From: a virus
Taxonomy: Duplodnaviria; Heunggongvirae; Uroviricota; Caudoviricetes
Length of the DNA stretch: 64,000 nt
Reading direction: 5' to 3' (one strand)
IMG/VR virus record: IMGVR_UViG_2879469214_000003
Location: 1 to 64,000 of that record
In this document: one piece after another, positions 1 to 64,000 of the stretch
How the letters are laid out: each line of letters opens with the position of its first letter
How positions within the stretch are numbered: position 1 is the first letter of the stretch
Program-made: the position numbers and the translations under genes
Notes under the pieces: generated by a model
The model's database searches: none
Seen by the model: only the letters and a program-made list of their open reading frames with translations
Told to the model about the DNA's origin: nothing

Positions 1-1299
1 TTACAATTCAATGAATTCTTCAAGCATATAACCAAATTTCTCATATTCACCTTTTTGCAATTCAACTTCATAAATTACATCATTCTCTTCAAAGCTGGTA
101 TCCACCACATCACCAATTTTGTAGAGTATGGACGTTAGATCACCACGTTCTGCCGGAATACGGAAGCGTTTCGTATCACCTGTCAGCTCTGTCTGAATTA
201 ATTCACGGATTTTAAGCAGATCCTCAGAGTCTAATGCGCTTACTTTAATATGGCCTTTATCCAATGGAAGCATTTCAAGTTGCTCTGGTGTACATGCATC
301 TTTTTTGTTATACAGTACTAACTGCGGCTTGTCCCCTGAACCAAGTTCTTGCAAAATCGTGTTAACCGTCCGCATTTGATCTTCACGCATAGCTGATGAG
401 GCGTCCACAACATGCAGGATGAGATCTGCTTCATTCACTTCCTCCAGCGTTGCTCGGAATGCTGCAATTAGATCATGCGGGAGATTTTGAATAAAACCAA
501 CCGTATCGGTAAGTACGATTTCTTTACCACTTGGAAGTTCCATCGTACGTGATGTTGGATCCAGAGTAGCGAATAGCTGATCTTGAATATACACATCTGC
601 AGCCGTCAACTGCTTGAGCAAGGTCGATTTGCCAGCATTGGTATAACCAACAAGGGCCACCTGTACAATACCTGTTTTTTTGCGGCGTTCACGATGTAAC
701 TTGCGATGACGAGTCAATTCTTCCAGATGACGCTTCAGATCATCGATGCGACCACGGATGTGACGACGGTCTGTCTCCAGCTTGCTTTCACCCGGGCCTC
801 TTGTTCCGATTCCGCCCCCGAGTCTGGACAGATTCTTGCCATGACCCGACAAACGTGGCAGCAAATAGCTATGTTGAGCCAATTCCACCTGAATAATACC
901 TTCTCTAGTGTTGGCACGTTGTGCAAAGATGTCCAAAATCAATTGGGTGCGGTCAATAATTTTGAGATCGAGGGTTTCTTCCAGATTACGAACCTGCGCA
1001 CCTGACAATTCCTGATCAAAAATAGCTGTGGTAGCTCCGAGTTCCTCCGCGATTGCACGAAGCTCTTCCACCTTACCTTTACCAATGAACCATTTGGTAT
1101 CCCGTTTTTCCCGGTTCTGAGAAAGTACACTTAGCACTTCCACTCCAGCTGTCTCGGCAAGTTTCACCAGTTCCTCTAAAGAGTACTCAGGATTGATACC
1201 TGTACGTTTTACATCATCCGTAACAAGACTCACCAAGACGGCGCGATCTTTTTTGACCATATCTGTATCATGTGTGCCATTTGTCATGTATATGTTCAC
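1..1299 (-). CDS. hflX: GTPase HflX (host gene)
   Basis: 432 aa. G-domain motifs (LVGYTNAGKSTLL, DTVGF, NKKD) and HflX N-terminal domain. Stop TAA at 1-3. Confidence 0.85.
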   Translation of the reverse strand: MNIYMTNGTHDTDMVKKDRAVLVSLVTDDVKRTGINPEYSLEELVKLAETAGVEVLSVLSQNREKRDTKWFIGKGKVEELRAIAEELGATTAIFDQELSGAQVRNLEETLDLKIIDRTQLILDIFAQRANTREGIIQVELAQHSYLLPRLSGHGKNLSRLGGGIGTRGPGESKLETDRRHIRGRIDDLKRHLEELTRHRKLHRERRKKTGIVQVALVGYTNAGKSTLLKQLTAADVYIQDQLFATLDPTSRTMELPSGKEIVLTDTVGFIQNLPHDLIAAFRATLEEVNEADLILHVVDASSAMREDQMRTVNTILQELGSGDKPQLVLYNKKDACTPEQLEMLPLDKGHIKVSALDSEDLLKIRELIQTELTGDTKRFRIPAERGDLTSILYKIGDVVDTSFEENDVIYEVELQKGEYEKFGYMLEEFIEL

Positions 1300-1406
1300 T
1301 CCCTCTAATTACTATTCCGTTGATATTCATTACCACGAATATGCCATGGCATGCCTTAAGCCGAACCGGTTGGCCCGGCCGGCTGGTGTAAAAACTATAT
1401 TATCGC

Positions 1407-1808
1407 TTACTTTCGCTCAAAGTTCAAATCCTCTGTACGGATTGTCATCAGCTCCAGTTTTCCTGGACTGCCTTCCGAGTATTGTTCCAACAAACGAACC
1501 GCCTGATGCCTGATCGAACGCTCAATGGCATTACGAACGTATCTGGCGTTACTGAACGCATGCAGCGAATCATTTTTTTCCTGAAGCAAATGTTGCTTTA
1601 GCTTGAGTATGGTCTGAGGCATTAGAATATAATCACGCTCTTTGGCCATAATCTCAGAGATTTGAATCAACTGATCAATACTATAGTCTGGAAACTCCAC
1701 TTGAATGGGGAAGCGGGAAGGTAATCCAGGGTTCGTCTGGAGAAAAAAATCAATTTCTTCCGAATACCCGGCAAGAATCAGTATAAACTGATTTTTGTTA
1801 TCTTCCAT
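1407..1808 (-). pseudogene. 3' portion of a spoVK-like AAA+ ATPase gene split by prophage insertion (attR side)
   Basis: 133 aa aligns with the C-terminal half of the SpoVK-like protein at 7903..8925 (ILAGY...GLPSRFPIQ...FSNARYVRN...IRHQAVRL). The frame is open upstream only to a TAG at 1824-1826. The hflX-spoVK neighbourhood resembles the B. subtilis arrangement. Confidence 0.6.
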
Positions 1809-3483
1809 GGACTTGGCGTGAGTCTAGTGAACCCTGTAATTTTACTAGACTCTCATTGTCTGGCAACTCCTTATGGGGGCTGATTTTATAGACTATTTCG
1901 ATTCTCTTATCATCATGCAATACGACACTATCAATGAAATTATAAATCAATCTTCGTTTATCTTCGATAGTTAAATTTGTTTGTATGATCTTTTTGAATT
2001 TTTCAAGTATATTCGCAGCTAACAAAGCGCTATCATCTTGATGTTGACTCATTTTTAAATTTTCACTAATGGCTGATAGCTCTTTATTTAAATCTGAAAT
2101 TTCGATTTCAATTGGCGCTATCTTTAAAGAAAGTTCCTCTTTAGATTTAATTATGCCTTCCGCATACAGATCAATATACCTCTCTTTTAATCTTTCTTTT
2201 TCTTTTAACGACTTGACTAGTATGTCTTTGGATTTATGTAGCTCATCAACTTTTGCTGTATCTGAAACCCTCTCTAGTAACTTATCGACCAGATGTTGAG
2301 GATTATTAACTATTGTTGTGAATTCTCCCCAAACTAAATTATCAATCATATCTACCCGCCAGTTAGCCCCTCTACAGCTCACATTTGGTTTACCCGACTC
2401 AACATTGTACGATTTTGTTGTTTTTCTGGTGCATGTGTAGTACTTTAATAAACCATATTTAGTTTTAGTAGTTGTACCAGAAGAAACCGAAGCTCCACAT
2501 CTTCCACATCTAACTAAGTTCCTCAACAAGTAATCTTGAGTTGGCTTACCCTTATTCTTATGAAACTTCACATTATCATCAAGTACTTTTTGTACTTTTT
2601 CAAAAGTTACTTCATCTATATATTCTGGAACCGAAATCATGGTCCACTCTTCTTTAGGTTTTGATACTTTCTTCTTCTTACCCAATACCTGAATTGTTTC
2701 GGTTTTGCCATAGTAAAATGTTCCTTTATATGCTGGATTTCTTAAAATCCTACTTATTGTAACCTGATACCAGTCCCCACCTTTAGGTGCCGCAAATCTC
2801 TTTGAAGATAATACTCTAGCAATTTCTGAACAAGAGGAGCCCTCTAAAATCATCTTGACCATTAGAAGATATCTTTCTTTCTCTATCGGATTTTCAACTA
2901 AAGTATCCAACTCTTTATCATAAGTATATCCATATATCCGATTCATTCCGGGGATCTTATTGTTAGCTACCATAGCATTGCGTCCACGTTTAGTGTCGGC
3001 CAATATTTTAGCTTTATTGTATTGAGAGATTGAGCCTTGAATGTTGTAATTGAGCATTGACTCTGCATTTCCTTTTTGAAGATCAAACTCAACAAAGTGT
3101 AAATCACACCCTAACTCCCATATTTTATGAGTTACATCTTGCTGAAGATGAAGATGCCTACTAAGTCTGTTGGGGTGTAGGAAGATTACTTTACTACCCA
3201 ATCCTTTACCAAGAAGAAAGAATATGTAGTTCAGCATTGGACGATTAGGATTGTCTCCTGATTCGGCCTCTTCTCGCAACACTATTATCTCGTCTCTATT
3301 GATATCGAATTTCTCTTTGGCCTCATTAACACAAATGTCGATTTGGGTATCTAAAGAATAATTGTCTACTTGGATGTCAGATGACACACGAGTATAAACA
3401 ATAGCCCTGATCTTTCCGATCAAGGCTGAGATTTGAGTTACATTTAGCTTTTGATGATCTCTTAAAACAATCATATACATCAC
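1798..3483 (-). CDS. large serine recombinase (SprA-like prophage integrase)
   Basis: 561 aa. N-terminal resolvase catalytic domain (AIVYTRVSSDIQ), recombinase and zinc-ribbon region (CGRCG...C), C-terminal coiled coil. It sits at the prophage end and its 3' end overlaps the interrupted gene. Confidence 0.85.
   Translation of the reverse strand: MMYMIVLRDHQKLNVTQISALIGKIRAIVYTRVSSDIQVDNYSLDTQIDICVNEAKEKFDINRDEIIVLREEAESGDNPNRPMLNYIFFLLGKGLGSKVIFLHPNRLSRHLHLQQDVTHKIWELGCDLHFVEFDLQKGNAESMLNYNIQGSISQYNKAKILADTKRGRNAMVANNKIPGMNRIYGYTYDKELDTLVENPIEKERYLLMVKMILEGSSCSEIARVLSSKRFAAPKGGDWYQVTISRILRNPAYKGTFYYGKTETIQVLGKKKKVSKPKEEWTMISVPEYIDEVTFEKVQKVLDDNVKFHKNKGKPTQDYLLRNLVRCGRCGASVSSGTTTKTKYGLLKYYTCTRKTTKSYNVESGKPNVSCRGANWRVDMIDNLVWGEFTTIVNNPQHLVDKLLERVSDTAKVDELHKSKDILVKSLKEKERLKERYIDLYAEGIIKSKEELSLKIAPIEIEISDLNKELSAISENLKMSQHQDDSALLAANILEKFKKIIQTNLTIEDKRRLIYNFIDSVVLHDDKRIEIVYKISPHKELPDNESLVKLQGSLDSRQVHGR
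1820..1852. other. perfect 9-bp inverted repeat (GAGTCTAGT-N15-ACTAGACTC) at the prophage/host junction; candidate attR core or recombinase binding site
   Basis: Lies where homology to the spoVK-like paralog ends. The TAG that truncates the host frame sits inside the left arm. Confidence 0.4.
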
Positions 3484-3510
3484 CTTTATATATTATTTTT
3501 GTCTATTTGA

Positions 3511-3690
3511 TTATAACATTTCTGACTTGAGATAACTATTATCATTTGAATACTTATTCAGCATTTCTTCCATCCAGTCCAAAATCACCCCCTCAACATC
3601 TACTACGTTTGTATTCTGTTGCTCATCATTTATAATTTTATTGACTATGGTGTACTCAGCCATTCTTCTTGCGGTTAAACTTTTATTCAT
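3511..3690 (-). CDS. small hypothetical protein (59 aa), translationally coupled to the upstream gene
   Basis: ATG overlaps the TAA of 3683..4255 (ATGAATAA). RBS AGGAGG 7 nt upstream. Below the 60-aa cut-off of the ORF track. Confidence 0.3.
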   Translation of the reverse strand: MNKSLTARRMAEYTIVNKIINDEQQNTNVVDVEGVILDWMEEMLNKYSNDNSYLKSEML

Positions 3691-4255
3691 TTAAAGCCTC
3701 CTGTATCTTCGTATCGTATGTATTAATTGCCTCCATAATAAATTCTTTCAAATGATAGTGCCATCTCGTTCTAGGTTTAAAACCTTTAATCTCAATTCCA
3801 ATCTCCTCACAAATAGCTAGTGAAATACTACTTTTATTTACTTTGCTTCTATATGTATGTTCCTTGATTTGGTTCTGAGCTATGTTTTGATACTTTAGAA
3901 ACGCTTCAATATGTATAAAGAAAACTCTATTTTCTGGTTCTCGGAAGTTCATTATAAATCCCGATATGACACCTTGATATGTATTTGCTTCAGATAGTTT
4001 ATCAATTTGATGTTGCTTGATCACACTTTCCTGAAAACTAATTGACTTATCCTTAGTGGATTTAAGCTCTAGTGTGAACAAATGACTCTCTGCAAACATC
4101 ATACAATCATAATCATTCTTAGTTACCCTCACTCTGTTACGAAGATCTGGTGGAATAAAAGTGTCTTTCAAACGTGTAAAGAAGATCTTTTCTGCTCCTT
4201 GTGTTGCCGACTTCTGAAAATCTTCCTCAAAAACTTTACCAAGATTTGTAGCCAA
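3683..4255 (-). CDS. RecU-like Holliday-junction resolvase / PD-(D/E)xK nuclease
   Basis: 190 aa. LFTLELKSTK and VFFIHIEAF resemble the RecU catalytic D..E.K core. Confidence 0.45.
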   Translation of the reverse strand: MATNLGKVFEEDFQKSATQGAEKIFFTRLKDTFIPPDLRNRVRVTKNDYDCMMFAESHLFTLELKSTKDKSISFQESVIKQHQIDKLSEANTYQGVISGFIMNFREPENRVFFIHIEAFLKYQNIAQNQIKEHTYRSKVNKSSISLAICEEIGIEIKGFKPRTRWHYHLKEFIMEAINTYDTKIQEALNE

Positions 4256-4259
4256 TCAA

Positions 4260-4466
4260 TCATTCCTCTCCTGCAATTAATCGTTTAGCTTCTACTGCTT
4301 TAAACAAACAATCATATGTATCATGCACACAGACTCCATAAACATCTAAAATTTCTTCGCCTACATTTATAGTTTCCTTGCATCCATAACAATTTGAGTA
4401 CTGAATGATGCTCTCTTGTGGATCTGGAAAGTGGATATAGTGATAGTTATTTTCGAATCTATCCAT
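4260..4466 (-). CDS. small zinc-ribbon protein
   Basis: 68 aa with CYGC and a second Cys cluster. Confidence 0.3.
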   Translation of the reverse strand: MDRFENNYHYIHFPDPQESIIQYSNCYGCKETINVGEEILDVYGVCVHDTYDCLFKAVEAKRLIAGEE

Positions 4467-4593
4467 TTAACTTCTCAACTTTTTCATTCAGCAATTGGCT
4501 AAGTACTGTACCAACAACTTCTTTGTATTCGTCTTCAGTCAACTTGCGTTCAATGATTTGTTCAATCTTTGACTTACTAAGCTTGTTTTCCAT

Positions 4594-7500
4594 TTATTCA
4601 TTCTCCTTATCCTTATACTTGTTGTAACCAGTGATCCAAACGTCCGTCTGATCTGTAGATCTGAAGCCACCATTACCATCTGGGACTTGTCTTGGCTTTT
4701 TCTTATGACTTGTTATTTCAATTAAATCTCCTTTTCCAATTTTCAAGGCTTTATCTTTAACGTTAAATGTCTTCTTGTCCATTTTAAACACACGTTCATC
4801 ACCACTGCGAAGATTGTATAGGGTGAGTTTGGGACTATATTTAATATCTAAATCAGTAACTACGCACCAACCCGATTCTATATCAGGAAATATAGCCTCA
4901 GAGTAACCCAGCATTTCCTTCTGGAACATCACTTCTTCATTTGGCATTACTATGGAGTAGTCATTTTCAGTACGAATCCTATTTTCTTCATCAACTAGAT
5001 CCGCAATCCTCTTAAGTTTAGTCTTCTCAACGTATGTTTTTTTATATTGAGACTTCCCACTTGAGAATCCTTTGTACAGCGTCACTAACAAACTATTGTT
5101 ACCAAATTCTCTAAAAAACCCAAGACGAATTAATATATCAGTTTGACGACTGTTGACCGAAGTTTTTTCGTTTAAATCAACCAACAATTCAACGAATGAA
5201 TTATATGTGTTTTTACTTAAAATCAACAACTCTTCTGCAATCTTTTCGTTTAGGTATTTAATAGATTTTAAACCTTTGTAAATTGTTTTATCGCCCTCAT
5301 TAAAGGAGTAATCAGCATTAGACTTACCAAATTTTATTGGTGATACCTCAATGCCTCTTGTTTTAGCATAGTTAATTATTTGACCTGTTTTTTCTATGTT
5401 GTCATTATTTATATTTAACATCACAGTAAGAAAGGCTAGAGGGTAGTAGTGTCTTAGATATCCATTTCCATAGCCGATGTGAGAGTAAGGATTTGAGTGG
5501 TTATCGGAGAATCCATAACGCTGTGCATCATCTATGACCTGTAAGAAAGGCTCTAAGACAGCAAGCGCATCCTCTTCCGTCTCTCCGTAATCCAAATACA
5601 TTTTTTGCACAAAACGCTTTCTTATCTCTGGTAGAAACTTCTCTGTTCCTTCTTTTTTACTCAATCCTCTTCGAACACTATCGCTTTCTGCCATTGAGAA
5701 CTCACAGAACTCAACGAGAAAATTCATGATTTGTTCCTGATAAACTAGGTATCCAATAGTGCTCTTCAGAAAATTATTCAATGCTTCATGACCATGATCT
5801 TTGAATATGCCATTTGCCAAAGCTTGTCTGTATGAGTCTCCTGATGGTCTGATTGCTCCATTTCCAATTGAAAATAACTCAATATAACTAAACATATCGT
5901 TTTGTTCTTCTATCTTATGTATTGTTTCTTCACTTAGTAGATCTTTTAGATATGCTTGGGCTGAATTACTTTCCCATTGGAATATACCTAAACCTGACTC
6001 TCGTATCGAACTCCAGACATCTTTATCGTCAACGTCCATATTGTCTGGTGTAAGCCGTTCAATTCCAGCTAACTTACACGTCTCATTGATAATTTCATTG
6101 TTGTCCAAACCCAAAATATCCAACTTTACATAATTGAGTCCATCGAGTTCCTTCATATTGATCTGACTTACTGGATACTTGCTCTCTTTTGTATAACAAA
6201 GACCAATGTTATCTTCGAGACTTATCGGAGAAACAATGTAGCCAGAAGGATGAGAGCCTATACTTACTATAACTCCTTGCACCAACTCAACATATTTGAA
6301 TAGTTCGGGATACATTTCGAGATACTTTGGTTCTACTCTATCGACCTTCTTATCGTCTTTGTATACTGACTTAGCAATAGCATCTACTATCGCAAGATCC
6401 ATCCCCAAAGCCCTTCCAACTTCTCTAATTGCCCCTTTTAGTGCAACAGTGTTGAAGGTGATAATCTCTGAGAAGTGAATGCCGGGAATTGTTGCTACGT
6501 AATCAATAACATCTTGCCTTTTAGATGGAGGCCAATCCAAGTCAATATCAGCAAGCGAGATACGTTCTGGATTCAAGAATCGGAAAAAATTTAGCTTATG
6601 CTTGATACTATCCATCTCAGTAATTTTCAATAAATACGCAATTAAGCTTCCGTTAACTGATCCACGACCATATCCTTGATAAATATCATTGCTATGCGCC
6701 CAATCGACTACGTCTTTTTGGAGGAGCATATAATCAATAGCTCCAACCTTTTTATATGTATCAAACTCTTCTCTAATTCGTTTAAAGTATGTATCTTTTT
6801 TTACTTTGTCAAACTTATTAATTCCTCTTTCAACTACGCCGACATTTATCCTTTCTTTAAACACTTTTTCTGAGTCGTCGTGCAGCTTAGGATACTTGGG
6901 TGACGAATCAATTGTAAATTCTTCGATACTATCCGCCATAACGTTGGTATTGTGTATAGCTTCAAGGTAGACATTTCTAGGTAAGGCCGATTGCTCCTCA
7001 AACATTTTTACAACTTCGGGATATGTTTTAAATGTAAGATCAAATGCATCTTCGTCTCCATATGTCGCTCCCTTGGCCTTCATTAGAATCTTCCGTGCAT
7101 CAGCATGAGACCTGTTTAAGGCGTGAGTGTCTGTCCCTGCAATAAGCGGTATACCTGTTTCGATTGATAAATTATGTAGGTGTTGGTTGAATAACTTTTG
7201 CTCTGGGTGAGTGTGATATTGAATCTCAAAAAACATTCTATGCTTATTTTTCACAAAGAAGTCCATAAATCTGTTCATCATTTGCTTGTTGTCATTTTTA
7301 ATTGCTCTCCATAACGGAGATGCAAGACAGGCAGATGTCATGATAATATTATCCGAAGTATTGAACAGCTCTTCGAAAGTAATCCTTGGATTATAATAAT
7401 AATGTCCGTCATCTTTATTGTTCGAGAGTGAAGTTAGTTTGTTTAATTCTTGTGCACCTTCAAGATTCTTTGCAATAAGCATGTAATGATAATTGTCACG

Positions 7501-7737
7501 AATCAAACCACTTTCTTTGTCGTTGTGCTCCGTGAGATATATCTCGTTCGCATGAATATACTTCATACCCTTCTCTTCAATTGATTGTTTCTTCTTAACC
7601 CAATTAAATACATTTCCATGCTCAGAGAAACATATTGTCTGCATCTCTGCCTTCTCTGCTTTATCGATGTACTGCTGGTATTTAGTCACAGAGTCTATAG
7701 CCATTGATGTTGATGGATTGCTAGTGTCTGAATGCAA
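4594..7737 (-). CDS. DNA polymerase III alpha-type replicative polymerase (PHP plus polymerase core), YorL-like
   Basis: 1047 aa. N-terminal PHP motif (YHLHSDTSN when the frame is read a few codons upstream of the TTG at 7737). Large polymerase core. Exact start uncertain because there is no ATG. Confidence 0.8.
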   Translation of the reverse strand: MHSDTSNPSTSMAIDSVTKYQQYIDKAEKAEMQTICFSEHGNVFNWVKKKQSIEEKGMKYIHANEIYLTEHNDKESGLIRDNYHYMLIAKNLEGAQELNKLTSLSNNKDDGHYYYNPRITFEELFNTSDNIIMTSACLASPLWRAIKNDNKQMMNRFMDFFVKNKHRMFFEIQYHTHPEQKLFNQHLHNLSIETGIPLIAGTDTHALNRSHADARKILMKAKGATYGDEDAFDLTFKTYPEVVKMFEEQSALPRNVYLEAIHNTNVMADSIEEFTIDSSPKYPKLHDDSEKVFKERINVGVVERGINKFDKVKKDTYFKRIREEFDTYKKVGAIDYMLLQKDVVDWAHSNDIYQGYGRGSVNGSLIAYLLKITEMDSIKHKLNFFRFLNPERISLADIDLDWPPSKRQDVIDYVATIPGIHFSEIITFNTVALKGAIREVGRALGMDLAIVDAIAKSVYKDDKKVDRVEPKYLEMYPELFKYVELVQGVIVSIGSHPSGYIVSPISLEDNIGLCYTKESKYPVSQINMKELDGLNYVKLDILGLDNNEIINETCKLAGIERLTPDNMDVDDKDVWSSIRESGLGIFQWESNSAQAYLKDLLSEETIHKIEEQNDMFSYIELFSIGNGAIRPSGDSYRQALANGIFKDHGHEALNNFLKSTIGYLVYQEQIMNFLVEFCEFSMAESDSVRRGLSKKEGTEKFLPEIRKRFVQKMYLDYGETEEDALAVLEPFLQVIDDAQRYGFSDNHSNPYSHIGYGNGYLRHYYPLAFLTVMLNINNDNIEKTGQIINYAKTRGIEVSPIKFGKSNADYSFNEGDKTIYKGLKSIKYLNEKIAEELLILSKNTYNSFVELLVDLNEKTSVNSRQTDILIRLGFFREFGNNSLLVTLYKGFSSGKSQYKKTYVEKTKLKRIADLVDEENRIRTENDYSIVMPNEEVMFQKEMLGYSEAIFPDIESGWCVVTDLDIKYSPKLTLYNLRSGDERVFKMDKKTFNVKDKALKIGKGDLIEITSHKKKPRQVPDGNGGFRSTDQTDVWITGYNKYKDKENE

Positions 7738-7902
7738 ATGATAAATTACATAGTTATCCGTATGCTCATCTCCTTACTTAAATACTCGATCAAATATTGA
7801 TTTTATATATTATATTAGTCTAATTAGTTCACATTTTAATCACCTCCTTTGCTTTCTCCTATGGGACATTTAACACCATTGCATCCCATAGGAGATTACT
7901 CT

Positions 7903-8925
7903 CTATACCGTATAGATGCCTTCAACTTTCTTTGGCTCATTCAACTGGGAATCTATGTCCCGTGCGGTAATTTCCATCAGACTTTGGCGCGATATATTCT
8001 CACGTCTTTTCATTAGTCGTACAGCTTGATGCCTAATTGCTTTCTCGATCACATTGCGCACATATCTTGCATTGCTAAAGTGAATCCTTAAATTCTTTTC
8101 TTCTTGAATGATCTGTTTAAGTTTTACTCCAGCTTCACTTGTAAAGTTATAATCCTTCTCTGACGACATCTTTAGTGCAATTAGCATTAATTCCTCTGTA
8201 GAATAGTCATCAAAGTTGATCTGAATAGGAAATCTTGAAGGTAACCCTGTGTTAATCTGAAGGAAATCGTCCATCTCTATAGGATAGCCAGCCAGTATGA
8301 TGATTAGATCGTCGCTCTTGTCTTCCATTACTTTTACAAGTGTGTCGATAGCCTCTTTACCAAAGTCTTTTTCTCCTCCACGAGCAAGACTGTAAGCCTC
8401 ATCTATAAACAGTATCCCGCCCATGGCTTTTTTCACAAGCTCACGAGTCTTCAAAGCTGTATGACCAATGTACTCTCCAACTAAGTCAGCACGTTCGACC
8501 TCAATTAAGTGCCCTTTGCTTAATACACCCATCTTGTTGAGCATTTTGGATATTATCCTTGCTACAGTTGTTTTACCAGTGCCGGGGTTACCTTTAAAAA
8601 TCATGTGGTACACTTGCTTGCTGTTCTTCAATCCCACTTCGCTTCGATACTTATTGACCTGAATTAATGAGTAAATTTCATAAATAAGATCCTTAACTTT
8701 ATCAAGCCCGATCATTTCGCCCATCTCATTAAATATGTCTGCTGCGGATTCATTATTGTGATTACTTGTTAATGACTTTTCTTCACTTATCTCTAGAGGT
8801 GCTTTAAGTCCATCATCGGCGTTAAATACAATATTAATCCTTGCATCATTAACAGTAATTCGTCTGACGCTCTCGTCCACAGTCATCACCTCGTTAAGAC
8901 AGTATATGCATCTGTGTTGGGGCAA
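7903..8925 (-). CDS. SpoVK-like AAA+ ATPase (phage-borne intact paralog)
   Basis: 340 aa. Walker A GNPGTGKTTVARI, Walker B ILFIDEAYSL, GLPSRFPIQ, C-terminal FSNARYVRN. Confidence 0.75.
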   Translation of the reverse strand: MPQHRCIYCLNEVMTVDESVRRITVNDARINIVFNADDGLKAPLEISEEKSLTSNHNNESAADIFNEMGEMIGLDKVKDLIYEIYSLIQVNKYRSEVGLKNSKQVYHMIFKGNPGTGKTTVARIISKMLNKMGVLSKGHLIEVERADLVGEYIGHTALKTRELVKKAMGGILFIDEAYSLARGGEKDFGKEAIDTLVKVMEDKSDDLIIILAGYPIEMDDFLQINTGLPSRFPIQINFDDYSTEELMLIALKMSSEKDYNFTSEAGVKLKQIIQEEKNLRIHFSNARYVRNVIEKAIRHQAVRLMKRRENISRQSLMEITARDIDSQLNEPKKVEGIYTV

Positions 8926-8980
8926 AATGCTTATCTGATTTTATTGATTGTAATCTATGTATAGTAGGCCGAAGCCTACA

Positions 8981-9253
8981 TTAGAATGACCCAAATAATT
9001 CTTCCAATTTGTCATCGTATATCTCTGATCTTTCCAAATCTTCTTCTTCGCTCTGTACGGGAAGCTCTATATCTTCATCCAAAAGGAGAGGTGATTCATT
9101 TATGTTAAAACTTGATCCAGTACCAAAAAACAATAGTCTCAGTGCCTTCCTAACTACATCGCTTTTATCTTCGTGAGGAGGCAATCTTTTCCACGCTTCA
9201 ATAAGATCCTCATCTTTGTTTGGTCTAAGTCTTGCTCTAGCCGCTATTTCCAT
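8981..9253 (-). CDS. small acidic protein, possible ParR-like adaptor of the actin-like ATPase
   Basis: 90 aa. Immediately downstream of and overlapping the actin-like gene. Basic N-terminus then an acidic tail. Confidence 0.3.
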   Translation of the reverse strand: MEIAARARLRPNKDEDLIEAWKRLPPHEDKSDVVRKALRLLFFGTGSSFNINESPLLLDEDIELPVQSEEEDLERSEIYDDKLEELFGSF

Positions 9254-10188
9254 GATTTTTTTCCAATCTTGCCATATCCTCTAACTTGGGCAAGTTGATC
9301 CATCAAAACCTTATTTGGAAGATCTAAGTATTCGAAAATAAATCGAGCAGCTCCACCAGCGATTAAATAGATTTCAAAATTGGTATTCAAACTTTCAATT
9401 TCATTTTTGATTTGTCTAGCTAATGATTTAAATGCTTTTTGAATTAGGGGAACTATATTGTGTCCAAAGTAATTACCTGATATAACATAGGGGTCTAACT
9501 CATATATTGCTGGAGTGTGTCCGGTTAGTTTTTGTATGTAAGTTTGTAATAGTGTGTACGCCTTCTCTACCCCCACTAAAACACTTTTGGATTCTTTCAA
9601 AATACTGGATTTGCTGAAACCTAGTAAATTAAGAGTGTAAAATCCCAGATCAACAGTTAGTATCTTTTGTTTGGCTGCTTTTACTTTAGCAATTTTGCCA
9701 TCTTCACCTAATAAATAGTCCATTGTAACACCTAATCCTTGAGGAACTATCTTGCATTCTTCGATAACAGGCTGGACAATGATGTTGCTTCCCCTACCTT
9801 TACGAATCTTATATTCACCCTGATCAGCCAAACCCAAAAGTTTTTGCTCAAATGGAATTTTCTGTTCAAAGTAAAAGTTGATAGGAAGTCCACTTACTAA
9901 TTTCACTTTTTCTTTTTTTGCTAAATACCCCAAAGTTGTCTTCATCACTACTTCACTTGTCTCAGCTTCGGCTTTGTTATTGTTGAGAGAAAAATATTTA
10001 ACATCACTGTATTCTACCGCAGCATTTCCTACAAACAATTCATCGTTGTAAATGAAGTGATCTGATTTTATATTTTGTTCAAATAGGTCTTTTGCTTCCC
10101 CAGCTATTGTTGGTTGACGAAAGAATTTCCCCCCCCTCTCGCCTTTAGTCCATTTAAATCCTAGGTCTAAATTTAATGTGTTATGCAA
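9244..10188 (-). CDS. actin-like ATPase (ParM/Alp family segregation protein)
   Basis: Actin-fold motifs: phosphate-1 LNLDLGFKWTKG, connect LVSGLP, phosphate-2 ILTVDLGFYTLN, adenosine IAGGAARF. The ORF-track ATG at 10290 lies upstream of the predicted -10. The likely start is TTG at 10188 with AAAGGAGG 8 nt upstream. Confidence 0.55.
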   Translation of the reverse strand: MHNTLNLDLGFKWTKGERGGKFFRQPTIAGEAKDLFEQNIKSDHFIYNDELFVGNAAVEYSDVKYFSLNNNKAEAETSEVVMKTTLGYLAKKEKVKLVSGLPINFYFEQKIPFEQKLLGLADQGEYKIRKGRGSNIIVQPVIEECKIVPQGLGVTMDYLLGEDGKIAKVKAAKQKILTVDLGFYTLNLLGFSKSSILKESKSVLVGVEKAYTLLQTYIQKLTGHTPAIYELDPYVISGNYFGHNIVPLIQKAFKSLARQIKNEIESLNTNFEIYLIAGGAARFIFEYLDLPNKVLMDQLAQVRGYGKIGKKSWK

Positions 10189-10280
10189 AATGGTACAACC
10201 TCCTTTTAAGTCGTGTACACAGTTATACCAGATTGAGATATTCTGTTCTATTTGTGTACAGATGTAGCCTCTATAGGATG

Positions 10281-10330
10281 ATTGTACCATCTAATATAAT
10301 GATTGTACAGTATTATTTTTGTGTATTTAA
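10281..10330 (-). promoter_or_regulatory. repeat motif (variant TTAAATACACAAAAATAATAC) plus sigmaA-like promoter TGTACA-17-TACAAT
   Basis: Motif abuts the -35. Reading direction is minus. Upstream of the actin-like gene. Confidence 0.5.
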
Positions 10331-10385
10331 AACTAAATACTCAATTTTTACCTATTGCCTTTCTTCAAGTAAAATTGATGTTTCA

Positions 10386-10877
10386 TCAGGATTTAGCCTT
10401 CAAAAAATGTTGATATCTCAAGGATAATTCAGTCAACCATTCATGATTGTCACAATTTTCGCTGCGTGTGTCCAAAGCAAGGTCAATCATTGAAGATAAT
10501 TGCTCAACAGTTAGATCAACATCATCAATTTCCACATCACAGTAAAAGTTGACAATCTCGTTGTACTTACTTGGGTTAGCTATACCGTTAGACTTGTTTT
10601 CTATGTATAGTTCTAAGTTCACTTTAGCTTCAGGATACTCTTTCTTAATCATGTTGACTGCCTCATGGTATGTAAACTTTCTCAGGTGATCTCCATCAAA
10701 CTGAAAATAGATAATGAAACTATTAAAATGAAGTCTTCTTAATGTGTAGTCGTATGATACTGTTTTTTGATCGAAGATGTATTCCATGTCCAATTTCTTA
10801 TCTTTAAAAGCTGGATAGAATACTCTCAAGTGTTTATCGAAGAGTTTAAACAAATTCTTATCGTTCAGTTTTATCAT
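10386..10877 (-). CDS. hypothetical protein
   Basis: 163 aa ORF with RBS GAAAGGGA-N7-ATG. Confidence 0.4.
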   Translation of the reverse strand: MIKLNDKNLFKLFDKHLRVFYPAFKDKKLDMEYIFDQKTVSYDYTLRRLHFNSFIIYFQFDGDHLRKFTYHEAVNMIKKEYPEAKVNLELYIENKSNGIANPSKYNEIVNFYCDVEIDDVDLTVEQLSSMIDLALDTRSENCDNHEWLTELSLRYQHFLKAKS

Positions 10878-11059
10878 ATGTATTTCCCTTTCTGTTAGTA
10901 GTGATCATTCTCGCTTTGGTAATACTCCAAGTCGTAATTCAATTGCCACTCTACAAGTTTTACTATGTATCTGTCATACTTCTCTTTCTCAATTAATCCC
11001 TCTTCATATTTACTGTTTAAGTAGTTCATATAATTTTGGATCTGAATAATGCATCACCT

Positions 11060-11617
11060 CTATTCTCGGTTTGATCGTAAATCTAGGACTTGTTCCTTCC
11101 TTGTCTTTAGCTCTTCTAAAATTAACTCTTCAGGAATCAAATTGCCGAATCCAACACTATTTTTGGTAAATGGACTGTCAATTCCTACATTGATTTGATT
11201 CACATAATTCGATGGTCTACTATGAATATGTCCATGAATCGAATAAGCATTTGGTGTTAATCCAATTTCAATCGGATAGTGGAAAAGGAATAGATGCTGC
11301 TTATTGATCTTTCTAACAATCATGTTTTCAACTTCTTCGAAGTGATGAGCCATTTTCTTTACTGCGTTAGCATTGTCATGGTTACCAACAGCTAAATGAA
11401 TTTTGCCATTTAGTCTTGGAATGATACTCTCCCATCTAGTGATTCCACCAAATACAAGGTCACCAAGATGATAAACCGTATCATTGCTGCTTACTGTGTT
11501 ATTCCATTGTTCAATTAGGTATTTGTTCATCTCTTCAGTTGTATTGAATGGTCTGTTCTCATGCTGAATGATATTATTATGTGAGAAGTGGCTGTCCGAT
11601 GTATACCAAACTGACAA
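11060..11617 (-). CDS. metallophosphoesterase (YfcE/MJ0936-type)
   Basis: 185 aa. GDLVFGG, GNHD, GHIH motifs. Confidence 0.7.
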   Translation of the reverse strand: MSVWYTSDSHFSHNNIIQHENRPFNTTEEMNKYLIEQWNNTVSSNDTVYHLGDLVFGGITRWESIIPRLNGKIHLAVGNHDNANAVKKMAHHFEEVENMIVRKINKQHLFLFHYPIEIGLTPNAYSIHGHIHSRPSNYVNQINVGIDSPFTKNSVGFGNLIPEELILEELKTRKEQVLDLRSNRE

Positions 11618-11618
11618 T

Positions 11619-12053
11619 TTACTTATCCTCCTTAACCTTTAAAGGCGTGTAACAATCTGAACAAATAATCCATGTACATGTATCTAAGCAATTTGAAAAC
11701 TGATACCACTTAGATGGCACAAAATACTCTTTAGTTGATATGAATTTTGGTGTATCTTCACAGTTCCGACAGTATAAAAAGTCGGTGTTACTGTTTAGTC
11801 TTGCTGATGGTTTATAGCCGTATATGCCTAAGTGCTTATTTACTTTTTTCATCTTTTCTCCGTTAGTACATATATAAATGTTTGATAAGGAATAATCACG
11901 ATGATTGCCCCAATCATGAACCACAACAAGTGACCCCAAGTAAATACCAGCTTGCCTTTTACCACACGTATAAATACAACCAGACTGAAGATTAAACATA
12001 GAGCCAACAAAGCATTGAAAATTATATTTACTATATGAACCTCTCCTTTTCAA
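11619..12053 (-). CDS. Cys-rich hypothetical protein (zinc ribbon)
   Basis: Several CxxC pairs. The real start may be an internal Met. Confidence 0.3.
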   Translation of the reverse strand: MKRRGSYSKYNFQCFVGSMFNLQSGCIYTCGKRQAGIYLGSLVVVHDWGNHRDYSLSNIYICTNGEKMKKVNKHLGIYGYKPSARLNSNTDFLYCRNCEDTPKFISTKEYFVPSKWYQFSNCLDTCTWIICSDCYTPLKVKEDK

Positions 12054-12080
12054 TTCAAATGCATCTTTTACTTAAACATC

Positions 12081-12452
12081 CTATGTATTATTTTTCTTCA
12101 AAATCCGAACCATTAAATCATTGGTAATCTTCAAATCTTCACTGTGTAGTGCATGAATTATATCTAATGCTCTCATCTGTTCAACTGACATTTTACTGTT
12201 TAAGTTAATTGGCTGCATAAACAATAGCTCATACGTAGTAACACCTAATGTATCCGCAATGTTTTCTAATTTACCCATGCGCGGTTCATTCCTACCACTT
12301 TCCCAATAGCCTATGGTAGCACCTGACACACCTAGCTTTTGACCCAACTCTTCCTTCGATAACTCCATTCTTTCACGGAACCTCTTCAAATTACGTGCAA
12401 AATTTAATTCACTCATGTTGAACCTCCTATTTGATTTTCTTAATAATAGCAA
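12081..12452 (-). CDS. XRE-family helix-turn-helix transcriptional regulator
   Basis: HTH LSKEELGQKLGVSGATIGYWESG. The start is probably the internal Met (MSELNF). Confidence 0.6.
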   Translation of the reverse strand: MLLLRKSNRRFNMSELNFARNLKRFRERMELSKEELGQKLGVSGATIGYWESGRNEPRMGKLENIADTLGVTTYELLFMQPINLNSKMSVEQMRALDIIHALHSEDLKITNDLMVRILKKNNT

Positions 12453-12506
12453 TCACTATTACTTTTGATCAAATATAAGTTTCATTTAAACTATGTATTC
12501 TATGTA

Positions 12507-13166
12507 TTAAGTGAATGCTGGTCTTAGTTTCTTTATAGCACACTTATATTGATAATGAGTCGCCTGTCTAGTTTGATTTATCCCTTCACCAATCTCAGTG
12601 ACTCCCATACCATCAAAAAAGAACTTCTTAGCAACGTATCTCTCTTTTTCATTAAGCTTCGTATCTAGTAATTCTTTTAATTGATTATTAAACTCATCTT
12701 CTTCCACCTGATTAAGTTTAGTGTGTTCATCATTGGCTAGAATTTCTGAAATTAATTTATCTGCACCATCGCTCGTTTTACCAATAGGCGTCTCAAGACT
12801 TACGGTTTGAAACGAATTGCGACACTTCATACGCTTGTGACGTTCAGCTTTGACAAATTCCATCCACACAACATTTCCAATATAGGTAGATAGTTTAGTA
12901 TCTTTACTTGTGTCATATGTATCAAAAGCTTTTACTAATCCTATTGATCCTATTCCAACTAAGTCATCCAAGTCGTCTTTGAAACCAAACTCCTTCCACT
13001 TGTGAGCAAGTTTAACTACAATGCGAATATTATTGTTGATTACTTGGTTTCTTAGTTCCTTATCATTTGTCTCTTTCGCGAGTTTGATCATTGCTTCATT
13101 ATCAAAACTTGGATCATAATGTCTCATCATATTATCAAAATTCATTTGTCTCACCTTTTTGTACAC
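12507..13166 (-). CDS. sigma-70 family sigma factor (phage-encoded)
   Basis: Region 2 (DLVGIGSIGLVKAFDTYD) and region 4 HTH (MGVTEIGEGINQTRQATHYQYKCAIKKLR). Confidence 0.7.
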   Translation of the reverse strand: MYKKVRQMNFDNMMRHYDPSFDNEAMIKLAKETNDKELRNQVINNNIRIVVKLAHKWKEFGFKDDLDDLVGIGSIGLVKAFDTYDTSKDTKLSTYIGNVVWMEFVKAERHKRMKCRNSFQTVSLETPIGKTSDGADKLISEILANDEHTKLNQVEEDEFNNQLKELLDTKLNEKERYVAKKFFFDGMGVTEIGEGINQTRQATHYQYKCAIKKLRPAFT

Positions 13167-13398
13167 TATGTTTGATGTACAATCCTTCTTCTGTAATTTC
13201 TAATAAGTTGATCTGCTTACCGTATGCACATGCCCCATCTATACCAATCTTGTCTCCTTTAGGATCGAACCAAATTTCAGCAGAACCGTGTAAATGAATT
13301 GCTGGAGTATGCCCAAAAATTACTTTCTTTTTTAGACTGGTGAAATTGTGATAGAATTGCTCTCTAATCCATATAAAATCAGACTCAGAAGTGTTTTT

Positions 13399-13886
13399 TC
13401 AGTTACTTAACATTGGATTGATTCCTGCATGAACGTATATATGTCTCTCGTCCTCATGACACAGCGACAATACATCAAGAAAATCAATGTGGTGCTGATA
13501 ATGTTTACGTATATACTCTTTTACTTCTATGTATTTATCCCAGTCGAATCCTTCTTCGAAATAATCTCCACCAATGTAGCCAATTAGTGTTGTGAACCCA
13601 CCATTATTAAGCCATTGAGCATCATAGAGCTCATCATCATTTTTTAGTGCTGCTACCATCATGTCATCGTGATTACCTTTTAACGCTACAACATCATGAT
13701 CAAACTTTAGCTTTATAATCTGTTCAATGACTTGCTTACTTTTCATGCCTCTATCTACATAATCTCCGAGTAATATTAATTGATCATTTGTTGAATCATA
13801 TTTGTTTTTATTGAGTATTAAATTAAATTCATCAAGGCATCCATGAATGTCGCTAACAACGAGTTTTCTGATGTTTTGAGCCTCAT
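13399..13886 (-). CDS. Ser/Thr phosphatase-type metallophosphoesterase (PrpE/ApaH-like) with apparent -1 frameshift in an A-run
   Basis: Downstream frame gives KLVVSDIHGC, GDYVDRG, GNHD. It has no ATG. The ATG at 13884-13886 (MRLK) is in another frame and joins if the run at about 13874-13877 had one more base. Confidence 0.5.
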
Positions 13887-13926
13887 TTCCATTGATTTAT
13901 TATATAAATTACATTAAAATTATCAT

Positions 13927-13942
13927 ATTGCAGGGGTGCAAT
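13927..13942. promoter_or_regulatory. palindromic operator-like site ATTGCA-N4-TGCAAT
   Basis: Perfect 6-bp inverted repeat in the divergent AT-rich region, between the sigma-factor operon start and the plus-strand membrane gene. Confidence 0.35.
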
Positions 13943-14096
13943 AGTCGAAGGTTTAATAGGGAGCAGTCATTACCTTAATTGGTGTGACTGCTTTTTTGAT
14001 GAAGCAAGTGTTTTATAAAATTATAAAAATTTTAACTTTATTATGAATCTGATTTCATAGTAGCTACGTATAGATTAATAAAAGGAGTGGTCATAA

Positions 14097-14819
14097 ATGG
14101 AAGAAAAGGTCGGATTGAATTTTTACTCTAATCTAAAAGAAATATTAGATTTTTATGATGAGGAGCTATCAAGCAAAAAACTAATTCCAACAACTAAATT
14201 GGATGCTTTGTACGTATGGACTGCTTTGGCTTTAATTGTAAGTGGGACAACACTCCTTTTTATCAGTCTAGGCAACTTTAAATCTCTTCTTTCAGTTCTC
14301 CTTTCAACTTTGGCAATTGTACTGCTTTTATCCGCTTTGGGTTTGATGCAACTTATAGTCAATTCAAGGGGTAAAACCGTGAAATTATACTTTGGTGATG
14401 GTGAAAAACAGCAGTACTTAACGCTTGAAAATAAAAGATCAAGTAAAAACGAAAATAATATTCTCTTTGCATATCGAACTGATAGAATCGCAAGTAAATT
14501 GAATGAAATGGGAATATATAAAGTCGAACACATTACAGCTATCGCTGAGCACTTAGAGAGCCACAGTCAAAACACTAAAAGTATAAAATGGCTTCCTATC
14601 GGCATTTTTGGATTGTTCTTAATTCCTCTGTGGACAGAATTTGTAGGCAAATACTTAAGCGGCACTTCTTCTGTTATTTTCTTAATCCTATTAGGGTCGG
14701 TACTTGCTACTGTTGTATACTTGCTGAATATTGCTTTCAGGATTATCCTATGGCCTGAAACTGATAAGCAGATAGAGATTGCTACCATCATGAAAATTTT
14801 ATTAACTTCTAGAGTTTAA
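14097..14819 (+). CDS. 4-TM membrane protein (plus-strand insertion, candidate superinfection-exclusion or Abi-type protein)
   Basis: 240 aa. Two hydrophobic hairpins (residues about 40-85 and 165-215). RBS AAAGGAGTG. Opposite strand to its neighbours. Own terminator. Confidence 0.55.
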   Translation: MEEKVGLNFYSNLKEILDFYDEELSSKKLIPTTKLDALYVWTALALIVSGTTLLFISLGNFKSLLSVLLSTLAIVLLLSALGLMQLIVNSRGKTVKLYFGDGEKQQYLTLENKRSSKNENNILFAYRTDRIASKLNEMGIYKVEHITAIAEHLESHSQNTKSIKWLPIGIFGLFLIPLWTEFVGKYLSGTSSVIFLILLGSVLATVVYLLNIAFRIILWPETDKQIEIATIMKILLTSRV

Positions 14820-14830
14820 TCAGATCCAAA

Positions 14831-14855
14831 GAGGGAGAGCCACTCCCTTTTTTTT
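14831..14855. terminator. rho-independent terminator between convergent genes
   Basis: GGGAG-agcca-CTCCC followed by T8. Confidence 0.6.
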
Positions 14856-14862
14856 GATCAAA

Positions 14863-15219
14863 CTAGACTTTCACAGACTTTTGTTTGTTAATCAGAGCCT
14901 CTATTTCTTTTAACTTTTCTAAGCTTAGCGATCCAACTTTCTCTCTCAGGCTGACCACTAGATCCCTGCGTTCATTTGCTCGATTAACTCTATCCCAGTA
15001 TTCATTGGGGTTAATAAATGCTTTGTAATGTCCCAATACCCCATTGTTATTGGTCAGAGTTCTCTTATCCAATCTAATGGGATGTTTATCTCCTTCTTGA
15101 GAAACGTATACACTTGATGTATTTACTTTTTGTACGATGTATTCTTTTAAATTTGTTTCTTTATATAGAAAGCCACTGATATTCACATAAAGCGTCTGAC
15201 CAACTTCAATATTTTTCAT
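14863..15219 (-). CDS. hypothetical protein
   Basis: 118 aa ORF. Confidence 0.4.
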   Translation of the reverse strand: MKNIEVGQTLYVNISGFLYKETNLKEYIVQKVNTSSVYVSQEGDKHPIRLDKRTLTNNNGVLGHYKAFINPNEYWDRVNRANERRDLVVSLREKVGSLSLEKLKEIEALINKQKSVKV

Positions 15220-15638
15220 TATTCAGCCTCCAATAGTTCGGGATTATCGTGAATGTTTCCAACAATTTCGCACTCATCCGATACATAAGCATAGTCATAA
15301 CTTAGTGGCTGATCTCCCAAATGCCACGCATATTCTCTATATTCGATCATCTCATTATGATATGTAGGATATGTATTCTCTGGATTTTCGTATAGATCGG
15401 GAACTTTAAAGATGTCTTTGTCATAGGCTGCAACACCATTTTTATCTTTTAGTCCTATGCATTTACTAACAGTAGACGCCTCTACCAAATACCAATGCGT
15501 AGTGTTAAAGTAATCATCATGCCAATCGACAATTTCACCAACAATCACGTCATCTCCAATCAAGTATCCGTAAACCCATTCACCTGTTTCAATGTGTTTT
15601 CCACGATGCTTATTGCTCATATTTATCCACTCCTTCAT
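15219..15638 (-). CDS. hypothetical protein
   Basis: 139 aa ORF. Confidence 0.4.
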   Translation of the reverse strand: MKEWINMSNKHRGKHIETGEWVYGYLIGDDVIVGEIVDWHDDYFNTTHWYLVEASTVSKCIGLKDKNGVAAYDKDIFKVPDLYENPENTYPTYHNEMIEYREYAWHLGDQPLSYDYAYVSDECEIVGNIHDNPELLEAE

Positions 15639-15960
15639 GACCCAAGCTGACCTCCAAAGTCAGTAGCACCAACTCGATGTCTTCCATGTTTATCGTGTGG
15701 TCTGACTCTCGCAGCATCGTTACTCCAAGCCGTTCCAAAAATTTATAGTCTAAGACCCATCCACCTTCACTATCAGCATGCCGCGGGAATTTGATTTTAC
15801 GTGCCTCATCAAGCTCCTTGCGAAGCCGTTCTGTTTCACCAAGAAGAAAAAATACATCATTCGTAAGTTCACTCGTGTCACTCCAGCCCGGGCTGTTTGC
15901 ATCGTAGATCATTCGTTCCGTTGCCCGTTTTCTGATTTCTTCTTCCCAATTCATAATCAT
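15610..15960 (-). CDS. hypothetical protein
   Basis: 116 aa ORF. Confidence 0.35.
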   Translation of the reverse strand: MIMNWEEEIRKRATERMIYDANSPGWSDTSELTNDVFFLLGETERLRKELDEARKIKFPRHADSEGGWVLDYKFLERLGVTMLRESDHTINMEDIELVLLTLEVSLGHEGVDKYEQ

Positions 15961-16004
15961 TCTTCCTCCTCTATTATTCTGTGTAAAATTAGATTTTCTT
16001 GGAC

Positions 16005-16331
16005 TTATTTATTGCCTGTGAGTTTCCATTGTTCAAAAACTTCTTGAGATTTATCGCTAAAGTTAAACCATTCAGGAGCAATCTTTAATGACTTAACGGT
16101 TTCGATTACACAATTTTCACACAGATCAAATTTCCACTTCTCTCGCTCATAAACACTTCCTTCTTTAAAGTTTACATGAAACTCATAGGAGAAATTTTCC
16201 CAAACATAGTGATCCACTTGTTCATATTTCGTTGTCTTGCCACATTTATTACATGTTGTTGATTCGTGAATCTCTTTTTCTTCTGTTATTGTCTCTTTGC
16301 GATAGTTCTTCATTTTCACATCTCCATTCAT
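16005..16331 (-). CDS. zinc-ribbon hypothetical protein
   Basis: 108 aa. CNKCG...CENC. Confidence 0.4.
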   Translation of the reverse strand: MNGDVKMKNYRKETITEEKEIHESTTCNKCGKTTKYEQVDHYVWENFSYEFHVNFKEGSVYEREKWKFDLCENCVIETVKSLKIAPEWFNFSDKSQEVFEQWKLTGNK

Positions 16332-16351
16332 TTAATCTCAACCTATATGTA

Positions 16352-16912
16352 TTAAAAATTGTTGGTGGCAATTGCAATGGCTATATGGCGTTTCTCTGAC
16401 TGAGTTTCTTTGATATCCTTGTTGATGGCTGCCAATTCGTTCTCTAAACTTGCAATTAAATTGTCGCATTCGATGCGAACATTTTCTGATCGAGTCTTGT
16501 ACTTTTTATATTTTAATACAGCAATCTCAGCTTCATATTTGATTGACAGTTCTTCTGCTTTCTTCCGTTTCGCCATTTCTGATCTATGTATTTTGCGTAA
16601 TTCTTTTTTGTAAAAATCCACTATTCTATCTCTAAATGAAATATGATCACGGTTGTCTCTGTCGATATCATACATTGTTGTGACTAAGTTACCTTCCATG
16701 TTTAAATAAATCGCGATCTTCTTAGCATATGAAAACATGTGACCATCAACACCTTCATTGTCTGGAACTATACCAATGTATTCGGCTGTTTTCAGTAGTG
16801 ATCTGACATACTCCGTTGCGGATCTCTTGTTCTTACCAAAGTTCGGATATCGTTCTTGCACACGTAAGAAGGCGTGCTGGGAGATTTCTATGTTATTCAC
16901 TTTAAAGTTCAT
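16352..16912 (-). CDS. hypothetical protein with C-terminal coiled coil
   Basis: 186 aa ORF. Confidence 0.4.
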   Translation of the reverse strand: MNFKVNNIEISQHAFLRVQERYPNFGKNKRSATEYVRSLLKTAEYIGIVPDNEGVDGHMFSYAKKIAIYLNMEGNLVTTMYDIDRDNRDHISFRDRIVDFYKKELRKIHRSEMAKRKKAEELSIKYEAEIAVLKYKKYKTRSENVRIECDNLIASLENELAAINKDIKETQSEKRHIAIAIATNNF

Positions 16913-16966
16913 GTTAACAACTCCTTGTTATATGTAATTTAAATTTTGATAAAAGACGGCTTTTAC

Positions 16967-17254
16967 TTAAACAATGACTTTTCCTTCTAACCGATCATAT
17001 GCAGCCTTAACTCTTTCTGAAACTTCTATGTATGAATCTTTGTTCTGATATAGATCAATAACCTCACCATTTTCAACGATAAAACGATTATAGTAGTATT
17101 GAATATGTTTCTTATTGTCCTCTATCTTTACTGTTTGTCCAAGTATTACACACTTCTTAATCTTATATCGTACTTCCTCAAACGAATCGCAACTTAGATA
17201 ACTCTTCATACACAGTTGACTGTAATTATCAATTACACTTGGCTTAATTTTCAT
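16967..17254 (-). CDS. hypothetical protein
   Basis: 95 aa ORF. Confidence 0.35.
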   Translation of the reverse strand: MKIKPSVIDNYSQLCMKSYLSCDSFEEVRYKIKKCVILGQTVKIEDNKKHIQYYYNRFIVENGEVIDLYQNKDSYIEVSERVKAAYDRLEGKVIV

Positions 17255-17277
17255 ATGTATTCTTCCTCCTATTGTTC

Positions 17278-17424
17278 ATAACGTTCATCAATATATGTAT
17301 AGCAGAGCTCTCGTTCTTTTGCATCCTTACCCGCTTCGTAACACATCTTCCTGTGCGCCTCACGAACACCTTCAAAGCATTTACACCAGAATAGATATTG
17401 AATTAGTTTGTTGAGCATATGTAT
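17278..17424 (-). CDS. small Cys-containing hypothetical protein (49 aa)
   Basis: RBS GAAAGGGTG-ataatacat-ATG. Not in the ORF track because it is under 60 aa. Confidence 0.25.
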
Positions 17425-17426
17425 TA

Positions 17427-17906
17427 TCACCCTTTCAGTGACATAAGTAGTATTGATATAAAATTGAATGCTGCATGACTTATTATAGGGACCAACAAAC
17501 TATTACTTTTCTTGTAATACCAACACCAGACGAATCCGATAAACACATATCCTATAAATGCTGTTGGATTGAAGTGTGGTATTGCGAATGCGACTGAACT
17601 TACTAGAGCCGCAATCGTGAATCCTAGTTTTTTGCTTAGACGTTTAAATATAAGACCTCTACATATGTACTCTTCTATCATGGGACTAAATGTGACGCTG
17701 TAAATGTATAGAACTGGGATTGATACAGGTGTATTCAGTATTGTAGCAGTCTCAATGTATTTACTTGTCAATGAGTTGATCAGACTGAAACCTATAAAAG
17801 CGAACATCGTTGAGTATAGTATATTTTCAATGTTATTTCTGTGTTTAAAAGTACTTAGTCCAGCAGACAACTTATGTTTGTTTTTGATAATGAACCAAAA
17901 GAGCAA
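17427..17906 (-). CDS. CPBP-family intramembrane metalloprotease (CAAX protease / bacteriocin-immunity type)
   Basis: EExxxR (EEYICRGLIF), FxxxH (FAIPHF), HAAFNF motifs. The TTG start at 17906 lacks an RBS. An ATG with RBS AGGAGGG at about 17972 is in the +1 frame and would add an N-terminal TM helix if an A-run were one base shorter. Confidence 0.55.
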   Translation of the reverse strand: MLFWFIIKNKHKLSAGLSTFKHRNNIENILYSTMFAFIGFSLINSLTSKYIETATILNTPVSIPVLYIYSVTFSPMIEEYICRGLIFKRLSKKLGFTIAALVSSVAFAIPHFNPTAFIGYVFIGFVWCWYYKKSNSLLVPIISHAAFNFISILLMSLKG

Positions 17907-17971
17907 AATTGGTGGTACTAATACTAGTACAATCTTTTCTATAACAGATCACCTTCTTTATCATTTGTTCC

Positions 17972-18010
17972 CTCCTAAAAGAAAAAAGTACAGGTTCTCT
18001 TTGACCTGTA
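17972..18010 (-). terminator. rho-independent terminator (minus-strand direction) downstream of DHFR
   Basis: TACAGGT-tctctttg-ACCTGTA, followed in the minus orientation by a T-rich run (CTTTTTTCTTTT). Confidence 0.55.
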
Positions 18011-18013
18011 CTC

Positions 18014-18064
18014 AGTTTATCATCTATAATATTGTTTGTCTAGTGTTATTTTAGTGTAATTATT
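18014..18064 (-). promoter_or_regulatory. repeat motif (TAATTACACTAAAATAACAC) plus promoter TAGACA-17-TAAACT
   Basis: Motif overlaps the DHFR stop codon. The predicted TSS falls inside the 5' arm of the downstream terminator hairpin. Confidence 0.45.
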
Positions 18065-18554
18065 TTCTTTTTAAGTGTCTAACTTTGATTTTATATATCT
18101 CAGCATCCTCAGTTGTTTCCATTGTTTCTTCGGTGTATATATCCCATTCATCTCCATTAAAATTTGGAAAATAAGAATCACCATGAAATGTATGTTGTAT
18201 CTCATTGATATATAAGTCTTCAACAATCGGTATGAATTGTTCGTAAACTTTAGAACCACCAATAATGAAGGTTTCGTTGTGTGAGTCAGCGGACAACTTC
18301 AATACATCATCTATATTATTAACAATAATACAGCCCTTCTGGTTATAATCAGAATTACTAGTTAGAATAACATTAGTTCGATTAGGTAAAGTTTTTCCAA
18401 TTGATTCGTAGGTTTTTCTACCCATTATTACGTTAGCACCAGTTGTCTTTTCTTTAAAATAAGTCAGATCCCATGGTATATGCCAAGGCAGTTTACCTTT
18501 ACTGCCAATTAAGCCATTTTTATCTGTAGCCACAATTATCGAAAGCTTACTCAT
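18060..18554 (-). CDS. dfrA: dihydrofolate reductase
   Basis: 164 aa. [31 protein letters not shown]...[12 protein letters not shown]. Confidence 0.85.
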
Positions 18555-19396
18555 ACAGAAACCTTTCCTTTGATTGCAGGATGCGGATTATAATCCTCTA
18601 CAATAAAATCATCATATGTAAAGCCGAAGATATCTTCTACATTAGGATTGAGTTTGACACGAGGAAGTTCTTTAGGTTCTCGGCTGATTTGTGTTTTAAT
18701 CTGTTCAATGTGATTTGTATAAATGTGTACATCTCCCCCAGAGTAGATTAAATCTCCCACTTCCAGATCACATACTTGAGCTACCATCATAGTTAAAAGT
18801 CCATAGCAAGCTAAATTAAATGGCAGCCCAAGGAAAACATCGGTTGAACGCATATTAAATTTACAAGATAGTTTGCCATAAGCGACATAGAACTGGAAGG
18901 CAAAATGGCAAGGAGGAAGTTTCATGTCTCTTATTTCGCCAACGTTCCAAGCCGATACTAAATGTCTGCGGGAATCAGGATTTGTCTTTATTAATTGAAT
19001 GATATTAGAGATCTGATCAATTGTTTCATCGGTCAAAACTTTCATATCTAAATCTTCATCATATTGTATATCTGCCACCTGCCATTCTCGCCACTGAGAA
19101 CCGTATACTGGCCCCAATTCCCCGTTTTCATCAGCCCATTCATCCCAAATTCGTACTCCATGTTCCTTTAGATAGGCGATATTTGTATTCCCACTCAAGA
19201 ACCAAAGCAGCTCATGAATGACCGATTTGAGATGAATACGTTTAGTAGTTAAAAAAGGAGCTCCTTTACTTAAGTCGTGACGAATTGTATAGTCAAATAC
19301 CGATATAGTTCCAGTACTAGTTCTATCTTCTTTAAATACCCCATTCTCAAGTACATATTTACATAATTCAATATAATCCATGTCTAATTTGTTCAA
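18551..19396 (-). CDS. thyA: thymidylate synthase (ThyA type)
   Basis: 281 aa. Active site [12 protein letters not shown] and ThyA-like flanks. Confidence 0.9.
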
Positions 19397-19454
19397 ATTG
19401 TATCTCCTTTAATTTCAAGTAAAAAGGCAGTGGATTCACCACCGCCCATATGTA

Positions 19455-20249
19455 TTAGTTAAATCTCAATGTTCCTAGATCAATCTGACGCTTGATTTCT
19501 TCTTCAATCTTGGGTTCTGGGGCTTCCCATCCATCTGGTTTAATTACTTTTCCAACTTCATTGTAATGTGGATTACCATCAGAAAATAGTTTTTGCATGT
19601 TTGCACTATGTACAATATCAAAAATTTTGTCTGGAATAACCGATGTTTCAACAAGTCCACCTTCGGCAAAGTATTTGATATCAATTAGTGCATCAACTTG
19701 TCCAATCAATCGATCTTCAGGAAAGGGTTTAGTCAATTGTTTATCGTATGTATCGTAAATTGAATTAATGAGGTTGTGTACAAAATCATTAAACTTTAAT
19801 TTATCTCCATCGGATGATGCATATAGAAGTTCAACTACCTCTTCCATGATAAAATTAGCTCTATTTGTAACGAGTTTATCATCTAGTGGAGTCGGCATTT
19901 CAGGTGCTGGACAGTTAAATGCCTTTTGGAACTCTCTCACTTTCATAAAGTCAGTTTTAGTGGAATCCAAATTAGTCATATGTATGTATTTATCTCCTTG
20001 ATTAGTCAGATCGTTTAATGTGTAGTTGCATTTCATATCTATTACTGCTTTATTGTACGCTAATGCTGCATCATTTTCGCATTCGTAATAGCCTAGATGA
20101 TATTGTTTTTTATCTTTGGCTATGTACGCTCTCCATAACTGCTTTCTTTTGTTCCACCCAACGCCCTTATATCTTGAATATATATTTGCTTTTTTTCTGT
20201 TGGTTATGTATGTTTTCCACTCATCTTTTTTCATAATGGGGACATTCAT
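19455..20249 (-). CDS. AP2-domain / MazG-like nucleoside triphosphate pyrophosphohydrolase fusion
   Basis: N-terminal AP2-like (YKGVGWNKRKQLWRAYI). C-terminal all-alpha NTP-PPase (REFQKAF...IMEEVVELL). Confidence 0.5.
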   Translation of the reverse strand: MNVPIMKKDEWKTYITNRKKANIYSRYKGVGWNKRKQLWRAYIAKDKKQYHLGYYECENDAALAYNKAVIDMKCNYTLNDLTNQGDKYIHMTNLDSTKTDFMKVREFQKAFNCPAPEMPTPLDDKLVTNRANFIMEEVVELLYASSDGDKLKFNDFVHNLINSIYDTYDKQLTKPFPEDRLIGQVDALIDIKYFAEGGLVETSVIPDKIFDIVHSANMQKLFSDGNPHYNEVGKVIKPDGWEAPEPKIEEEIKRQIDLGTLRFN

Positions 20250-20718
20250 TTAAACAGGCATATTCACCAAATAATTTAGATGCATAGTAGTTATATGCAT
20301 TCGCCGCCGCTATCTCATTTGTAAAATTTAAATTTACAGCCTCACAACAATAGTCAGCCGTAATCTTCATTCTCCACGTTGTTAGACCAATATGCTCTCT
20401 TTTGGATACACCTTTATAAATTGAACTTCCGTTATTTGGTATTTTTCTCATGTTTCTAGAGTTTTCTTTTGATGTGCATATCCTAAGATTTTTCTTCCTA
20501 TTGTCAAGACGATTATGATTTATGTGATCCACTTCTAGACCTGAAGGACAGTCGGTTATTAAACGATGCATTCTGATATTAATTCTTTTTTCACCATCGT
20601 TTTGCATTTTCAAAGCATATCCTAAGTCACAGTACCACTTCCATTGATTTAAATAATCGTAATCATCGTCATCTACTAAACAAACCTCGCCTGTCGATAG
20701 TATAATTTCTTTAGTCAA
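20221..20718 (-). CDS. HNH homing endonuclease with AP2 DNA-binding domain
   Basis: HNH (EVDHINHNRLDNRKKNLRICT...EN) and AP2 (YKGVSK...W). Inserted between thyA and the nrd genes. Confidence 0.7.
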   Translation of the reverse strand: MTKEIILSTGEVCLVDDDDYDYLNQWKWYCDLGYALKMQNDGEKRINIRMHRLITDCPSGLEVDHINHNRLDNRKKNLRICTSKENSRNMRKIPNNGSSIYKGVSKREHIGLTTWRMKITADYCCEAVNLNFTNEIAAANAYNYYASKLFGEYACLNECPHYEKR

Positions 20719-21160
20719 TTAAGTTCCTTTCATCATCGATTAAGACTTGAAATTCTCTAAGTGTTTCCGCTGTAGGGTAACTCTCAAATCTAAATTTTTT
20801 AACTATTTTATTTTTGTCTTTTAATACGTCCCCTATAACATCAAGTGCTCCGCAGTAAACATCATAAATGGAGTTTCCGCTACCAAACAAAATAATTCTT
20901 CTTCCCTCTAACAATAAGAGCTTATTATAGATCATTTTAAAATATTCATGCGGAACTCCTTTGCCAACGGTCGATGTGCCAATAAATAATGCCTTATAAT
21001 TTTTAAAATCTAATCTACTAGGACTAATAGTTGCTAAATTATATAAATCAAATCCATCAGTATTACAAAGTTCAACTAATGCTTTTGTGTTTCCAGACAT
21101 CGAGTAATAAAAAATAGCTTTGGTTCTAGAGATCGAAACCATCCCCGCTCTCATGACCAT
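20711..21160 (-). CDS. nrdI: NrdI flavodoxin-like protein
   Basis: YYSMSGNTKALVE. Located upstream of nrdF and nrdE. Confidence 0.6.
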   Translation of the reverse strand: MVMRAGMVSISRTKAIFYYSMSGNTKALVELCNTDGFDLYNLATISPSRLDFKNYKALFIGTSTVGKGVPHEYFKMIYNKLLLLEGRRIILFGSGNSIYDVYCGALDVIGDVLKDKNKIVKKFRFESYPTAETLREFQVLIDDERNLID

Positions 21161-22151
21161 ATGAAATTACATTTGTCTGAAAGAAGTCGCCTTTTGTGTT
21201 GCCTCCTTTAGTTCCATAAGTTATAATCCACTGTGATTTCAGTTCTTTATTGTCTGGATATACTTCCTCAAGTCCCGCATTTCTACAAATAACATTCGAT
21301 AGGTACTCAATATAGTCTTTATATTCTGATACTGAAAGAATATCAATTCCATCGAAAATATAATCTGCCCACTCTTTTTCCTTTTCAACACAAAAACGAA
21401 TGAAATTAATTGCATTATTATAATTTTCTTTTGTATTTAGCTGTTCATTTTCAAGCATGAGTATCTTCATTACATCTCCATAAAATACAGAATGAAAGTT
21501 TTCATCAGTTTTAATTAAGTTAACCATATTGTTGGAACCTATCATTCTATTGGATCTTGCTAAAGAGTTAAAGTATACAAATGCACCAGTAAAGAAAACT
21601 CCTTCCAATACCAGATTCGCAAGTAAAGCATGATATAGTTTATTGAAGTCTGTAGGATTATCAATAAAGTCTTGTATCTTGTCAAAAATCATATTGTTAC
21701 GCTCCCTTAAGATATGGATTTCTTTAGGAGCATTAAATGCCTGTTTCTTTTCCTCAGAATTAAGCATTGTAGAAGTAAGGTATTGATATGATCTAGCATG
21801 AAGCCCTTCAAACGCCCCAATGATCTGAATAACTGCTGCAACACTAGGATCTGTGCATGTATGACCAATTGTGAAATTAAATCTGTTTGCAACCGAATCT
21901 AGAGATGTTAGCATACCAGTTAATACGTTATACACATATTTCTCTCTCTCAGTTAGAGAATCTCTGTATTGCTTTAGATCATTTGTGAGTCTAATCTCGT
22001 CTTCAATCCAATAGTTTCCAAACAGTTCTTTATATAGTGTCAACATGTGAGGATATTTAATATCATCCCAATCACATATTCCACTTGCTACTCCACCAAA
22101 AATCTTTGTGGCTTTATTCTTAACTTCACCATTGAATACTCTAAATGACAA
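21126..22151 (-). CDS. nrdF: ribonucleotide reductase class Ib beta subunit
   Basis: 341 aa ferritin-like protein with di-iron carboxylate motifs. Confidence 0.85.
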   Translation of the reverse strand: MSFRVFNGEVKNKATKIFGGVASGICDWDDIKYPHMLTLYKELFGNYWIEDEIRLTNDLKQYRDSLTEREKYVYNVLTGMLTSLDSVANRFNFTIGHTCTDPSVAAVIQIIGAFEGLHARSYQYLTSTMLNSEEKKQAFNAPKEIHILRERNNMIFDKIQDFIDNPTDFNKLYHALLANLVLEGVFFTGAFVYFNSLARSNRMIGSNNMVNLIKTDENFHSVFYGDVMKILMLENEQLNTKENYNNAINFIRFCVEKEKEWADYIFDGIDILSVSEYKDYIEYLSNVICRNAGLEEVYPDNKELKSQWIITYGTKGGNTKGDFFQTNVISYGHESGDGFDL

Positions 22152-22207
22152 AATATCGCTCCATTCAACTTTATTAGTTGAGGGAGAAATTCTCCCTCAC
22201 TTTTTAT

Positions 22208-24535
22208 TTATCCACTACAGGATTCACAATTTTCTTTTCGATTTACAGAATTCTTATCAACGTAATTGTAGTAAAGAGATTTTAAAGAGTTCTTCCATGC
22301 AAATGTATGTATTTTTAACATCTCACTAGCTTTTACTGATTCATGAACCATAACGTTGTGTGAAATAGATTGATCAATTCCTTTTTGAGCAGCGGCAATA
22401 ATCTTCAATGACCACAATTCATCCATCTCAAAACCTGATTTGTAGTACCACTTTGTCTTCGCGCTGTAGTTAGCAGGAATAACAGTCACGTTCATACCTT
22501 GTTTTTCTTCTTGGAAAATAACTTCATATGGTGCATCTAAAGACGCGAATACATTATTGATCAAACTATTTGATCCAGTAGGCGCAATACAGCTAAGGTT
22601 CCCGTTCCGTATGCCCTGAGACATGATACGTTTCTTGAGATCAACCCATTCAGAAGAGCTATAATTTCGTTTCTCGAAGTATTCTCCCGTATCCCAATCA
22701 GAACCTTTGAACTTTGGATAACTTCCTTTTTCAATTGCTAATTTATGACTAGCAAGAATATGAGCATAGTTAAGTTTCTCGAACACTTCTGTTACATATT
22801 CAGAAGCTTTATCAGATTCCCAACGTATACCTTTATCCGCTAATAAATTGGCTAACCCCATGGCTCCAGCACCTACACTACGATATAAGTTATTCGTATG
22901 AGTAGCTTGTTCGACTACTGTCCTATTCAGAGTAATAACGTTATCTAATAGTCTAAATTGAATATCGATAACAGATTGGAGATCGATGTCATCATTTCCG
23001 AAAACAGCAGGAAGAGAAATGGAACTTAAATTGCATGTAACAAGACCTGAACCAACTTTCTTTTCTACAACAGTTCCATCCGGTAAAAGTTCTTTGGATA
23101 GGAACTCATCCACATCGCAGTTCAAAACGATCTCCGAACAAAGATTGGAAGAAATCGGTATTCCTTCATGTCCATTTGGATTCATTCTGGCAGCAGTATC
23201 AATGTAGTATATATAAGGAGTACCACCTGTTTTTTGCGCCTCAAAAATTGATTTGTAAATATCAGTTGCTTTTACAACCTTTTTAATTTCAAGATTATCA
23301 TTCTTTTCAATCAATCTATAATAATATGTAAATGCATGGTCTTTCTTGTTTGGAATCTCGTTTTCCTGAAGTAGTTTTTTATCATATAACTTATTTACAT
23401 CGATCCCCATTTTCTTATTAACTTCATAGGGATCGAATATAGTCCATGTGTCACGACTATTCAATCTTCGCATGAATTCATCTGGGACGTTCACAGCAGT
23501 AAAAATAGAATGAGCTCTTCTTTCTTGAGACCCTGTTTTCATTCTTAGGTCAAGAAAATCAAAGATATCAGCATGCCATAAAGGAAGGTAGAGAGCGATT
23601 CCTCCCGGTCTCATATTTAACTGATTGACATATGTTGCAATTTCATTGAACAGTTTTGATGGCCCAACAACACCAGTCGATCTTCCCTTGTATCCTCGAA
23701 TCCAACTACCATGAGATCTAAGTTTTCCTAGATAAATACCTAATCCTGCTCCGTTCTGACTGAATGTTGATGCATCTTTTACTGCATTCATAATACTGTT
23801 TAAGCTATCATCGACAGTAATGATATGACATGAACTTAGTGTTCCAGAAGCTCTTCCGCTATTAGATAGTGTTGGTGTAGCCAAACCAATAAGATGATTA
23901 CTAAGTGCATCGTAAGAATCTTTGACATATGTCATTCTTTTAGTTTTGTCTTCATCTTTCAGAAGATAAAGTACTGTTGTTAAATAACGTTCTTGGAAAA
24001 GCTCTAAAGTTTCTTCGTTATATCCTTTTGCTAGATAATTTTTATTAAACAGAAATAATCCAGCATAGCTAAACTTACGATCTCTCTCTTTATTGATATA
24101 TAAACCAGCTTCATCTAATTCTTTTTTACTATATTCTTTCAAAATGTCTTCTGAATATATTCCTTTTTCAGTTAACATCTTGACAAGAGTATAATAATCT
24201 CCGTAACCATTTTTATAGTCAAAGCCCCGTTCTTTTGAAGCCTCTTTGTATTTTTTTCGTCTAAATGCTGACGCAGAAAGATATGTGAAATTCGGAGTAA
24301 ACTGATTAATCATGTTGTTTGATTCTCTTACAATTAAGTCAAATAAATAATCAGCTTTTACTTCCTTTTTGCTAGTGACTTCGGAAATAATCTTGTTCAG
24401 TAAATTCTCTAAATCACTTTTTTCAAATTCTTTTCCACTATCCTGTACAATCTCTTCAAAGAACCTGATGAATCTTTCCTCAATAAATTCTGTTTTCTGA
24501 ATATAAGACCCACGATCTTTTAGTACTACTGTCAA
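22208..24535 (-). CDS. nrdE: ribonucleotide reductase class Ib alpha subunit
   Basis: 775 aa. LSSCHIITVDDSLNSI, catalytic Cys and Asn region, C-terminal YY-CESCSG tail. Confidence 0.85.
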   Translation of the reverse strand: MTVVLKDRGSYIQKTEFIEERFIRFFEEIVQDSGKEFEKSDLENLLNKIISEVTSKKEVKADYLFDLIVRESNNMINQFTPNFTYLSASAFRRKKYKEASKERGFDYKNGYGDYYTLVKMLTEKGIYSEDILKEYSKKELDEAGLYINKERDRKFSYAGLFLFNKNYLAKGYNEETLELFQERYLTTVLYLLKDEDKTKRMTYVKDSYDALSNHLIGLATPTLSNSGRASGTLSSCHIITVDDSLNSIMNAVKDASTFSQNGAGLGIYLGKLRSHGSWIRGYKGRSTGVVGPSKLFNEIATYVNQLNMRPGGIALYLPLWHADIFDFLDLRMKTGSQERRAHSIFTAVNVPDEFMRRLNSRDTWTIFDPYEVNKKMGIDVNKLYDKKLLQENEIPNKKDHAFTYYYRLIEKNDNLEIKKVVKATDIYKSIFEAQKTGGTPYIYYIDTAARMNPNGHEGIPISSNLCSEIVLNCDVDEFLSKELLPDGTVVEKKVGSGLVTCNLSSISLPAVFGNDDIDLQSVIDIQFRLLDNVITLNRTVVEQATHTNNLYRSVGAGAMGLANLLADKGIRWESDKASEYVTEVFEKLNYAHILASHKLAIEKGSYPKFKGSDWDTGEYFEKRNYSSSEWVDLKKRIMSQGIRNGNLSCIAPTGSNSLINNVFASLDAPYEVIFQEEKQGMNVTVIPANYSAKTKWYYKSGFEMDELWSLKIIAAAQKGIDQSISHNVMVHESVKASEMLKIHTFAWKNSLKSLYYNYVDKNSVNRKENCESCSG

Positions 24536-24602
24536 CTAAACATCTCCTCTGTCTATGTGTATCTTTGTAAAAGAATTATTTTATTATGATATACCTTATG
24601 TA

Positions 24603-24842
24603 TTAATACTCTATATCTACCACTAACAATCTATCTCCAGCATCCATCACATATCCTTGCTTAAAGAAACGTCCAATAGCATACTCTACGGCTACCTTTT
24701 GCATCTCTTTAATTGTGATATCATTGTCTCCCGCCATCTCAACACAATCTTCTTCATCAACATTGACTAAAAATTCAACTTCTTCTGCATCGTTCTTGGC
24801 GAATCTACGTTCTAGTATTACATTAAACTGCACTATCATCAC
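24603..24842 (-). CDS. hypothetical protein
   Basis: 79 aa ORF. Confidence 0.3.
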   Translation of the reverse strand: MMIVQFNVILERRFAKNDAEEVEFLVNVDEEDCVEMAGDNDITIKEMQKVAVEYAIGRFFKQGYVMDAGDRLLVVDIEY

Positions 24843-24855
24843 CTCCTTGAATTAA

Positions 24856-25065
24856 TCACTTGCTATCTCTGGTGTGGAAAGTTACTCGATCAAACTCTCC
24901 CCAAGCATTTCTCCACACCTCTTGTCCATACTTATCAAACTCATCGAATTGCTTCTTACCCAACTTCTTTTTCATCGTCTTACTAATGTAACCATCCTCA
25001 TGTAGCATACTCTCATTTTCTGTGCCAATATCATCTTTAAAACAGTCGATCAGCACTCTGGACAA
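24856..25065 (-). CDS. hypothetical protein
   Basis: 69 aa ORF. Confidence 0.3.
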   Translation of the reverse strand: MSRVLIDCFKDDIGTENESMLHEDGYISKTMKKKLGKKQFDEFDKYGQEVWRNAWGEFDRVTFHTRDSK

Positions 25066-25066
25066 G

Positions 25067-25291
25067 CTAAGTGTTGCTTCGTTTAAATGAATTACTTTTC
25101 CACTCCTTGTTACCCTCTCGTTCTCTTTTCATCTCAAGATGGGCTCTTACTTGGAAATACTCTTTCGTGCTTTCTTTCATCTTGTTGTTACTGAGATGTT
25201 GTCGATCAAGAGCCATATTCAGATCCTTTAGACTTTCATTTAACTTATCGAGTGACTTTTGAATCCGACTATTTCTATCCATCTTCAACAC
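25067..25291 (-). CDS. hypothetical protein
   Basis: 74 aa ORF downstream of a motif-bearing promoter. Confidence 0.35.
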   Translation of the reverse strand: MLKMDRNSRIQKSLDKLNESLKDLNMALDRQHLSNNKMKESTKEYFQVRAHLEMKREREGNKEWKSNSFKRSNT

Positions 25292-25319
25292 CTCTTCTTG
25301 TTGTTTATCTTACTCTTTT

Positions 25320-25370
25320 AATATAATCCATAAATCATTAATTGTAAAGTGTTATTTTAGTGTAATTAAG
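25320..25370 (-). promoter_or_regulatory. repeat motif (CTTAATTACACTAAAATAACAC) plus promoter TTTACA-17-TATATT
   Basis: Motif abuts the -35. About 30 nt upstream of the ATG of 25067..25291. Confidence 0.5.
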
Positions 25371-25376
25371 TATAAA

Positions 25377-25757
25377 TTAATCTCTTGGTTTAAGATTAAA
25401 CATAATACTACCAAACAATGTATCGTTTGCACTACCAGTAAAATTATCCAATACATGATCATTATCTTTGTCTGTATGTTCAATGATAAGCACATTGTAC
25501 TTCTGATCATAGTGCATTCCGCCAAGTTTAAATTGTACAGGAATACTCAGAGAAGACGCTGCCGAAGTTATTGCTTGAACCAACTCGGATTCATGCTTCT
25601 CCCTAATTGTTTTGTACGTGCCATTTGGCAGTGTAATAGTGTATGAGGTATCGTCAATGGTAAACGTAAATGTGTTATTGCTTGATGTAATTGTCACTTG
25701 ATGATTGATATCTACTGATCCCCAAACTTGTTGTCCGTATGCTGCTATTCTATCCAT
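25377..25757 (-). CDS. hypothetical beta-rich protein
   Basis: 126 aa ORF. Divergent from the SEC-C gene. Confidence 0.35.
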   Translation of the reverse strand: MDRIAAYGQQVWGSVDINHQVTITSSNNTFTFTIDDTSYTITLPNGTYKTIREKHESELVQAITSAASSLSIPVQFKLGGMHYDQKYNVLIIEHTDKDNDHVLDNFTGSANDTLFGSIMFNLKPRD

Positions 25758-25901
25758 CTCCCTTGTTGTTTGTTTAATGTTCTACTTCTTTATAAAAGGT
25801 ACATTTTATTTAGAAAATGATGTTATACTCTAAATGCCAACAGAAGTTACGTTACATGATAATGTAACCACTGAATATTAAGTCATGAATGGAGACCCTG
25901 G

Positions 25902-26975
25902 ATGAAAATTGGAAGAAATGACCTTTGCACTTGCGGTAGTGGTAAGAAATACAAAGTATGTCATATGCAGCTTCCAGATAAGCCGTTAATTGATCCTTCT
26001 ATTCCTGTAAACTCAGCAATAGATAGAAGGATGAGAGAAAATTTAATAAAACAATGCGTCCACCCAAATCAGGAAGAATGCAGAGGAGAACCAATCAAGG
26101 CTCACTCAATACAAAACAATCGTATTCTAAGAAAACTTGGAAGAAACGGCGACCTATATATGGTTAAGATGGTTGTGAATGAAACATCTAAAAGAATGAA
26201 TCCTCGTTTTAAGGCCATTGGACGAAAGAAGGCAACGACCTTTAGTGGTTTTTGTAGTCATCATGACAAGGAATTGTTCCAACCAATTGAGGATCAAGAC
26301 TTTTATGGCTCCGAACATCAAAAGTTTTTATTCTCCTATAGGGCTTTTTCATTTGAGTACCATAAAAAAGCAGAAGCAGCTAAATTACATAAGAAAAATG
26401 GAGATGATAAACCAAGTCTTTATACCAACTATGAGTATCTAGGTTTTAAGGAGGGGTATGATTTATCAACTAATGACAATGAATACACTAAAAGTCTTTA
26501 TGATGAAGCACTTTTATCGAATGATTATGTAGCAGTTGAATCTGTAGAAGTTGTCCTGAACAAAGAAGTGCTTTTTTCGGTTAGTTCAGGATTCTATCTC
26601 GAATATGATCTGACAGGGGAAAAAATAAATGATTTGTCTAACCCAGAAGCTCGAATCCACCCTGTGACCCTAACTGTTTTCCCAGAAAATAAACGAACTA
26701 TAATACTATTTAGTTGGCTTAGAGACAGTTCAGAAATATACTTTAACTTCAAACAACAATTGCTTGGTCTTAAGGTAGATCAACTAGAACAAATACTAAA
26801 TAATATGATCCCGTCTTATTGTGAGAATGTGGTTTATAACCCAGACTTTATAGACAATATGAATTCTTCGAATAAATCTGACTATTTAAAAGTGTACTCA
26901 TCAACAACTATGGATTATATACCGAGCAACATAAAGAAGAATCTACTTACTGCTACAAGTTATACTTTATTTTAG
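25902..26975 (+). CDS. SEC-C zinc-binding motif protein with uncharacterised C-terminal domain (plus-strand insertion, candidate defence or Abi gene)
   Basis: 357 aa. N-terminal CTCGSGKKYKVCH (SEC-C metal-binding motif). Second His/Cys cluster GFCSHHD. RBS GGAGA. Own extended -10 promoter (TGtTATACT) and terminator. Confidence 0.6.
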   Translation: MKIGRNDLCTCGSGKKYKVCHMQLPDKPLIDPSIPVNSAIDRRMRENLIKQCVHPNQEECRGEPIKAHSIQNNRILRKLGRNGDLYMVKMVVNETSKRMNPRFKAIGRKKATTFSGFCSHHDKELFQPIEDQDFYGSEHQKFLFSYRAFSFEYHKKAEAAKLHKKNGDDKPSLYTNYEYLGFKEGYDLSTNDNEYTKSLYDEALLSNDYVAVESVEVVLNKEVLFSVSSGFYLEYDLTGEKINDLSNPEARIHPVTLTVFPENKRTIILFSWLRDSSEIYFNFKQQLLGLKVDQLEQILNNMIPSYCENVVYNPDFIDNMNSSNKSDYLKVYSSTTMDYIPSNIKKNLLTATSYTLF

Positions 26976-26985
26976 GTGTTTAACT

Positions 26986-27009
26986 GGGGCGCTTTGCGCT
27001 CCCTTTTTT
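26986..27009 (+). terminator. rho-independent terminator after the SEC-C gene
   Basis: GGGGCGC-ttt-GCGCTCCC followed by TTTTTT. Confidence 0.5.
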
Positions 27010-27058
27010 ATGAAATTTGACTTTCATTAACATTTCTACTTCTTACAACCCTTTTATA

Positions 27059-27439
27059 TCAACGTTTTTCTGACTTCTCTTTTTGACAATAATTACAGAT
27101 CATATCATCTTCTTCTGTTGAATGCATTTCTTCTCCTGAATATCTGTCTTCACAAACTTGGCAGTCGTATTTAATATAATGTAGTGGATTATATCCAGAC
27201 CAAGTTTCCCCTAAATGTTCTGCAACTTGCCCAACTGCATTGGAATCAATATCAACCTTTTTAATTTCTCCCTCTTCGATGGTTCCATATACTTCACTAT
27301 GCTTTCCAAGGATCTCACCAAAGTACGCTTCTTTCCCAATCGCATACTCAACTTCGCTTTCAGTAGCAACAAACAATCCTTCGACTTCGCCTTGACGACT
27401 ACAATCCCAATTAAACTTGTATAGATACTTTTCTTCCAT
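27059..27439 (-). CDS. hypothetical protein with C-terminal Cys cluster
   Basis: 126 aa. CQVCEDR...CNYC. Confidence 0.35.
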   Translation of the reverse strand: MEEKYLYKFNWDCSRQGEVEGLFVATESEVEYAIGKEAYFGEILGKHSEVYGTIEEGEIKKVDIDSNAVGQVAEHLGETWSGYNPLHYIKYDCQVCEDRYSGEEMHSTEEDDMICNYCQKEKSEKR

Positions 27440-27461
27440 TTACTTCACCTCTGCTATGTAT

Positions 27462-27857
27462 TTAAATAGTTTCAATATTGATTCCTAAACTCTTAACCTT
27501 TTCTATTGTCCCAAGACTTACTTCCTCCGTAACCAAATCCCATCCATACAATGTGACACCGTAATAAGCATCTGAAACATCTGCCTCTTCATCGTGAATC
27601 TCTCCACGTAATCTGATCGTCTTCTCTTTAAATGACTCTTGTCCAATCACGTTGTACTCACTATCATAAACATCAAAGATTTCTTCATCTTCTTCATGAT
27701 ATACATAGCCAGTACAGATACTATTGTCGTCAATACTCTTATCTAACTTCATCCATTCGTATACTGCTTCATCTGACGTTGCAATCAAATATGTAACAAT
27801 TCCCGCTTTACTGCCTTTAGGTGCAAAGTGTTCGAATTTAATCTTGTATAGGTTCAC
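27462..27857 (-). CDS. hypothetical protein
   Basis: 131 aa ORF. Confidence 0.35.
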   Translation of the reverse strand: MNLYKIKFEHFAPKGSKAGIVTYLIATSDEAVYEWMKLDKSIDDNSICTGYVYHEEDEEIFDVYDSEYNVIGQESFKEKTIRLRGEIHDEEADVSDAYYGVTLYGWDLVTEEVSLGTIEKVKSLGINIETI

Positions 27858-27893
27858 TTGCTTCTCTCCTTTCTAAATCAAATACGCCATTTA

Positions 27894-28253
27894 TTAGAAT
27901 TTAGGATTAAGAGATTCATTCACAGTTGAAAAGATAACCTGAATTTGATTGGCCCAAGGCTTTAGGGTGGGATCTAATCTTCTAATCTCTCCGAGTTCTG
28001 TTTCAGAAACTTGATTGTAAAAATCGTTCTCTCCATATTTGATCCACTCAAATCCTTCACGAAGAACATTGATTCCGTTGATCAATTCCACGATAATTCC
28101 CTCTTTAAACGAATCATCATCTGAGTAATATGCATCAGTAATTTCTCTTAGGCGTTCTGGTGTCAATCCCATTGACTCCTCTCCTTTTAATACTCGTGTT
28201 AAATATTCATCTTTGTTTTCTTCTATGTATTTCATTGTCTCTTTAATGCCCAC
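27894..28253 (-). CDS. hypothetical protein
   Basis: 119 aa ORF. Confidence 0.35.
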   Translation of the reverse strand: MGIKETMKYIEENKDEYLTRVLKGEESMGLTPERLREITDAYYSDDDSFKEGIIVELINGINVLREGFEWIKYGENDFYNQVSETELGEIRRLDPTLKPWANQIQVIFSTVNESLNPKF

Positions 28254-28284
28254 TCATTTGCCCCCTAAACTATTCGAAGACTGT

Positions 28285-28731
28285 TTACCGACATATGTCC
28301 AGATAATTCTTGATAAAGTCAATCAGCACATCTACATCTTGCTCTGTTGTTTGTTCGTTAATTATAAATTTATCAACGTCAATAAATTTACTATAGTCTC
28401 CACCGCCGTGATATTCATCAGCAACATGAATTTTAAGTTGCAAATTGCCTGTTATCTTAAGCAAATGAATATCGCTTCCTTCTGAAATTGGAAAATCAAT
28501 TTCACGCTTATCAATTTTATTTTCTTCAATATATTCATTTATGGAATACAAAACATCATCGCATTGATCCTCATTAAAGTACGAATTATATCCGGGCACT
28601 TTACCTCTAAAATATGTGCTAAGTTTATTGTTTAACTTAGTTCGAGCTCGCTCAACTACCCCATCCATTGAAGCAACTAGGCCTACTTTTTCAGCTTCTC
28701 TCAAATAGTACCAGTCAGCATATTTTGTCAT
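28285..28731 (-). CDS. hypothetical protein
   Basis: 148 aa ORF. Confidence 0.35.
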   Translation of the reverse strand: MTKYADWYYLREAEKVGLVASMDGVVERARTKLNNKLSTYFRGKVPGYNSYFNEDQCDDVLYSINEYIEENKIDKREIDFPISEGSDIHLLKITGNLQLKIHVADEYHGGGDYSKFIDVDKFIINEQTTEQDVDVLIDFIKNYLDICR

Positions 28732-28817
28732 TTATAACTTCCCTTCTTTAAAATATTTACATCGCTATTCATAAATCATTTGAAAACTCCGATAACATAA
28801 TAAACTCTATATAAAGG

Positions 28818-29438
28818 TTGGTGCGTATGGCTTTAACTATTGATTGGGGTACTTTAGTAGTTTCAATTCCGGTTGTTATAACTACTGCTTTAGCTGCAAC
28901 TAAGTATCTTGTGAAAGCTTATTCGAATGAACATTTTGAGAAGCGAATGGAGTCTTTCAAAGCCGAATTGCAACAGGAGGCAGAAAAGAGAAAATTAGAA
29001 ATGGAAAAAGAACATACTGAGTATTTAAAAAAGCTGGATAGTAAAATGATAGTCTCTGCCGATTACATACAGGAACGATATGTCAAGATAAAAGAAATAC
29101 GAGCGCTAATGCAAGATAAATTTCTCACTGTAAAAAATGCTTCTCCTTCTGATTCGGTTCTTTCAAGTTATATTGAAACTGAAATTAGAAAATATTTAGA
29201 TAATAATAGAATGTATTTTACAGATGAATATATAGATTTTATTGATAGCTTTATTCTGCATATCAACGAAGCTAGAATGAAAATGTATGAAGCATATGTT
29301 ATACGAGACTCCACTAAATTCACCAATGCTCAAAAATATGAAAGGCATGAACAAGCTAGTGAATCTTTTGAAAAATTAGAAGCTCTCTATCATCAAATCG
29401 AAAAACATCTCCGCAATGATTATTTAGGAGCCCTTTGA
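28818..29438 (+). CDS. membrane-anchored coiled-coil protein (plus-strand insertion)
   Basis: 206 aa. N-terminal TM (LTIDWGTLVVSIPVVITTALAA) then coiled coil. Followed by a strong terminator. Confidence 0.5.
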   Translation: MVRMALTIDWGTLVVSIPVVITTALAATKYLVKAYSNEHFEKRMESFKAELQQEAEKRKLEMEKEHTEYLKKLDSKMIVSADYIQERYVKIKEIRALMQDKFLTVKNASPSDSVLSSYIETEIRKYLDNNRMYFTDEYIDFIDSFILHINEARMKMYEAYVIRDSTKFTNAQKYERHEQASESFEKLEALYHQIEKHLRNDYLGAL

Positions 29439-29442
29439 AAAT

Positions 29443-29466
29443 CGAGCCTTTGTGGGCTCTTTTATT
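29443..29466 (+). terminator. rho-independent terminator
   Basis: GAGCC-tttgtg-GGCTC followed by TTTTATT. Confidence 0.6.
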
Positions 29467-29520
29467 CTTTACGCTCTTAGTGATAATTCAGATTCCCGAT
29501 AAAATCTCACTTTTACTTAG

Positions 29521-29709
29521 TTATTCATCACCATATACAAACCAAGCTGGCAATCGTGGATCAACTATTTTGAACAGGTCATCGATAAATTCATATGCGT
29601 TCTCAATTACCTGATCTTTCTGATAAACAGTGTCACTACACTTGATTCCATTATCAATCATGAATTTAACTACTCTATCTAAGAGCTGTTTTTCAGTATC
29701 CATATACAT
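29521..29709 (-). CDS. hypothetical protein
   Basis: 62 aa ORF with RBS AAAGGAGA. Confidence 0.35.
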   Translation of the reverse strand: MYMDTEKQLLDRVVKFMIDNGIKCSDTVYQKDQVIENAYEFIDDLFKIVDPRLPAWFVYGDE

Positions 29710-29751
29710 TCTCCTTTCTCAAAGAAATATATCTTTCATAAGGTCTACTAC

Positions 29752-29913
29752 CTATTCCGATTCTTCAAGTTCATCAATTTGTATATTCAACTGATCAATC
29801 TCGCCATCCAACTCAGTTACATTTGCCATCATTAATTGGATCGTTTGCAGTAGTCTATCTCTTTTTTCAACTTTAGTACCCAGTTCTTCAATGAGATCAT
29901 CGTATTCTTTCAT
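29752..29913 (-). CDS. small coiled-coil hypothetical protein (about 53 aa)
   Basis: RBS GAAAGGGTG-N6-ATG. Not in the ORF track. Confidence 0.3.
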   Translation of the reverse strand: MKEYDDLIEELGTKVEKRDRLLQTIQLMMANVTELDGEIDQLNIQIDELEESE

Positions 29914-29977
29914 GTTGGACACCCTTTCTCACAGCAAGCCTTCTTTTGACTGTTTGGGGAGATAGTCTCCCCAATAA

Positions 29978-30835
29978 TTATTTAACCTCTTCGGTCTTAG
30001 TAGTTGGCAATTGAATCATTGGAGTATTAGATCCACTTACATATGGAAGTGCTCCATCCCATTTCTTAATTGTCTCATATTGAACGAGTTGATTAGAGAG
30101 TGACTGCTGAAGCTCCTTGTTTGCTTTGGCTTGACCTTCTGCTTCAATCAATAGTTTGTCCGCGTTACCTTGTGCTTCTACTCTTTTACGGTCTGCTTCT
30201 TTCTTGGCAATCTCAAGTTCAGTAGTCTTGCGTTCCAATTCTTGAGAAGCTTCAACACGCTTATCAATTGCTTCCTGCGTCTTAGCATCTGGTTGAGGTA
30301 CACCAACAGTTACATTAGATACGATAAAGCCCAATTCTTTAACATCATCAGCAAAGCGTTGTTGAACATCTACTCCTGCCTCAGATGATTTTTCACCATA
30401 AACATCAATTACTGTAAACTTAGAAATACCTTTACGAGCAGCGTCACGGAAACGTGTTTTGAGATATGTATCCTCAATTTCTTGAATCCCAATGGGGCCA
30501 AATGTATTGAAAATAGATGATACTTTACTAGGTTCTACTTGATAGTTGTAAGCAAAATCAATTGTGATGTTTTTACCATCTGACGTAGCAATCTGAATAT
30601 CTTTGTATTCAACCGTTTGAATTCTGATAGGATACTTAGTTACTTTCTCAAACGCTCCAACCAATTTCCATCCTTGACTCAGTGTACTGTCTTTTACCCC
30701 ACCATTTGGTGAATAAACAACCCCAACATATCCATTGGGAATTCTTGTTACAAAGAAACTCAACAATACAGCTCCTAGAATAATGACCGATGCAACCGCA
30801 ATTGCTCCTACTTTAAATGTCTTTAGATTTGTCAT
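29978..30835 (-). CDS. SPFH/band-7 (stomatin/prohibitin-like) membrane protein
   Basis: 285 aa. N-terminal TM, SPFH core, Ala/Glu-rich coiled-coil C-terminus. Confidence 0.75.
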   Translation of the reverse strand: MTNLKTFKVGAIAVASVIILGAVLLSFFVTRIPNGYVGVVYSPNGGVKDSTLSQGWKLVGAFEKVTKYPIRIQTVEYKDIQIATSDGKNITIDFAYNYQVEPSKVSSIFNTFGPIGIQEIEDTYLKTRFRDAARKGISKFTVIDVYGEKSSEAGVDVQQRFADDVKELGFIVSNVTVGVPQPDAKTQEAIDKRVEASQELERKTTELEIAKKEADRKRVEAQGNADKLLIEAEGQAKANKELQQSLSNQLVQYETIKKWDGALPYVSGSNTPMIQLPTTKTEEVK

Positions 30836-30971
30836 TTACAATCTCCTCTTGTTTAAATTTATTGTATTTATTAACGACAAAGTTTCCTACTTTACTGAAC
30901 ACAGGAAACATAAGTGACCACAAGCCAAAGCCTAGGATAAAAATTAAAATGAGTCCTCCAATGAATGGCAT
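30828..30971 (-). CDS. small membrane protein (47 aa) upstream of and overlapping the SPFH gene
   Basis: MPFIGGLILIFILGFGLWSLMF... RBS AAAGGAGAAGAAGG. Plausible NfeD-like partner. Confidence 0.3.
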
Positions 30972-30983
30972 CCTTCTTCTCCT

Positions 30984-31214
30984 TTATGGATGAATCCAAG
31001 CACAAATTTCATCTGCGCGAAGCAGCTCACAAAGTTGATTTAGATTACACTTACGTTTAACTGCGTCCCACATAGAACCCTTATATCCAAACTCTTTCTC
31101 ACAAAATTCCACAGCCTCATCTACTTCCGTAAATGATTCTTCTCCGTTCTCCAAATCAATAATCAACATATTCCATTCTCCTCTATGTATGTTTGCTAAT
31201 TTCGTACTGATCAT
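30984..31214 (-). CDS. hypothetical protein
   Basis: ORF. A likely later start at MLIIDLENGEE has RBS GAGGAG. Confidence 0.3.
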   Translation of the reverse strand: MISTKLANIHRGEWNMLIIDLENGEESFTEVDEAVEFCEKEFGYKGSMWDAVKRKCNLNQLCELLRADEICAWIHP

Positions 31215-31356
31215 GAATAATGTCTAATGCTTCCTGTAGTCCAAGAATCTCACCATCGTGAGCAATTGGATCTGTATCCTTGTAGTAATTAAGTGATACT
31301 TCAATTTCCTCAATAATCTTCTCAATTAATTTGTCCATGTATGGTATGTCTCCCTT

Positions 31357-31554
31357 TTAGAATCGAACAGTTGGGTAAGGATCGTAAATATCTCTCTTTC
31401 TACTTTGATACAAGTTCAAGTTAATAAATTCTTCGTTTAGTTTACGACTCTTCATCTCTTCAAGCATTGCAATTTCAATGTTGGTTTTTCGTTGTTGCGT
31501 TCGTAAAACTTCAAGTCTATTGGTGATATCAAGATAACTAAGTTCAGGAAACAT
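31357..31554 (-). CDS. hypothetical protein
   Basis: 65 aa ORF. Confidence 0.3.
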   Translation of the reverse strand: MFPELSYLDITNRLEVLRTQQRKTNIEIAMLEEMKSRKLNEEFINLNLYQSRKRDIYDPYPTVRF

Positions 31555-31797
31555 TTATTTACCTCCTTTAGATTTTATGAGGGGAATATGTAGTATCATT
31601 AGTGCACTTGCTGGAGCCATCAGTTGACTCATAATAATTCCAATTATTTTACCGATCTCGGTGTAGGGTTTTAGCAAGAATACAAACTGAGCTAGATAAT
31701 AATATGTGAAACCAAATACCAGCCAGAGGAACATAAACTTAAAGATTGTCAACGCTGCTTTAATTCTTCTCACTCCCCCAATACCTGATAAAGCCAC
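31555..31797 (-). CDS. small 2-TM membrane protein
   Basis: 80 aa with two hydrophobic helices. Confidence 0.35.
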   Translation of the reverse strand: MALSGIGGVRRIKAALTIFKFMFLWLVFGFTYYYLAQFVFLLKPYTEIGKIIGIIMSQLMAPASALMILHIPLIKSKGGK

Positions 31798-31836
31798 TAT
31801 TTTACCTAGATATCTGGCTTACAAAAGCCCTATGTA

Positions 31837-32034
31837 TCAAGGATTTTTAATTGCTCTAATCCGTCTTTTCATTAATCTATCTCTCAAATCATAAAACTTG
31901 TTCATCCTATCAAACTCTTTATGTCTCTCTATATATCTGACTACAAATTCCGGTCTTTCATTTACTGCTGGCCTACTAAATACGACTTTACCGAAAAGAA
32001 ATTCTTGTGCTTCATCATCCATTTGGTCACCCAT
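31837..32034 (-). CDS. hypothetical protein
   Basis: 65 aa ORF. Confidence 0.3.
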   Translation of the reverse strand: MGDQMDDEAQEFLFGKVVFSRPAVNERPEFVVRYIERHKEFDRMNKFYDLRDRLMKRRIRAIKNP

Positions 32035-32041
32035 CTGTGTA

Positions 32042-32296
32042 TTAAAAAGTCATACACCCTTTACGGTATCTTTTGCCCTTATATTTGAATCGAGCAATAA
32101 ATGTACGAACCAGAATCAATCCTTCATTCACTCGTTCAATTACGATTACGCCTTTCTCGGTCATCCATCTTAATTTACCTTGAACGTTTGGAATGGAGGA
32201 TATCATCTTAATGAGATATCCCACTCCAACATTACTTTGCTCACAGCGTAACTTCGCATGTTCCGAAACCTTGATTCTAACTTTATTCTTGCTCAT
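32042..32296 (-). CDS. hypothetical protein
   Basis: 84 aa ORF. Confidence 0.3.
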   Translation of the reverse strand: MSKNKVRIKVSEHAKLRCEQSNVGVGYLIKMISSIPNVQGKLRWMTEKGVIVIERVNEGLILVRTFIARFKYKGKRYRKGCMTF

Positions 32297-32303
32297 ATGT
32301 ATA

Positions 32304-32531
32304 TTACCGTTTAATAGATTTGCGTTGTGTACGTTGCTTTTTGAATTTAGTCAACACAGATCCTTCCTTCCGTCCATTTTCTGCTGGTTTAACATATTGG
32401 AATGTGAAACCCTTTTTAGCTGCCTGTTGTTTCGCTGCAATGACTGCCCCAAGATAATCAGCAGGAAGATTGTCGATTACCACGTTTTGATTGTTGTTAG
32501 TAGTTGCAATTCCGTAAAATTTCATATGCAT
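32304..32531 (-). CDS. hypothetical protein
   Basis: 75 aa ORF. Confidence 0.3.
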   Translation of the reverse strand: MHMKFYGIATTNNNQNVVIDNLPADYLGAVIAAKQQAAKKGFTFQYVKPAENGRKEGSVLTKFKKQRTQRKSIKR

Positions 32532-32557
32532 ATTTCTCCATTCGTATATGTATTATT

Positions 32558-34099
32558 TTATTGTTTAATAGTTTCTCTATAATCCTCGATGAACAATTGG
32601 CATGTTTTAATCACTTTCTTTTTAGGTCGATACTGAGTCCAAACATTAATATTAAGTGATCCTAAAGCTTCAACTTCTGTAAATACAGGTACTTTGTTGT
32701 AATAATCTTCATCTGTTTTAAACTTCATCAGTTGTAATTTTCCACAATCAATCTTTACTGTGTTATTAGTTTTACCCATCAGTTTTTTATCCGAAATAAA
32801 CAAATCTTTAATTAGAAATGTTCCCGGTTTAAAGTTGTTTCCTGAATAACGATAAAACTCTGCAAGATAGTTGATTAGATTTTCATTGACATTGTTGGCG
32901 CTAAATTCTAAATCATAATATAACGTGTCATCGGGCACAAAGTCTTTCAGGAAGTTATTTAATTCATCTTTCAATTCTTGTAGATTGTCTTTATTTAGAC
33001 TTAAGCCTCCAGCACCGTCATGTCCACCAGTATGATTAACATTCTCACATTGTCCTAGTAAGTCTAACATTGAGAATTCTTCTAAACCACGAAAGCTTCC
33101 TGCATATGTATTTTCATGATCTCCATCACCCAATACGATTGCTGGTCTGTTGAATTTTTTAGATAATTCTTGTGCCACCAATCCGTTTAGTCCCTTACCG
33201 ATAGATGGATCATACACAATGACTACTTTATCTTCATCTTTAATGCTGTCCTTGTGTCTCTCAAGTGCTTCAGCTTGAACAACTTTGCGATGTTCGTTCA
33301 ATTTAATTAACTCTTTAACATACCCCTTTGTTTCTGGGATTACTTTGTCACACATCAGAAAATCAATTGCCAGTTTGATGTTATCCGCTCTCGTTGCTGC
33401 TGTTACTGCTGGACTAGCACCATACAAGAAATCTGTTGAGGAGAGATTTTTCAAGTCTGAGTTCATCGCTTCAAACAATAGCTTCATACCTTCATGTCGT
33501 AAACCTTTAAGTGACACTTTTGCAAAATATCTATTCTCCATTTCCTTCATACACATTACATCTGCCATTAAAGCGAACCCCGGCAAATCACTCAACTCAA
33601 GGGAGTATCGAGTATCCATGTAGTCATCTATAACTTGACACACCTTATATACTAACAACCCACCTGAAGCATTCTTATTTGGGTACTCGCATCCTGCTTG
33701 TTGAGGGTTCACTAAAATACAATATGGATTCTCTACGTCAACTGAGTGATGATCTATAACCAAACAATCAATACCCTTGTCCACTAAAAACTTCAATGGC
33801 TCAACATCATTACTACTACTATCTACTGCTATATATAAGTCTGTATCATCTTCAATTTGGTCAATGATGAATTTGGAGCCGTGTCCTTGACTACGTTCAA
33901 CATATTTGATCTCTACATTGTCAGTGAACTTAATCAGAATCTTATAGAGTATCACTGCTGAAGAAATCCCGTCAAAATCCACATCGGCAAAAATTACAAT
34001 CTTCTCACCGTTCTTAATTGCCCTAATGATCCTTAAAACCACCACATCAATATTCTTCAGCAGATACGGACTGTGTACTACACTAGAGAGTGGATTCAA
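32558..34099 (-). CDS. DHH/DHHA1 phosphoesterase (RecJ-like ssDNA exonuclease)
   Basis: 513 aa. DVDFDG, LVIDHH, and GGH in the DHHA1 domain (NHTGGHDGAGG). Confidence 0.7.
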   Translation of the reverse strand: MNPLSSVVHSPYLLKNIDVVVLRIIRAIKNGEKIVIFADVDFDGISSAVILYKILIKFTDNVEIKYVERSQGHGSKFIIDQIEDDTDLYIAVDSSSNDVEPLKFLVDKGIDCLVIDHHSVDVENPYCILVNPQQAGCEYPNKNASGGLLVYKVCQVIDDYMDTRYSLELSDLPGFALMADVMCMKEMENRYFAKVSLKGLRHEGMKLLFEAMNSDLKNLSSTDFLYGASPAVTAATRADNIKLAIDFLMCDKVIPETKGYVKELIKLNEHRKVVQAEALERHKDSIKDEDKVVIVYDPSIGKGLNGLVAQELSKKFNRPAIVLGDGDHENTYAGSFRGLEEFSMLDLLGQCENVNHTGGHDGAGGLSLNKDNLQELKDELNNFLKDFVPDDTLYYDLEFSANNVNENLINYLAEFYRYSGNNFKPGTFLIKDLFISDKKLMGKTNNTVKIDCGKLQLMKFKTDEDYYNKVPVFTEVEALGSLNINVWTQYRPKKKVIKTCQLFIEDYRETIKQ

Positions 34100-34396
34100 A
34101 AACTCATCAATATTCTCAATTCCATTGATCTTAGCTAATTTTGAATATGTATTATCGTATGGCTCAAATGGAATCTGTGGTTGCTTTTGTTTCCATGCTA
34201 TGGCAAAATCACTCCTTTATCAGAATTATTGAATAACTATTTTGAATTTTTCAGGCAATGCAATATTCTCATTATTATTGATCCAGCTATTTGTTAACCA
34301 CTTGTCTACCAATCCTGTTTGTTTGTTGATGATTTTGATATTTGCTTTTCTCAAATCAATCACTCCCCCAGTTTGGATGTACTCGACTGATGCGTA

Positions 34397-34585
34397 TTAT
34401 ATCTCAATTAGTTCAACAATCTTTACTTTACTAGTGTCGATTAGCGCATTACCCACTTCGTGCTTACGACTGATAACATAGTATCGTTTCTTAAACATAT
34501 CTTGCATAAACTCCGAGAAATTTGCTTCACTATTATTTACTACTTCCTTTTTTGATCCATCATCAAATTCAATTATTACTTTCAT
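34397..34585 (-). CDS. hypothetical protein
   Basis: 62 aa ORF. Confidence 0.3.
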   Translation of the reverse strand: MKVIIEFDDGSKKEVVNNSEANFSEFMQDMFKKRYYVISRKHEVGNALIDTSKVKIVELIEI

Positions 34586-34623
34586 TTATACCTCCTTATG
34601 TTGCTGAAAGAGCAGTTTCATTT

Positions 34624-34797
34624 AAACTTTTTATTGATGTATTTGAAAGCAATCATCCACAATGCAAATGTAGTCGCGCCGTACAATGCCGACAATTCAA
34701 AAGCATGTGAAGGATATGATTCAAATACGGGTTTGGCAAGACGATTCATTGTAACCAACCCAGCAAAAAGGGCATAACTAGCAATAATATTTTTCAT
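34624..34797 (-). CDS. small membrane protein (about 57 aa)
   Basis: RBS AAAGGAGAAATACAT-ATG. Hydrophobic. Not in the ORF track. Confidence 0.25.
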
Positions 34798-34820
34798 ATG
34801 TATTTCTCCTTTTGGTTGAA

Positions 34821-35102
34821 TTAATTTAGTTCAGGCACAAGAGTATAAAATGTGTCGAAATTGTCTATCTTCGCATAGTCAACAAATCCATCTGGGAATA
34901 GAAGTTTATACCTTGGAACAGTCTTCGATCTTGTTGACACATCAATGGTAACTACACCTGTAATTACTGGACTGCCTCCATGCTTGCTATGTAGCTCTTT
35001 CAGTGACCAAAGAGCATTATTTACCTCATAACCATATTTCTCAGCAATTTTTGCCCCCATTAAAGGCTCTCTGGGAACAGCTCTAACAATACCTTCATTC
35101 AT
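34821..35102 (-). CDS. hypothetical protein
   Basis: 93 aa ORF. Confidence 0.35.
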   Translation of the reverse strand: MNEGIVRAVPREPLMGAKIAEKYGYEVNNALWSLKELHSKHGGSPVITGVVTIDVSTRSKTVPRYKLLFPDGFVDYAKIDNFDTFYTLVPELN

Positions 35103-35357
35103 TTTTAATCCTCCTTTTTTCTAAAGCAACTATATTTTTATCAAATAATTACCTCCTTTTGGATTCTTTTTAACTCATCCATAGTAATAATTTCTCTATG
35201 GTAATACTCCGGGGCAATTCTCACCAATCCTTCAGCTAATTCCCAACTCAATTCTTTTCCTATTACATCTCCGTTGATTGTTTCATCTTGCCATTCAACA
35301 ACTGCATATTTTGTATCCACATATGATCCTCCTTTCTCTAAGAAACTCTTCTTTTAC

Positions 35358-35603
35358 TTACACTTCAAAATCCAAAAAATTTGCCGCCAATGTAACACTC
35401 TCTTTTGTATTTGGATTGTATACAACATAGCTCATCTGATTATCCGCATGCTCTCCAATCGGTATCTCTTTGAGAATCTCTACTTCAGTCCCTGCATCAA
35501 ATTCAAACAGACAGTCTTGATCTACTTCAACGTAGCTATCTTGAATTTCTTCTCTCCAGAGATTCAGCATTAGAACATTCCTTTTTAACTTAGCAGTTTT
35601 CAA
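35358..35603 (-). CDS. hypothetical protein
   Basis: 81 aa ORF. Confidence 0.3.
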   Translation of the reverse strand: MKTAKLKRNVLMLNLWREEIQDSYVEVDQDCLFEFDAGTEVEILKEIPIGEHADNQMSYVVYNPNTKESVTLAANFLDFEV

Positions 35604-35884
35604 GATTTATCAATCTCCTTTTGTATGAAATTCAAATTTCACTTAGATTTCCTCTAATTCCATCATCGCTAGAATGTAAGCATCGTACTGATCTTCTGAA
35701 AACTCCCATCCAAATATAGCTATACTCCTATTGAATTCATCCAAGCAATCTTTTTTTATCTTGGATTCTAAGCGATCGCTGATTATTTTTAACAATTGAT
35801 TTAGATCGCTATGTTTACTCATTTAACCTTGCTCCTTTTCTTAATGAAATCCAACATTCATTCTAATTATAAAATACTTTAATG

Positions 35885-36142
35885 TTATTTTTGTGTATTA
35901 GATAGTTTGTAAAATTCTTTCTTACAACAGATCCAGAATGAATGATTTTCTGCTCCATTATCGTCTTCTATGTATGTTTCCTCATCCACCGCTGCGCAGT
36001 CATCATATCGCTTCATGAGCAGCTCGTAATATCCCCCGACAGTGACTGGTACATTTCTCAACTTGTCCACAATTTTAACATGGGTGGCTTCCTCCTCATT
36101 TGCTGTTTGCAATAAATCAGAATCGCTTATCTCAACATACAT
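35885..36142 (-). CDS. hypothetical protein
   Basis: 85 aa ORF downstream of a motif-bearing promoter. Confidence 0.35.
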   Translation of the reverse strand: MYVEISDSDLLQTANEEEATHVKIVDKLRNVPVTVGGYYELLMKRYDDCAAVDEETYIEDDNGAENHSFWICCKKEFYKLSNTQK

Positions 36143-36170
36143 TCAACCATCCCTCTCGATCTGATAATCT

Positions 36171-36221
36171 TATTATATTCTATATTTACATCAAGTCAAG
36201 TATTATTTTAGTGTAATTAAA
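36171..36221 (-). promoter_or_regulatory. repeat motif (TTTAATTACACTAAAATAATAC) plus consensus promoter TTGACT-16-TATAAT
   Basis: Best example of the family. Motif directly abuts the -35. Confidence 0.6.
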
Positions 36222-36415
36222 TTTGCATAAAAACTATATTTCATCTGATTATACGTCAGTCAAAATATCCATCATTTTTTCAATGGTCTCATCATTCAAA
36301 CCATTGTTTGCTTTCCAATCTTCAACCAAAAACTTCAAAGGTGGACACTCTAGATCCCACCAAGCCAAATAACTTAATTCCTCAAGCTGATTTACTGTAA
36401 ACATTGAACACCTCC

Positions 36416-37351
36416 TTAAACTCTGATTTTATATTTGTCCTCTTGTGTCATTCGTGTAAAAAAATCTACGCCATGATCTATTGGAGCGTCTTTCTCTCCC
36501 ATTACACCTGTACATTTGATAGCAAATAAACAATATATATTATCTCGCAATACAAACTTTCTAGCTTCGTCTTTGATCTCATCGCTTGTTACGTTGTTAT
36601 CAAAAGCCAACACAATCTCTACACCTAATCGCTCCAGCTTCAGCGCTTGAGCTTCACTAAGTTCATGTCCTCCTATGCTCACACTATTCTTAATACCATA
36701 ACTCCACGCCTTCTGAACGCTCTTCTCAGCCTCAAACACATACACACGTCCAGTGGATTTAATGTGTTCATACGTTTTATCTAATCCATATAAAATTAAG
36801 CTTTTAGGAGTAGGTATAGGATACCAATACTTTGAGATTTTCAGTTTCTCATAATCAAGAGTTGTCCTTCCTTTCACTCCAACTAGAGAGCCAAGATCGT
36901 CCCTGACAGGTATGATTATGCAGTTGTCATTGAGAGAGTAGCCCACTTCAAATATTTTTTGTGCTTCGCATGATATCCCCTCCTCTAAGAACTTCCAATT
37001 TGGCATTGATATGTACATATTTAAAACTGATTCGTCAATCTTACGAAGTGGAACTTCATCTTTAGCTTCCGTTTTAGGTTCAATTGAATCAAGAAAGGAT
37101 AGGATGGGATCTACCTCTTCTTTTACATTCTTATAATCCGAATAATAGCTGTATCCACACACTTGACAGATGTAATACATTGCCTTTGAAAATGAAATGT
37201 CTCTGTAGTGTTGCACCAAAGTTATTATATCTGCTGGTTTTGGTAGATTATCTGTATAGCAATTCACCAGTAACGAGTCAGTAAACACTTGTAGGCTTGA
37301 AGGATTGTCTCCTCCCGGTCTTGTTGATCGTATCTCACTACTATCTGACAT
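36416..37351 (-). CDS. DNA primase (TOPRIM domain)
   Basis: 311 aa. TOPRIM Glu (VYVFEAEKSV) and DxD (LAFDNN). Adjacent to the helicase. Confidence 0.5.
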   Translation of the reverse strand: MSDSSEIRSTRPGGDNPSSLQVFTDSLLVNCYTDNLPKPADIITLVQHYRDISFSKAMYYICQVCGYSYYSDYKNVKEEVDPILSFLDSIEPKTEAKDEVPLRKIDESVLNMYISMPNWKFLEEGISCEAQKIFEVGYSLNDNCIIIPVRDDLGSLVGVKGRTTLDYEKLKISKYWYPIPTPKSLILYGLDKTYEHIKSTGRVYVFEAEKSVQKAWSYGIKNSVSIGGHELSEAQALKLERLGVEIVLAFDNNVTSDEIKDEARKFVLRDNIYCLFAIKCTGVMGEKDAPIDHGVDFFTRMTQEDKYKIRV

Positions 37352-37459
37352 TCTATCATTAATATGACACCCAAGAGAGATTAAAATATCAGCAACTTTA
37401 TTGTCTCGTATTATGTTTTCCTTTAAAGTTTGGGCATCAATTTTATATCACCTCTCGTA

Positions 37460-38959
37460 TCAATCTTTGTTTAAAGCCTTGCGTAAATTTGCAACTTCTT
37501 TTTCAGTCTTAAGCTTTTTGTTTTCTTTCTTAAGTTGCTTAAGTTCTTTTTCGCCTTGTGATGGAACCAGATATCCCTTTTCAATCCACAGATTCTTACC
37601 TTTGTCTACTTCAAAACAGAGGATATCCTTGTCCTTACCTCCGCGATTCTTATCAATTACTACCATGTAATAGTTAATATGCATTTCTAATTGTGTCGTA
37701 GACTCACCTATAAAGGGATCATTAGGATTGTAAATTACGAACTTATCATATTGATCTCGCGATATCGGTTTTGCCATCATTAAAGAATCTGCAACGTGCT
37801 TGATATGCTTGCCATTTGCAATAGCTTGACTGGTAAGCATATCATTGAATAAGCTATCATCAGTGAGTTGAAAGGTAGACCAAACAGGAATATCTTCGGT
37901 ACTTGCTACTTCTTTAAGCATGTCTGCTGTTCTTACGAATGTCATCCAATCATGATCAGGTGCTTTCATTGTGTCATAAATAATCAACTGGCAATTTCTT
38001 AGTTTATGACGTTTAATTTGTCTCTTTAGAGTATTTTCATCGTACTTATTTAACTCCAAAAAGTATATCTTACTGTTTTGTTCTATGTATTTGGCTGCCT
38101 CTTTAACGATTTCTTCTTCATCCGCATTTAAAGTGCCTGTTACGATTTTGGTCTCATCAATACCGTCAATCCCTCTGCGCTTCATCTGCACATCAAAACC
38201 AAATTCGGGATTATTAAGTACACAGCTAATTTGCATACCTAGCCATTCAGCTTCATCTTGCTCGTTTACTAGTACCAATACGGGAATTTGTAGTTTGATT
38301 CCTAAGTAGCAAGCAATTTTACTTGTTGTTCTACTTTTACCACATCCGCTATGCATCCCAAAGAGGTTAAATTTCTTGCCCCTAAGCCCCCTAATTAACC
38401 CGTTAATGATCTCAAATGGAACTGGAACACCTACATCAGGAGTAAGCTTCCATTCTTCAATTTTGTCTGACATGTTGTGTCCTAGTATAATGCTATCTTC
38501 AACTCCACCTATGATAGTGCCAATGGTGTTGATCTGGTACTCCATACCTTTGATGATATCTTCTGTTCCAATCTTATCAAAATCTTTTCTCCCCATTAGC
38601 TTTTGCACCGGGAATCCTTTTCTTTCTAGTTCTCTTAATAGAGAATACTTCTTAAGTTTTTCGTAGTAAACTGGAAAATCGTCTAAATCTACAAGTTTCA
38701 TAATTCTGTGAATACATTTGTAACCTTTTAAATAGTCATATTTCGTTTTTCGATCTGGGTCTGAGTTCATATAAATATTTATCTTTACTTCATTAATTTC
38801 TGTTCCTGCATGTTGACTGTAGAGATCCATAAGTGAATCATAGAGAAACTTATTTGAAGGTTGGTTAAAATCATAGTTAGATTTTATTAGTTCACTATAA
38901 TCTAGAAGTAAATCGGGATTAGAGTACATGCTGCCTACTATTAACATCTCTGTTGCCAA
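37460..38959 (-). CDS. replicative DNA helicase (DnaB-like)
   Basis: 499 aa. P-loop GMHSGCGKS, RecA-like C-terminal domain, N-terminal helical domain. Confidence 0.55.
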   Translation of the reverse strand: MATEMLIVGSMYSNPDLLLDYSELIKSNYDFNQPSNKFLYDSLMDLYSQHAGTEINEVKINIYMNSDPDRKTKYDYLKGYKCIHRIMKLVDLDDFPVYYEKLKKYSLLRELERKGFPVQKLMGRKDFDKIGTEDIIKGMEYQINTIGTIIGGVEDSIILGHNMSDKIEEWKLTPDVGVPVPFEIINGLIRGLRGKKFNLFGMHSGCGKSRTTSKIACYLGIKLQIPVLVLVNEQDEAEWLGMQISCVLNNPEFGFDVQMKRRGIDGIDETKIVTGTLNADEEEIVKEAAKYIEQNSKIYFLELNKYDENTLKRQIKRHKLRNCQLIIYDTMKAPDHDWMTFVRTADMLKEVASTEDIPVWSTFQLTDDSLFNDMLTSQAIANGKHIKHVADSLMMAKPISRDQYDKFVIYNPNDPFIGESTTQLEMHINYYMVVIDKNRGGKDKDILCFEVDKGKNLWIEKGYLVPSQGEKELKQLKKENKKLKTEKEVANLRKALNKD

Positions 38960-39005
38960 ATCCTCAACCTTTGAAACCTCTTCAGAAATAATATCACCGC
39001 CTTAG

Positions 39006-39548
39006 TTAATCGAACAATGTGGTAATGTCTAACGCTTCCTTGCTTTCATTTACTTTTTTATTCTGGGCACTATTAATGGCTTTATTTACGACTCTCATTG
39101 AATCTACGTGGTTAATCAGTATCTCTGTTTCTGCTTTCTGTTTTGCAGATTTACTTTCGTCTCTCAGGCAGTTCTCAATGTTGTTTTTTACGATAGCGAA
39201 ACAGTACTTGAGTTCACTCATTAAATTCTTAAATTCTTTATTTCCCCTTGCCCACTCAATCTTCTCTGAGCAATATGTATATGTATTCTCAATGGTCTGA
39301 TATGTAATTCCTTGCTTGTAACGCTTACTGACTTTTCCAAATAACACAGAGTCATTTCTTAATTCTTGAATGTAAGGATAGAATGTGTTTGGTATAGTGC
39401 TAACTTTTTTCAATTTATGGATTCTCGCTATTGTATTTGCTAATCTATCCATTTCAAGTCGCTCTTTTGCTTTAAACTCTTTAACTTTTAAATATTTCTC
39501 ATAGCAATACTCAACATGATAATATCGCTTATCTTCACCATATTTCAT
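39006..39548 (-). CDS. hypothetical protein
   Basis: 180 aa ORF. Confidence 0.35.
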   Translation of the reverse strand: MKYGEDKRYYHVEYCYEKYLKVKEFKAKERLEMDRLANTIARIHKLKKVSTIPNTFYPYIQELRNDSVLFGKVSKRYKQGITYQTIENTYTYCSEKIEWARGNKEFKNLMSELKYCFAIVKNNIENCLRDESKSAKQKAETEILINHVDSMRVVNKAINSAQNKKVNESKEALDITTLFD

Positions 39549-39615
39549 ATCTTCCTTCTGCCCATATTGAGTACAAATTGGACACTTGACTGGTCTAGCC
39601 AGTTAAATCACCTCC

Positions 39616-40452
39616 TTAGAATACAAAGCCCTCAAACTCAGGCAATCTCAAGAAATTGTTTTTAGTATATCCTCTGTGTTTAACCACACACTTGATAACC
39701 GGATCAATGTAAACCGTATCCTCTGTCTCTTTCTTTTTAAGTTGCTGGAACACTCTATATCCCGCTTTTCTCTCGTTTGTGCCAACAGCTAAACTCATTA
39801 CCCCAACTATTCGTTTACCATCAGACAATATCCAACCAAATTCATTTTTCTTGTATCCAGCAATGTAGTATTCTCCTACCTCATACGCGATTACCTTCAA
39901 CCATTTGTCGGATCTTTTATCGATTTCATATTTTGAGCGGATATCCTTCAAAACTATTCCTTCAAGTTTTTGCTGCTTGGCAAGGCTGAAGTACTCAATT
40001 CCATTTCCTCTTATATAGATCGATTTAGCATAGTATTCATTGTCTACGAAGGCATTGGACAGTATCTCTTTGCGTTCTATAAGAGGTTTGGAAGTCACAC
40101 TTTTTCCTTCAAAATTAACTATGTCGAAAGCGCAAAATGTAACTTTATGTCTGCTTTTCTTGGACATAAACCTTTCCATGATTGATTCAAAGTTTGGCTT
40201 ACCGTCTGAATCAGTTACGATCAGTTCACCGTCAAGGGTTGACCCCTTCTGGATTGGTATATTTTTAACCAGTTCAGGGAACTTGGCAGTTACATCATTA
40301 TTGTGTCTGGTGTAGATCTTCACCTTATCTCTGTAGTCGACAATTAGTCGTATGCCATCGAGTTTAAGCTCTGTTAGGTGTAAAGCACTATCGAATGGCA
40401 AGTTATTTGGTGCTTTGTAAAGCAACATTGGAGAAGTAAACATATTTATCAC
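39616..40452 (-). CDS. ATP-dependent DNA ligase (LigB-like)
   Basis: 278 aa. Adenylation motif I ELKLDGIR. Nucleotidyltransferase and OB layout. Confidence 0.75.
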   Translation of the reverse strand: MINMFTSPMLLYKAPNNLPFDSALHLTELKLDGIRLIVDYRDKVKIYTRHNNDVTAKFPELVKNIPIQKGSTLDGELIVTDSDGKPNFESIMERFMSKKSRHKVTFCAFDIVNFEGKSVTSKPLIERKEILSNAFVDNEYYAKSIYIRGNGIEYFSLAKQQKLEGIVLKDIRSKYEIDKRSDKWLKVIAYEVGEYYIAGYKKNEFGWILSDGKRIVGVMSLAVGTNERKAGYRVFQQLKKKETEDTVYIDPVIKCVVKHRGYTKNNFLRLPEFEGFVF

Positions 40453-40640
40453 CCATTCAAGTATATCAAACAGGTGTTTGTAGTTTTAGTGGTAATATAT
40501 GTATCTTTTTAGATATCAACCTACTCACTTTTCTCATTGGAACTCTTATCATTACTGTCTTTCTCTTTGCTCTTGTAATACTTCAGAATATCATCTACTG
40601 TTACGAAATCTGCTTCCACTTACAATCAATCCAATCTTGT

Positions 40641-40861
40641 TTATTCGCTTTCTTCCCATTCATTGATTTCTACAAATCGCTTTGTTCCATCACTCGTGTA
40701 TCCAAAGAACATATCTACTGGCCTTGCCCATACCTGATATTATTGTCCATGTAAACGACCAATCCTTCTTGTTGTTCGGTATGTGTGGCAAAGCATACGA
40801 ATTGATATGTTCCACCTTTGTAATGTTTAAACTTCTGGCCTTTGGCAACATCATAAATCAC
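40641..40861 (-). pseudogene. DUF1653-like small protein with apparent -1 frameshift
   Basis: GTG start with RBS GGAGG. Frame B reads KHYKGGTYQFVCFATHTEQQEGLVVY...YGQGQ*. It continues in another frame as PVDMFFGYTSDGTKRFVEINEW. The shift is at about 40718-40722 in a G-run. Confidence 0.3.
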
Positions 40862-40951
40862 TCACAATCACCTCCTTTATTCTCCTTAATTCTCTCGATA
40901 TCTTCCATATCCTAAGCTGATATTCTGATGAAACTGTACTTTTACCAAGAA

Positions 40952-42166
40952 TTAAATCCATACAGCTTTAGGTTTGAGACTATGCTTAACATTTCGGTCT
41001 AATTCCCGTTCTGTCCACTTACTCCATTCTTCTTGTGGTACTTCCCGTACAACATAGCACCCACTAGATAAAACTTTGTCTCCTTGTTTTTCTGTGAAAT
41101 TTTCATATGGAATGACCACTTCAAGCAGCACACCTTTATCATAGTAATGCGATTCTCTAATTTCTTCTTTTTCATTAAAATAAATATGTTCGTTTTTAGG
41201 TTTTACAAGTGTTCCGAACACATACTCAAATTTGCTATCGTGATGGCTAAAGTATTTGTCATCACGTCTCTCAACAAACTTATAAAACTTTTGTGAGTCT
41301 ATGTATTGTTTTGCATCAATCTCAATCTTATTTTTAGGTTCTTCGGCAATCTCTCTTAAAACATTTTTCTTAGTGATCCGGTATGTATTATCTTTAATCT
41401 TCACAACTCTAACTGGTTCTTTCACAATCACATCTAGGATCTCTTCCACACTGTCGTACTTAATTTCTTTGGGCTTCTCAAAGTAATCCTCACTCAGGGC
41501 AATATTCGCTATCTTGTCAATGATTTTACTTAGACTAAATGACTCTCCTTCTTCTAGTTCAATCATCTTGTCGTAATTGATACCATACATTCCACCAAGA
41601 TGCTGCTTCAATTCTTCTGCATTTGTTATATTGAGCTCCATGCAGCTAAGTGCAATCCGTAAAAACTCAGGCTTGGAAATGTTGTAACCTTTATCTTTAT
41701 ACTTTTGAACTCTCAACAGTGAAACAATTGGAAAATCGGTTTGCTTGTTAAACTTCAAGATTCGTTGTGCATTGTGTTTCAGAAAGTCTTCATGTAGAAC
41801 AAACTGCTCTGTTTCAAAATCGAAGGCTCCCATACATACTGTGTAGTCAAATGTATCAAAGATATCTTCTGCTTTCTCAAAATACTTGAAGTGGATCATT
41901 TGAATTTCCTTGTCATCTACTCTAACCAATAATGCTTTAGATGTAAGAGCATTTACCCAATCATCACTATTGTCATAGATTTCTTCAACTAATTCTGATA
42001 GTGACTCTTCATCTCTAAAGTAGAGATCAATATCGTTTACTGGATTATTGCTAAACAAACTTGTGATTGTTCCTCCTGCTATGTATGCTCTATGCTCCTT
42101 CAGAGTATTCACCAAACTTGTTCCTAAGTAATTGTACAATTTGTTCTTTTCAAAAATATATTCCAT
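40952..42166 (-). CDS. nucleotidyltransferase-fold protein (pol-beta-type GG-x12-DID motif), function unknown
   Basis: 404 aa. AYIAGGTITSLFSNNPVNDIDLYF plus a downstream acidic residue. RBS AAAGGAGG. Confidence 0.45.
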   Translation of the reverse strand: MEYIFEKNKLYNYLGTSLVNTLKEHRAYIAGGTITSLFSNNPVNDIDLYFRDEESLSELVEEIYDNSDDWVNALTSKALLVRVDDKEIQMIHFKYFEKAEDIFDTFDYTVCMGAFDFETEQFVLHEDFLKHNAQRILKFNKQTDFPIVSLLRVQKYKDKGYNISKPEFLRIALSCMELNITNAEELKQHLGGMYGINYDKMIELEEGESFSLSKIIDKIANIALSEDYFEKPKEIKYDSVEEILDVIVKEPVRVVKIKDNTYRITKKNVLREIAEEPKNKIEIDAKQYIDSQKFYKFVERRDDKYFSHHDSKFEYVFGTLVKPKNEHIYFNEKEEIRESHYYDKGVLLEVVIPYENFTEKQGDKVLSSGCYVVREVPQEEWSKWTERELDRNVKHSLKPKAVWI

Positions 42167-42190
42167 TTATTTAATTCCTCCTTTAATTTT

Positions 42191-42244
42191 ATGTTATCAT
42201 ACATATATTCATTCTTCAAGTATTATTTTTGTGTAATTGTAATG
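42191..42244 (-). promoter_or_regulatory. repeat motif variant (AATTACACAAAAATAATAC) plus promoter TTGAAG-17-TAACAT
   Basis: Overlaps the last codons of the HNH gene. Drives 40952..42166. Confidence 0.45.
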
Positions 42245-42826
42245 TTTAAACTTATTGCTGGTTCCTCTATACTTGCCATAATATTTTAATCGCATATCTT
42301 CCGCAAATTTTCCAGCTTGTTTAACATCTTCAAATTTTCCAAGCCGAGTGTTGACTCCATTCAACTGTATCTGGACTACCCATATCTTTGAATTTTTATC
42401 CCAACAGACATTTCGGTAACCAGATTTGTTATTTGAGTTTTGACCGTTTCTATCCATGGAGTTGTTTTTGTTTGATGTTATTTCTAAGTTTACTCTTCGA
42501 TTATCTAGAGTGTTGTGATTTATATGATGTATGTATTGATCTTTTTTTGTTTCTGCTTCAAGTATCATTTTGTGCAAATAAGGCGTCTTTGTTTTATAGT
42601 AGCCAATAAGGTACTCATCATGCAAAATTGTCTGAGCATAATAACTATCTGCTTTCTTCCTATAACTTGCTCTCCAGTGATGATTGATTTTCTTTAAGTA
42701 ATTCAATATATCCAAGTCTACTAAAATTTCAAACTTTTCCCTTTTGGTATTTGTAAAAAATATTTTTGCAACATCGTCCTCTACTTTATAATCGTTAAAC
42801 GGATAAAAATCACCCTTTCTTGCCAA
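42209..42826 (-). CDS. HNH homing endonuclease with AP2 domain
   Basis: HNH (YIHHINHNTLDNRRVNL) and AP2 (YRNVCWDKNSKIWVVQI). Confidence 0.65.
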   Translation of the reverse strand: MARKGDFYPFNDYKVEDDVAKIFFTNTKREKFEILVDLDILNYLKKINHHWRASYRKKADSYYAQTILHDEYLIGYYKTKTPYLHKMILEAETKKDQYIHHINHNTLDNRRVNLEITSNKNNSMDRNGQNSNNKSGYRNVCWDKNSKIWVVQIQLNGVNTRLGKFEDVKQAGKFAEDMRLKYYGKYRGTSNKFKHYNYTKIILEE

Positions 42827-43080
42827 ACTATATATTCACCTCCCTTTAAGTAAAAGTAAACTTTCATCTTATTTTCTTACTTTGATTTCGATTGTAATTT
42901 CTAACCGCTCGTTATCTGCAGGATTATATTCTGGCATATTGTCTTTTATCCAATCATTTACTCGTTCAATCGGATCTGCTCCATCGTATGTAATTAGCGT
43001 TATCCTTTTGCCGATTAGTCTTTCATCTTCTTCGAACATATTTATCCCTCCATTCTTGATCAGAGAAAGATTTCATTTGG

Positions 43081-43263
43081 TTATTTTGCTGCATATACAA
43101 AATCGACCATCATCTGCACTTTTGGCTTATCAAACTTGTTATTATCAATTACCTTGTCAACATCAAAGCCAAACTCACGTAATTTTTCCAATGCTTCTTC
43201 CACAGGCCAATCATATTCTCTTGTAACTTCTTCTATACAGGCCAATATTTGCTCTCTTTCCAC
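43081..43263 (-). CDS. hypothetical protein
   Basis: 60 aa ORF. Confidence 0.3.
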   Translation of the reverse strand: MEREQILACIEEVTREYDWPVEEALEKLREFGFDVDKVIDNNKFDKPKVQMMVDFVYAAK

Positions 43264-43311
43264 AGAACAACTCCTCCATTTCTCCGTAAAAGGAAAATTT
43301 GATATAGATTT

Positions 43312-43575
43312 CTACTCTTTTTTGTTCTTCGGTAATGCTAGTACAACTAAAATACCCACAACAAATGTCAGTCCCATCAATTGTAACATCTGCTTTTCAA
43401 ATCCATCCGATGGATATATAGAACTTAGATATACATCATGTTCGAAATTCTCAAGGAACCGCTCGTCTATACGGAATAAATCTGCCCCGAATATATACAA
43501 CAAGCCCTCAATGGTTATAAGTCCAGCTAAAACGATGAGTCCAATAGATTTTGCCTTACTCATTTCACACCTCAT
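43312..43575 (-). CDS. small membrane protein
   Basis: 87 aa with two TM helices. Confidence 0.35.
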   Translation of the reverse strand: MRCEMSKAKSIGLIVLAGLITIEGLLYIFGADLFRIDERFLENFEHDVYLSSIYPSDGFEKQMLQLMGLTFVVGILVVLALPKNKKE

Positions 43576-43598
43576 TCTCTAAGAAATGTACGTTTCAC

Positions 43599-43829
43599 CT
43601 ACTTTAACAGTGATACTGAATTGCTAAGATTACGATGTTTTTCTCCTGTCTCTAAGTCAGTAAACCACGAGGTTGATAGGTTGAACTTATATCTACCGTT
43701 TACTATGACATTTCTTTTGTCCGGTTCATCTAGATCGGTTTCAGTCACAGTAAAACCATGTTCCTTCATCTGTCTCAATAGGCTTTTGTTGAAACTGCTG
43801 TAATGTTTGATCATGGTCGATGTCTCCAT
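43599..43829 (-). CDS. hypothetical protein
   Basis: 76 aa ORF. Confidence 0.3.
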   Translation of the reverse strand: METSTMIKHYSSFNKSLLRQMKEHGFTVTETDLDEPDKRNVIVNGRYKFNLSTSWFTDLETGEKHRNLSNSVSLLK

Positions 43830-43870
43830 TCTCTATTCTTAGATTTTATGTTTCATCTTATATCTGAGTA

Positions 43871-44104
43871 TCAGGTATACTGTTCTAAGTAATCTCTTCC
43901 CTCTGAAGTCAAATATACAGTTGCACCACCAGTTCCAATTTGTATAAGTTCAATGCAACCTATTCTTTCTAATTCACGATATTTGTTCAACCCTTCTAAC
44001 TTAACCCACTTCATGACACCTTCTGTTTCGGCTGCAATGTTAAGAGCTTCAACCAAAGATTCATCTGAATTAAGGATTTCTTCATAAATTTTCATATGTA
44101 CCAT
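43871..44104 (-). CDS. hypothetical protein, paralog of 45906..46109
   Basis: 77 aa. Shares the block YRELERIGCIELIQIGTGGATVYLTSEGRDYLE with FRELERLGYIELDQKATGMAIVYVTELGSEYLE. Confidence 0.4.
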   Translation of the reverse strand: MVHMKIYEEILNSDESLVEALNIAAETEGVMKWVKLEGLNKYRELERIGCIELIQIGTGGATVYLTSEGRDYLEQYT

Positions 44105-44143
44105 CTCCTTTGTCTAAGTAGATAAATTATTTAACCCAAGCTT

Positions 44144-44488
44144 TCACTTATCATCTAGCTGGATTAAATTTCTTGGAATCAAATAAACGTCACCATTTGT
44201 GTTTTCACATAGAGAGTAACCATTATCGTAATCATAAATGACTGTGAGTTTAAGATAACTTTGAAGAGTCTCATACTTGCTTATTAAAAATCCATTCTTA
44301 TTCACATACTTATCTAGTTCTAAATACTTTCCAATTTTCAAAAGGCTCTCACGATATTCCAAGAGGGGATCAAACAATTCGGTTACTTCATCTACTCCTA
44401 GTTTAGGCTCCAATTTAAAATAAAGGGCGTTCTCCAAATCATAATGCTTCATAATCATATCAAACGTCTCTTTGTTCAATCTCATCAT
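44144..44488 (-). CDS. hypothetical protein
   Basis: 114 aa ORF. Confidence 0.35.
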   Translation of the reverse strand: MMRLNKETFDMIMKHYDLENALYFKLEPKLGVDEVTELFDPLLEYRESLLKIGKYLELDKYVNKNGFLISKYETLQSYLKLTVIYDYDNGYSLCENTNGDVYLIPRNLIQLDDK

Positions 44489-44513
44489 TCCCTTTCTTCA
44501 AAAAAGTCATATT

Positions 44514-44729
44514 TTACTTAGTTTTCGCTCTATAAACCTGCCAGCAAGCACCATTGACTGTACTGTAAGAGTTTGATTTTTCATCTTTTCTTAGTTCAAT
44601 AGATCTTGCTTTGGATGGATTCTCGATAACTTCATATCCTTGATGATTCAGCCAAGCTTTTGCGTCATCTATCCCTTTGCTTTTTAATAATCCACCGTAA
44701 ATCGAGTTAATGTCTTTATTGATTATCAT
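44514..44729 (-). CDS. hypothetical protein
   Basis: 71 aa ORF. Confidence 0.3.
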   Translation of the reverse strand: MIINKDINSIYGGLLKSKGIDDAKAWLNHQGYEVIENPSKARSIELRKDEKSNSYSTVNGACWQVYRAKTK

Positions 44730-44770
44730 ATGTACAATTCCTCCATTTCTTAATCAAACTCACATTTCAA

Positions 44771-44977
44771 CTAAACTATATAGTCGTCATCGACAAGGCA
44801 AAGCTTCCATTCTCGACCATTTCCGTCCTTGTTGACACTACTCACTATTAATTTTCCGTTAGATTCAGATACGTTTTCAGCCACTAATTTATCGCATTTA
44901 CCTTGATACATGGTATAAATCGACGTTCGTATGATTTTCAACTTTAATCCCCCCTCTTTAAAATTTTTTTTATTCAA
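44771..44977 (-). CDS. hypothetical protein
   Basis: 68 aa ORF. Confidence 0.3.
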   Translation of the reverse strand: MNKKNFKEGGLKLKIIRTSIYTMYQGKCDKLVAENVSESNGKLIVSSVNKDGNGREWKLCLVDDDYIV

Positions 44978-45152
44978 CCAGTTCCCATAGTTCGTTTGAG
45001 GAGTTGAAAATCAACTCCTCTGTGGTATACCATGTTTTACCTTTGTTTTCGGAATCAACTAGAACATTACCTTCTTTTTTATACCAAGTCCCGTCATTGT
45101 CTTTTACTACATGACCTAAGCTCATCATGTTAAATGCTTCAAAAATATTCAT
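44970..45152 (-). CDS. hypothetical protein (61 aa, shortened from the ORF-track call)
   Basis: An internal ATG at 45152 with RBS AAGGAG-N6 is the probable start. The longer ORF overlaps the upstream gene. Confidence 0.35.
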   Translation of the reverse strand: MNIFEAFNMMSLGHVVKDNDGTWYKKEGNVLVDSENKGKTWYTTEELIFNSSNELWELVE

Positions 45153-45189
45153 GTGACTCTCCTTATGAAAGATTCGTTTTATTGTAAGC

Positions 45190-45672
45190 TTACTCAATCT
45201 CTTCATTCTTGAACTTTTCCTTGCCAGAATAGTAGTGAAGTAAATATTTTGTCTTAATTGTGTAGTCCAACGGTCTTCTGTACCATGGTATAGCCTCATT
45301 TTTTGACCTTTCCCAATCATACTTCAACAAAATTCCAATACATGTCCTAAATTGGCGAAGTACTTCTTCGTCTCGATCTCCAGATTCAATCTTTTTGAGT
45401 AAATTGATTATTGTACGATCTAGTGTTTCGTCCGTATTGTAGAGTGGATTTAAGCTCAACATTAAATGAGTGGTGAGAGTCTTCAACTCTTTACTCTCAA
45501 AGTCCCCGGAATAAATTTTGGAAGCACTCATCTTTATGTCTGCACGCCATTTTGCCCTTTCTTCTGTTATGTATTTCAATTTTTGATTCTTATCATTACT
45601 TAAAGTGTTTATTATTGCTGCAATTACAGCAGCAGAAACTGTAGCAGTGAAAATTGTCTCAAGCAAGTTCAT
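45190..45672 (-). CDS. membrane-anchored hypothetical protein
   Basis: 160 aa with an N-terminal TM helix. Confidence 0.4.
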   Translation of the reverse strand: MNLLETIFTATVSAAVIAAIINTLSNDKNQKLKYITEERAKWRADIKMSASKIYSGDFESKELKTLTTHLMLSLNPLYNTDETLDRTIINLLKKIESGDRDEEVLRQFRTCIGILLKYDWERSKNEAIPWYRRPLDYTIKTKYLLHYYSGKEKFKNEEIE

Positions 45673-45718
45673 AACTTCTCCCCTTTAATTCACAATGAAA
45701 CTACTCTTTCATTTGAAT

Positions 45719-45934
45719 TTATCTGTACCTTGAATCACAGAAGGCTTGATGGACAGCAATTGGTTCCTCTTTGTTGTAGTCCTTGATTTTTTCAGATTCT
45801 TTACCTATGATTATGGGTCTTGTAATAACAGCGTCTCCCACTACCTTTTTTAATACTATAATGTCATTCATCTTTAATTTCCCCTTTCTCCGTGAAAGAC
45901 TAATTTTACTGATTTTCAAGATACTCGCTTCCAA
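45719..45934 (-). CDS. hypothetical protein
   Basis: 71 aa ORF. Confidence 0.3.
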   Translation of the reverse strand: MEASILKISKISLSRRKGKLKMNDIIVLKKVVGDAVITRPIIIGKESEKIKDYNKEEPIAVHQAFCDSRYR

Positions 45935-46109
45935 GCTCTGTTACGTAAACTATAGCCATTCCGGTTGCCTTTTGGTCTAGCTCGATGTAGCCCAGCCTTT
46001 CCAACTCTCTAAAATCATTCATTCGTTCAGATTTAACTGCTCTAAGTAATCCCTCATTTTCGTTTGCAAAAATAAGCGAATTGTATAAATTTATTTCAAG
46101 GTTAGACAT
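45906..46109 (-). CDS. hypothetical protein, paralog of 43871..44104
   Basis: 67 aa. RBS GGGAG. Confidence 0.4.
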   Translation of the reverse strand: MSNLEINLYNSLIFANENEGLLRAVKSERMNDFRELERLGYIELDQKATGMAIVYVTELGSEYLENQ

Positions 46110-46200
46110 ATGATCAACTCCCTATATATTTTATCTCTTATGTAGTTCGACAATCCTATTTAATCTTCCTGCCGTTGTTTTCTCCTGTTTGTATTACTAT

Positions 46201-46223
46201 TGTATTATTTTAGTGTAATTAAG
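46201..46223 (-). repeat. repeat motif copy (CTTAATTACACTAAAATAATAC) with no obvious adjacent promoter
   Basis: Exact core copy of the repeat family. The downstream -35/-10 is poor. Confidence 0.4.
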
Positions 46224-46237
46224 TCAATCATTAAATT

Positions 46238-46609
46238 TTACTTTAACTCTGTTATATCAACTTTTAAGTAATCACTGAGAATAAGTGTTATATCTACTTT
46301 GACTTTGCTCCACAACAAGACCATTCTTTGTGTATACCCTCTAATCGAATATTCAACTTTTAAACTTTCAGAGGATTTCGATGTTTCAATGATTCTAATA
46401 TCATTCTCTCTTAGGTAATTCTTCAACTTATATGCCTCAGCAGTCACTTTACTCTGTATATTATCAAGGTGATTAATGTAAACAGTATACATTTTCATTT
46501 CTGAATTAGCTATTTGCTTTTTATCATGCTCAATTGAACTTAATAGATACGGCAGTTCAACATATCTTTTAACAGCTGCTAACTCTTCAGGTGTCTGTTT
46601 CAAATTCAT
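46238..46609 (-). CDS. hypothetical protein
   Basis: 123 aa ORF. Confidence 0.35.
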   Translation of the reverse strand: MNLKQTPEELAAVKRYVELPYLLSSIEHDKKQIANSEMKMYTVYINHLDNIQSKVTAEAYKLKNYLRENDIRIIETSKSSESLKVEYSIRGYTQRMVLLWSKVKVDITLILSDYLKVDITELK

Positions 46610-46952
46610 CTCCTCCTTCGTTCAATTTAACAGATACCAAATCATCAAAATTTAGCAACTCATAACCTGTATCAGTCTCCAGCTTTATTTTCTTTCCAGA
46701 GTTACTAACTGATGTAACAATCCCTTTGACAGTCTTATTCCCAAATTCATTAAACAATTCAATATCTGCCTCTATAGTGTAACTCAATGACATACGTAAA
46801 TTAAGTGAAATGATTTCAATCTCATCTTCATGTAAGAATGGTTTTGTGGAAACAGTATCTCTTGAACGATGCTCAATGATTCTTTCTTTATGTTGTGGTA
46901 GCATCATACGACTTGATTCCCATAGTCCATTTGCTTCAAGTTTTTTACTCAT
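46587..46952 (-). CDS. yolD: YolD-like protein (partner of the Y-family polymerase)
   Basis: 121 aa immediately downstream of and overlapping uvrX. Has the MMLPQHKE-type motif. Confidence 0.5.
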   Translation of the reverse strand: MSKKLEANGLWESSRMMLPQHKERIIEHRSRDTVSTKPFLHEDEIEIISLNLRMSLSYTIEADIELFNEFGNKTVKGIVTSVSNSGKKIKLETDTGYELLNFDDLVSVKLNEGGDEFETDT

Positions 46953-48292
46953 TTATAATGACCCCCAATTTTATTTGATCTGTCTATAGCTTGACCAGCA
47001 GAAGTTATGGAGCTTGCCCGTAAAATTGCAATATCTCCAAAGCGATCCTTAATATCATCCATTACTTTGTCCACCGCCCTCTTCTGTTCCTGATCATCGA
47101 ATAATGACAGCTGATAAGTCTCAGCATTAGAGAGATTGGACAATGATATCCCAACTCGTCTTACAGGTTGACCGTCCCAATGTTGCCTAAATATCTGCTT
47201 GGCTATCTTGCACACATCTATAGTAATGTTGGTGGGATCTTGAAGTTTAACCTGTCTGCTAAATCCAGTTGGATGATCAAAGTCAGCACCGGATAGGCTC
47301 ATAGTGACTACACTACCCATTAATCCCTTTTTTCGAGCACGTCTGCAAACTTCAGTACAGATGTCTTGAATTACAACGTCAATTTCCCATTGTTCAGTAT
47401 AGTCCCTAGGAAGTGTCATACCGTTACCAATATCCTTTTGAACACTATGAGTATTTATTGTTACCGGAGAGTCATCTAAGCCATTAGCTACTCTCCAAAT
47501 AACCTCACCATTAACTCCCCATTTACTTCTCAATTTAGACAATGGTGTCTCAGCAAGCTGTTTTATAGTTCGAATACCCATTTTCCACAGGTGCTTTTCC
47601 ATTCTAGATCCAATTCCCCACATATCGCGAATTGGTTTATCACCTATATGTTCGTGTAGCTCTTCTTTTCTAAGAAAGAATACTCCACCATCAATTTTCT
47701 TCGCTATCATATCACAGCAGAGTTTACTCATCACTTTGTTGGTTGAAATACCTGCTCTTGCGTAGACTCCCGTTTCATTGTAAATCTTGTCTTGAATCTG
47801 CTTTGCTAAATCAATTGGGTCATTACCAAATAAGTGAAGAGAGCCAGTCACATCGCAAAATAACTCATCGATACTATAGGGCTCAACCAAGTCGGTGAAC
47901 TCCTCTATAATGGACATAATTTGTGTAGAAACTTCAATGTATTCCTGCATATGTGGTCTTACAATAATCAACTCAGGACACTTTTGAAGTGACTGCCATA
48001 ATGGTTCAGCGGTTGACACGCCTTTTGCCTTAGCTAGAGGACATGCAGCAAGTATAATTCCTGAACGTCTTGCTGGATCTCCTGCAACTGCCAATGGTTT
48101 GTTTTTGTACTGTGGCATTTTAGCCTTTTCAACACTGGCGTAAAACGATTGCATGTCAATTAGCATAATTGTCCGCTCTTTCTTCGCCATTATTATCACT
48201 CCCATAATCAAATAAGAACGTTTGTTTGTATTAGTATTATACACCGAACAGACGTTCTTTATGCAACAGGAAATTTTTGTAGTTCGTATCAT
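46949..48292 (-). CDS. uvrX: Y-family translesion DNA polymerase (UvrX/DinB-like)
   Basis: 447 aa. IMLIDMQSFYASVE catalytic motif, palm/fingers and little-finger layout. Confidence 0.85.
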   Translation of the reverse strand: MIRTTKISCCIKNVCSVYNTNTNKRSYLIMGVIIMAKKERTIMLIDMQSFYASVEKAKMPQYKNKPLAVAGDPARRSGIILAACPLAKAKGVSTAEPLWQSLQKCPELIIVRPHMQEYIEVSTQIMSIIEEFTDLVEPYSIDELFCDVTGSLHLFGNDPIDLAKQIQDKIYNETGVYARAGISTNKVMSKLCCDMIAKKIDGGVFFLRKEELHEHIGDKPIRDMWGIGSRMEKHLWKMGIRTIKQLAETPLSKLRSKWGVNGEVIWRVANGLDDSPVTINTHSVQKDIGNGMTLPRDYTEQWEIDVVIQDICTEVCRRARKKGLMGSVVTMSLSGADFDHPTGFSRQVKLQDPTNITIDVCKIAKQIFRQHWDGQPVRRVGISLSNLSNAETYQLSLFDDQEQKRAVDKVMDDIKDRFGDIAILRASSITSAGQAIDRSNKIGGHYK

Positions 48293-48348
48293 TGCATATA
48301 CTGTATACTAAAAAAGACATCTATTTCACATAACAGAGGAGAATTACA

Positions 48349-48846
48349 ATGAAGGACAAGTTAAAGGGTTTGGTCATTGGTATTCTAATTGGATCAACAA
48401 TTACAGGAGCTACAGCTTTTGCAGCTACTACTACACCAATTAAAGCAGTTATCCAGAAAGTCAGTCTTTATGTAGATGGAACTAAGAAGTCAATAACTGA
48501 TGCAATAACGTACAAGAACACTACATATGTACCAGTTAGAAGTATGAGTAATGCAATTGGTGAGAAGGTTTCATTAAAAGGGGATAATCTCTATATTGGT
48601 AAGCAGCCAAAGGCGAAAGTGAGTTTGGACGATGCTTTTGATTTAGTGTACAAAAAAATTAAGAAAGATGTGGATAAATACAGTTTAAGTATGATGGAAG
48701 ATGGAGAAAGCGAGGGTAAATATGTAATTCGTGTATTTGAAGACTTTCCTGATCATATAGCCACATACGGATGGTATTACGTTGATATGAATACCGGAGC
48801 AGTTTATTGGTATGATCTTGCTAATGATAACATGGTAAAACTATAG
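48349..48846 (+). CDS. secreted protein with signal peptide (plus-strand insertion)
   Basis: 165 aa. N-terminal signal peptide (LVIGILIGSTITGATAFAA), then a beta-rich domain. Confidence 0.5.
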   Translation: MKDKLKGLVIGILIGSTITGATAFAATTTPIKAVIQKVSLYVDGTKKSITDAITYKNTTYVPVRSMSNAIGEKVSLKGDNLYIGKQPKAKVSLDDAFDLVYKKIKKDVDKYSLSMMEDGESEGKYVIRVFEDFPDHIATYGWYYVDMNTGAVYWYDLANDNMVKL

Positions 48847-48871
48847 GGTGGATTTCTCCACCCTTTCTTCC
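48846..48871 (+). terminator. rho-independent terminator
   Basis: GGGTGGA-tttc-TCCACCC followed by TTTCTTCC. Confidence 0.45.
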
Positions 48872-48930
48872 TGTAAAACTTGTCTTTCATTAAAATAATG
48901 AATACATATAACAACTTGTCTATGGTATAA

Positions 48931-49425
48931 TTGGTTTTTCAATGCTTCATTATGGAAGGGGTGTTTTCAATGAATCAGCACAATAAAATTATTGACTCTG
49001 ATGAAATTAAAGTTCTTTTTGATGGGAAGTCCTTTATCAAAACTGTTACTTTTGAAGATGACAACATATCAATATTGTATTATGAAACTTATGAGGATAT
49101 GCTGCAAAACTCAGAAAAACTATTGATTACTGAAGAAGAATTCAATATTTTCTTTACTCCTACGACAATTGAAAAAATAATGATTAAAAACACTTCCGAC
49201 ATACTTTTTAAATTTCCATTTGTAAAGAATATTTCAATTACTCTTAAAACTAACAATTATGTTTACTCTGCAAAACTAAATAAGACATTGATATATGAAT
49301 TTACTGGAGTAGATATTGGAAAATTCAATGACTCCAACGAATACAAAACTAATTTTGCTTCAATTCACTTAGATAAAAAAGAAATCAGAAATAAGTTATT
49401 TCAACAAATAGTTAATATTGATTAA
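48931..49425 (+). CDS. hypothetical cytoplasmic protein (second gene of the plus-strand cassette)
   Basis: 164 aa ORF. Same strand as 48349..48846. Confidence 0.4.
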   Translation: MVFQCFIMEGVFSMNQHNKIIDSDEIKVLFDGKSFIKTVTFEDDNISILYYETYEDMLQNSEKLLITEEEFNIFFTPTTIEKIMIKNTSDILFKFPFVKNISITLKTNNYVYSAKLNKTLIYEFTGVDIGKFNDSNEYKTNFASIHLDKKEIRNKLFQQIVNID

Positions 49426-49426
49426 G

Positions 49427-49452
49427 GATGGCGCTTGTCGCCGTCTTTTTTT
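49427..49452 (+). terminator. rho-independent terminator
   Basis: GATGGCG-cttgt-CGCCGTC followed by T7. Confidence 0.6.
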
Positions 49453-50065
49453 ATTGACAAAAGTCCTTAATTATCTGATCAATATCCATCTCCATATCCC
49501 ACCATATCTTGCCTTCCTTAACTTCTGGGTCTTTATGAAGATTCATTTCATTGTCTAATCTAAAAGTATTCTGACCGTACACCTTTCCATAACTCATTCC
49601 ATATCTCGTACCGCCTTCAATTACTCCTTCATCTTTCACTGTAACGATTTTTGGACACAGTGCGGCTAGTAGCCGATCACGTTCAATCAAACGCTTGGAA
49701 AACTGACTCAATCCTCTCTCATTACTTTCAACTGCCTTTGTGGTGTACGGATGAACAATACATCCATTTTTCTTAATTTCCTCTGAGAGACTTCTGTTTT
49801 TCCATGGATATATCTCTTGCTTAGTAGGTGTGTTAACAATTGCAATCGTCTTTCCTTTTCCAGCTATGGCTCCTTTATGAGCGGCTGCATCTATGCCCTC
49901 AGCCAATCCTGAAACAACTATGTATCCGTGTCTTGCTAAATTACAGGCGAAAGTGTGCGCCGCCTTTAGTTCGTCTACACTTGCTTTTCTTGAGCCAATC
50001 ACGGCAACCCATCTGTCTCTTTGAGTTAGATCCATATTCAAACCAGTTACTTTAATTATGACCAC
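49451..50065 (-). CDS. DprA/Smf-like Rossmann (SLOG) protein
   Basis: 204 aa. VIGSRKAS...ARHGYIVVSGLAEGIDAAAHKGAIA...GKTIAIV. Confidence 0.55.
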   Translation of the reverse strand: MVIIKVTGLNMDLTQRDRWVAVIGSRKASVDELKAAHTFACNLARHGYIVVSGLAEGIDAAAHKGAIAGKGKTIAIVNTPTKQEIYPWKNRSLSEEIKKNGCIVHPYTTKAVESNERGLSQFSKRLIERDRLLAALCPKIVTVKDEGVIEGGTRYGMSYGKVYGQNTFRLDNEMNLHKDPEVKEGKIWWDMEMDIDQIIKDFCQ

Positions 50066-50092
50066 TCCTCATGAATTGTTCATTTTATCGAA

Positions 50093-50449
50093 TTAGTCGA
50101 TATACTCATAGTGCATGATTACCACTCGATAAATGGGGATTCCTAACAATCGCTTTACAATCACATCTTCTCCAGTATAGACTTTTTTTCTGTTGATTTT
50201 TCTAATCACATAATACTCTCCGTGATCCAAGTCTAAGTAATCAGTCATCACAAAATTCCTCAGTGACTGCTTTACATAAACAGGTTCGTGATAGGGGAAT
50301 ATATTTCTTTCTCGGTATGTTGTTTTTAAATTGATTATCTTTGGAGTCGTGATTATATATTCACCTTCTACGGCTGTCCTATATTCAAGTTCATATTTTT
50401 TCTGTCCAAGTATGAACTGTCCTTTTTCATTGATGTAACCTGCTCCCAT
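50093..50449 (-). CDS. hypothetical protein
   Basis: 118 aa ORF. Confidence 0.35.
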   Translation of the reverse strand: MGAGYINEKGQFILGQKKYELEYRTAVEGEYIITTPKIINLKTTYRERNIFPYHEPVYVKQSLRNFVMTDYLDLDHGEYYVIRKINRKKVYTGEDVIVKRLLGIPIYRVVIMHYEYID

Positions 50450-50474
50450 GGCGTTTCTCCTTAAAATATGTATT

Positions 50475-50879
50475 TTAAAGACTTTTCAAACCCTTTCCAC
50501 AAACTGGACAGTAGTTTATTTTCACTCCATAAAGTGAATGAGGTGCACTTCCTCCAACGATACTGTCTTCTAAGTAATTTACACTGTTTATAAATACGCT
50601 ATAATCACTTAGCTGAGCCTTCATTAAAGGCTCTCTGTCTGTTGAACTTTCACCAGCACAATACTTACAATTTTCTATGTGCTCATCTTTATCTTTAGAC
50701 TGCTTGTCTAATTCATCTGCCACCAGATTAAATTCGTCTGCAATACTTCTTAGCTCCTGAGTGCACCATGTATTATTTGTTAAACTAATGCTGCCGACAA
50801 GTCGAGGCGTAAATCCGATTTGCTTAACTATCTTTCCTTTTATAAATCTACCGTTAACCTTAATCTCAGTACTAAACAT
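50475..50879 (-). CDS. zinc-ribbon hypothetical protein
   Basis: 134 aa. CKYCAG...YCPVCG. Confidence 0.35.
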   Translation of the reverse strand: MFSTEIKVNGRFIKGKIVKQIGFTPRLVGSISLTNNTWCTQELRSIADEFNLVADELDKQSKDKDEHIENCKYCAGESSTDREPLMKAQLSDYSVFINSVNYLEDSIVGGSAPHSLYGVKINYCPVCGKGLKSL

Positions 50880-51459
50880 TCACAGCTTCCTCTCTAGTCA
50901 CCCACTCAAGATAATTGGTATGATTTCGATCCTTCTTGTGTTTGAAGCCCAACTTTCCCAAAACATAATCATAGTAAACTTTGTAATTATAGTTATCTGT
51001 TCTGATATCTTTAGTTAAGTAAGGTGACATATCTGAAGGATGCTTATAGTAATGAACCCTTAAATAATATCTTTCCCCATAACTATCTCCCCCAAGTACT
51101 CTGACACACAATTCGGCATATTTATTTTCTGCTTGAGGAATCCAGACATAGTGATGTGAATGAAAGCTTCCATCTGGATCATTTCTTAATTTCTCAACAT
51201 GATAAAGACATCCATCTCTAACTTCATATGTATATCGCTCATTGTCTGGAGCATAGTTAAAACTCTTTGGAATTTCGTATTGAACACCATTAATATCTGC
51301 TGTATTTAGTTTGCTATTTACTCGACGCTCTTCTTCGTCAATCTTATTCTTTAACTTGTACATCTCTTCGCCAATGCCTCTTTTTGCAGTCTTACTATTC
51401 ACATTCCCGTAATCTATCTTTGCTTTTTCATACTCATTCTTCATTTCTAAGAGTTGCAT
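50872..51459 (-). CDS. hypothetical protein
   Basis: 195 aa ORF. Confidence 0.4.
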   Translation of the reverse strand: MQLLEMKNEYEKAKIDYGNVNSKTAKRGIGEEMYKLKNKIDEEERRVNSKLNTADINGVQYEIPKSFNYAPDNERYTYEVRDGCLYHVEKLRNDPDGSFHSHHYVWIPQAENKYAELCVRVLGGDSYGERYYLRVHYYKHPSDMSPYLTKDIRTDNYNYKVYYDYVLGKLGFKHKKDRNHTNYLEWVTREEAVNV

Positions 51460-51504
51460 TCTCTACCTCCTCATTGTTTGTGAAACACGCATTTTATTTG
51501 AACT

Positions 51505-51533
51505 TTGACTCAATGATGTTCCTATGGTAAAAT
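51505..51533 (+). promoter_or_regulatory. strong sigmaA-type promoter TTGACT-17-TGgTAAAAT (extended -10) on the plus strand
   Basis: Near-consensus hexamers with an extended -10. No plus-strand protein gene downstream. Confidence 0.55.
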
Positions 51534-51539
51534 ATCTCT

Positions 51540-51740
51540 GTCGGTACGAAACCCTAACCCAATATTAGGTATTTGAGTCGTTCTCCAATTTTTTAAATGG
51601 CTTAAATTGTAGTTCCGTCTGTGCAACAAATTTAAGTAGCTTGTATTTAGCAAGATACTCCTATGGTAAGGAAAAGAACTGTAGTGTATGGTGCTACCCA
51701 CACTTTACACACATCCTTTGGATGACAGTTCTTTTTCTGT
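51540..51740 (+). ncRNA. candidate ~200-nt non-coding RNA (orphan promoter to structured terminator)
   Basis: Promoter at 51505-51533. Outer stem AAGAACTGT (51674-51682) pairs with ACAGTTCTT (51725-51733) and encloses two small hairpins (AGTGT..ACACT, CATCCtttGGATG). Followed by TTTTT. Confidence 0.3.
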
Positions 51741-51792
51741 TTTCTACTCAAATTAATCTCAGTAAAATAGACCTTTCATTTGCTGTTGGCTC

Positions 51793-52053
51793 TCAAACTT
51801 TATCTGGTCGATTTCCTACAAAGCAATCTCTAATGCACTTATGTATTTTAATCTCATTGTCCAACTCATTATCATCCCACTGATTTTGATATATACTTTT
51901 CCAGCCCACAAACCATTTACATCTCTCGAAAATCTTTAACTTGTAAACAGTTTTATAATAAGTCACTCCACCAGCTCTTAGTGTATCTACACGTTGTTCT
52001 TTTACTTCCAATCTGTATTTTTTCTCATCTTCATTCCAATACTTTTTATACAT
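51793..52053 (-). CDS. hypothetical protein
   Basis: 86 aa ORF. Confidence 0.35.
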   Translation of the reverse strand: MYKKYWNEDEKKYRLEVKEQRVDTLRAGGVTYYKTVYKLKIFERCKWFVGWKSIYQNQWDDNELDNEIKIHKCIRDCFVGNRPDKV

Positions 52054-52477
52054 CTGCCCTCTTCTCCTTTAACACTGACATGTCATATCCAGATTCAATG
52101 AATCGAATTGTCTTACTTCTGTTGCAGTCGTTTCCTAAGTATGTATATATCTCATCCATATCTTCAAATGTGAAACTTGTCCCTAAATACTCATTAATAA
52201 TTGCCCTGAATCTCTTTTGCCAATACAAGCTAACTCCCTTACAGCTTGGTCTTGATAACCAAGCCAATACTTTTCTCTTTATGTCAAAGTCAGACTCTAC
52301 ATCGCTCAGTAAGAAATAAATATTATTTTTGGGTTCAATTATTAATTCAAACTTAGAGTTAATGAAGCAATTCGGTGAGTGGCGTTCTGCAATTTTCATA
52401 AACTTTTGAATTTCAATTAGATTCACTTTTCTCCTCCTGACCATACATAACAAATGTTCCTCTTGGAGCAATTTCAA
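52046..52477 (-). CDS. hypothetical protein
   Basis: 143 aa ORF. Confidence 0.35.
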   Translation of the reverse strand: MKLLQEEHLLCMVRRRKVNLIEIQKFMKIAERHSPNCFINSKFELIIEPKNNIYFLLSDVESDFDIKRKVLAWLSRPSCKGVSLYWQKRFRAIINEYLGTSFTFEDMDEIYTYLGNDCNRSKTIRFIESGYDMSVLKEKRADV

Positions 52478-52640
52478 TCTGGCTAATAAAGTCCCTCTTC
52501 TCTAAATACTCAATATCAAGTTTACTATAGTAAAAAACCAATCCATCTATAACGGGCGACACATATGCTACAATTCCCAATTTATTAAGCACTCGTTCAC
52601 ATTTCTCGCAATCCTCAGATAGTCTAATTATGTACTCCAT
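52413..52640 (-). CDS. hypothetical protein
   Basis: 75 aa ORF. Confidence 0.3.
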   Translation of the reverse strand: MEYIIRLSEDCEKCERVLNKLGIVAYVSPVIDGLVFYYSKLDIEYLEKRDFISQIEIAPRGTFVMYGQEEKSESN

Positions 52641-52815
52641 CTACCCTGCTCCTTTCTTTAAGCGTCACCATATATTCTTCGTATATTGGTTTAAAAGCAG
52701 CTTCTTCCTGTTTCCATAAAGTCTCTCCAACATCAATTCCATATCCAGCGTTACAACCTTGAGCGAAAAAGTAATAGAGCATGTTTTTCAACTCATCTCT
52801 TTTGATGTATGGCAT
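52624..52815 (-). CDS. hypothetical protein
   Basis: 63 aa ORF. Confidence 0.3.
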   Translation of the reverse strand: MPYIKRDELKNMLYYFFAQGCNAGYGIDVGETLWKQEEAAFKPIYEEYMVTLKERSRVDGVHN

Positions 52816-52818
52816 AGA

Positions 52819-53007
52819 TTACGGCTCCCATCTATACAGTTCATAATCATTATCTACCAATTCAAAATAATCGGAACTATGATCGCCTGATAGTTTCTCG
52901 TTAAGAATATCGACTATCAAGTCTCCATAATAGCTACTTACATTCTCGCAAACTAATTTATCGTTCACTAACTCTCTACCAAAGTTATCTTTACAAATGA
53001 TCTTCAT
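52819..53007 (-). CDS. hypothetical protein
   Basis: 62 aa ORF. Confidence 0.3.
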   Translation of the reverse strand: MKIICKDNFGRELVNDKLVCENVSSYYGDLIVDILNEKLSGDHSSDYFELVDNDYELYRWEP

Positions 53008-53228
53008 TTTAATTCCTCCAGAACTTCTTCAATATTTTCGATGTTGTCCCATACCTCATCATAGTAATAGTTGACATTCCCATCTACACTATCAACCGAT
53101 ATTTTGCAACAATGCTTCCCTTCTTCATCACAGTAGTTGTTCCAGCGCACATTTACTTCTATGATGTCTGTGTGTTTTTGAAAATATGTATTCATATATG
53201 TGGGAAGTCTATTTATCTGAACAATCAT
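53004..53228 (-). CDS. hypothetical protein
   Basis: 74 aa ORF. Confidence 0.3.
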   Translation of the reverse strand: MIVQINRLPTYMNTYFQKHTDIIEVNVRWNNYCDEEGKHCCKISVDSVDGNVNYYYDEVWDNIENIEEVLEELK

Positions 53229-53259
53229 AATTCTTTCTCCTCCTTATGAAACGTGCCTT

Positions 53260-53574
53260 TTACTTAGTAGTCTTACTTTTCTTGAATGGTTCAATAAATA
53301 ACCAGCGAAAACCTGTGTATAAGATTTTCAAGAGGTTCCATGAGGCAAAGACTGCCAACCCAATAAGAGCTAATAATATAATCCACATCACAGTCGCTCT
53401 TAGTTGATCTGGCATGACCCAGTTATCTTGTAGCCACCATATCCCATTCATCAATAACAAAACTAATCCCCATAATGCTGATATGAGCCCCGCGAACAAT
53501 AATGTCTTTTTCATTCTTTTAAAAAACTCTCTCAACTTATACGAATCCTCCTCAACTTCATGGTCTCTATGCAT
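53260..53574 (-). CDS. membrane protein (2-3 TM)
   Basis: 104 aa with hydrophobic helices. Confidence 0.4.
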   Translation of the reverse strand: MHRDHEVEEDSYKLREFFKRMKKTLLFAGLISALWGLVLLLMNGIWWLQDNWVMPDQLRATVMWIILLALIGLAVFASWNLLKILYTGFRWLFIEPFKKSKTTK

Positions 53575-53807
53575 CTTATCAAGATTAGATAAGATAGCTA
53601 GTTGCCTAAGATGTCCTCTAAACTAATTTCTCGCTTTCCACTTCCAATAACTATGTAAAATCCGGGCTTGTCTGATCTCTCTTCTAATGTAGCTCCATGT
53701 GACTTTGCCAGTTGAATAATCTCCTCATTAGATAACTCAATCTCATCTTTCAACTTGTGGCCTCCCATTCTAATTTTGATAAAACAGATCTTTTAACTGC
53801 ATTTTGA

Positions 53808-54038
53808 CTACTTACTAAGAGCCACGGATGTTCGTTTTAGAATGTCATTCCATTCATTCAGTATGTATTCTACCCAGTATTCTGGAGGGTAGTGTCCAAC
53901 AAACTCTTCGTCTTCTTTTAGCATTTTCATAACAGATGATTTATGTACTAGTGAAACGACAAACTCTTTTTCTAAAGGAAGATTCTCAAGCATGTACTCA
54001 ATTATTAAGTCTTGATAACCTCGCACTTCTTCTCTCAA
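53808..54038 (-). CDS. hypothetical protein
   Basis: 76 aa ORF. Confidence 0.3.
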   Translation of the reverse strand: MREEVRGYQDLIIEYMLENLPLEKEFVVSLVHKSSVMKMLKEDEEFVGHYPPEYWVEYILNEWNDILKRTSVALSK

Positions 54039-54256
54039 TGTGAACCTCCTCTATCGTTGTCTCTCTCATCGTTTAGTTCTTTGATCTCAGGGAAGATAGC
54101 CACAAACAAATCAATAACGTCAATTTTTTTACTCTTTCTATTCTGGGTTAAATAAAATCCGGGTGTTTTTGAATTTTCAGTTACTTTGATTCCTATTTCT
54201 TTAGCTATTCGTTTCATTTTTTCAATATCGATTTCATTATGATCATTTTTCTTCAA
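54035..54256 (-). CDS. hypothetical protein
   Basis: 73 aa ORF. Confidence 0.3.
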   Translation of the reverse strand: MKKNDHNEIDIEKMKRIAKEIGIKVTENSKTPGFYLTQNRKSKKIDVIDLFVAIFPEIKELNDERDNDRGGSH

Positions 54257-54310
54257 CTATGTACCACGTCCCCTCATAAGAAAAACGGCGATATCTTTCC
54301 CGTTAAAGGA

Positions 54311-54360
54311 ATTATATCACCGTTTTATATGTATGTACAGTTTTATTTTAGTGTAATTAA
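54311..54360 (-). promoter_or_regulatory. repeat motif (TTAATTACACTAAAATAAAAC) plus promoter TGTACA-17-TATAAT
   Basis: Motif overlaps the stop of 54357..54869 and abuts the -35. Confidence 0.55.
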
Positions 54361-54869
54361 CTAATTCGAATATGCTTTTTATCAGTCACCAGTGTCGCTC
54401 CATCAATCTCAAGTCCGTTCTTAACATCCTTAAGCAAAGCTTTACTGTCAATCTTCGGTTCTTGTGTAATCTTATATGTATCTGGAATTTTAGTTGGATC
54501 ATATACATTGATTGAAGGTGGATTCACCTGTAATTTAACTTTGAATACTCCCGCATTCATTTTCTCAATATGGTTACCTTCAAGGTATTCCTGTAGAAGA
54601 CCTTTCAAACGTTCCTGTTTATTTTCCATGTATTTACGCTTTTTACTGAAACGCTGTTCTTCAGCTTTAAAAGTTGCAATTGTTCCTTCAAGATTTCGAA
54701 TAAACTTAACGATGTTCTCGCACTTATTTTCAATACCGTCTTCCAGTGCTTCAAGAGTATCTTTATACATTTCAAAATCATCTTCACCAATTTCATCGTT
54801 TTCTAGTGCTGTTTCAAGGTAATCGCTCAGGAACTTATAGTCTTCAGATAGTTTGTAAAGTGATGGCAT
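54357..54869 (-). CDS. hypothetical coiled-coil protein
   Basis: 170 aa ORF. Confidence 0.4.
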   Translation of the reverse strand: MPSLYKLSEDYKFLSDYLETALENDEIGEDDFEMYKDTLEALEDGIENKCENIVKFIRNLEGTIATFKAEEQRFSKKRKYMENKQERLKGLLQEYLEGNHIEKMNAGVFKVKLQVNPPSINVYDPTKIPDTYKITQEPKIDSKALLKDVKNGLEIDGATLVTDKKHIRIS

Positions 54870-54919
54870 CTAATCATTCTCCTCTAATATGTATTATTCT
54901 TGATCAAATCTATGTTTCA

Positions 54920-55198
54920 TCAGATCTCGTTTTCTAGCTTATCCAACTCTGATACAGCTCGTTTAATCTGTTTATTTAAACTGTCAATGCGCTCATTTAA
55001 TTCTGCTTTTTCTTTTGCGATGACTCTTTCAAATGCTTCTGTACTATATGCTTGATCGTTATAAATAACCCAATCATTGCACAGCTCCGAACCAGACATG
55101 ACACAACTTCCTTCTTCAAACTGCTCTCTATAGAAACGAAGTTGCTCTTCGATTGGTTTACTGTTCATGTCTTTAGCTTTGATAATAATAATATTCAC
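54920..55198 (-). CDS. hypothetical protein
   Basis: 92 aa ORF. Confidence 0.35.
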   Translation of the reverse strand: MNIIIIKAKDMNSKPIEEQLRFYREQFEEGSCVMSGSELCNDWVIYNDQAYSTEAFERVIAKEKAELNERIDSLNKQIKRAVSELDKLENEI

Positions 55199-55206
55199 CT
55201 CTATTT

Positions 55207-56286
55207 CTATAATTCAAGATGTTGTTGTACGGTCTGGTAGTCCTTGTACAATTGTGGATCTTCATTGGCTGCAATTCCATATATAACATCGTAGTTGTAT
55301 TCACAGTCCCTGAACACTCGACCATCTCCATCCCATTTGTCAAACATGTAGGAAGAAATGTCATTGTAAATTTTACGATCTAAGTCTGACTCGGTGGTAA
55401 AACTATTTAATCCACATTCAGCATGACTATAGCCCTCAGTCCAATCATTTCGATTCATTTCTAGACTGTGAGCCAGCCTCAGGTATTTATTCCTATCTAT
55501 AATGGCTTCATTGAGTTCACTCCATGAATCTGTGAGTTCAAGATCATACTTGGCTAACAACAATGCCAACATTTTATTGTACTCTTTTTCCTTTTCTTCC
55601 TTCTCTTTTTTGACTCTTTCCTGTTTCATTTTATAGAGTTCATCGTTCCAAATCTTTTTAATCTGGTCAATCAAGGATTTCTTCAATTCCTCTAATCTAT
55701 TTTCAGAGTATTGGGTAGGGATCTGTTTTCTAATCTCTGAAGTAAAGTTGTAATACAACTCAGTTGTATTTCTTGATCGTCCAGTTTTATAACCATAATA
55801 GCTATTCCTGATACCGACCTGTTTTAATAGATCAAAAACTCTTGTTTCGGTTTCTTTGTTGCTTTTTACTTTTTCAACGTTCTTAATATGTATGTCCTTA
55901 TCCGTATCAGCAATTGCATTTATAAAGCCAATCATTTTCTCAAGGCCATCATTTTTATTCTCATCAAAAAACACATATGTATAATGCCAATTCTCTTTAT
56001 AATTGACTCCATTGAGTAAACCTCCTTGTTGAACGAGTTTATCAATGTCATAGCTATTCCATTCAACCCTAAGAATGGGTTTGTCATTATACCACCCATC
56101 TCGATGCTCTGAGCGTCTTACTTTAAATTCAGCTAGTTTAAGTGATGTAAGATGCTGTATCTTTGCTAATCCTGTGGACTCCTCCAACTTCTTAAACTTC
56201 GAAGTTGTTAACTCTCTCATTTTCTCAATTTCTTTAGCGATCTCATCAAAATTCTTATCGATGCTTTGTGACTCCCAAACTCCCAT
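55207..56286 (-). CDS. hypothetical protein
   Basis: 359 aa ORF with a Lys/Glu-rich central coiled coil. Confidence 0.45.
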   Translation of the reverse strand: MGVWESQSIDKNFDEIAKEIEKMRELTTSKFKKLEESTGLAKIQHLTSLKLAEFKVRRSEHRDGWYNDKPILRVEWNSYDIDKLVQQGGLLNGVNYKENWHYTYVFFDENKNDGLEKMIGFINAIADTDKDIHIKNVEKVKSNKETETRVFDLLKQVGIRNSYYGYKTGRSRNTTELYYNFTSEIRKQIPTQYSENRLEELKKSLIDQIKKIWNDELYKMKQERVKKEKEEKEKEYNKMLALLLAKYDLELTDSWSELNEAIIDRNKYLRLAHSLEMNRNDWTEGYSHAECGLNSFTTESDLDRKIYNDISSYMFDKWDGDGRVFRDCEYNYDVIYGIAANEDPQLYKDYQTVQQHLEL

Positions 56287-56527
56287 TCAGTACTTCCTTT
56301 CTTAATCAAATTTACATTTGATCTAAACTTCCTAATGTATACACCAGATTTCAGATATATATCATCCACACTACTTTGTTCATCAATAAAAAAAGCGGTA
56401 TATCTACATAGTATCCCCATTGTCCGAAGCCATTTTTCCACTCTACAATTCACATTTCAAAAAAAATAAGTAAGTTATAATACATGTATCTCCTAATGCA
56501 TAAATTATAAGGGGGAGATGATATGAA

Positions 56528-57220
56528 TTGAAAAAGAAAAGAAGGAAACTTGGCGTGCCTATGGCGCATGTATCTGCGACGTATAAGAAAATAACTGTGA
56601 GCGTCCCTGCTGCTCCTGTATCAGATGTACTGCCTGCGACAATGACATTTTACGTTGATACGAGATTTACCACCGCCCAAGTTAATCGAATACGGCAAAT
56701 CATTGGAACAGTCTTAGGAAATTGGGAAGCGCATTTCGATGCATTAAACGAAGGAGATGCACTTTCAAGATACCAAAATTGTGTAAATAAATATGCCAAG
56801 TTTAATTTAGCACCTGTTTGGTTCGAAGAAAAACTGGCTAACGGGGCTGCTGCTGCTGCCGTTCAAATGGATGGGCTGACTACCATGATTGCAGCCAATG
56901 GTTTCGGCAGAGCTGCTAAAGCCTATATTATGTACCAAAATTCCCGAAGTTCGACCATTAAAGGAGTCAATGCTTCTAATCCTGAAAAGAATTCATTGAC
57001 GGTTACTATAAATGCATCCGCTCTTAATTCATATTCGGTATCAACAATATTCTTAGGCGGCTCTCTTCATCATGCTTGGCTCCATCGTGAAGGATATCGG
57101 CATCCTGCTGGGAAATATACAAGTTATTTTGCCGGAGAAAGTAGCATGTGTGTTATGAGAGGAAATAATGATAAATCAGTCGGAACTCCAGATAATAGTT
57201 ATACGAAATGGCTGGATTAA
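56528..57220 (+). CDS. hypothetical protein with atypical (higher GC) composition; plus-strand insertion
   Basis: 230 aa. GCG/CTG/GCC-rich codons unlike its neighbours. Start uncertain (TTG at 56528 or ATG at 56561). Ala-rich segment. C-terminal HHAWLHREGYRHP. Confidence 0.45.
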   Translation: MKKKRRKLGVPMAHVSATYKKITVSVPAAPVSDVLPATMTFYVDTRFTTAQVNRIRQIIGTVLGNWEAHFDALNEGDALSRYQNCVNKYAKFNLAPVWFEEKLANGAAAAAVQMDGLTTMIAANGFGRAAKAYIMYQNSRSSTIKGVNASNPEKNSLTVTINASALNSYSVSTIFLGGSLHHAWLHREGYRHPAGKYTSYFAGESSMCVMRGNNDKSVGTPDNSYTKWLD

Positions 57221-57307
57221 CATAAAAATTCCTTTCAGCTTTTCCATGACAACAACAGACCAATGTTAAAACTCTCCATGATTCTCACATCTCGGTACGT
57301 CCCATAT

Positions 57308-57544
57308 TTATAAATCTCTTTGACCTCGAACAAACTTATGTATTTCAATCAATTTCTTAAAATTACGTTTACGCATCATTTCATTCACTTCTACAATAAT
57401 ACTTAACATTGCTTCCTGATGATCGCTACGCATAGCTGATGGGCAATCTAAGGTGTTTGGAATGGCTGCATTATGTAGTTCTTCACTTTCTGGACAGCAC
57501 TGATTAAAAGCATTCCACAAACAATGTGTGTTATTACAATTCAT
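57308..57544 (-). CDS. small Cys-rich protein
   Basis: 78 aa. CNNTHC...CCPE. Confidence 0.35.
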   Translation of the reverse strand: MNCNNTHCLWNAFNQCCPESEELHNAAIPNTLDCPSAMRSDHQEAMLSIIVEVNEMMRKRNFKKLIEIHKFVRGQRDL

Positions 57545-57695
57545 TTAATTCACCTTCAGACACAGACATTTCCGACAAACTTTCAGATAGTTCCTTATAC
57601 TTATATGTAAGCAGTCTTGAAACCTCTTTTCGTTTTTCATCATCATATGTATGCCAATCTAGAGCTACACTATTCAAATAATCTTTTGTTATCAT
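57531..57695 (-). CDS. small acidic hypothetical protein (54 aa), translationally coupled to 57308..57544
   Basis: RBS AAAGGAGA-N8-ATG. Its stop overlaps the downstream ATG (TTAAATGAATTGTAA). Confidence 0.3.
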
Positions 57696-57778
57696 ATTGT
57701 TTCGTCTCCTTTTCTCTAAGAAAGTCCTCTTTTATTATATTTTTACTTTTAAATATGGTAGAGATCATATAATGATCC

Positions 57779-59044
57779 CTACTCCTGAATTGTAAGTGCG
57801 TATTGAGAAGTATTGCTATGTACCTCAAGCTTCTCTACTAACTGTACAGCATAACCCACAAACTCTATAAAATTGCCATCATCTAGTTTAAATGAACCAA
57901 TTATATTTTTTATGGTCTCTTTTTGCTCAGATGAAAGTTCATCTATAATGAGGAGTATCCTTAATGATTTACGAAAAGCATCAATAAGCAACTTCTCAAA
58001 CGTGCGATCATGACTTCTTTCTGGCATATCAGGATTGTAGCTCACCAACCACTGTCTCACCTTGCTCAGTTCGTTCTTTTCTACAAAATTTAGAATCTTC
58101 AATACCCATTCATTAATGTTTTCATCCCGTATCTTAATGTCAGTTACGATACTAAAGGCTGAAGCAAATCTGATTAATTGGGGTATAATATGCCCATTTA
58201 AATGAGTGAATTTTTGTACAGATCTTTGCTTGTTAGACCCGTAACACTCGTACTCTAATATATCAATTTGAATGGGATTCTTTTTACTATGATTAAACTT
58301 AATTAGTAATCCGTCTGGTATTCCACTTACTCCATCCACTTTATTATCATTGGCATCTTTATTGGAGGTCTTGAATACTCTATTAGCTGGTATCAGTATC
58401 GTGTCCTTTACAGGATACTCCTCGCTAAACAGCCTGTGAAAATTTTTATTTACTAATGTTTCAAGACCCCTAACTTTATGGGTTTCGTTGATAAAATCCA
58501 CTTTTCTAAAAGTCCCTGTAATATCTATACTATCAACATCTGTCGGATTTGCTGGATTTTCACTTTTCGACAAGTGACCCATACCTACTTGATCAGTCTC
58601 TAAGAAATACACTAACTCATCTGATTTATTAACAATAAAGGTTTCGTGTAAAACTTTTAAAGCTTCAGGATCTTTGATTGGCTTTGGAAGTTGAGTGAAT
58701 CTTTGAGACCAGTTCTCAAACGAGGACAGTACCTTCAGCGAAAAGGGTTCACAAAACTGCAAATCAATTATCTTATACCAATAAGAGTATTCTCTTGCTT
58801 CGTCCCAAGGTGTAAAATCAATTGACTTCTCTACAATTCCTTTTGCACCACAGTATAATCCCTTTTTCTTGTCAAACTTCACAGAAAAGTAAACAGTTTC
58901 TCCTACTTGTGCAAACCTCTTTTTGAAACCAACAACTGAATTTTCTATGCACTTGTAGTAGTTATCAATTGATTCACCACAACTAAATATTCTTGCTGTC
59001 ATTAGGCATCTTTCCTTTATGTATGTTTTACTTATTAATTCCAC
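57779..59044 (-). CDS. candidate restriction-type nuclease with N-terminal PUA-like (EVE-like) domain, encoded downstream of the Dam methylase
   Basis: 421 aa. N-terminal about 130 aa has an EVE/PUA-like pattern (VVGFKKRF...GETVYFSV...GLYCGAKGIVEK). The central region has a possible nuclease signature (GIPDGLLIKF...IDILEYE...K). Confidence 0.35.
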   Translation of the reverse strand: MELISKTYIKERCLMTARIFSCGESIDNYYKCIENSVVGFKKRFAQVGETVYFSVKFDKKKGLYCGAKGIVEKSIDFTPWDEAREYSYWYKIIDLQFCEPFSLKVLSSFENWSQRFTQLPKPIKDPEALKVLHETFIVNKSDELVYFLETDQVGMGHLSKSENPANPTDVDSIDITGTFRKVDFINETHKVRGLETLVNKNFHRLFSEEYPVKDTILIPANRVFKTSNKDANDNKVDGVSGIPDGLLIKFNHSKKNPIQIDILEYECYGSNKQRSVQKFTHLNGHIIPQLIRFASAFSIVTDIKIRDENINEWVLKILNFVEKNELSKVRQWLVSYNPDMPERSHDRTFEKLLIDAFRKSLRILLIIDELSSEQKETIKNIIGSFKLDDGNFIEFVGYAVQLVEKLEVHSNTSQYALTIQE

Positions 59045-59100
59045 AAGGAAAATAATATCCCTTCTATTTTTGATGGCCTAATGACAGACACGAACTAGAA

Positions 59101-59880
59101 TCAACCTGTTACATCATAATTCGTAATAATCAACTCACTAAAATTTTGTCTGCCATTGTCGCTCTTGCAAACACTATAATAAACTTCATGATCCATGATA
59201 TTAAAATCTTTAAACAACTCTCTTATGTATTGATCATCATTAATAGTGTAGAGCCACTTACCTCTTGCTTTCTTGCAGCACTCAGCCAAATTATAAAACA
59301 TCTCATCTGTAAATTTGCCAGTTGCATATTGTTTTGTATTTCTGTAAGGACTGTCGAGATAGAAGAATGTATCTGGACTATCATAGATCTTAAAAATATC
59401 CTCAAAGCTCTTATTCTCAATCGTTACTTTTTTTATACGTTCATATGCTAGTCTGATATCTTCTTCGATTTGTTCCAGTCTAAGACGATTCCTATCTTTT
59501 CCAGTTCCAAAGATAGGATTTTTCATATCTGCCCCAAAGCCAGCCTTGACCATATAATAGAATGCTTTCGCTCTTTCAATTGAATCATCAAATGTGTTAT
59601 TTTTATATTTATTTTTGTAGTAGTCGAAACGTTCTCTGCTTACCAGCTCCCATTCAAAACTCTTGATGAATTCCTCATGAGCATTTTGAATAACTGACCA
59701 AAAATTCATAAGATTGCTGTCAAAGTCATTTAGAATCTCCCACTTACTTTTCTCCTTACTTAATAGCATGATGGCAGAGCCACCGAAAACTTCAACATAC
59801 CCTTTATGCTCTGGAAACAATGGCATCAATTTGCTTACCAATTTACTTTTACCGCCTACCCATTTTAGTGGACTTTTCAT
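59101..59880 (-). CDS. Dam-family DNA adenine-N6 methyltransferase
   Basis: 259 aa. N-terminal KWVGGKSKL..FGGSAIMLL (Dam motifs). C-terminal DSPY-type motif (YLDSPY). Confidence 0.85.
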   Translation of the reverse strand: MKSPLKWVGGKSKLVSKLMPLFPEHKGYVEVFGGSAIMLLSKEKSKWEILNDFDSNLMNFWSVIQNAHEEFIKSFEWELVSRERFDYYKNKYKNNTFDDSIERAKAFYYMVKAGFGADMKNPIFGTGKDRNRLRLEQIEEDIRLAYERIKKVTIENKSFEDIFKIYDSPDTFFYLDSPYRNTKQYATGKFTDEMFYNLAECCKKARGKWLYTINDDQYIRELFKDFNIMDHEVYYSVCKSDNGRQNFSELIITNYDVTG

Positions 59881-59935
59881 ATATTTTCTCCATTCAATAA
59901 TTTTAATGTTTGTGAAATTGCGATTTTACATAAAC

Positions 59936-60313
59936 CTATGTATTTAAGATTTGACGAATACTTTCTAATTTCTGAGCGTTTCTTGCTTCAATTGCTGTAG
60001 TATTCAATGTTGCATGCCCATATCCTCCCAAGTCATTTCCTGCTCTGAACTTATTTCCTTCGTCATCTTCACATTGCATCTGGAACCCCTTAAATTCAAC
60101 TGACTCAATACTATACCAACTGTGCTGATCATCAAATAGCTCCGTCCACTGTTTAAGTTCATAACATTTGAGATAAGACTCAATGTCCTCACCACATGAC
60201 ACCTTAACGTATGTTGTCTCGTCCCAGTCTTCTCCGAACACATCAAACACCAAGTACGAATTAATCTTACTAAACTTAATTGAATTTTCTTTATTCAATT
60301 TTATCCCTCCCAT
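59936..60313 (-). CDS. hypothetical acidic protein
   Basis: 125 aa ORF. Same operon as the dam gene. Confidence 0.35.
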   Translation of the reverse strand: MGGIKLNKENSIKFSKINSYLVFDVFGEDWDETTYVKVSCGEDIESYLKCYELKQWTELFDDQHSWYSIESVEFKGFQMQCEDDEGNKFRAGNDLGGYGHATLNTTAIEARNAQKLESIRQILNT

Positions 60314-60343
60314 TTCTCATATTTATATAAAATCACGATATGA

Positions 60344-61105
60344 TTAGAATTTATCTTTATTTTCATTTAATTCTTCATCAATTTCTCTTTTTCCCTTTCC
60401 AAGCAAAAGTAGAGCAGAAACTGTCTTTTCTACTTTTACTACTCTACGCAAATCTTCAGTGCTTAGGTAATCACGCAATGGTTCGTTCTTATCAATCCCA
60501 TAAATTTCTCTAAGTCCCTTTGCATTTATATCAAATAACAGTTTATACACCATGTCTGTAAGCACACTGTAAGCAATGCCTGTGCTCATGGAACCTGTGT
60601 AAAAATCTCTAATTGCATCAGTGAGTTGTCTCCGTTCTTGTCTTGCAATTTCTCTATTAACTGCCCATTGAATTTGTTCTTTTGATGATATCTCCTCAAC
60701 ATTGAGAAGGTAATGGCGAACTGATTTAGCAATTTCAGATTCAGTAAGTAACATTCCAATTCGGAGAAGTCCACGACGAGATATAAGCGTGAGTGATGGA
60801 GCAGTTTTTAGCTCAGGTTCAAGTTGAACCCGACCCTTAAAATCTGACAATGAAGTACCTTTAAGAATTCTTATCTCTCCATAGTCGTTAAATTCAGAGC
60901 GATTACGCTTTATGAGCGTTTTAATAGTCTCATGTGGTACTTCATAATAATTTGCTGCCATTTCAATGGTCACTTCAGTTGTTTCTGGTATTACAGTAAC
61001 AAGTTTAATCTTATCCATAACATTATCTTTAAAAACTAAATCATCACGCATTGTTTTGCTTTCGGTGAGAATAAGTTCGTTTCGTTCATTAAGATCTAAT
61101 TCCAA
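60344..61105 (-). CDS. ORF6N-domain antirepressor-like protein
   Basis: 253 aa. TIEMAANYYEVPHETIKTLIKRNRSEFNDYGEIRIL resembles the phage ORF6N / antirepressor N-terminal domain. Confidence 0.45.
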   Translation of the reverse strand: MELDLNERNELILTESKTMRDDLVFKDNVMDKIKLVTVIPETTEVTIEMAANYYEVPHETIKTLIKRNRSEFNDYGEIRILKGTSLSDFKGRVQLEPELKTAPSLTLISRRGLLRIGMLLTESEIAKSVRHYLLNVEEISSKEQIQWAVNREIARQERRQLTDAIRDFYTGSMSTGIAYSVLTDMVYKLLFDINAKGLREIYGIDKNEPLRDYLSTEDLRRVVKVEKTVSALLLLGKGKREIDEELNENKDKF

Positions 61106-61172
61106 TTGATTATCTAACTCCCTCTTAATATGACTATTTTTATCTAAATCAAATTCTCATTTCATAGTGAAT

Positions 61173-61838
61173 TTAATCTACAATCTCTAATCGAACCTTT
61201 TTGTTTAATGCGCTTGCTCTTCTAAGTAATCCATTAATCGGAATATTGCCTATTTCATAATCAATAAAGTATCCAAGCTCTTCGACTTTATGCCAATCTC
61301 CTTCAACAAATTCAACAAAGTGTTGGCTAAACTGTTCTAAGAAGTCATCAATTTCTTGATTATAATATGTAACTCGATAATTTCCTCCTTCTTGAGTAAC
61401 GTAATTAAAATCAAAGTAACTCCCATTCCCATGGTCATCATGATATCTGTCAAATTTAAACTCTTTGAGGTCATACTTCTCATGGACTCGTCTTAAAATT
61501 TCTTCTACTGTTTGCGTTGTATACTGAAAATGATTTGAAATTGATTCTATAGAGTTATGTTCACTTCCCCAATAACTGCTCTGATCACTTTCATCTTTAA
61601 ACATTAGATAACCATCAATAGTACACAGATCATTTTTTACAGTAATAACATAGTAATTTTCATTATCTAATTTTACTTCAATGCCATAATCTTCAGGGAT
61701 TGCCTTCTTAATAGCTTCAATAATATCTATTGTCATGCTTTCATTCTTCTGTTCAAATAGATAGTTCTCCTCAAAATACTTAATTGCTTCTTCTTTGCTT
61801 GAGAATGTCCTATTATCAATACCACTCACATAACCCAT
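61173..61838 (-). CDS. hypothetical protein
   Basis: 221 aa ORF. Confidence 0.4.
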   Translation of the reverse strand: MGYVSGIDNRTFSSKEEAIKYFEENYLFEQKNESMTIDIIEAIKKAIPEDYGIEVKLDNENYYVITVKNDLCTIDGYLMFKDESDQSSYWGSEHNSIESISNHFQYTTQTVEEILRRVHEKYDLKEFKFDRYHDDHGNGSYFDFNYVTQEGGNYRVTYYNQEIDDFLEQFSQHFVEFVEGDWHKVEELGYFIDYEIGNIPINGLLRRASALNKKVRLEIVD

Positions 61839-61865
61839 TTAATCACTCCAATATTATTTTATCGT

Positions 61866-62234
61866 CTAACAATACGATCCAATCTTGCGTCTAACCGTGA
61901 ATCCCTGTGCATCTAAATAATCGTTCAATTCGCGCGCGCTAATATTTCCATTAAATCTACTCTCAATATCTTCAATTAAAATATCTACTGCCTTATCTGG
62001 CCTCTTGAATGGCTCTGTTGGCTCTGAAATTAATATGTATTTTGTAACTCCACTGTCTAATTCTTTACTATGTATTTTATAACCACGTACATATAATTCT
62101 TGAATACGTGCATTGTATCTAAGTGCAATCTTGTTTAGTTCTACATTGGTAACACCAGACTCTCCTGCACGTCTCAGTGTGGTTACAATCTTATCTCTCT
62201 GCGTTTCTGTTCTCTCTTTTGTCTCTTTGTTCAT
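61866..62234 (-). CDS. hypothetical protein (possible winged-helix DNA-binding protein)
   Basis: 122 aa ORF. Confidence 0.35.
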   Translation of the reverse strand: MNKETKERTETQRDKIVTTLRRAGESGVTNVELNKIALRYNARIQELYVRGYKIHSKELDSGVTKYILISEPTEPFKRPDKAVDILIEDIESRFNGNISARELNDYLDAQGFTVRRKIGSYC

Positions 62235-62399
62235 TTATTCTCCTTTGTTAAACTCTTCTGCTAAAACATACATCTTGTTATCCGCTGGATCATAACCTGC
62301 AATAATCTTTACGCCTTCAGACTCTTCTATGCGCATAAGCAAAGTTTTACCATCTAAATCGTCCCATTTCACAACAGGAATATTTTTAAACCAATTCAT
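62235..62399 (-). CDS. small hypothetical protein (54 aa)
   Basis: Its stop overlaps the downstream ATG (GGAGAATAAATG). Not in the ORF track. Confidence 0.25.
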   Translation of the reverse strand: MNWFKNIPVVKWDDLDGKTLLMRIEESEGVKIIAGYDPADNKMYVLAEEFNKGE

Positions 62400-62565
62400 C
62401 TTGCTTATCCTTTACAGCCATATTGTTTTTAGCTTTAAAATAATCTTCTCCAGACACTTCTCTTGAGGTTGCTTTTCTACATCTCAAACATCTGCTTAAT
62501 GATTCTGATTCATAAATTTCACCATCACATCTAATACATGTATCACTCAATATCTTACGTCACCT
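62392..62565 (-). CDS. small zinc-ribbon protein (about 57 aa, TTG start)
   Basis: CIRCDG...CLRCRK. RBS GAAAGGTGA. Not in the ORF track. Confidence 0.2.
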
Positions 62566-62580
62566 TTCCTGATCAAAGTT

Positions 62581-62889
62581 TCATTTTATTTTGTTTTCTC
62601 TTTCTTTTACCTTAACGATAAAGTCTCCACGATTTAAAGGATCTTCAACACTTATTTCAACATCATATTTAGCACCTTTTGTTAAACTAAACGAATCTCT
62701 ACTATCTACAAAGTAATTTATTTTATATCCCTCACTATCTTTAAACTGCAAAATATCACCTCTGCTAGTCATAATCTGTTCCATATACTCCAGATTCCCA
62801 ACAGTTTTGCTTGTTCCACAGCCTGTAGCAATCAAAATTAACAGCAACATTGAAAAACCAGCGAATATTTTTTTCATAGTACCCCTCAC
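62581..62889 (-). CDS. lipoprotein
   Basis: 102 aa. Signal peptide with lipobox LIATGC. Confidence 0.5.
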   Translation of the reverse strand: MRGTMKKIFAGFSMLLLILIATGCGTSKTVGNLEYMEQIMTSRGDILQFKDSEGYKINYFVDSRDSFSLTKGAKYDVEISVEDPLNRGDFIVKVKERENKIK

Positions 62890-63068
62890 TATTCTAAATT
62901 TACTTTCCGTGGTCTACCCAAACAATGCTCACAATCAGACTCCTCACATTCGGGCTCTAACCATTCACCACAAATGCCACAATAATAGGAATCATATCCT
63001 TCGTGATAGCAAGTATATGTTATACCTTTCTCATTACATTTTTCACAACTCACTAATCTTCATCCCTT

Positions 63069-63299
63069 CTAGCTGTGCCAGTCTATATTCATAACATTAA
63101 CTTTTCCATTCATATCTTCATTTTGAAAGTAAACAAATCGGTGTTCATTGCCCCAAGGCATTTTTGAAAAATGTTGTTCAATCTTTTCTCTGTCAGTGAC
63201 GTGAACCATTTTTACTCTGAGTCCTTCTACTACTTCTTCGAAGATTGAGCAGTTACGTAGGACACTTCCACTCTTTAGCCCAATATCAACATTAAACAT
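63069..63299 (-). CDS. hypothetical protein
   Basis: 76 aa ORF. Confidence 0.3.
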   Translation of the reverse strand: MFNVDIGLKSGSVLRNCSIFEEVVEGLRVKMVHVTDREKIEQHFSKMPWGNEHRFVYFQNEDMNGKVNVMNIDWHS

Positions 63300-63477
63300 T
63301 TTGTGTCTCCTTAATTCGTGTTATTACGTCATTTAGATATGTATTCAAAAACAAGTCATCTCTAATATCTTCTGAATATTTGTATGGAACTTCGTTCTCA
63401 ATAAAATCTGATAACTTTTTATAGTCTTTGATTATATCGATGAGCTCATTTGCCAATTCTTGATTCATGTTTTTCAT
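63292..63477 (-). CDS. hypothetical protein
   Basis: 61 aa ORF. Confidence 0.3.
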   Translation of the reverse strand: MKNMNQELANELIDIIKDYKKLSDFIENEVPYKYSEDIRDDLFLNTYLNDVITRIKETQNV

Positions 63478-63515
63478 TCTCCCTTTCTAGATCAAATGCT
63501 GATTTTATTCAAATA

Positions 63516-63827
63516 TTATCGTTCCCAAGACTCTTTAACCCGTTCAATTTGAAGATTTTCTTCTTCTTTAATGTCAATGTCTAATCTTGCACATTTTTCA
63601 ACCTCAACATATTCCTGCTTAAACTCATATTTTCCATCGCAGCAAGGACAACGCAACCAAACCTTCTGACCATCATTATCAGAATCAAATAGATTTAGCG
63701 TTCCATTTTCGAGAATCTTATATTGAGTAGTCATTGTTTCTTCTACATATAAAATCAATTCAATATCTTCCCACTCATTCTCATGAAGATCAATACATTC
63801 TGGATCAGTACATTTAAGGTTTTCCAA
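63516..63827 (-). CDS. zinc-ribbon hypothetical protein
   Basis: 103 aa. CTDPEC...CPCCDG. Confidence 0.35.
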   Translation of the reverse strand: MENLKCTDPECIDLHENEWEDIELILYVEETMTTQYKILENGTLNLFDSDNDGQKVWLRCPCCDGKYEFKQEYVEVEKCARLDIDIKEEENLQIERVKESWER

Positions 63828-64000
63828 CTTTAACTTCTACCTCATTTCTCATTCAACTTAATCAATGAATCAAAATCAAACTCACTCAAAATCTTCAACA
63901 ATCTCTCTACTTTAGGAGCTCTTAGTGCTGTCATAGCATATGTATGTGCCTTACTTGTGTAATACTTTTTATTTAAATCAAGATGTCGTTTTGCTTCAGC

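What the first reader, a model, noticed from the sequence alone, without database searches (positions are those of the whole stretch)
51505..51740. Orphan near-consensus promoter and structured terminator inside a minus-strand operon: candidate ~200-nt phage sRNA
TTGACT-17-TGgTAAAAT at 51505-51533 is the best sigmaA promoter in the window, yet it faces no protein-coding gene. About 150 nt downstream a 9-bp stem (AAGAACTGT / ACAGTTCTT) encloses two smaller hairpins and is followed by TTTTT. The unit sits in a 330-bp gap between two minus-strand genes. Its transcription would collide with the operon and could produce a regulatory RNA. Type I toxin-antitoxin RNAs and sRNAs are common in SPbeta-like prophages. 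The overlapping 80-aa plus-strand ORF (51641..51883) runs through the terminator and is probably not coding.
Basis: seen in the sequence. Interest (0 to 1): 0.55.

Follow-up and report, generated by a model that had tools for sequence, protein, structure and literature searches.

The report
Orphan antisense small-RNA cassette in prophage
A 260-bp non-coding insert in a large Paenibacillus prophage carries a strong bacterial promoter and the most stably folded RNA structure in the 64-kb window, so it is probably a ~200-nt small RNA gene, but nothing like it was found anywhere else and its expression and target are untested.

Summary
TTGACT-17-TAAAAT with a TATG motif sits at 51505-51533 (+). 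A three-way-junction stem-loop at 51669-51738 runs into a U-rich tail. Both lie in the only large gap (333 bp) of a tightly packed minus-strand operon.

Taken alone, the promoter is not beyond chance. It ties for best of three such sites, and about 2.1 are expected per window. The junction, however, is the third most stable 85-nt segment of 25,566 tested, with z = -5.3. It is more stable on the + strand than on the - strand (-30 against -24.4 kcal/mol). It lies 130 nt downstream of the promoter on the same strand.

Thirteen related Paenibacillus prophage loci lack this sequence. In the same slot they carry one to three small protein genes, bounded by two conserved junction motifs. The unit is therefore a discrete 260-bp cassette.

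I found no Rfam family, credible ORF, toxin gene or homologue in any collection searched. That means there is no conservation or covariation evidence.

Best reading: a singleton, moron-like small RNA gene transcribed against the operon. The type I toxin-antitoxin idea is not supported. The host is Paenibacillus xylanexedens, not Bacillus.

The parts
51500..51760 (+). Unique non-coding cassette (about 260 bp). It is the only part of the gap with no counterpart in related prophages.
   Evidence: blastn and alignment against 13 related loci. Homology stops at about 51499 on one side and about 51760 on the other.
51505..51533 (+). SigmaA-type promoter: -35 TTGACT, 17-nt spacer, TATG (-16 / extended -10) and -10 TAAAAT. 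The predicted start is G at about 51540.
   Evidence: It ties for the top 3 of the window, with about 0.011 expected per 333 bp.
51540..51663 (+). Predicted 5' domain of the RNA. It has three small hairpins (about 51553-51569, 51571-51607 and 51635-51659) and single-stranded stretches that include CUCC/CUCCU.
   Evidence: Fold. This domain alone is not significantly structured (z = -1.58).
51669..51738 (+). Three-way junction: a 14-bp closing stem that encloses a 9-bp hairpin (7-nt loop CUACCCA) and a 5-bp hairpin (loop UUU).
   Evidence: One search gives -30 kcal/mol and z = -5.26 on +, against -24.4 and z = -3.12 on -. It ranks 3rd of 25,566 windows. Two G-U pairs favour the + strand.
51732..51745 (+). 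U-rich tail UUUUUCUGUUUUCU. Its first part forms the 3' arm of the closing stem. This is the presumed intrinsic termination zone.
   Evidence: Sequence. The terminator scan flags only the inner hairpin at 51712-51724, so the terminator is non-canonical (branched).
51515..51530 (+). Direct repeat copy 1, GATGTTCCTATGGTAA. It overlaps the promoter spacer and -10.
   Evidence: 14 of 16 identical to copy 2, 139 bp apart. Meaning unknown.
51654..51669 (+). Direct repeat copy 2, GATACTCCTATGGTAA. It lies immediately 5' of the three-way junction and contains CUCCU.
   Evidence: a weak secondary covariance-model hit is caused by this repeat.
51481..51496 (-). Conserved junction motif A, TAAAATGCGTGTTTCA. 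It lies 21 nt upstream of the ATG of the 195-aa gene and marks one edge of the variable slot.
   Evidence: The exact 12-mer AAATGCGTGTTT occurs once, always on the operon strand, in 20 of the 25 loci held at that point, and once in the window.
51763..51779 (-). Conserved junction motif B, ATGAAAGGTCTATTTTA. It lies just downstream of the stop of the 86-aa gene and marks the other edge of the slot. In L002 and L012 it precedes the SD of the next small gene, which is missing here.
   Evidence: Alignment A2. The exact 12-mer is present in L002, L011, L012, L023, L024 and L025.
50872..51459 (-). Downstream operon gene (195 aa, no known family).
51793..52053 (-). Upstream operon gene (86 aa, no known family).

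Best explanation
The gap holds an autonomous, horizontally acquired non-coding transcription unit, in effect an sRNA 'moron'. Host sigmaA RNA polymerase would start at about 51540 on the + strand. It would make an RNA of about 205 nt that ends in the U-tract at 51732-51745.

The 3' third of the RNA is a very stable three-way junction. I infer that it acts as the terminator and as a protective 3' end. The 5' two-thirds is loosely structured and would carry the regulatory sequence.

The unit points against the early operon that starts near 54339. The RNA is therefore perfectly complementary to any read-through operon transcript across the 86-aa / 195-aa intercistronic region. Its promoter also fires head-on into that operon.

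The mechanism I commit to has three parts:
- Expression from the prophage is independent of the phage early promoters, because the promoter lacks the 18-bp element found beside those promoters.
- The RNA acts by base pairing.
- The one guaranteed partner is the operon's own intercistronic RNA (cis-antisense, as with lambda OOP). Trans targets in the host or phage are possible through the exposed CUCC/CCC stretches.

Shown: the signals, the structure, the strand asymmetry, the absence of coding capacity and the cassette nature. Inferred: transcription, the end points, the lysogenic expression and the mode of action.
For: - Promoter with 10 of 12 hexamer matches, 17-nt spacing and TATG.
- The structure 130 nt downstream on the same strand has z = -5.26 and ranks 3rd of 25,566 windows. 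It is the only one of the top three that stands out after composition control.
- A rough joint chance is below 1e-4: 0.011 for the promoter times about 0.007 for one of the three most stable loci falling within 300 nt downstream on the same strand.
- The + strand fold is 5.6 kcal/mol more stable than the - strand fold, owing to G-U pairs, and the + strand U-tract is longer.
- The edges of the unique cassette (about 51500 and 51760) enclose the promoter-to-terminator unit almost exactly.
- No ORF has both an ATG and an SD. The 59-aa minus-strand ORF has no homologue among 1.84 billion protein representatives.
- Ten other intergenic gaps in five related loci show no comparable antisense promoter-plus-structure pair.
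- Two opposite-strand protein genes with their own terminators lie 2-3 kb away (48349-49425), so opposite-strand inserts are tolerated in this region.
Against: - No homologue was found, so there is no conservation or covariation support.
- No Rfam family matches.
- Promoter-like sites of this quality occur at the chance rate across the window.
- The terminator is branched and AU-rich at its base, which is not the canonical GC hairpin.
- The 5' domain is not significantly structured (z = -1.58).
- No extended complementarity to any other part of the 64-kb window was found (12 nt at most, chance level).
- There are no expression data.
Confidence: 0.5

Rival explanations
1. Non-functional filler. 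The cassette is debris left by illegitimate or junction-mediated recombination that deleted the small ORFs normally found in this slot. The promoter-like site and the hairpins are accidental.
For: - The cassette is a singleton with no relatives.
- Motif B is left orphaned, followed by a 6-codon stub (MKGLFY*) of the reading frame that is open at this point in L012. This shows that a replacement or deletion occurred here.
- Promoter-like sites are at the chance rate in this AT-rich genome.
Against: - The best-class promoter and the most significant structure in 64 kb coincide on the same strand at sRNA-like spacing.
- The cassette has no similarity to the slot genes of relatives, even when translated, so it is not simply a decayed copy of them.
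Confidence: 0.2
2. The element works for the operon strand. The three-way junction would be a terminator, attenuator or processing site that separates the 86-aa gene from the 195-aa gene. The rest of the gap would be a 5' leader for the 195-aa gene. The + strand promoter would be incidental.
For: - The junction also folds on the - strand (-24.4 kcal/mol, z = -3.12) and is followed there by UUUUCCUU.
- An A-tract / U-tract arrangement is typical of bidirectional terminators (general knowledge).
- Motif A, directly upstream of the 195-aa gene, belongs to a repeated motif family placed just before ribosome-binding sites.
Against: - The fold is less stable and the U-tract shorter on the - strand.
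- The whole gap on the - strand is not significantly structured (z = -1.27).
- No sigmaA-like promoter was found on the - strand in the gap.
- Relatives express the same downstream gene without any such element.
Confidence: 0.15
3. DNA-level or mobile element: a miniature inverted-repeat element, or a single-strand initiation or origin-type hairpin, rather than an RNA gene.
For: - Short imperfect inverted repeats lie at the cassette edges (51493-51501 / 51748-51756, 8 of 9).
- The size and strong secondary structure resemble those of MITEs.
- The region lies among replication and recombination genes such as the DprA-like and Y-family polymerase genes.
Against: - No second copy exists in the window or in any related locus.
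- No protein-database shadow of its ORF was found, as multi-copy repeats often leave.
- The inverted repeats are only 9 nt long, and I did not look for a target-site duplication.
- The + / - asymmetry from G-U pairs points to RNA rather than DNA.
Confidence: 0.07
4. Type I toxin-antitoxin RNA, or a small-protein gene.
For: By my recollection, type I toxin-antitoxin systems occur in SPbeta, with antitoxin RNAs of broadly this size. One of them (spbT/yonT) is mentioned in PMC10516654.
Against: - No ORF in 51440-51830 on either strand combines a start codon, an SD and a hydrophobic helix. The best hydrophobic candidate is an 18-aa GTG ORF buried in the junction.
- There is no convergent toxin mRNA. 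The neighbouring 86-aa gene is conserved in relatives that lack the RNA.
Confidence: 0.04

Closest known systems
Lambda OOP RNA (and P22 sar): short antisense RNAs inside early operons of temperate phages
   Same: A short RNA with its own host-type promoter and intrinsic terminator, transcribed against an early operon of a temperate phage and so complementary to the operon transcript (from my own knowledge of the lambda literature).
   Different: OOP is 77 nt and overlaps the 3' end of the cII coding sequence. The present unit is about 205 nt and overlaps only intercistronic RNA. It shares no sequence or structural similarity with OOP. Its 3' end is a three-way junction rather than a simple hairpin. 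Expression is unproven.
Phage morons, including prophage sRNA genes such as DicF, IpeX and the EHEC anti-sRNAs AgvB/AsxR
   Same: An independent transcription unit inserted between genes of a phage operon and absent from close relatives. This matches the definition in PMC3594210. PMC4104026 reports phage-encoded anti-sRNAs in pathogenic E. coli.
   Different: Those examples are in enterobacterial lambdoid prophages and have known Hfq-dependent targets. This one is in a large prophage of a Gram-positive host (Paenibacillus), has no known target and is a singleton.
SPbeta type I antitoxin RNAs (SR4 for bsrG, SR6 for yonT/spbT)
   Same: A small RNA of broadly this size in a large temperate phage of a Firmicute, on the strand opposite to its neighbours.
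   Different: No toxin ORF, no 3'-overlapping toxin mRNA and no Rfam hit. Membership is rejected.
AimX non-coding RNA of the arbitrium system
   Same: A non-coding RNA of SPbeta-type phages that bears on the lysis-lysogeny decision (PMC10516654).
   Different: From my knowledge, AimX lies directly downstream of aimR-aimP and depends on AimR. No aimR/aimP-like genes flank this unit: the neighbours are hypothetical proteins of 86 and 195 aa, and Pfam found nothing relevant among the nearby ORFs I scanned.

Membership tests
SigmaA (sigma-70 type) promoter | -35 and -10 hexamers close to TTGACA/TATAAT, a 17 +/- 1 nt spacer and an optional TG/TRTG at -16 | tested here: met
   TTGACT-17-TAAAAT with TATG; 10 of 12 matches plus TG. 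This is a match to a consensus only; activity was not tested.
Intrinsic (Rho-independent) terminator | A stable GC-rich hairpin immediately followed by a U-tract | tested here: inconclusive
   A very stable structure (-30 kcal/mol) runs into UUUUUCUGUUUUCU. However, it is a branched three-way junction with an AU-rich closing stem. The consensus scan flags only the inner 5-bp hairpin.
Phage moron | Own promoter and terminator, inserted between two genes of a phage operon, and absent from related phages | tested here: met
   The unit lies between conserved junction motifs. All 13 related loci carry other content in that slot.
Phage moron | Expressed from the repressed prophage | not testable with these tools
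   Indirect only: the promoter lacks the 18-bp element TTAATTACACTAAAATAA that accompanies the strong operon-strand promoters.
Type I toxin-antitoxin system | A small hydrophobic toxin ORF whose mRNA overlaps, or is complementary to, the RNA | tested here: not met
   A systematic scan of ORFs of 10 aa or more on both strands of 51440-51830 found none with a start codon, an SD and a transmembrane-like segment.
Any curated RNA family (Rfam 15) | A covariance-model score at or above the family's gathering threshold | tested here: not met
   No hit in the whole window at gathering thresholds. In the gap at E <= 10, only chance-level matches to eukaryotic miRNA and lncRNA models appear.
Conserved bacterial/phage sRNA | Homologues in related genomes with conserved promoter and terminator and compensatory base changes | tested here: not met
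   Identical copies occur only in the same strain (L013/L014). Nothing was found in IMG/VR, JGI metagenomes, INPHARED, PLSDB or the related loci. Other Paenibacillus genomes could not be searched by DNA.
Miniature inverted-repeat transposable element | Terminal inverted repeats, a target-site duplication and multiple genomic copies | tested here: inconclusive
   There is only a 9-nt, 8-of-9 inverted repeat at the edges. No other copy was found in the sequence available. I did not look for a target-site duplication, and the host genome was not searchable.

The most novel reading that the evidence does not exclude
The cassette may be an RNA-based insulator or switch acquired by cassette exchange at conserved boundary motifs. 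In the lysogen, a constitutively made antisense RNA and its head-on transcription, together with the bidirectional three-way-junction terminator, would cut the early operon in two. This would silence the downstream block (the 195-aa gene through the DprA-like gene) independently of the phage repressor. The RNA would be a new family with no relatives.
Probability: 0.15. Interest if true: 0.5.

Novelty: new member of a known kind. Interest (0 to 1): 0.33.

Why it matters
If the RNA is made, it would be a regulatory RNA in a group of large Paenibacillus prophages for which, to my knowledge, none has been described. It would also show a non-coding unit replacing protein-coding cassettes in a hypervariable slot bounded by conserved junction motifs, which bears on how phage mosaicism proceeds. 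The practical value is modest. It is a singleton candidate with no target, and one Northern blot or RNA-seq run would test it.

Tried and rejected
- Rfam: the whole window at gathering thresholds, and the gap at E <= 10, gave nothing meaningful.
- tRNA/tmRNA scan: none.
- DNA similarity: megablast and sensitive blastn against INPHARED phages, and blastn against PLSDB plasmids, found no match.
- tblastn of both flanking proteins against phages: no match.
- Exact and gapped k-mer scans with six different patterns over IMG/VR, and two patterns over JGI metagenomes, returned either nothing or hits unrelated to the cassette.
- Exact-protein look-ups of three neighbouring genes returned only the same strain.
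- A single-sequence covariance model of the three-way junction, searched over the window and 17 related loci, matched only itself.
- Pseudogene test: peptides from the slot of five relatives, run by tblastn against the gap, matched only the 7-aa stub at motif B.
- The 59-aa minus-strand ORF against 1.84 billion protein representatives gave one repetitive, irrelevant hit at E = 4e-4.
- A search for complementarity between the RNA and the rest of the window found 12 nt at most, at chance level.
- Ideas considered and dropped for lack of any defining feature:
  - invertible promoter segment (after inversion the terminator would still block);
  - tRNA-like or anticodon-loop mimic (position 37 is a pyrimidine and ARAGORN is negative);
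  - AimX (no aimR/aimP neighbours);
  - phi29-type pRNA (no Rfam hit).
- The SPBRE sequence is not given in the text of PMC10516654, so the repeated elements here could not be compared with it.

Full report
**1. What is in the sequence**

The gap 51460-51792 (333 bp) separates two minus-strand genes, of 195 aa (50872-51459) and 86 aa (51793-52053). It is the only sizeable gap in a run of about 14 tightly packed small minus-strand genes. That run extends from a strong promoter near 54339 down to 49451.

On the + strand the gap contains:
- TTGACT (51505-51510), a 17-nt spacer, TATG (51523-51526) and TAAAAT (51528-51533);
- a 14-bp stem starting 130 nt after the predicted start (G, about 51540), with arms at 51669-51682 and 51725-51738;
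- two hairpins enclosed by that stem, followed by UUUUUCUGUUUUCU ending at 51745.

**2. Is it more than chance?**

The promoter alone is not. With a score that counts hexamer matches, TG and 17-nt spacing, it ties with two other sites for best in the window. Markov-1 random sequences of the same composition give 2.1 such sites per 64 kb on both strands, or about 0.011 per 333 bp. The tool's own scan found promoter-like sites at the shuffle rate.

The structure is. The 85-nt segment 51664-51748 folds at -30 kcal/mol, with z = -5.26 and 0 of 200 shuffles as stable. Of 25,566 85-nt windows on both strands of the whole window, it ranks third. The two windows above it are GC-rich coding segments with unremarkable z-scores of -1.55 and -1.09.

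The same segment on the - strand reaches only -24.4 kcal/mol (z = -3.12), because two pairs are G-U on the + strand. The longer U-tract is also on the + strand.

So a best-class promoter and the most significant structure of the window lie on the same strand at sRNA-like spacing, within 260 bp. A rough joint chance is below 1e-4 (inference).

**3. Coding capacity**

Six-frame translation shows only short, broken frames. A scan of all ORFs of 10 aa or more in 51440-51830 found none that combines an ATG, a Shine-Dalgarno sequence and a plausible peptide. None has a transmembrane-like segment of the kind seen in type I toxins.

The longest minus-strand ORF (59 aa, GTG start) has no homologue among 1.84 billion protein representatives. 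The single hit, at E = 4e-4, is to a repetitive 814-aa protein.

The 80-aa + strand ORF has a TTG start and no SD. Its C-terminal part is the antisense shadow of the 86-aa gene, and the same shadow frame is open in relatives L011 and L012. Two independent annotations call no gene in the gap.

**4. Context and relatives**

The window matches exactly a chromosomal contig of Paenibacillus xylanexedens (GCA_003833245.1) and an assembly of run SRR8443429.

Gene content indicates a large temperate siphovirus: Pol III alpha, ribonucleotide reductase, a Y-family polymerase, a DprA-like protein, Sipho_Gp157 and a D12 methyltransferase. The nearest deposited phages are Bacillus phages PK-3, FADO and PJN02, at 57% identity in the polymerase.

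I collected 13 loci that carry the 195-aa gene at 78-88% identity or the 86-aa gene at 52-57% identity:
- L001 and L002 from IMG/VR;
- L010-L012 from Paenibacillus genomes;
- L021-L025 through cluster members;
- the more distant L003-L009, which carry the 86-aa gene at 52-57% identity.

None contains the gap sequence. The ten loci with the 195-aa gene carry one to three small protein genes in the operon orientation in that slot, and the gene just upstream of the 195-aa gene ends within 40 nt of its start.

Only two short pieces of the gap are conserved:
- Motif A, TAAAATGCGTGTTTCA (51481-51496, operon strand). It is single-copy and present in 20 of the 25 loci held at that point.
- Motif B, ATGAAAGGTCTATTTTA (51763-51779, operon strand). 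It lies directly after the 86-aa gene's stop.

In L012 and L002, motif B is followed by the SD and start of the next gene. In the window it is followed by a six-codon stub and then by unrelated sequence.

The unique DNA is therefore a cassette of about 260 bp (about 51500-51760). Its limits enclose the promoter-to-terminator unit almost exactly. Ten other intergenic gaps in five relatives show no comparable antisense promoter-plus-structure pair.

**5. Search for homologues**

Nothing was found in any of these searches:
- Rfam;
- INPHARED phages, in near and distant modes;
- PLSDB plasmids;
- six pattern scans of IMG/VR and two of the JGI metagenomes, whose hits were all unrelated to the cassette;
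- a covariance model of the three-way junction run over the window and 17 related loci.

The cassette is a singleton in the data I could reach. Function can therefore be neither supported nor refuted by conservation or covariation.

**6. Interpretation**

The most economical reading is a moron-like, non-coding transcription unit. A sigmaA promoter would drive an RNA of about 205 nt whose 3' three-way junction both terminates and stabilises it. The unit appears to have been inserted by cassette replacement between two conserved junction motifs.

Because it points against the operon, the RNA is complementary to any read-through operon transcript over 51540-51745, and its transcription is head-on to the operon. 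The architecture resembles lambda OOP. The concept matches the moron definition in PMC3594210 and the prophage sRNA genes reported in PMC4104026.

The strong operon-strand promoters of this phage are accompanied by an 18-bp element, TTAATTACACTAAAATAA. It gives 9 matches against 0.43 expected, with exact copies at 25352, 36203, 46205 and 54343. The candidate promoter has none. I therefore infer that it is controlled differently, and possibly active in the lysogen.

No extended complementarity to other parts of the window was found. The exposed CUCC/CUCCU/CCC stretches could in principle pair with ribosome-binding sites, as I recall for some Gram-positive sRNAs, but they are too short to be evidence.

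I put the probability that a discrete + strand RNA is made at about 0.5.

**7. Rivals**

- Recombination debris with accidental signals (0.2).
- An operon-strand terminator, insulator or leader with an incidental + strand promoter (0.15). The junction does fold on the - strand and is followed there by UUUUCC.
- A DNA-level or mobile element (0.07).
- A type I toxin-antitoxin RNA or small-protein gene (0.04), for which the defining features were looked for and not found.

**8. Verdict**

The toxin-antitoxin lead is rejected, and the host and phage group are corrected. This is a new, singleton candidate of a known kind and of moderate-to-low interest. It can be tested with one transcript-mapping experiment.

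Noticed in passing
window 54343-54360, 46205-46222, 36203-36220 and 25352-25369 (exact copies); 18046-18063 (1 mismatch); also 10313, 7810, 42223, 13905: An 18-bp element, TTAATTACACTAAAATAA, gives 9 matches at <=3 mismatches against 0.43 expected, and 8 of the 9 lie on the minus strand. Six copies sit beside or inside the highest-scoring minus-strand sigmaA-like promoters (54339, 36199, 46227, 25348, 18042, 10309). It may be this phage's counterpart of the SPbeta repeated element (the repressor operator), or a phage-specific promoter element.
   Followed up: partly
window, e.g. 51481-51496(-), 53247-53262(-), 50072-50087(-), 45166-45181(-), 45893-45908(-), 59913-59928(-), 35626-35641: A dyad-like motif, TAAAAT-N5-TTTCA (T[A/G]AAA-N6-TTT[C/T]A), is four-fold over-represented: 37 matches against 9.0 +/- 3.0 expected. 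On the operon strand it usually lies 0-25 nt upstream of the Shine-Dalgarno sequence of a gene and often overlaps the previous stop codon. Junction motifs A and B belong to this family. It could be a boundary sequence for module exchange, an operator or an RNA element.
   Followed up: partly
window 51480-51496 and loci L002-L025 (e.g. L003 5135-5146, L024 2206-2217): The exact 12-mer AAATGCGTGTTT is single-copy and strand-specific in 20 of the 25 loci held at that point, including the more distant loci L003-L009. It sits in different intergenic junctions of an otherwise hypervariable region. Such strict conservation of the motif's central bases suggests a specific site of unknown function.
   Followed up: partly
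window 48349-49425 (+), with terminator-like hairpins at 48845-48864 and 49424-49448: Two plus-strand genes (165 and 164 aa) are embedded among minus-strand operons and bracketed by strong terminator-like hairpins. One has a weak hit to the copper amine oxidase N-terminal domain (bit score exactly at Pfam's cut-off). They look like protein-coding morons.
   Followed up: no
window 54290-54340 (-): The strong operon promoter TGTACA-17-TGaTATAAT is overlapped and followed by a hairpin (AACGGTGATAT...ATATCGCCGTT) plus a T-run. This may be the terminator of the upstream Sipho_Gp157 gene or an attenuator. The equivalent region of relative L023 (175-472) also pairs a promoter with a -30.7 kcal/mol structure.
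   Followed up: no
L011 2858-3150: In Paenibacillus sp. QZ-Y1, no intact ORF for the 86-aa gene homologue was listed where it is expected. Only its antisense shadow frame is open, so the gene may be frameshifted or decayed.
   Followed up: no

Follow-up and report, generated by a model that had tools for sequence, protein, structure and literature searches.

The stretch of DNA analysed here (the window, 64 kb) has a phage context, and the cassette described below belongs to a large prophage of low GC content in Paenibacillus xylanexedens. ORF analysis of the window located two co-directional genes on the minus strand, a methyltransferase gene followed by a large ORF. The features of this cassette are the following:

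59101-59880, minus strand: D12-class (Dam-family) N6-adenine DNA methyltransferase, 259 aa (Pfam, PADLOC and PHROGs profiles)
59003-59100, minus strand: spacer of 98 nt between the methyltransferase and nuclease genes, with an RNA hairpin (inverted repeat and RNA folding)
57779-59044, minus strand: nuclease ORF counted from the first GTG, 421 aa (ORF list)
57779-59002, minus strand: nuclease with the ATG start at 59002, 407 aa (homologue N-termini, Shine-Dalgarno sequence and NCBI protein)
58619-59002, minus strand: N-terminal reader domain, residues 1-128, predicted PUA-superfamily, YTH/EVE-like beta-barrel (fold level)
58523-58618, minus strand: acidic linker, approximately residues 129-160, of variable length and predicted to be disordered (pLDDT and alignment)
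57779-58522, minus strand: predicted C-terminal PD-(D/E)xK nuclease domain, approximately residues 161-407, and the stop codon (fold level)
57763-57777, no strand: GATCATATAATGATC, a small stem-loop 2 nt past the nuclease stop (position and frequency count)

A sequence-only reading of this region had described the second gene product as a 421-aa protein encoded 56 nt from the methyltransferase gene. An ORF of that length exists, but the true start is almost certainly the ATG at 59002, which yields a protein of 407 aa. The N-termini of the nuclease homologues line up at this codon in the alignment, a Shine-Dalgarno sequence, AAAGGAAAG (59010-59018), lies ahead of the ATG (59000-59002), and the 407-aa form is 100% identical to NCBI protein WP_124115374.1 of P. 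xylanexedens, which is also 407 aa long. The gap between the two genes therefore measures 98 nt, and the shorter distance holds only when counted to the GTG.

The product of the first gene contains the motifs PLKWVGGK, VFGGSA and YLDSPY. It matches Pfam PF02086 (1.8e-28) with 100.4 bits, above the curated threshold of 22, as well as PADLOC MTase_II (1.9e-48) and phrog_56 (1.8e-71), and its earlier recognition as a Dam-family enzyme from KWVGGK and DSPY is borne out by the profiles. The narrower dam model TIGR00571 gave 114.2 bits, marginally under its cut-off of 114.85. The AdoMet-binding motif I (FxGxG) is represented by VFGGSA, and the catalytic motif IV by DSPY, an unusual variant of (D/N/S)PP(Y/F/W), compared with DPPY. 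The best PDB sequence relatives are the adenine methyltransferase 7m6b, DpnM (2dpm) and E. coli Dam, with E values of only 1e-8 to 1e-13 for the solved DpnM and E. coli Dam. The window contains 247 GATC sites compared to 272 expected under a Markov model, which indicates no depletion. The enzyme appears to be a phage-type, orphan-style Dam-family adenine methylase and not a cognate type II partner of the nuclease.

The 407-aa protein has no match in Pfam, PADLOC, PHROGs or the PDB by phmmer and profile searches, and its single NCBIfam match is far under the cut-off of that model. The faint matches of the family are to DUF7669 (10 of 42 members, best E value 0.006), and the family is unannotated everywhere. 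At the level of predicted folds, the protein combines an N-terminal modification reader and a C-terminal nuclease in one polypeptide. The reader is predicted to adopt a PUA-like beta-barrel of the PUA superfamily, of YTH/EVE-like type, and the C-terminal domain a restriction-endonuclease-like alpha/beta core of the PD-(D/E)xK superfamily. Both a reader-like barrel and a PD-(D/E)xK-like segment had been proposed from the sequence; the two proposals are upheld for the fold only, and neither domain is recognised by any sequence library. The linker between them has pLDDT values below 50 at residues 136-157 and corresponds to an alignment block of variable length that is rich in E and D.

The best matches of the nuclease domain are DNA endonucleases. 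Its invariant residues are E181, P229-D230, E250-Y-E252-C-x-G255, Q275, R278 and D354, with near-invariance (at least 90%) at Y254, K258 and E355. E181 lies in the first helix, P229-D230 ahead of a strand and E250-Y-E252 in the next strand. The putative catalytic motif, assigned by secondary-structure register only, is ExE...K and not the canonical ExK. In the reader domain, R4, N14, G25-F26, Y38, K42, P65-W66, Y72 and W98 form a putative conserved pocket, in which N14, F26, Y38, W66 and Y72 are invariant within the reader-nuclease family; the Cys residues at positions 8, 18, 51 and 84 are near-invariant. The putative catalytic and pocket residues are invariant over 42-68 homologues from many phyla.

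The reader domain forms a small family (111 clusters among 1.84 billion representatives). The Pfam EVE, YTH, ASCH and DCD models matched none of the 42 members even at E values up to 10, and the SRA model did not detect the reader either. Kinship with DCD domains, suggested by the motifs IFxC...EC...GF that we take to be characteristic of them, was dropped, as Pfam gives it no support. An hhalign comparison of the family with the YTHDC1-family alignment reached a non-significant probability of 2.9%, comparison with the single YTHDC1 sequence gave no significant probability, and an hmmsearch of the PDB retrieved fungal YTH domains at non-significant E values of 0.3-0.5. These weak alignments place W66/Y72 of the reader on W428/L439 of YTHDC1 and on an aligned W and Y of 4u8t, presumably Z. 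rouxii W254 and Y260. In view of the hhalign probabilities, this residue mapping to YTH is only suggestive.

The same reader is found in other architectures. At three loci it forms the N-terminus of McrB-like AAA_5 proteins, with McrC-like DUF2357+PDDEXK_7 genes next in line, an arrangement that is classical for type IV systems, and a solo copy of the reader adjoins an McrC gene. It is also fused to an ABC-type ATPase, accompanied by an HNH gene, with a type III-like Mod gene of the N6_N4 class immediately ahead; the Mod genes of L089 and L086 are 92% identical, and these loci were counted as one observation. N14, F26, Y38, W66 and Y72 are kept in the McrB-, ABC- and solo-type relatives, with W or F at position 66. 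The proteins upstream of the solo reader P0323 (L091/L092) looked like a PglX/type IIG methylase C-terminus, but as they have no Pfam match they were not taken as evidence.

Nuclease genes of this family are sporadic, with 70 loci among 185,579 species genomes. About 55 chromosomal homologues from many phyla stand alone, i.e. without an adjacent methyltransferase gene. No conserved neighbour of the nuclease was found over the 70 genomic loci, and R-M or defence genes make up approximately 10% of the immediate neighbours. Such a solitary, sporadic distribution is typical of type IV genes. Phage-context loci present another picture, in that an amino-methyltransferase gene lies directly beside the nuclease gene in 17 out of 17, representing roughly 10 lineages. 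The two genes are adjacent and on the same strand, usually with a spacer of 52-101 nt, and in most cassettes the methylase is upstream. The phages concerned range from 24 to 52% GC, and the partners fall into at least three non-homologous families, D12/phrog_56, N6_N4 (PF01555) and the phrog_799 type, whereas a C5 methylase was never found at the 17 loci. For the N6_N4-class methylases, N4-methylcytosine is a possible product besides the N6-adenine type. Even the sister nucleases L001 and L073 have partners of different families, and over the nuclease family the partner methyltransferases resemble Dam/DpnM (the window), MboIIA (L082) or nothing solved. Methylase-linked and solitary nucleases are distinguished by a single position (175, H versus D), and no group-specific change was found in the reader pocket.

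The order of a methyltransferase gene followed by a nuclease gene had been interpreted as the canonical layout of a restriction-modification system. The distribution contradicts a cognate pair, as the approximately 55 chromosomal homologues have neither an adjacent methyltransferase gene nor a conserved neighbour, and as the phage partners come from different, non-homologous families. Moreover, Dam homologues do occur without this neighbour in isolated phages, since 911 phage records contain Dam and none of these contains the nuclease. The nuclease was not matched at the DNA or protein level among 50,697 phage records, and partner-type methyltransferases, which are ordinary phage enzymes, are present without it in 295-1037 phage records. 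A classical type II system with matched specificity was therefore rejected, given partners of the D12, N6_N4 and phrog_799 types and mostly solitary homologues. DpnII and MboI likewise combine a D12 methylase and a PD-(D/E)xK nuclease on one strand, and DpnII has two methylases, as do the loci L044 and L074/75. However, the nuclease studied here, which has no Pfam match, does not belong with the DpnII or MutH/Sau3AI families, its partner methylase is not conserved, and most family members have no methylase.

In the closest relatives, a methyltransferase-nuclease pair is kept amid anti-defence genes such as Gad1, Gad2 and Gp5.9, and in related prophages accessory genes and anti-defence genes are mixed in this region as a mosaic. 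This mosaic, together with the commonness of Dam-type methyltransferases as phage accessory genes, would suit an improbable explanation without any functional link, in which an orphan Dam serving anti-restriction and a solitary nuclease are chance neighbours in an accessory hot spot. SPbeta-like phages presumably have a 'MTase slot' at the equivalent place, which would point the same way. However, by a rough estimate, with one to three methyltransferases per large phage, chance adjacency should amount to a few percent at most per locus, and immediate same-strand adjacency was seen in all 17 phage-context loci despite their range of GC contents and methyltransferase families. The adjacency recurs far too often in phage contexts to be a matter of chance, and some functional coupling is therefore real; the methyltransferase and the nuclease form a selected two-gene cassette with an interchangeable methylase family.

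The spacer of the window cassette contains a perfect 12-nt inverted repeat with arms at 58996-59007 and 59076-59087. The predicted spacer RNA has a minimum free energy of -34.4 kcal/mol (z = -2.8) and forms a long hairpin, starting just after the methylase stop, which buries the Shine-Dalgarno sequence at 59010-59018 and the start codon at 59000-59002, both of which are paired. Hairpins of unlike sequence cover the Shine-Dalgarno sequence or the start and first codons at L072, L071, L082 and L002. The regions upstream of methylase-linked nuclease genes are more structured than their shuffled versions, with a mean z of -2.1, whereas solitary genes average 0.0 (p = 3e-5 by the Mann-Whitney test, some of the loci being non-independent). 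We infer from these predicted structures that the hairpin may have a regulatory role. A scan for promoters and terminators around the cassette gave nothing above shuffles, and no internal promoter was found between the hairpin arms.

The closest known systems include the EVE-HNH enzymes VcaM4I and TspA15I, the EVE-DUF3427-PD-(D/E)XK enzyme YenY4I, the SRA-like-PD-(D/E)xK enzymes MspJI and AspBHI, and the EVE-PD(D/E)XK class predicted by Bell et al. (2020). PUA-nuclease fusions of this kind are well known to yield type IV restriction enzymes as well as tools with which DNA modifications are mapped. In contrast to these PUA-superfamily modification-dependent endonucleases, the family described here has a reader to which the Pfam EVE, YTH, ASCH and SRA models are blind, and a long, acidic linker. 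It is also an exception to the rule by which such enzymes stand clear of methylases: a methyltransferase is reported near fewer than 6% of PUA-nuclease type IV ORFs (PMC6765204), whereas the phage-borne copies always accompany an adenine-type methylase, whichever its family. Such obligate adjacency would not be expected of a plain type IV enzyme. The absence of a nearby cognate methylase by which Lutz et al. (2019) recognise type IV enzymes applies to the approximately 55 chromosomal loci and not to the window or any of the 17 phage-context loci.

The three modules of the cassette (EVE-like reader, amino-methylase, PD-(D/E)xK nuclease) also share one operon in systems described by Bell et al. 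(2020, PMC7641849), namely DCD-methyltransferase fusions with a PD(D/E)XK nuclease behind them, and EVE proteins in R-M operons. There, however, the reader is fused to the methyltransferase and not to the nuclease, and most of the examples come from archaea and thermophiles. A PUA-like sensor is likewise fused to an effector in PUA-Cal-HAD of E. coli ECOR28 (Zhang et al. 2026 preprint, PMC12871103), whose authors report PUA-like sensors genomically linked to N6-adenine methylases. Such linkage was found here at 17 of 17 phage-context loci and at the reader-ABC ATPase/Mod arrangement. The effector of PUA-Cal-HAD is a Calcineurin-CE plus HAD pair causing dNTP depletion, compared to a predicted PD-(D/E)xK nuclease here, and the neighbourhood of the window cassette has neither a Calcineurin nor a HAD gene. 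The two pockets also differ (F9, H23, W35, W38, Y100 and Y101 in PUA-Cal versus F26, Y38, W66 and Y72 here). The sequence similarity to YTH domains, the eukaryotic readers of N6-methyladenine (m6A), which bind RNA or single-stranded nucleic acid, and to the YTH-like N-terminus of Thermococcus gammatolerans McrB is insignificant. The latter reads m5C and not m6A, and a YTH-like fold therefore does not fix the ligand.

The explanation that we favour, with a probability of about 0.42 for the whole including its compatibility rationale, is that the phage carries a type IV-like nuclease that senses a modification, serves in restriction or exclusion, and is genetically coupled to adenine methylation. 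The 407-aa protein would be a single-chain sensor-nuclease, in which the YTH/EVE-like PUA-superfamily domain would take a modified base into its predicted aromatic pocket and thereby govern the C-terminal PD-(D/E)xK DNA nuclease; in this clade, the RNA hairpin would lock the ribosome-binding site and start codon of the nuclease. The nuclease may attack DNA carrying a modification that is absent from the host and from the phage's own amino-methylated DNA, so that competing phages would be excluded. The adjacent amino-methylase would supply the phage's anti-restriction methylation in a chemistry that the nuclease tolerates, and the tight linkage would keep a compatible methylase-nuclease pair together. 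Against this, some 20 of the 70 genomic loci come from cyanobacteria, whose DNA carries m6A, m5C and m4C; the target therefore cannot be m6A, m5C or m4C in a context-free way.

The recurrence of adenine-type methylase linkage in the reader-ABC/HNH/Mod arrangement, together with the YTH-like cage, points to m6A itself as the putative ligand. A simple m6A-dependent nuclease acting on double-stranded DNA would then be suicidal beside its own methylase, which favours a rather unlikely alternative, though the most probable of the rivals, that of an alarm nuclease coupled to the methylome, with the methylase as writer and the 407-aa protein as reader-effector. The methylase would write m6A on the resident (lysogen) DNA, and the intact methylated duplex would give no response. 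When a competing phage degrades the chromosome, unpaired m6A, m6-dAMP or short fragments would bind the YTH-like pocket and lift the autoinhibition of the PD-(D/E)xK domain, and the infection would abort; solitary chromosomal copies would use the m6A methylome of their own host. The sensing of a methylase-written mark, such as the Dam-derived m6-dAMP of PUA-Cal-HAD, would explain why the methyltransferase partners are interchangeable. If true, this would represent a portable writer/reader immune module carried by temperate phages with their own writer, built on a prokaryotic YTH-like m6A reader, and would extend the PUA-Cal-HAD principle of the 'methylome as danger-signal reservoir' to a nuclease effector. 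However, as McrB-like proteins carry this reader too, it would seem to bind modified DNA rather than free nucleotides, and the reader is not detectably of the PUA family of PUA-Cal, its pocket residues being different. The alarm also needs both genes to be on in the lysogen, for which the promoter and terminator scan shows no signal above background.

Genuine restriction-modification logic with a generic mark is improbable, though a little less so than chance neighbourhood. Here, m6A written by the neighbour would protect, and the nuclease would destroy DNA without m6A, so that host DNA would be degraded and superinfecting phages excluded, expression of the methylase first averting suicide. 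The position of the methylase, upstream and on the same strand in most cassettes, is consistent with this, as are the hairpins, predicted to hold back translation of the nuclease, and the fact that the phage-context nuclease never occurs without a methylase, whereas methylases are common in phages without the nuclease. Interchangeable methylases would be tolerable if m6A were recognised regardless of the sequence around it. Against this logic, the partners appear too diverse for a common recognition site (Dam/DpnM-like in the window, MboIIA-like in L082). In addition, without dense m6A the approximately 55 intact solitary homologues, which share the invariant pocket and catalytic residues, would kill their hosts, and the reader-McrB/McrC systems, which have no methylase, contradict the logic of unmodified DNA as the target. 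The characterised PUA/SRA/EVE-nuclease fusions and PUA-Cal are all activated, not inhibited, by their modified ligands (PMC6765204, PMC7897488, PMC12871103).

It is very improbable that the nuclease reads modified RNA (e.g. m6A in rRNA, tRNA or tmRNA) as an RNase or abortive-infection toxin beside an unrelated anti-restriction methylase, for although YTH domains are readers of m6A in RNA, YTH-like domains occur in McrB-like CoCoNuT systems predicted to target RNA (PMC11090510) and some PD-(D/E)xK folds are RNases, this leaves the adjacency to DNA amino-methylases in 17 of 17 loci unexplained, the nuclease domain best matches DNA endonucleases, and the partners of the reader elsewhere (McrC-like, HNH) are DNA nucleases.

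The family thus raises the questions of whether a bacterial or phage YTH-like domain may be an m6A reader, and whether the methylation written by the neighbour stands for compatibility, for protection or for alarm. Each of these three answers would clarify how temperate phages pair anti-restriction methylation with weapons against their rivals, and a positive result could give a new modification-specific nuclease reagent.

Just past the nuclease gene, a palindrome had been proposed as a switch coupling expression to methylation. The palindrome exists, at 57763-57777 and not at 57747-57761 as first given, an offset of 16 nt. A role as a switch is not supported by its frequency, which is that expected by chance (the window has 26 perfect inverted repeats whose 6-bp arms enclose a 3-nt loop, versus 24.9 expected), or by its sequence, which is unconserved in the two closest relatives, in addition to the wrong coordinates. 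Short stem-loops unrelated in sequence to GATCATATAATGATC also follow the nuclease stop directly in L071 and L072, and GATCATATAATGATC is probably, if anything, an mRNA 3' structure.

The product of the large ORF directly downstream of the D12-class methylase gene, 407 aa long, is 100% identical to WP_124115374.1, a "hypothetical protein" of Paenibacillus xylanexedens encoded on a 2.79-Mb contig. Because of this identity and of its phage genes, the window is a large prophage-like element, part of a large prophage in P. xylanexedens. Several PHROG families were matched by further genes, the GC content is ~35% across the whole 64 kb with little variation, and the methylase and nuclease genes lie on the minus strand within a long co-directional array.

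Features of the window
37460-38959, DnaB-type helicase gene, a phage gene
46949-48292, DNA polymerase gene, a phage replication/recombination gene
49451-50065, DprA-like gene, of the replication/recombination set
54357-54869, Mu Gam-like gene, a phage gene
57763-57777, palindrome GATCATATAATGATC, beginning 2 nt past the nuclease stop codon
59101-59880, minus strand, D12-class adenine methyltransferase (MTase) gene, 259 aa (PF02086, 1.8e-28; PADLOC MTase_II, 1.9e-48; phrog_56, 1.8e-71)

The TIGR00571 "dam" model scored 114.2 bits on this MTase, for a cut-off of 114.85. The sequence-only reading had described the downstream ORF as encoding 421 aa, which is its length when counted from the first GTG. 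However, the NCBI gene model, the N-termini of all homologues and a Shine-Dalgarno sequence (AAAGGAAAG, 59010-59018) place the start at ATG 59002, which gives 407 aa and a 98-nt spacer to the MTase gene. The palindrome had been positioned 16 nt away from its actual site; inverted repeats of its kind number 26 in the window for 24.9 expected, and GATC is not depleted within the window.

The 407-aa protein had no match in Pfam, PADLOC, PHROGs or the PDB sequences, and its single NCBIfam match was far under the cut-off. Several hundred homologues of 400-430 aa were found, none of them named, as every database entry for the family reads "hypothetical protein". Their alignment is unusually conserved (mean column identity of 57% across phyla) and comprises a 125-aa N-terminal domain, a variable acidic linker and a 250-aa C-terminal domain. 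The AlphaFold2 model built from it had a mean pLDDT of 83.6, with disorder confined to the linker (residues 136-157) and one loop. The C-terminal domain model resembles PD-(D/E)xK nucleases, namely SfsA and BstEII (8.0), N.BspD6I (7.5), HamA and Can2 (7.4), and NucS, FokI, NgoMIV and Cfr10I (7.2), and Foldseek searches with the N-terminal domain model, hereafter the reader, returned YTH domains only (probability 0.99-1.0). The catalytic-type residues E181, P229-D230, E250-x-E252, K258, Q275, R278 and D354-E355 are mostly invariant, K258 and E355 being conserved in at least 90%. The protein is thus a reader-nuclease fusion, and the guess of a reader-like barrel followed by a PD-(D/E)xK-like segment was borne out by the model and its fold matches. 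This architecture is of a known kind, a PUA-superfamily reader plus a nuclease, represented by VcaM4I, YenY4I and MspJI/AspBHI and by the predicted EVE-PD(D/E)XK enzymes of Bell et al. 2020. Membership of the EVE, YTH, ASCH or DCD sequence families was not detectable for the nuclease family, and three of its accessions looked for in the supplementary tables of Bell et al. were absent from them.

The phage-borne genes were examined in IMG/VR contigs of 35-171 kb, in SPbeta-like prophages of B. atrophaeus and B. velezensis, in the two closest relatives of the window (64-66% identity) and in a few further Bacillota loci. An amino-methylase adjoins the nuclease on the same strand in all 17 of these loci, which represent ~10 lineages with 24-52% GC. 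It usually lies upstream, with a spacer of 52-101 nt, and its family varies between loci (L-numbers denote loci with homologues of the nuclease or its reader).

Partner methylases of phage-borne nucleases
D12/phrog_56: the window, L071/72, L074/75 (two tandem copies), L081, L001 (one downstream copy)
N6_N4 PF01555: L082, L083, L002, L021, L073, L079, L044 (both sides)
phrog_799-type MTase: L001 (upstream), L078

No C5 methylase was a partner in any of the 17 loci, and even sister nucleases may be paired with methylases of different classes, as in L001 versus L073. The partners are ordinary phage MTases, found without the nuclease in 295-1037 phage records (e.g. Bacillus phage PJN02), whereas the nuclease occurred in none of 50,697 phage records and, in phage contexts, never without a methylase. 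On phages, the nuclease is therefore obligately coupled to amino-methylases. In this the phage-borne form is unlike the PUA-nuclease enzymes, of which the lack of a nearby methylase is a hallmark; a DNA methylase was found within 3 kb of <6% of PUA-nuclease ORFs by Lutz et al. (PMC6765204). Two loci have two methylases per nuclease, with N6_N4 genes on both sides in L044 (5189-8096) and two tandem D12-type genes upstream in L074/75 (6411-7898 in L074), an arrangement reminiscent of R-M systems that have two methylases, e.g. DpnII or type IIS. In L071 (1-17233) and L072 (1-8728), the closest relatives of the cassette, the pair is found amid known or predicted anti-defence genes, including Gad2 (PF26128), Gad1 (PF25705), NADAR-DarT1, T7 Gp5.9-like, Macro, MazE and a second N6_N4 MTase. 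Judging from these related prophages, the cassette sits in a counter-defence or accessory region.

In cells, the nuclease gene is solitary. A scan of 185,579 genomes, one per species, identified 70 loci in Bacillota, Bacteroidota, Cyanobacteria, Planctomycetota, Spirochaetota, Ignavibacteriota and others. No conserved partner emerged from all-against-all clustering of the neighbours. The genes immediately beside the solitary copies are heterogeneous, about a tenth of them being R-M or defence genes (type I REase, type IIG, Uma2, McrBC). Such a distribution is that of a self-sufficient defence gene which moves horizontally and turns up sporadically, and it excludes an enzyme of the classical type II. 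Linked and solitary members do not differ at the reader pocket or the catalytic residues, only at position 175 (H versus D), and presumably sense the same thing.

A profile of the reader alone matched only 111 proteins among 1.84 billion cluster representatives (E <= 1e-3), and the reader is thus a small, distinct family. Outside the 400-430-aa nucleases it occurs in three settings. At three loci McrB-like AAA_5 proteins carry it N-terminally and a McrC-like DUF2357+PDDEXK_7 gene comes next. This is the type IV layout in its classical form, so that the module is also employed by McrBC-type systems. One system, seen twice, joins it to an ABC/AAA_15/AAA_21 ATPase; an HNH gene comes after this fusion gene, which lies just 12 nt behind a type III-like ResIII and N6_N4 methylase pair. 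Finally, it is found as solo proteins of ~135 aa, and in one case the gene is flanked by a McrC gene and a GIY-YIG/DUF4357 gene. Common to all architectures are R4, N14, G25-F26, Y38, K42, P-W/F66, Y72 and W98. The defence island of L086 (175-13492), a reader-containing locus, encodes ResIII, an 847-aa N6_N4 Mod, a reader-ABC ATPase and an HNH protein; genes for a 1053-aa AAA_5 protein and for a McrC-like DUF2357+PDDEXK_7 protein come next. The island looks like a YTH-like reader inside a type III R-M operon beside a large McrBC-type system. Cysteines 8, 18, 51 and 84 of the reader (codons within 58751-58981), invariant in a 42-sequence alignment and only partly retained by the McrB-, ABC- and solo-type readers, may bind a metal or make disulfides.

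The sequence likeness of the reader to YTH domains is not significant (hhalign probability 2.9%; two fungal YTH domains in the top three of an hmmsearch against the PDB, at non-significant E values of 0.3-0.5), although the alignments are mutually consistent. In these weak alignments, the reader "CGAR" corresponds to YTH "FxGxAR", W66 to W428 of YTHDC1 (sequence confirmed identical to PDB 4r3h) and to the W of "DTSIW" in the Z. rouxii MRB1 YTH domain (4u8t), Y72 to YTHDC1 L439 and the Y of "SRYRH" in 4u8t, and N14, upon greedy extension, to YTHDC1 N367. We take these YTH positions to be those that build the aromatic cage for m6A and contact the base (W254 and Y260 in Z. rouxii numbering), and the mapping of the reader pocket onto the m6A cage is suggestive. 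The YTH-like domain of TgMcrB, however, reads m5C, so that the ligand does not follow from the fold by itself.

We tentatively favour, with a probability of about 0.4, a modification-sensing, type IV-like nuclease that the prophage would turn against rival DNA, the amino-methylase having been selected as a compatible partner without being its cognate one. Somewhat less probable is the main rival reading, in which the methylase writes m6A, which the YTH-like pocket senses when unpaired or released upon degradation of methylated DNA. This would mirror PUA-Cal-HAD, in which Dam-derived m6-dAMP activates the PUA domain; relatives of that system are reportedly linked to N6-adenine methylases (PMC12871103). 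It would also account for the interchangeable writers, the missing C5 methylases, the second architecture behind a type III-like Mod and the absence of a simple m6A-dependent duplex nuclease. The latter would be suicidal here and in cyanobacteria, whose DNA is m6A-rich. The McrB fusions, however, suggest that the reader binds modified DNA, the weak point of sensing released m6A. True R-M logic, with m6A as the protective mark, is improbable, since intact solitary copies and methylase-less reader-McrBC systems would be lethal; RNA targeting and a purely coincidental pairing of methylase and nuclease are minor alternatives. The methylase coupling poses a clean, testable question about how m6A is read when phages and bacteria are in conflict.

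A perfect 12-nt inverted repeat (arms 58996-59007 and 59076-59087) is predicted to pair the nuclease start codon with a segment beginning ~14 nt past the methylase stop, and an inner stem to pair the Shine-Dalgarno sequence with UUUUCCUU (MFE -34.4 kcal/mol, z = -2.8). Hairpins of unrelated sequence cover the Shine-Dalgarno sequence or the start or first codons in four other loci (L072, L071, L082 and L002). Taken together, MTase-linked nucleases have more structure in their upstream 100 nt than shuffled sequences do, with a mean z of -2.1 versus 0.0 for solitary genes (p = 3e-5, some loci not being independent). This suggests that translation of the nuclease may be held back or coupled to upstream events.

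Two small minus-strand ORFs, 57308-57544 and 57534-57695, lie directly downstream of the nuclease gene; one encodes a Cys-rich protein of 78 aa (phrog_2851, 1.9e-23), and the other, of 53 aa, had no match. The plus-strand gene 56528-57220 breaks the long minus-strand array, an orientation rare there. Its 230-aa product had no match in Pfam, PADLOC, PHROGs or NCBIfam and contains an Ala run and a HHAWLHREGYRH segment; perhaps the gene is a "moron", an accessory gene with expression of its own. Two genes upstream of the methylase, a 253-aa protein (60344-61105, minus strand) had no Pfam match and matched phrog_2657 "transcriptional regulator" (1.7e-41) and, weakly, an anti-repressor. Its position corresponds roughly to that of Gad2 in L071, where the Gad2 gene adjoins a different protein.
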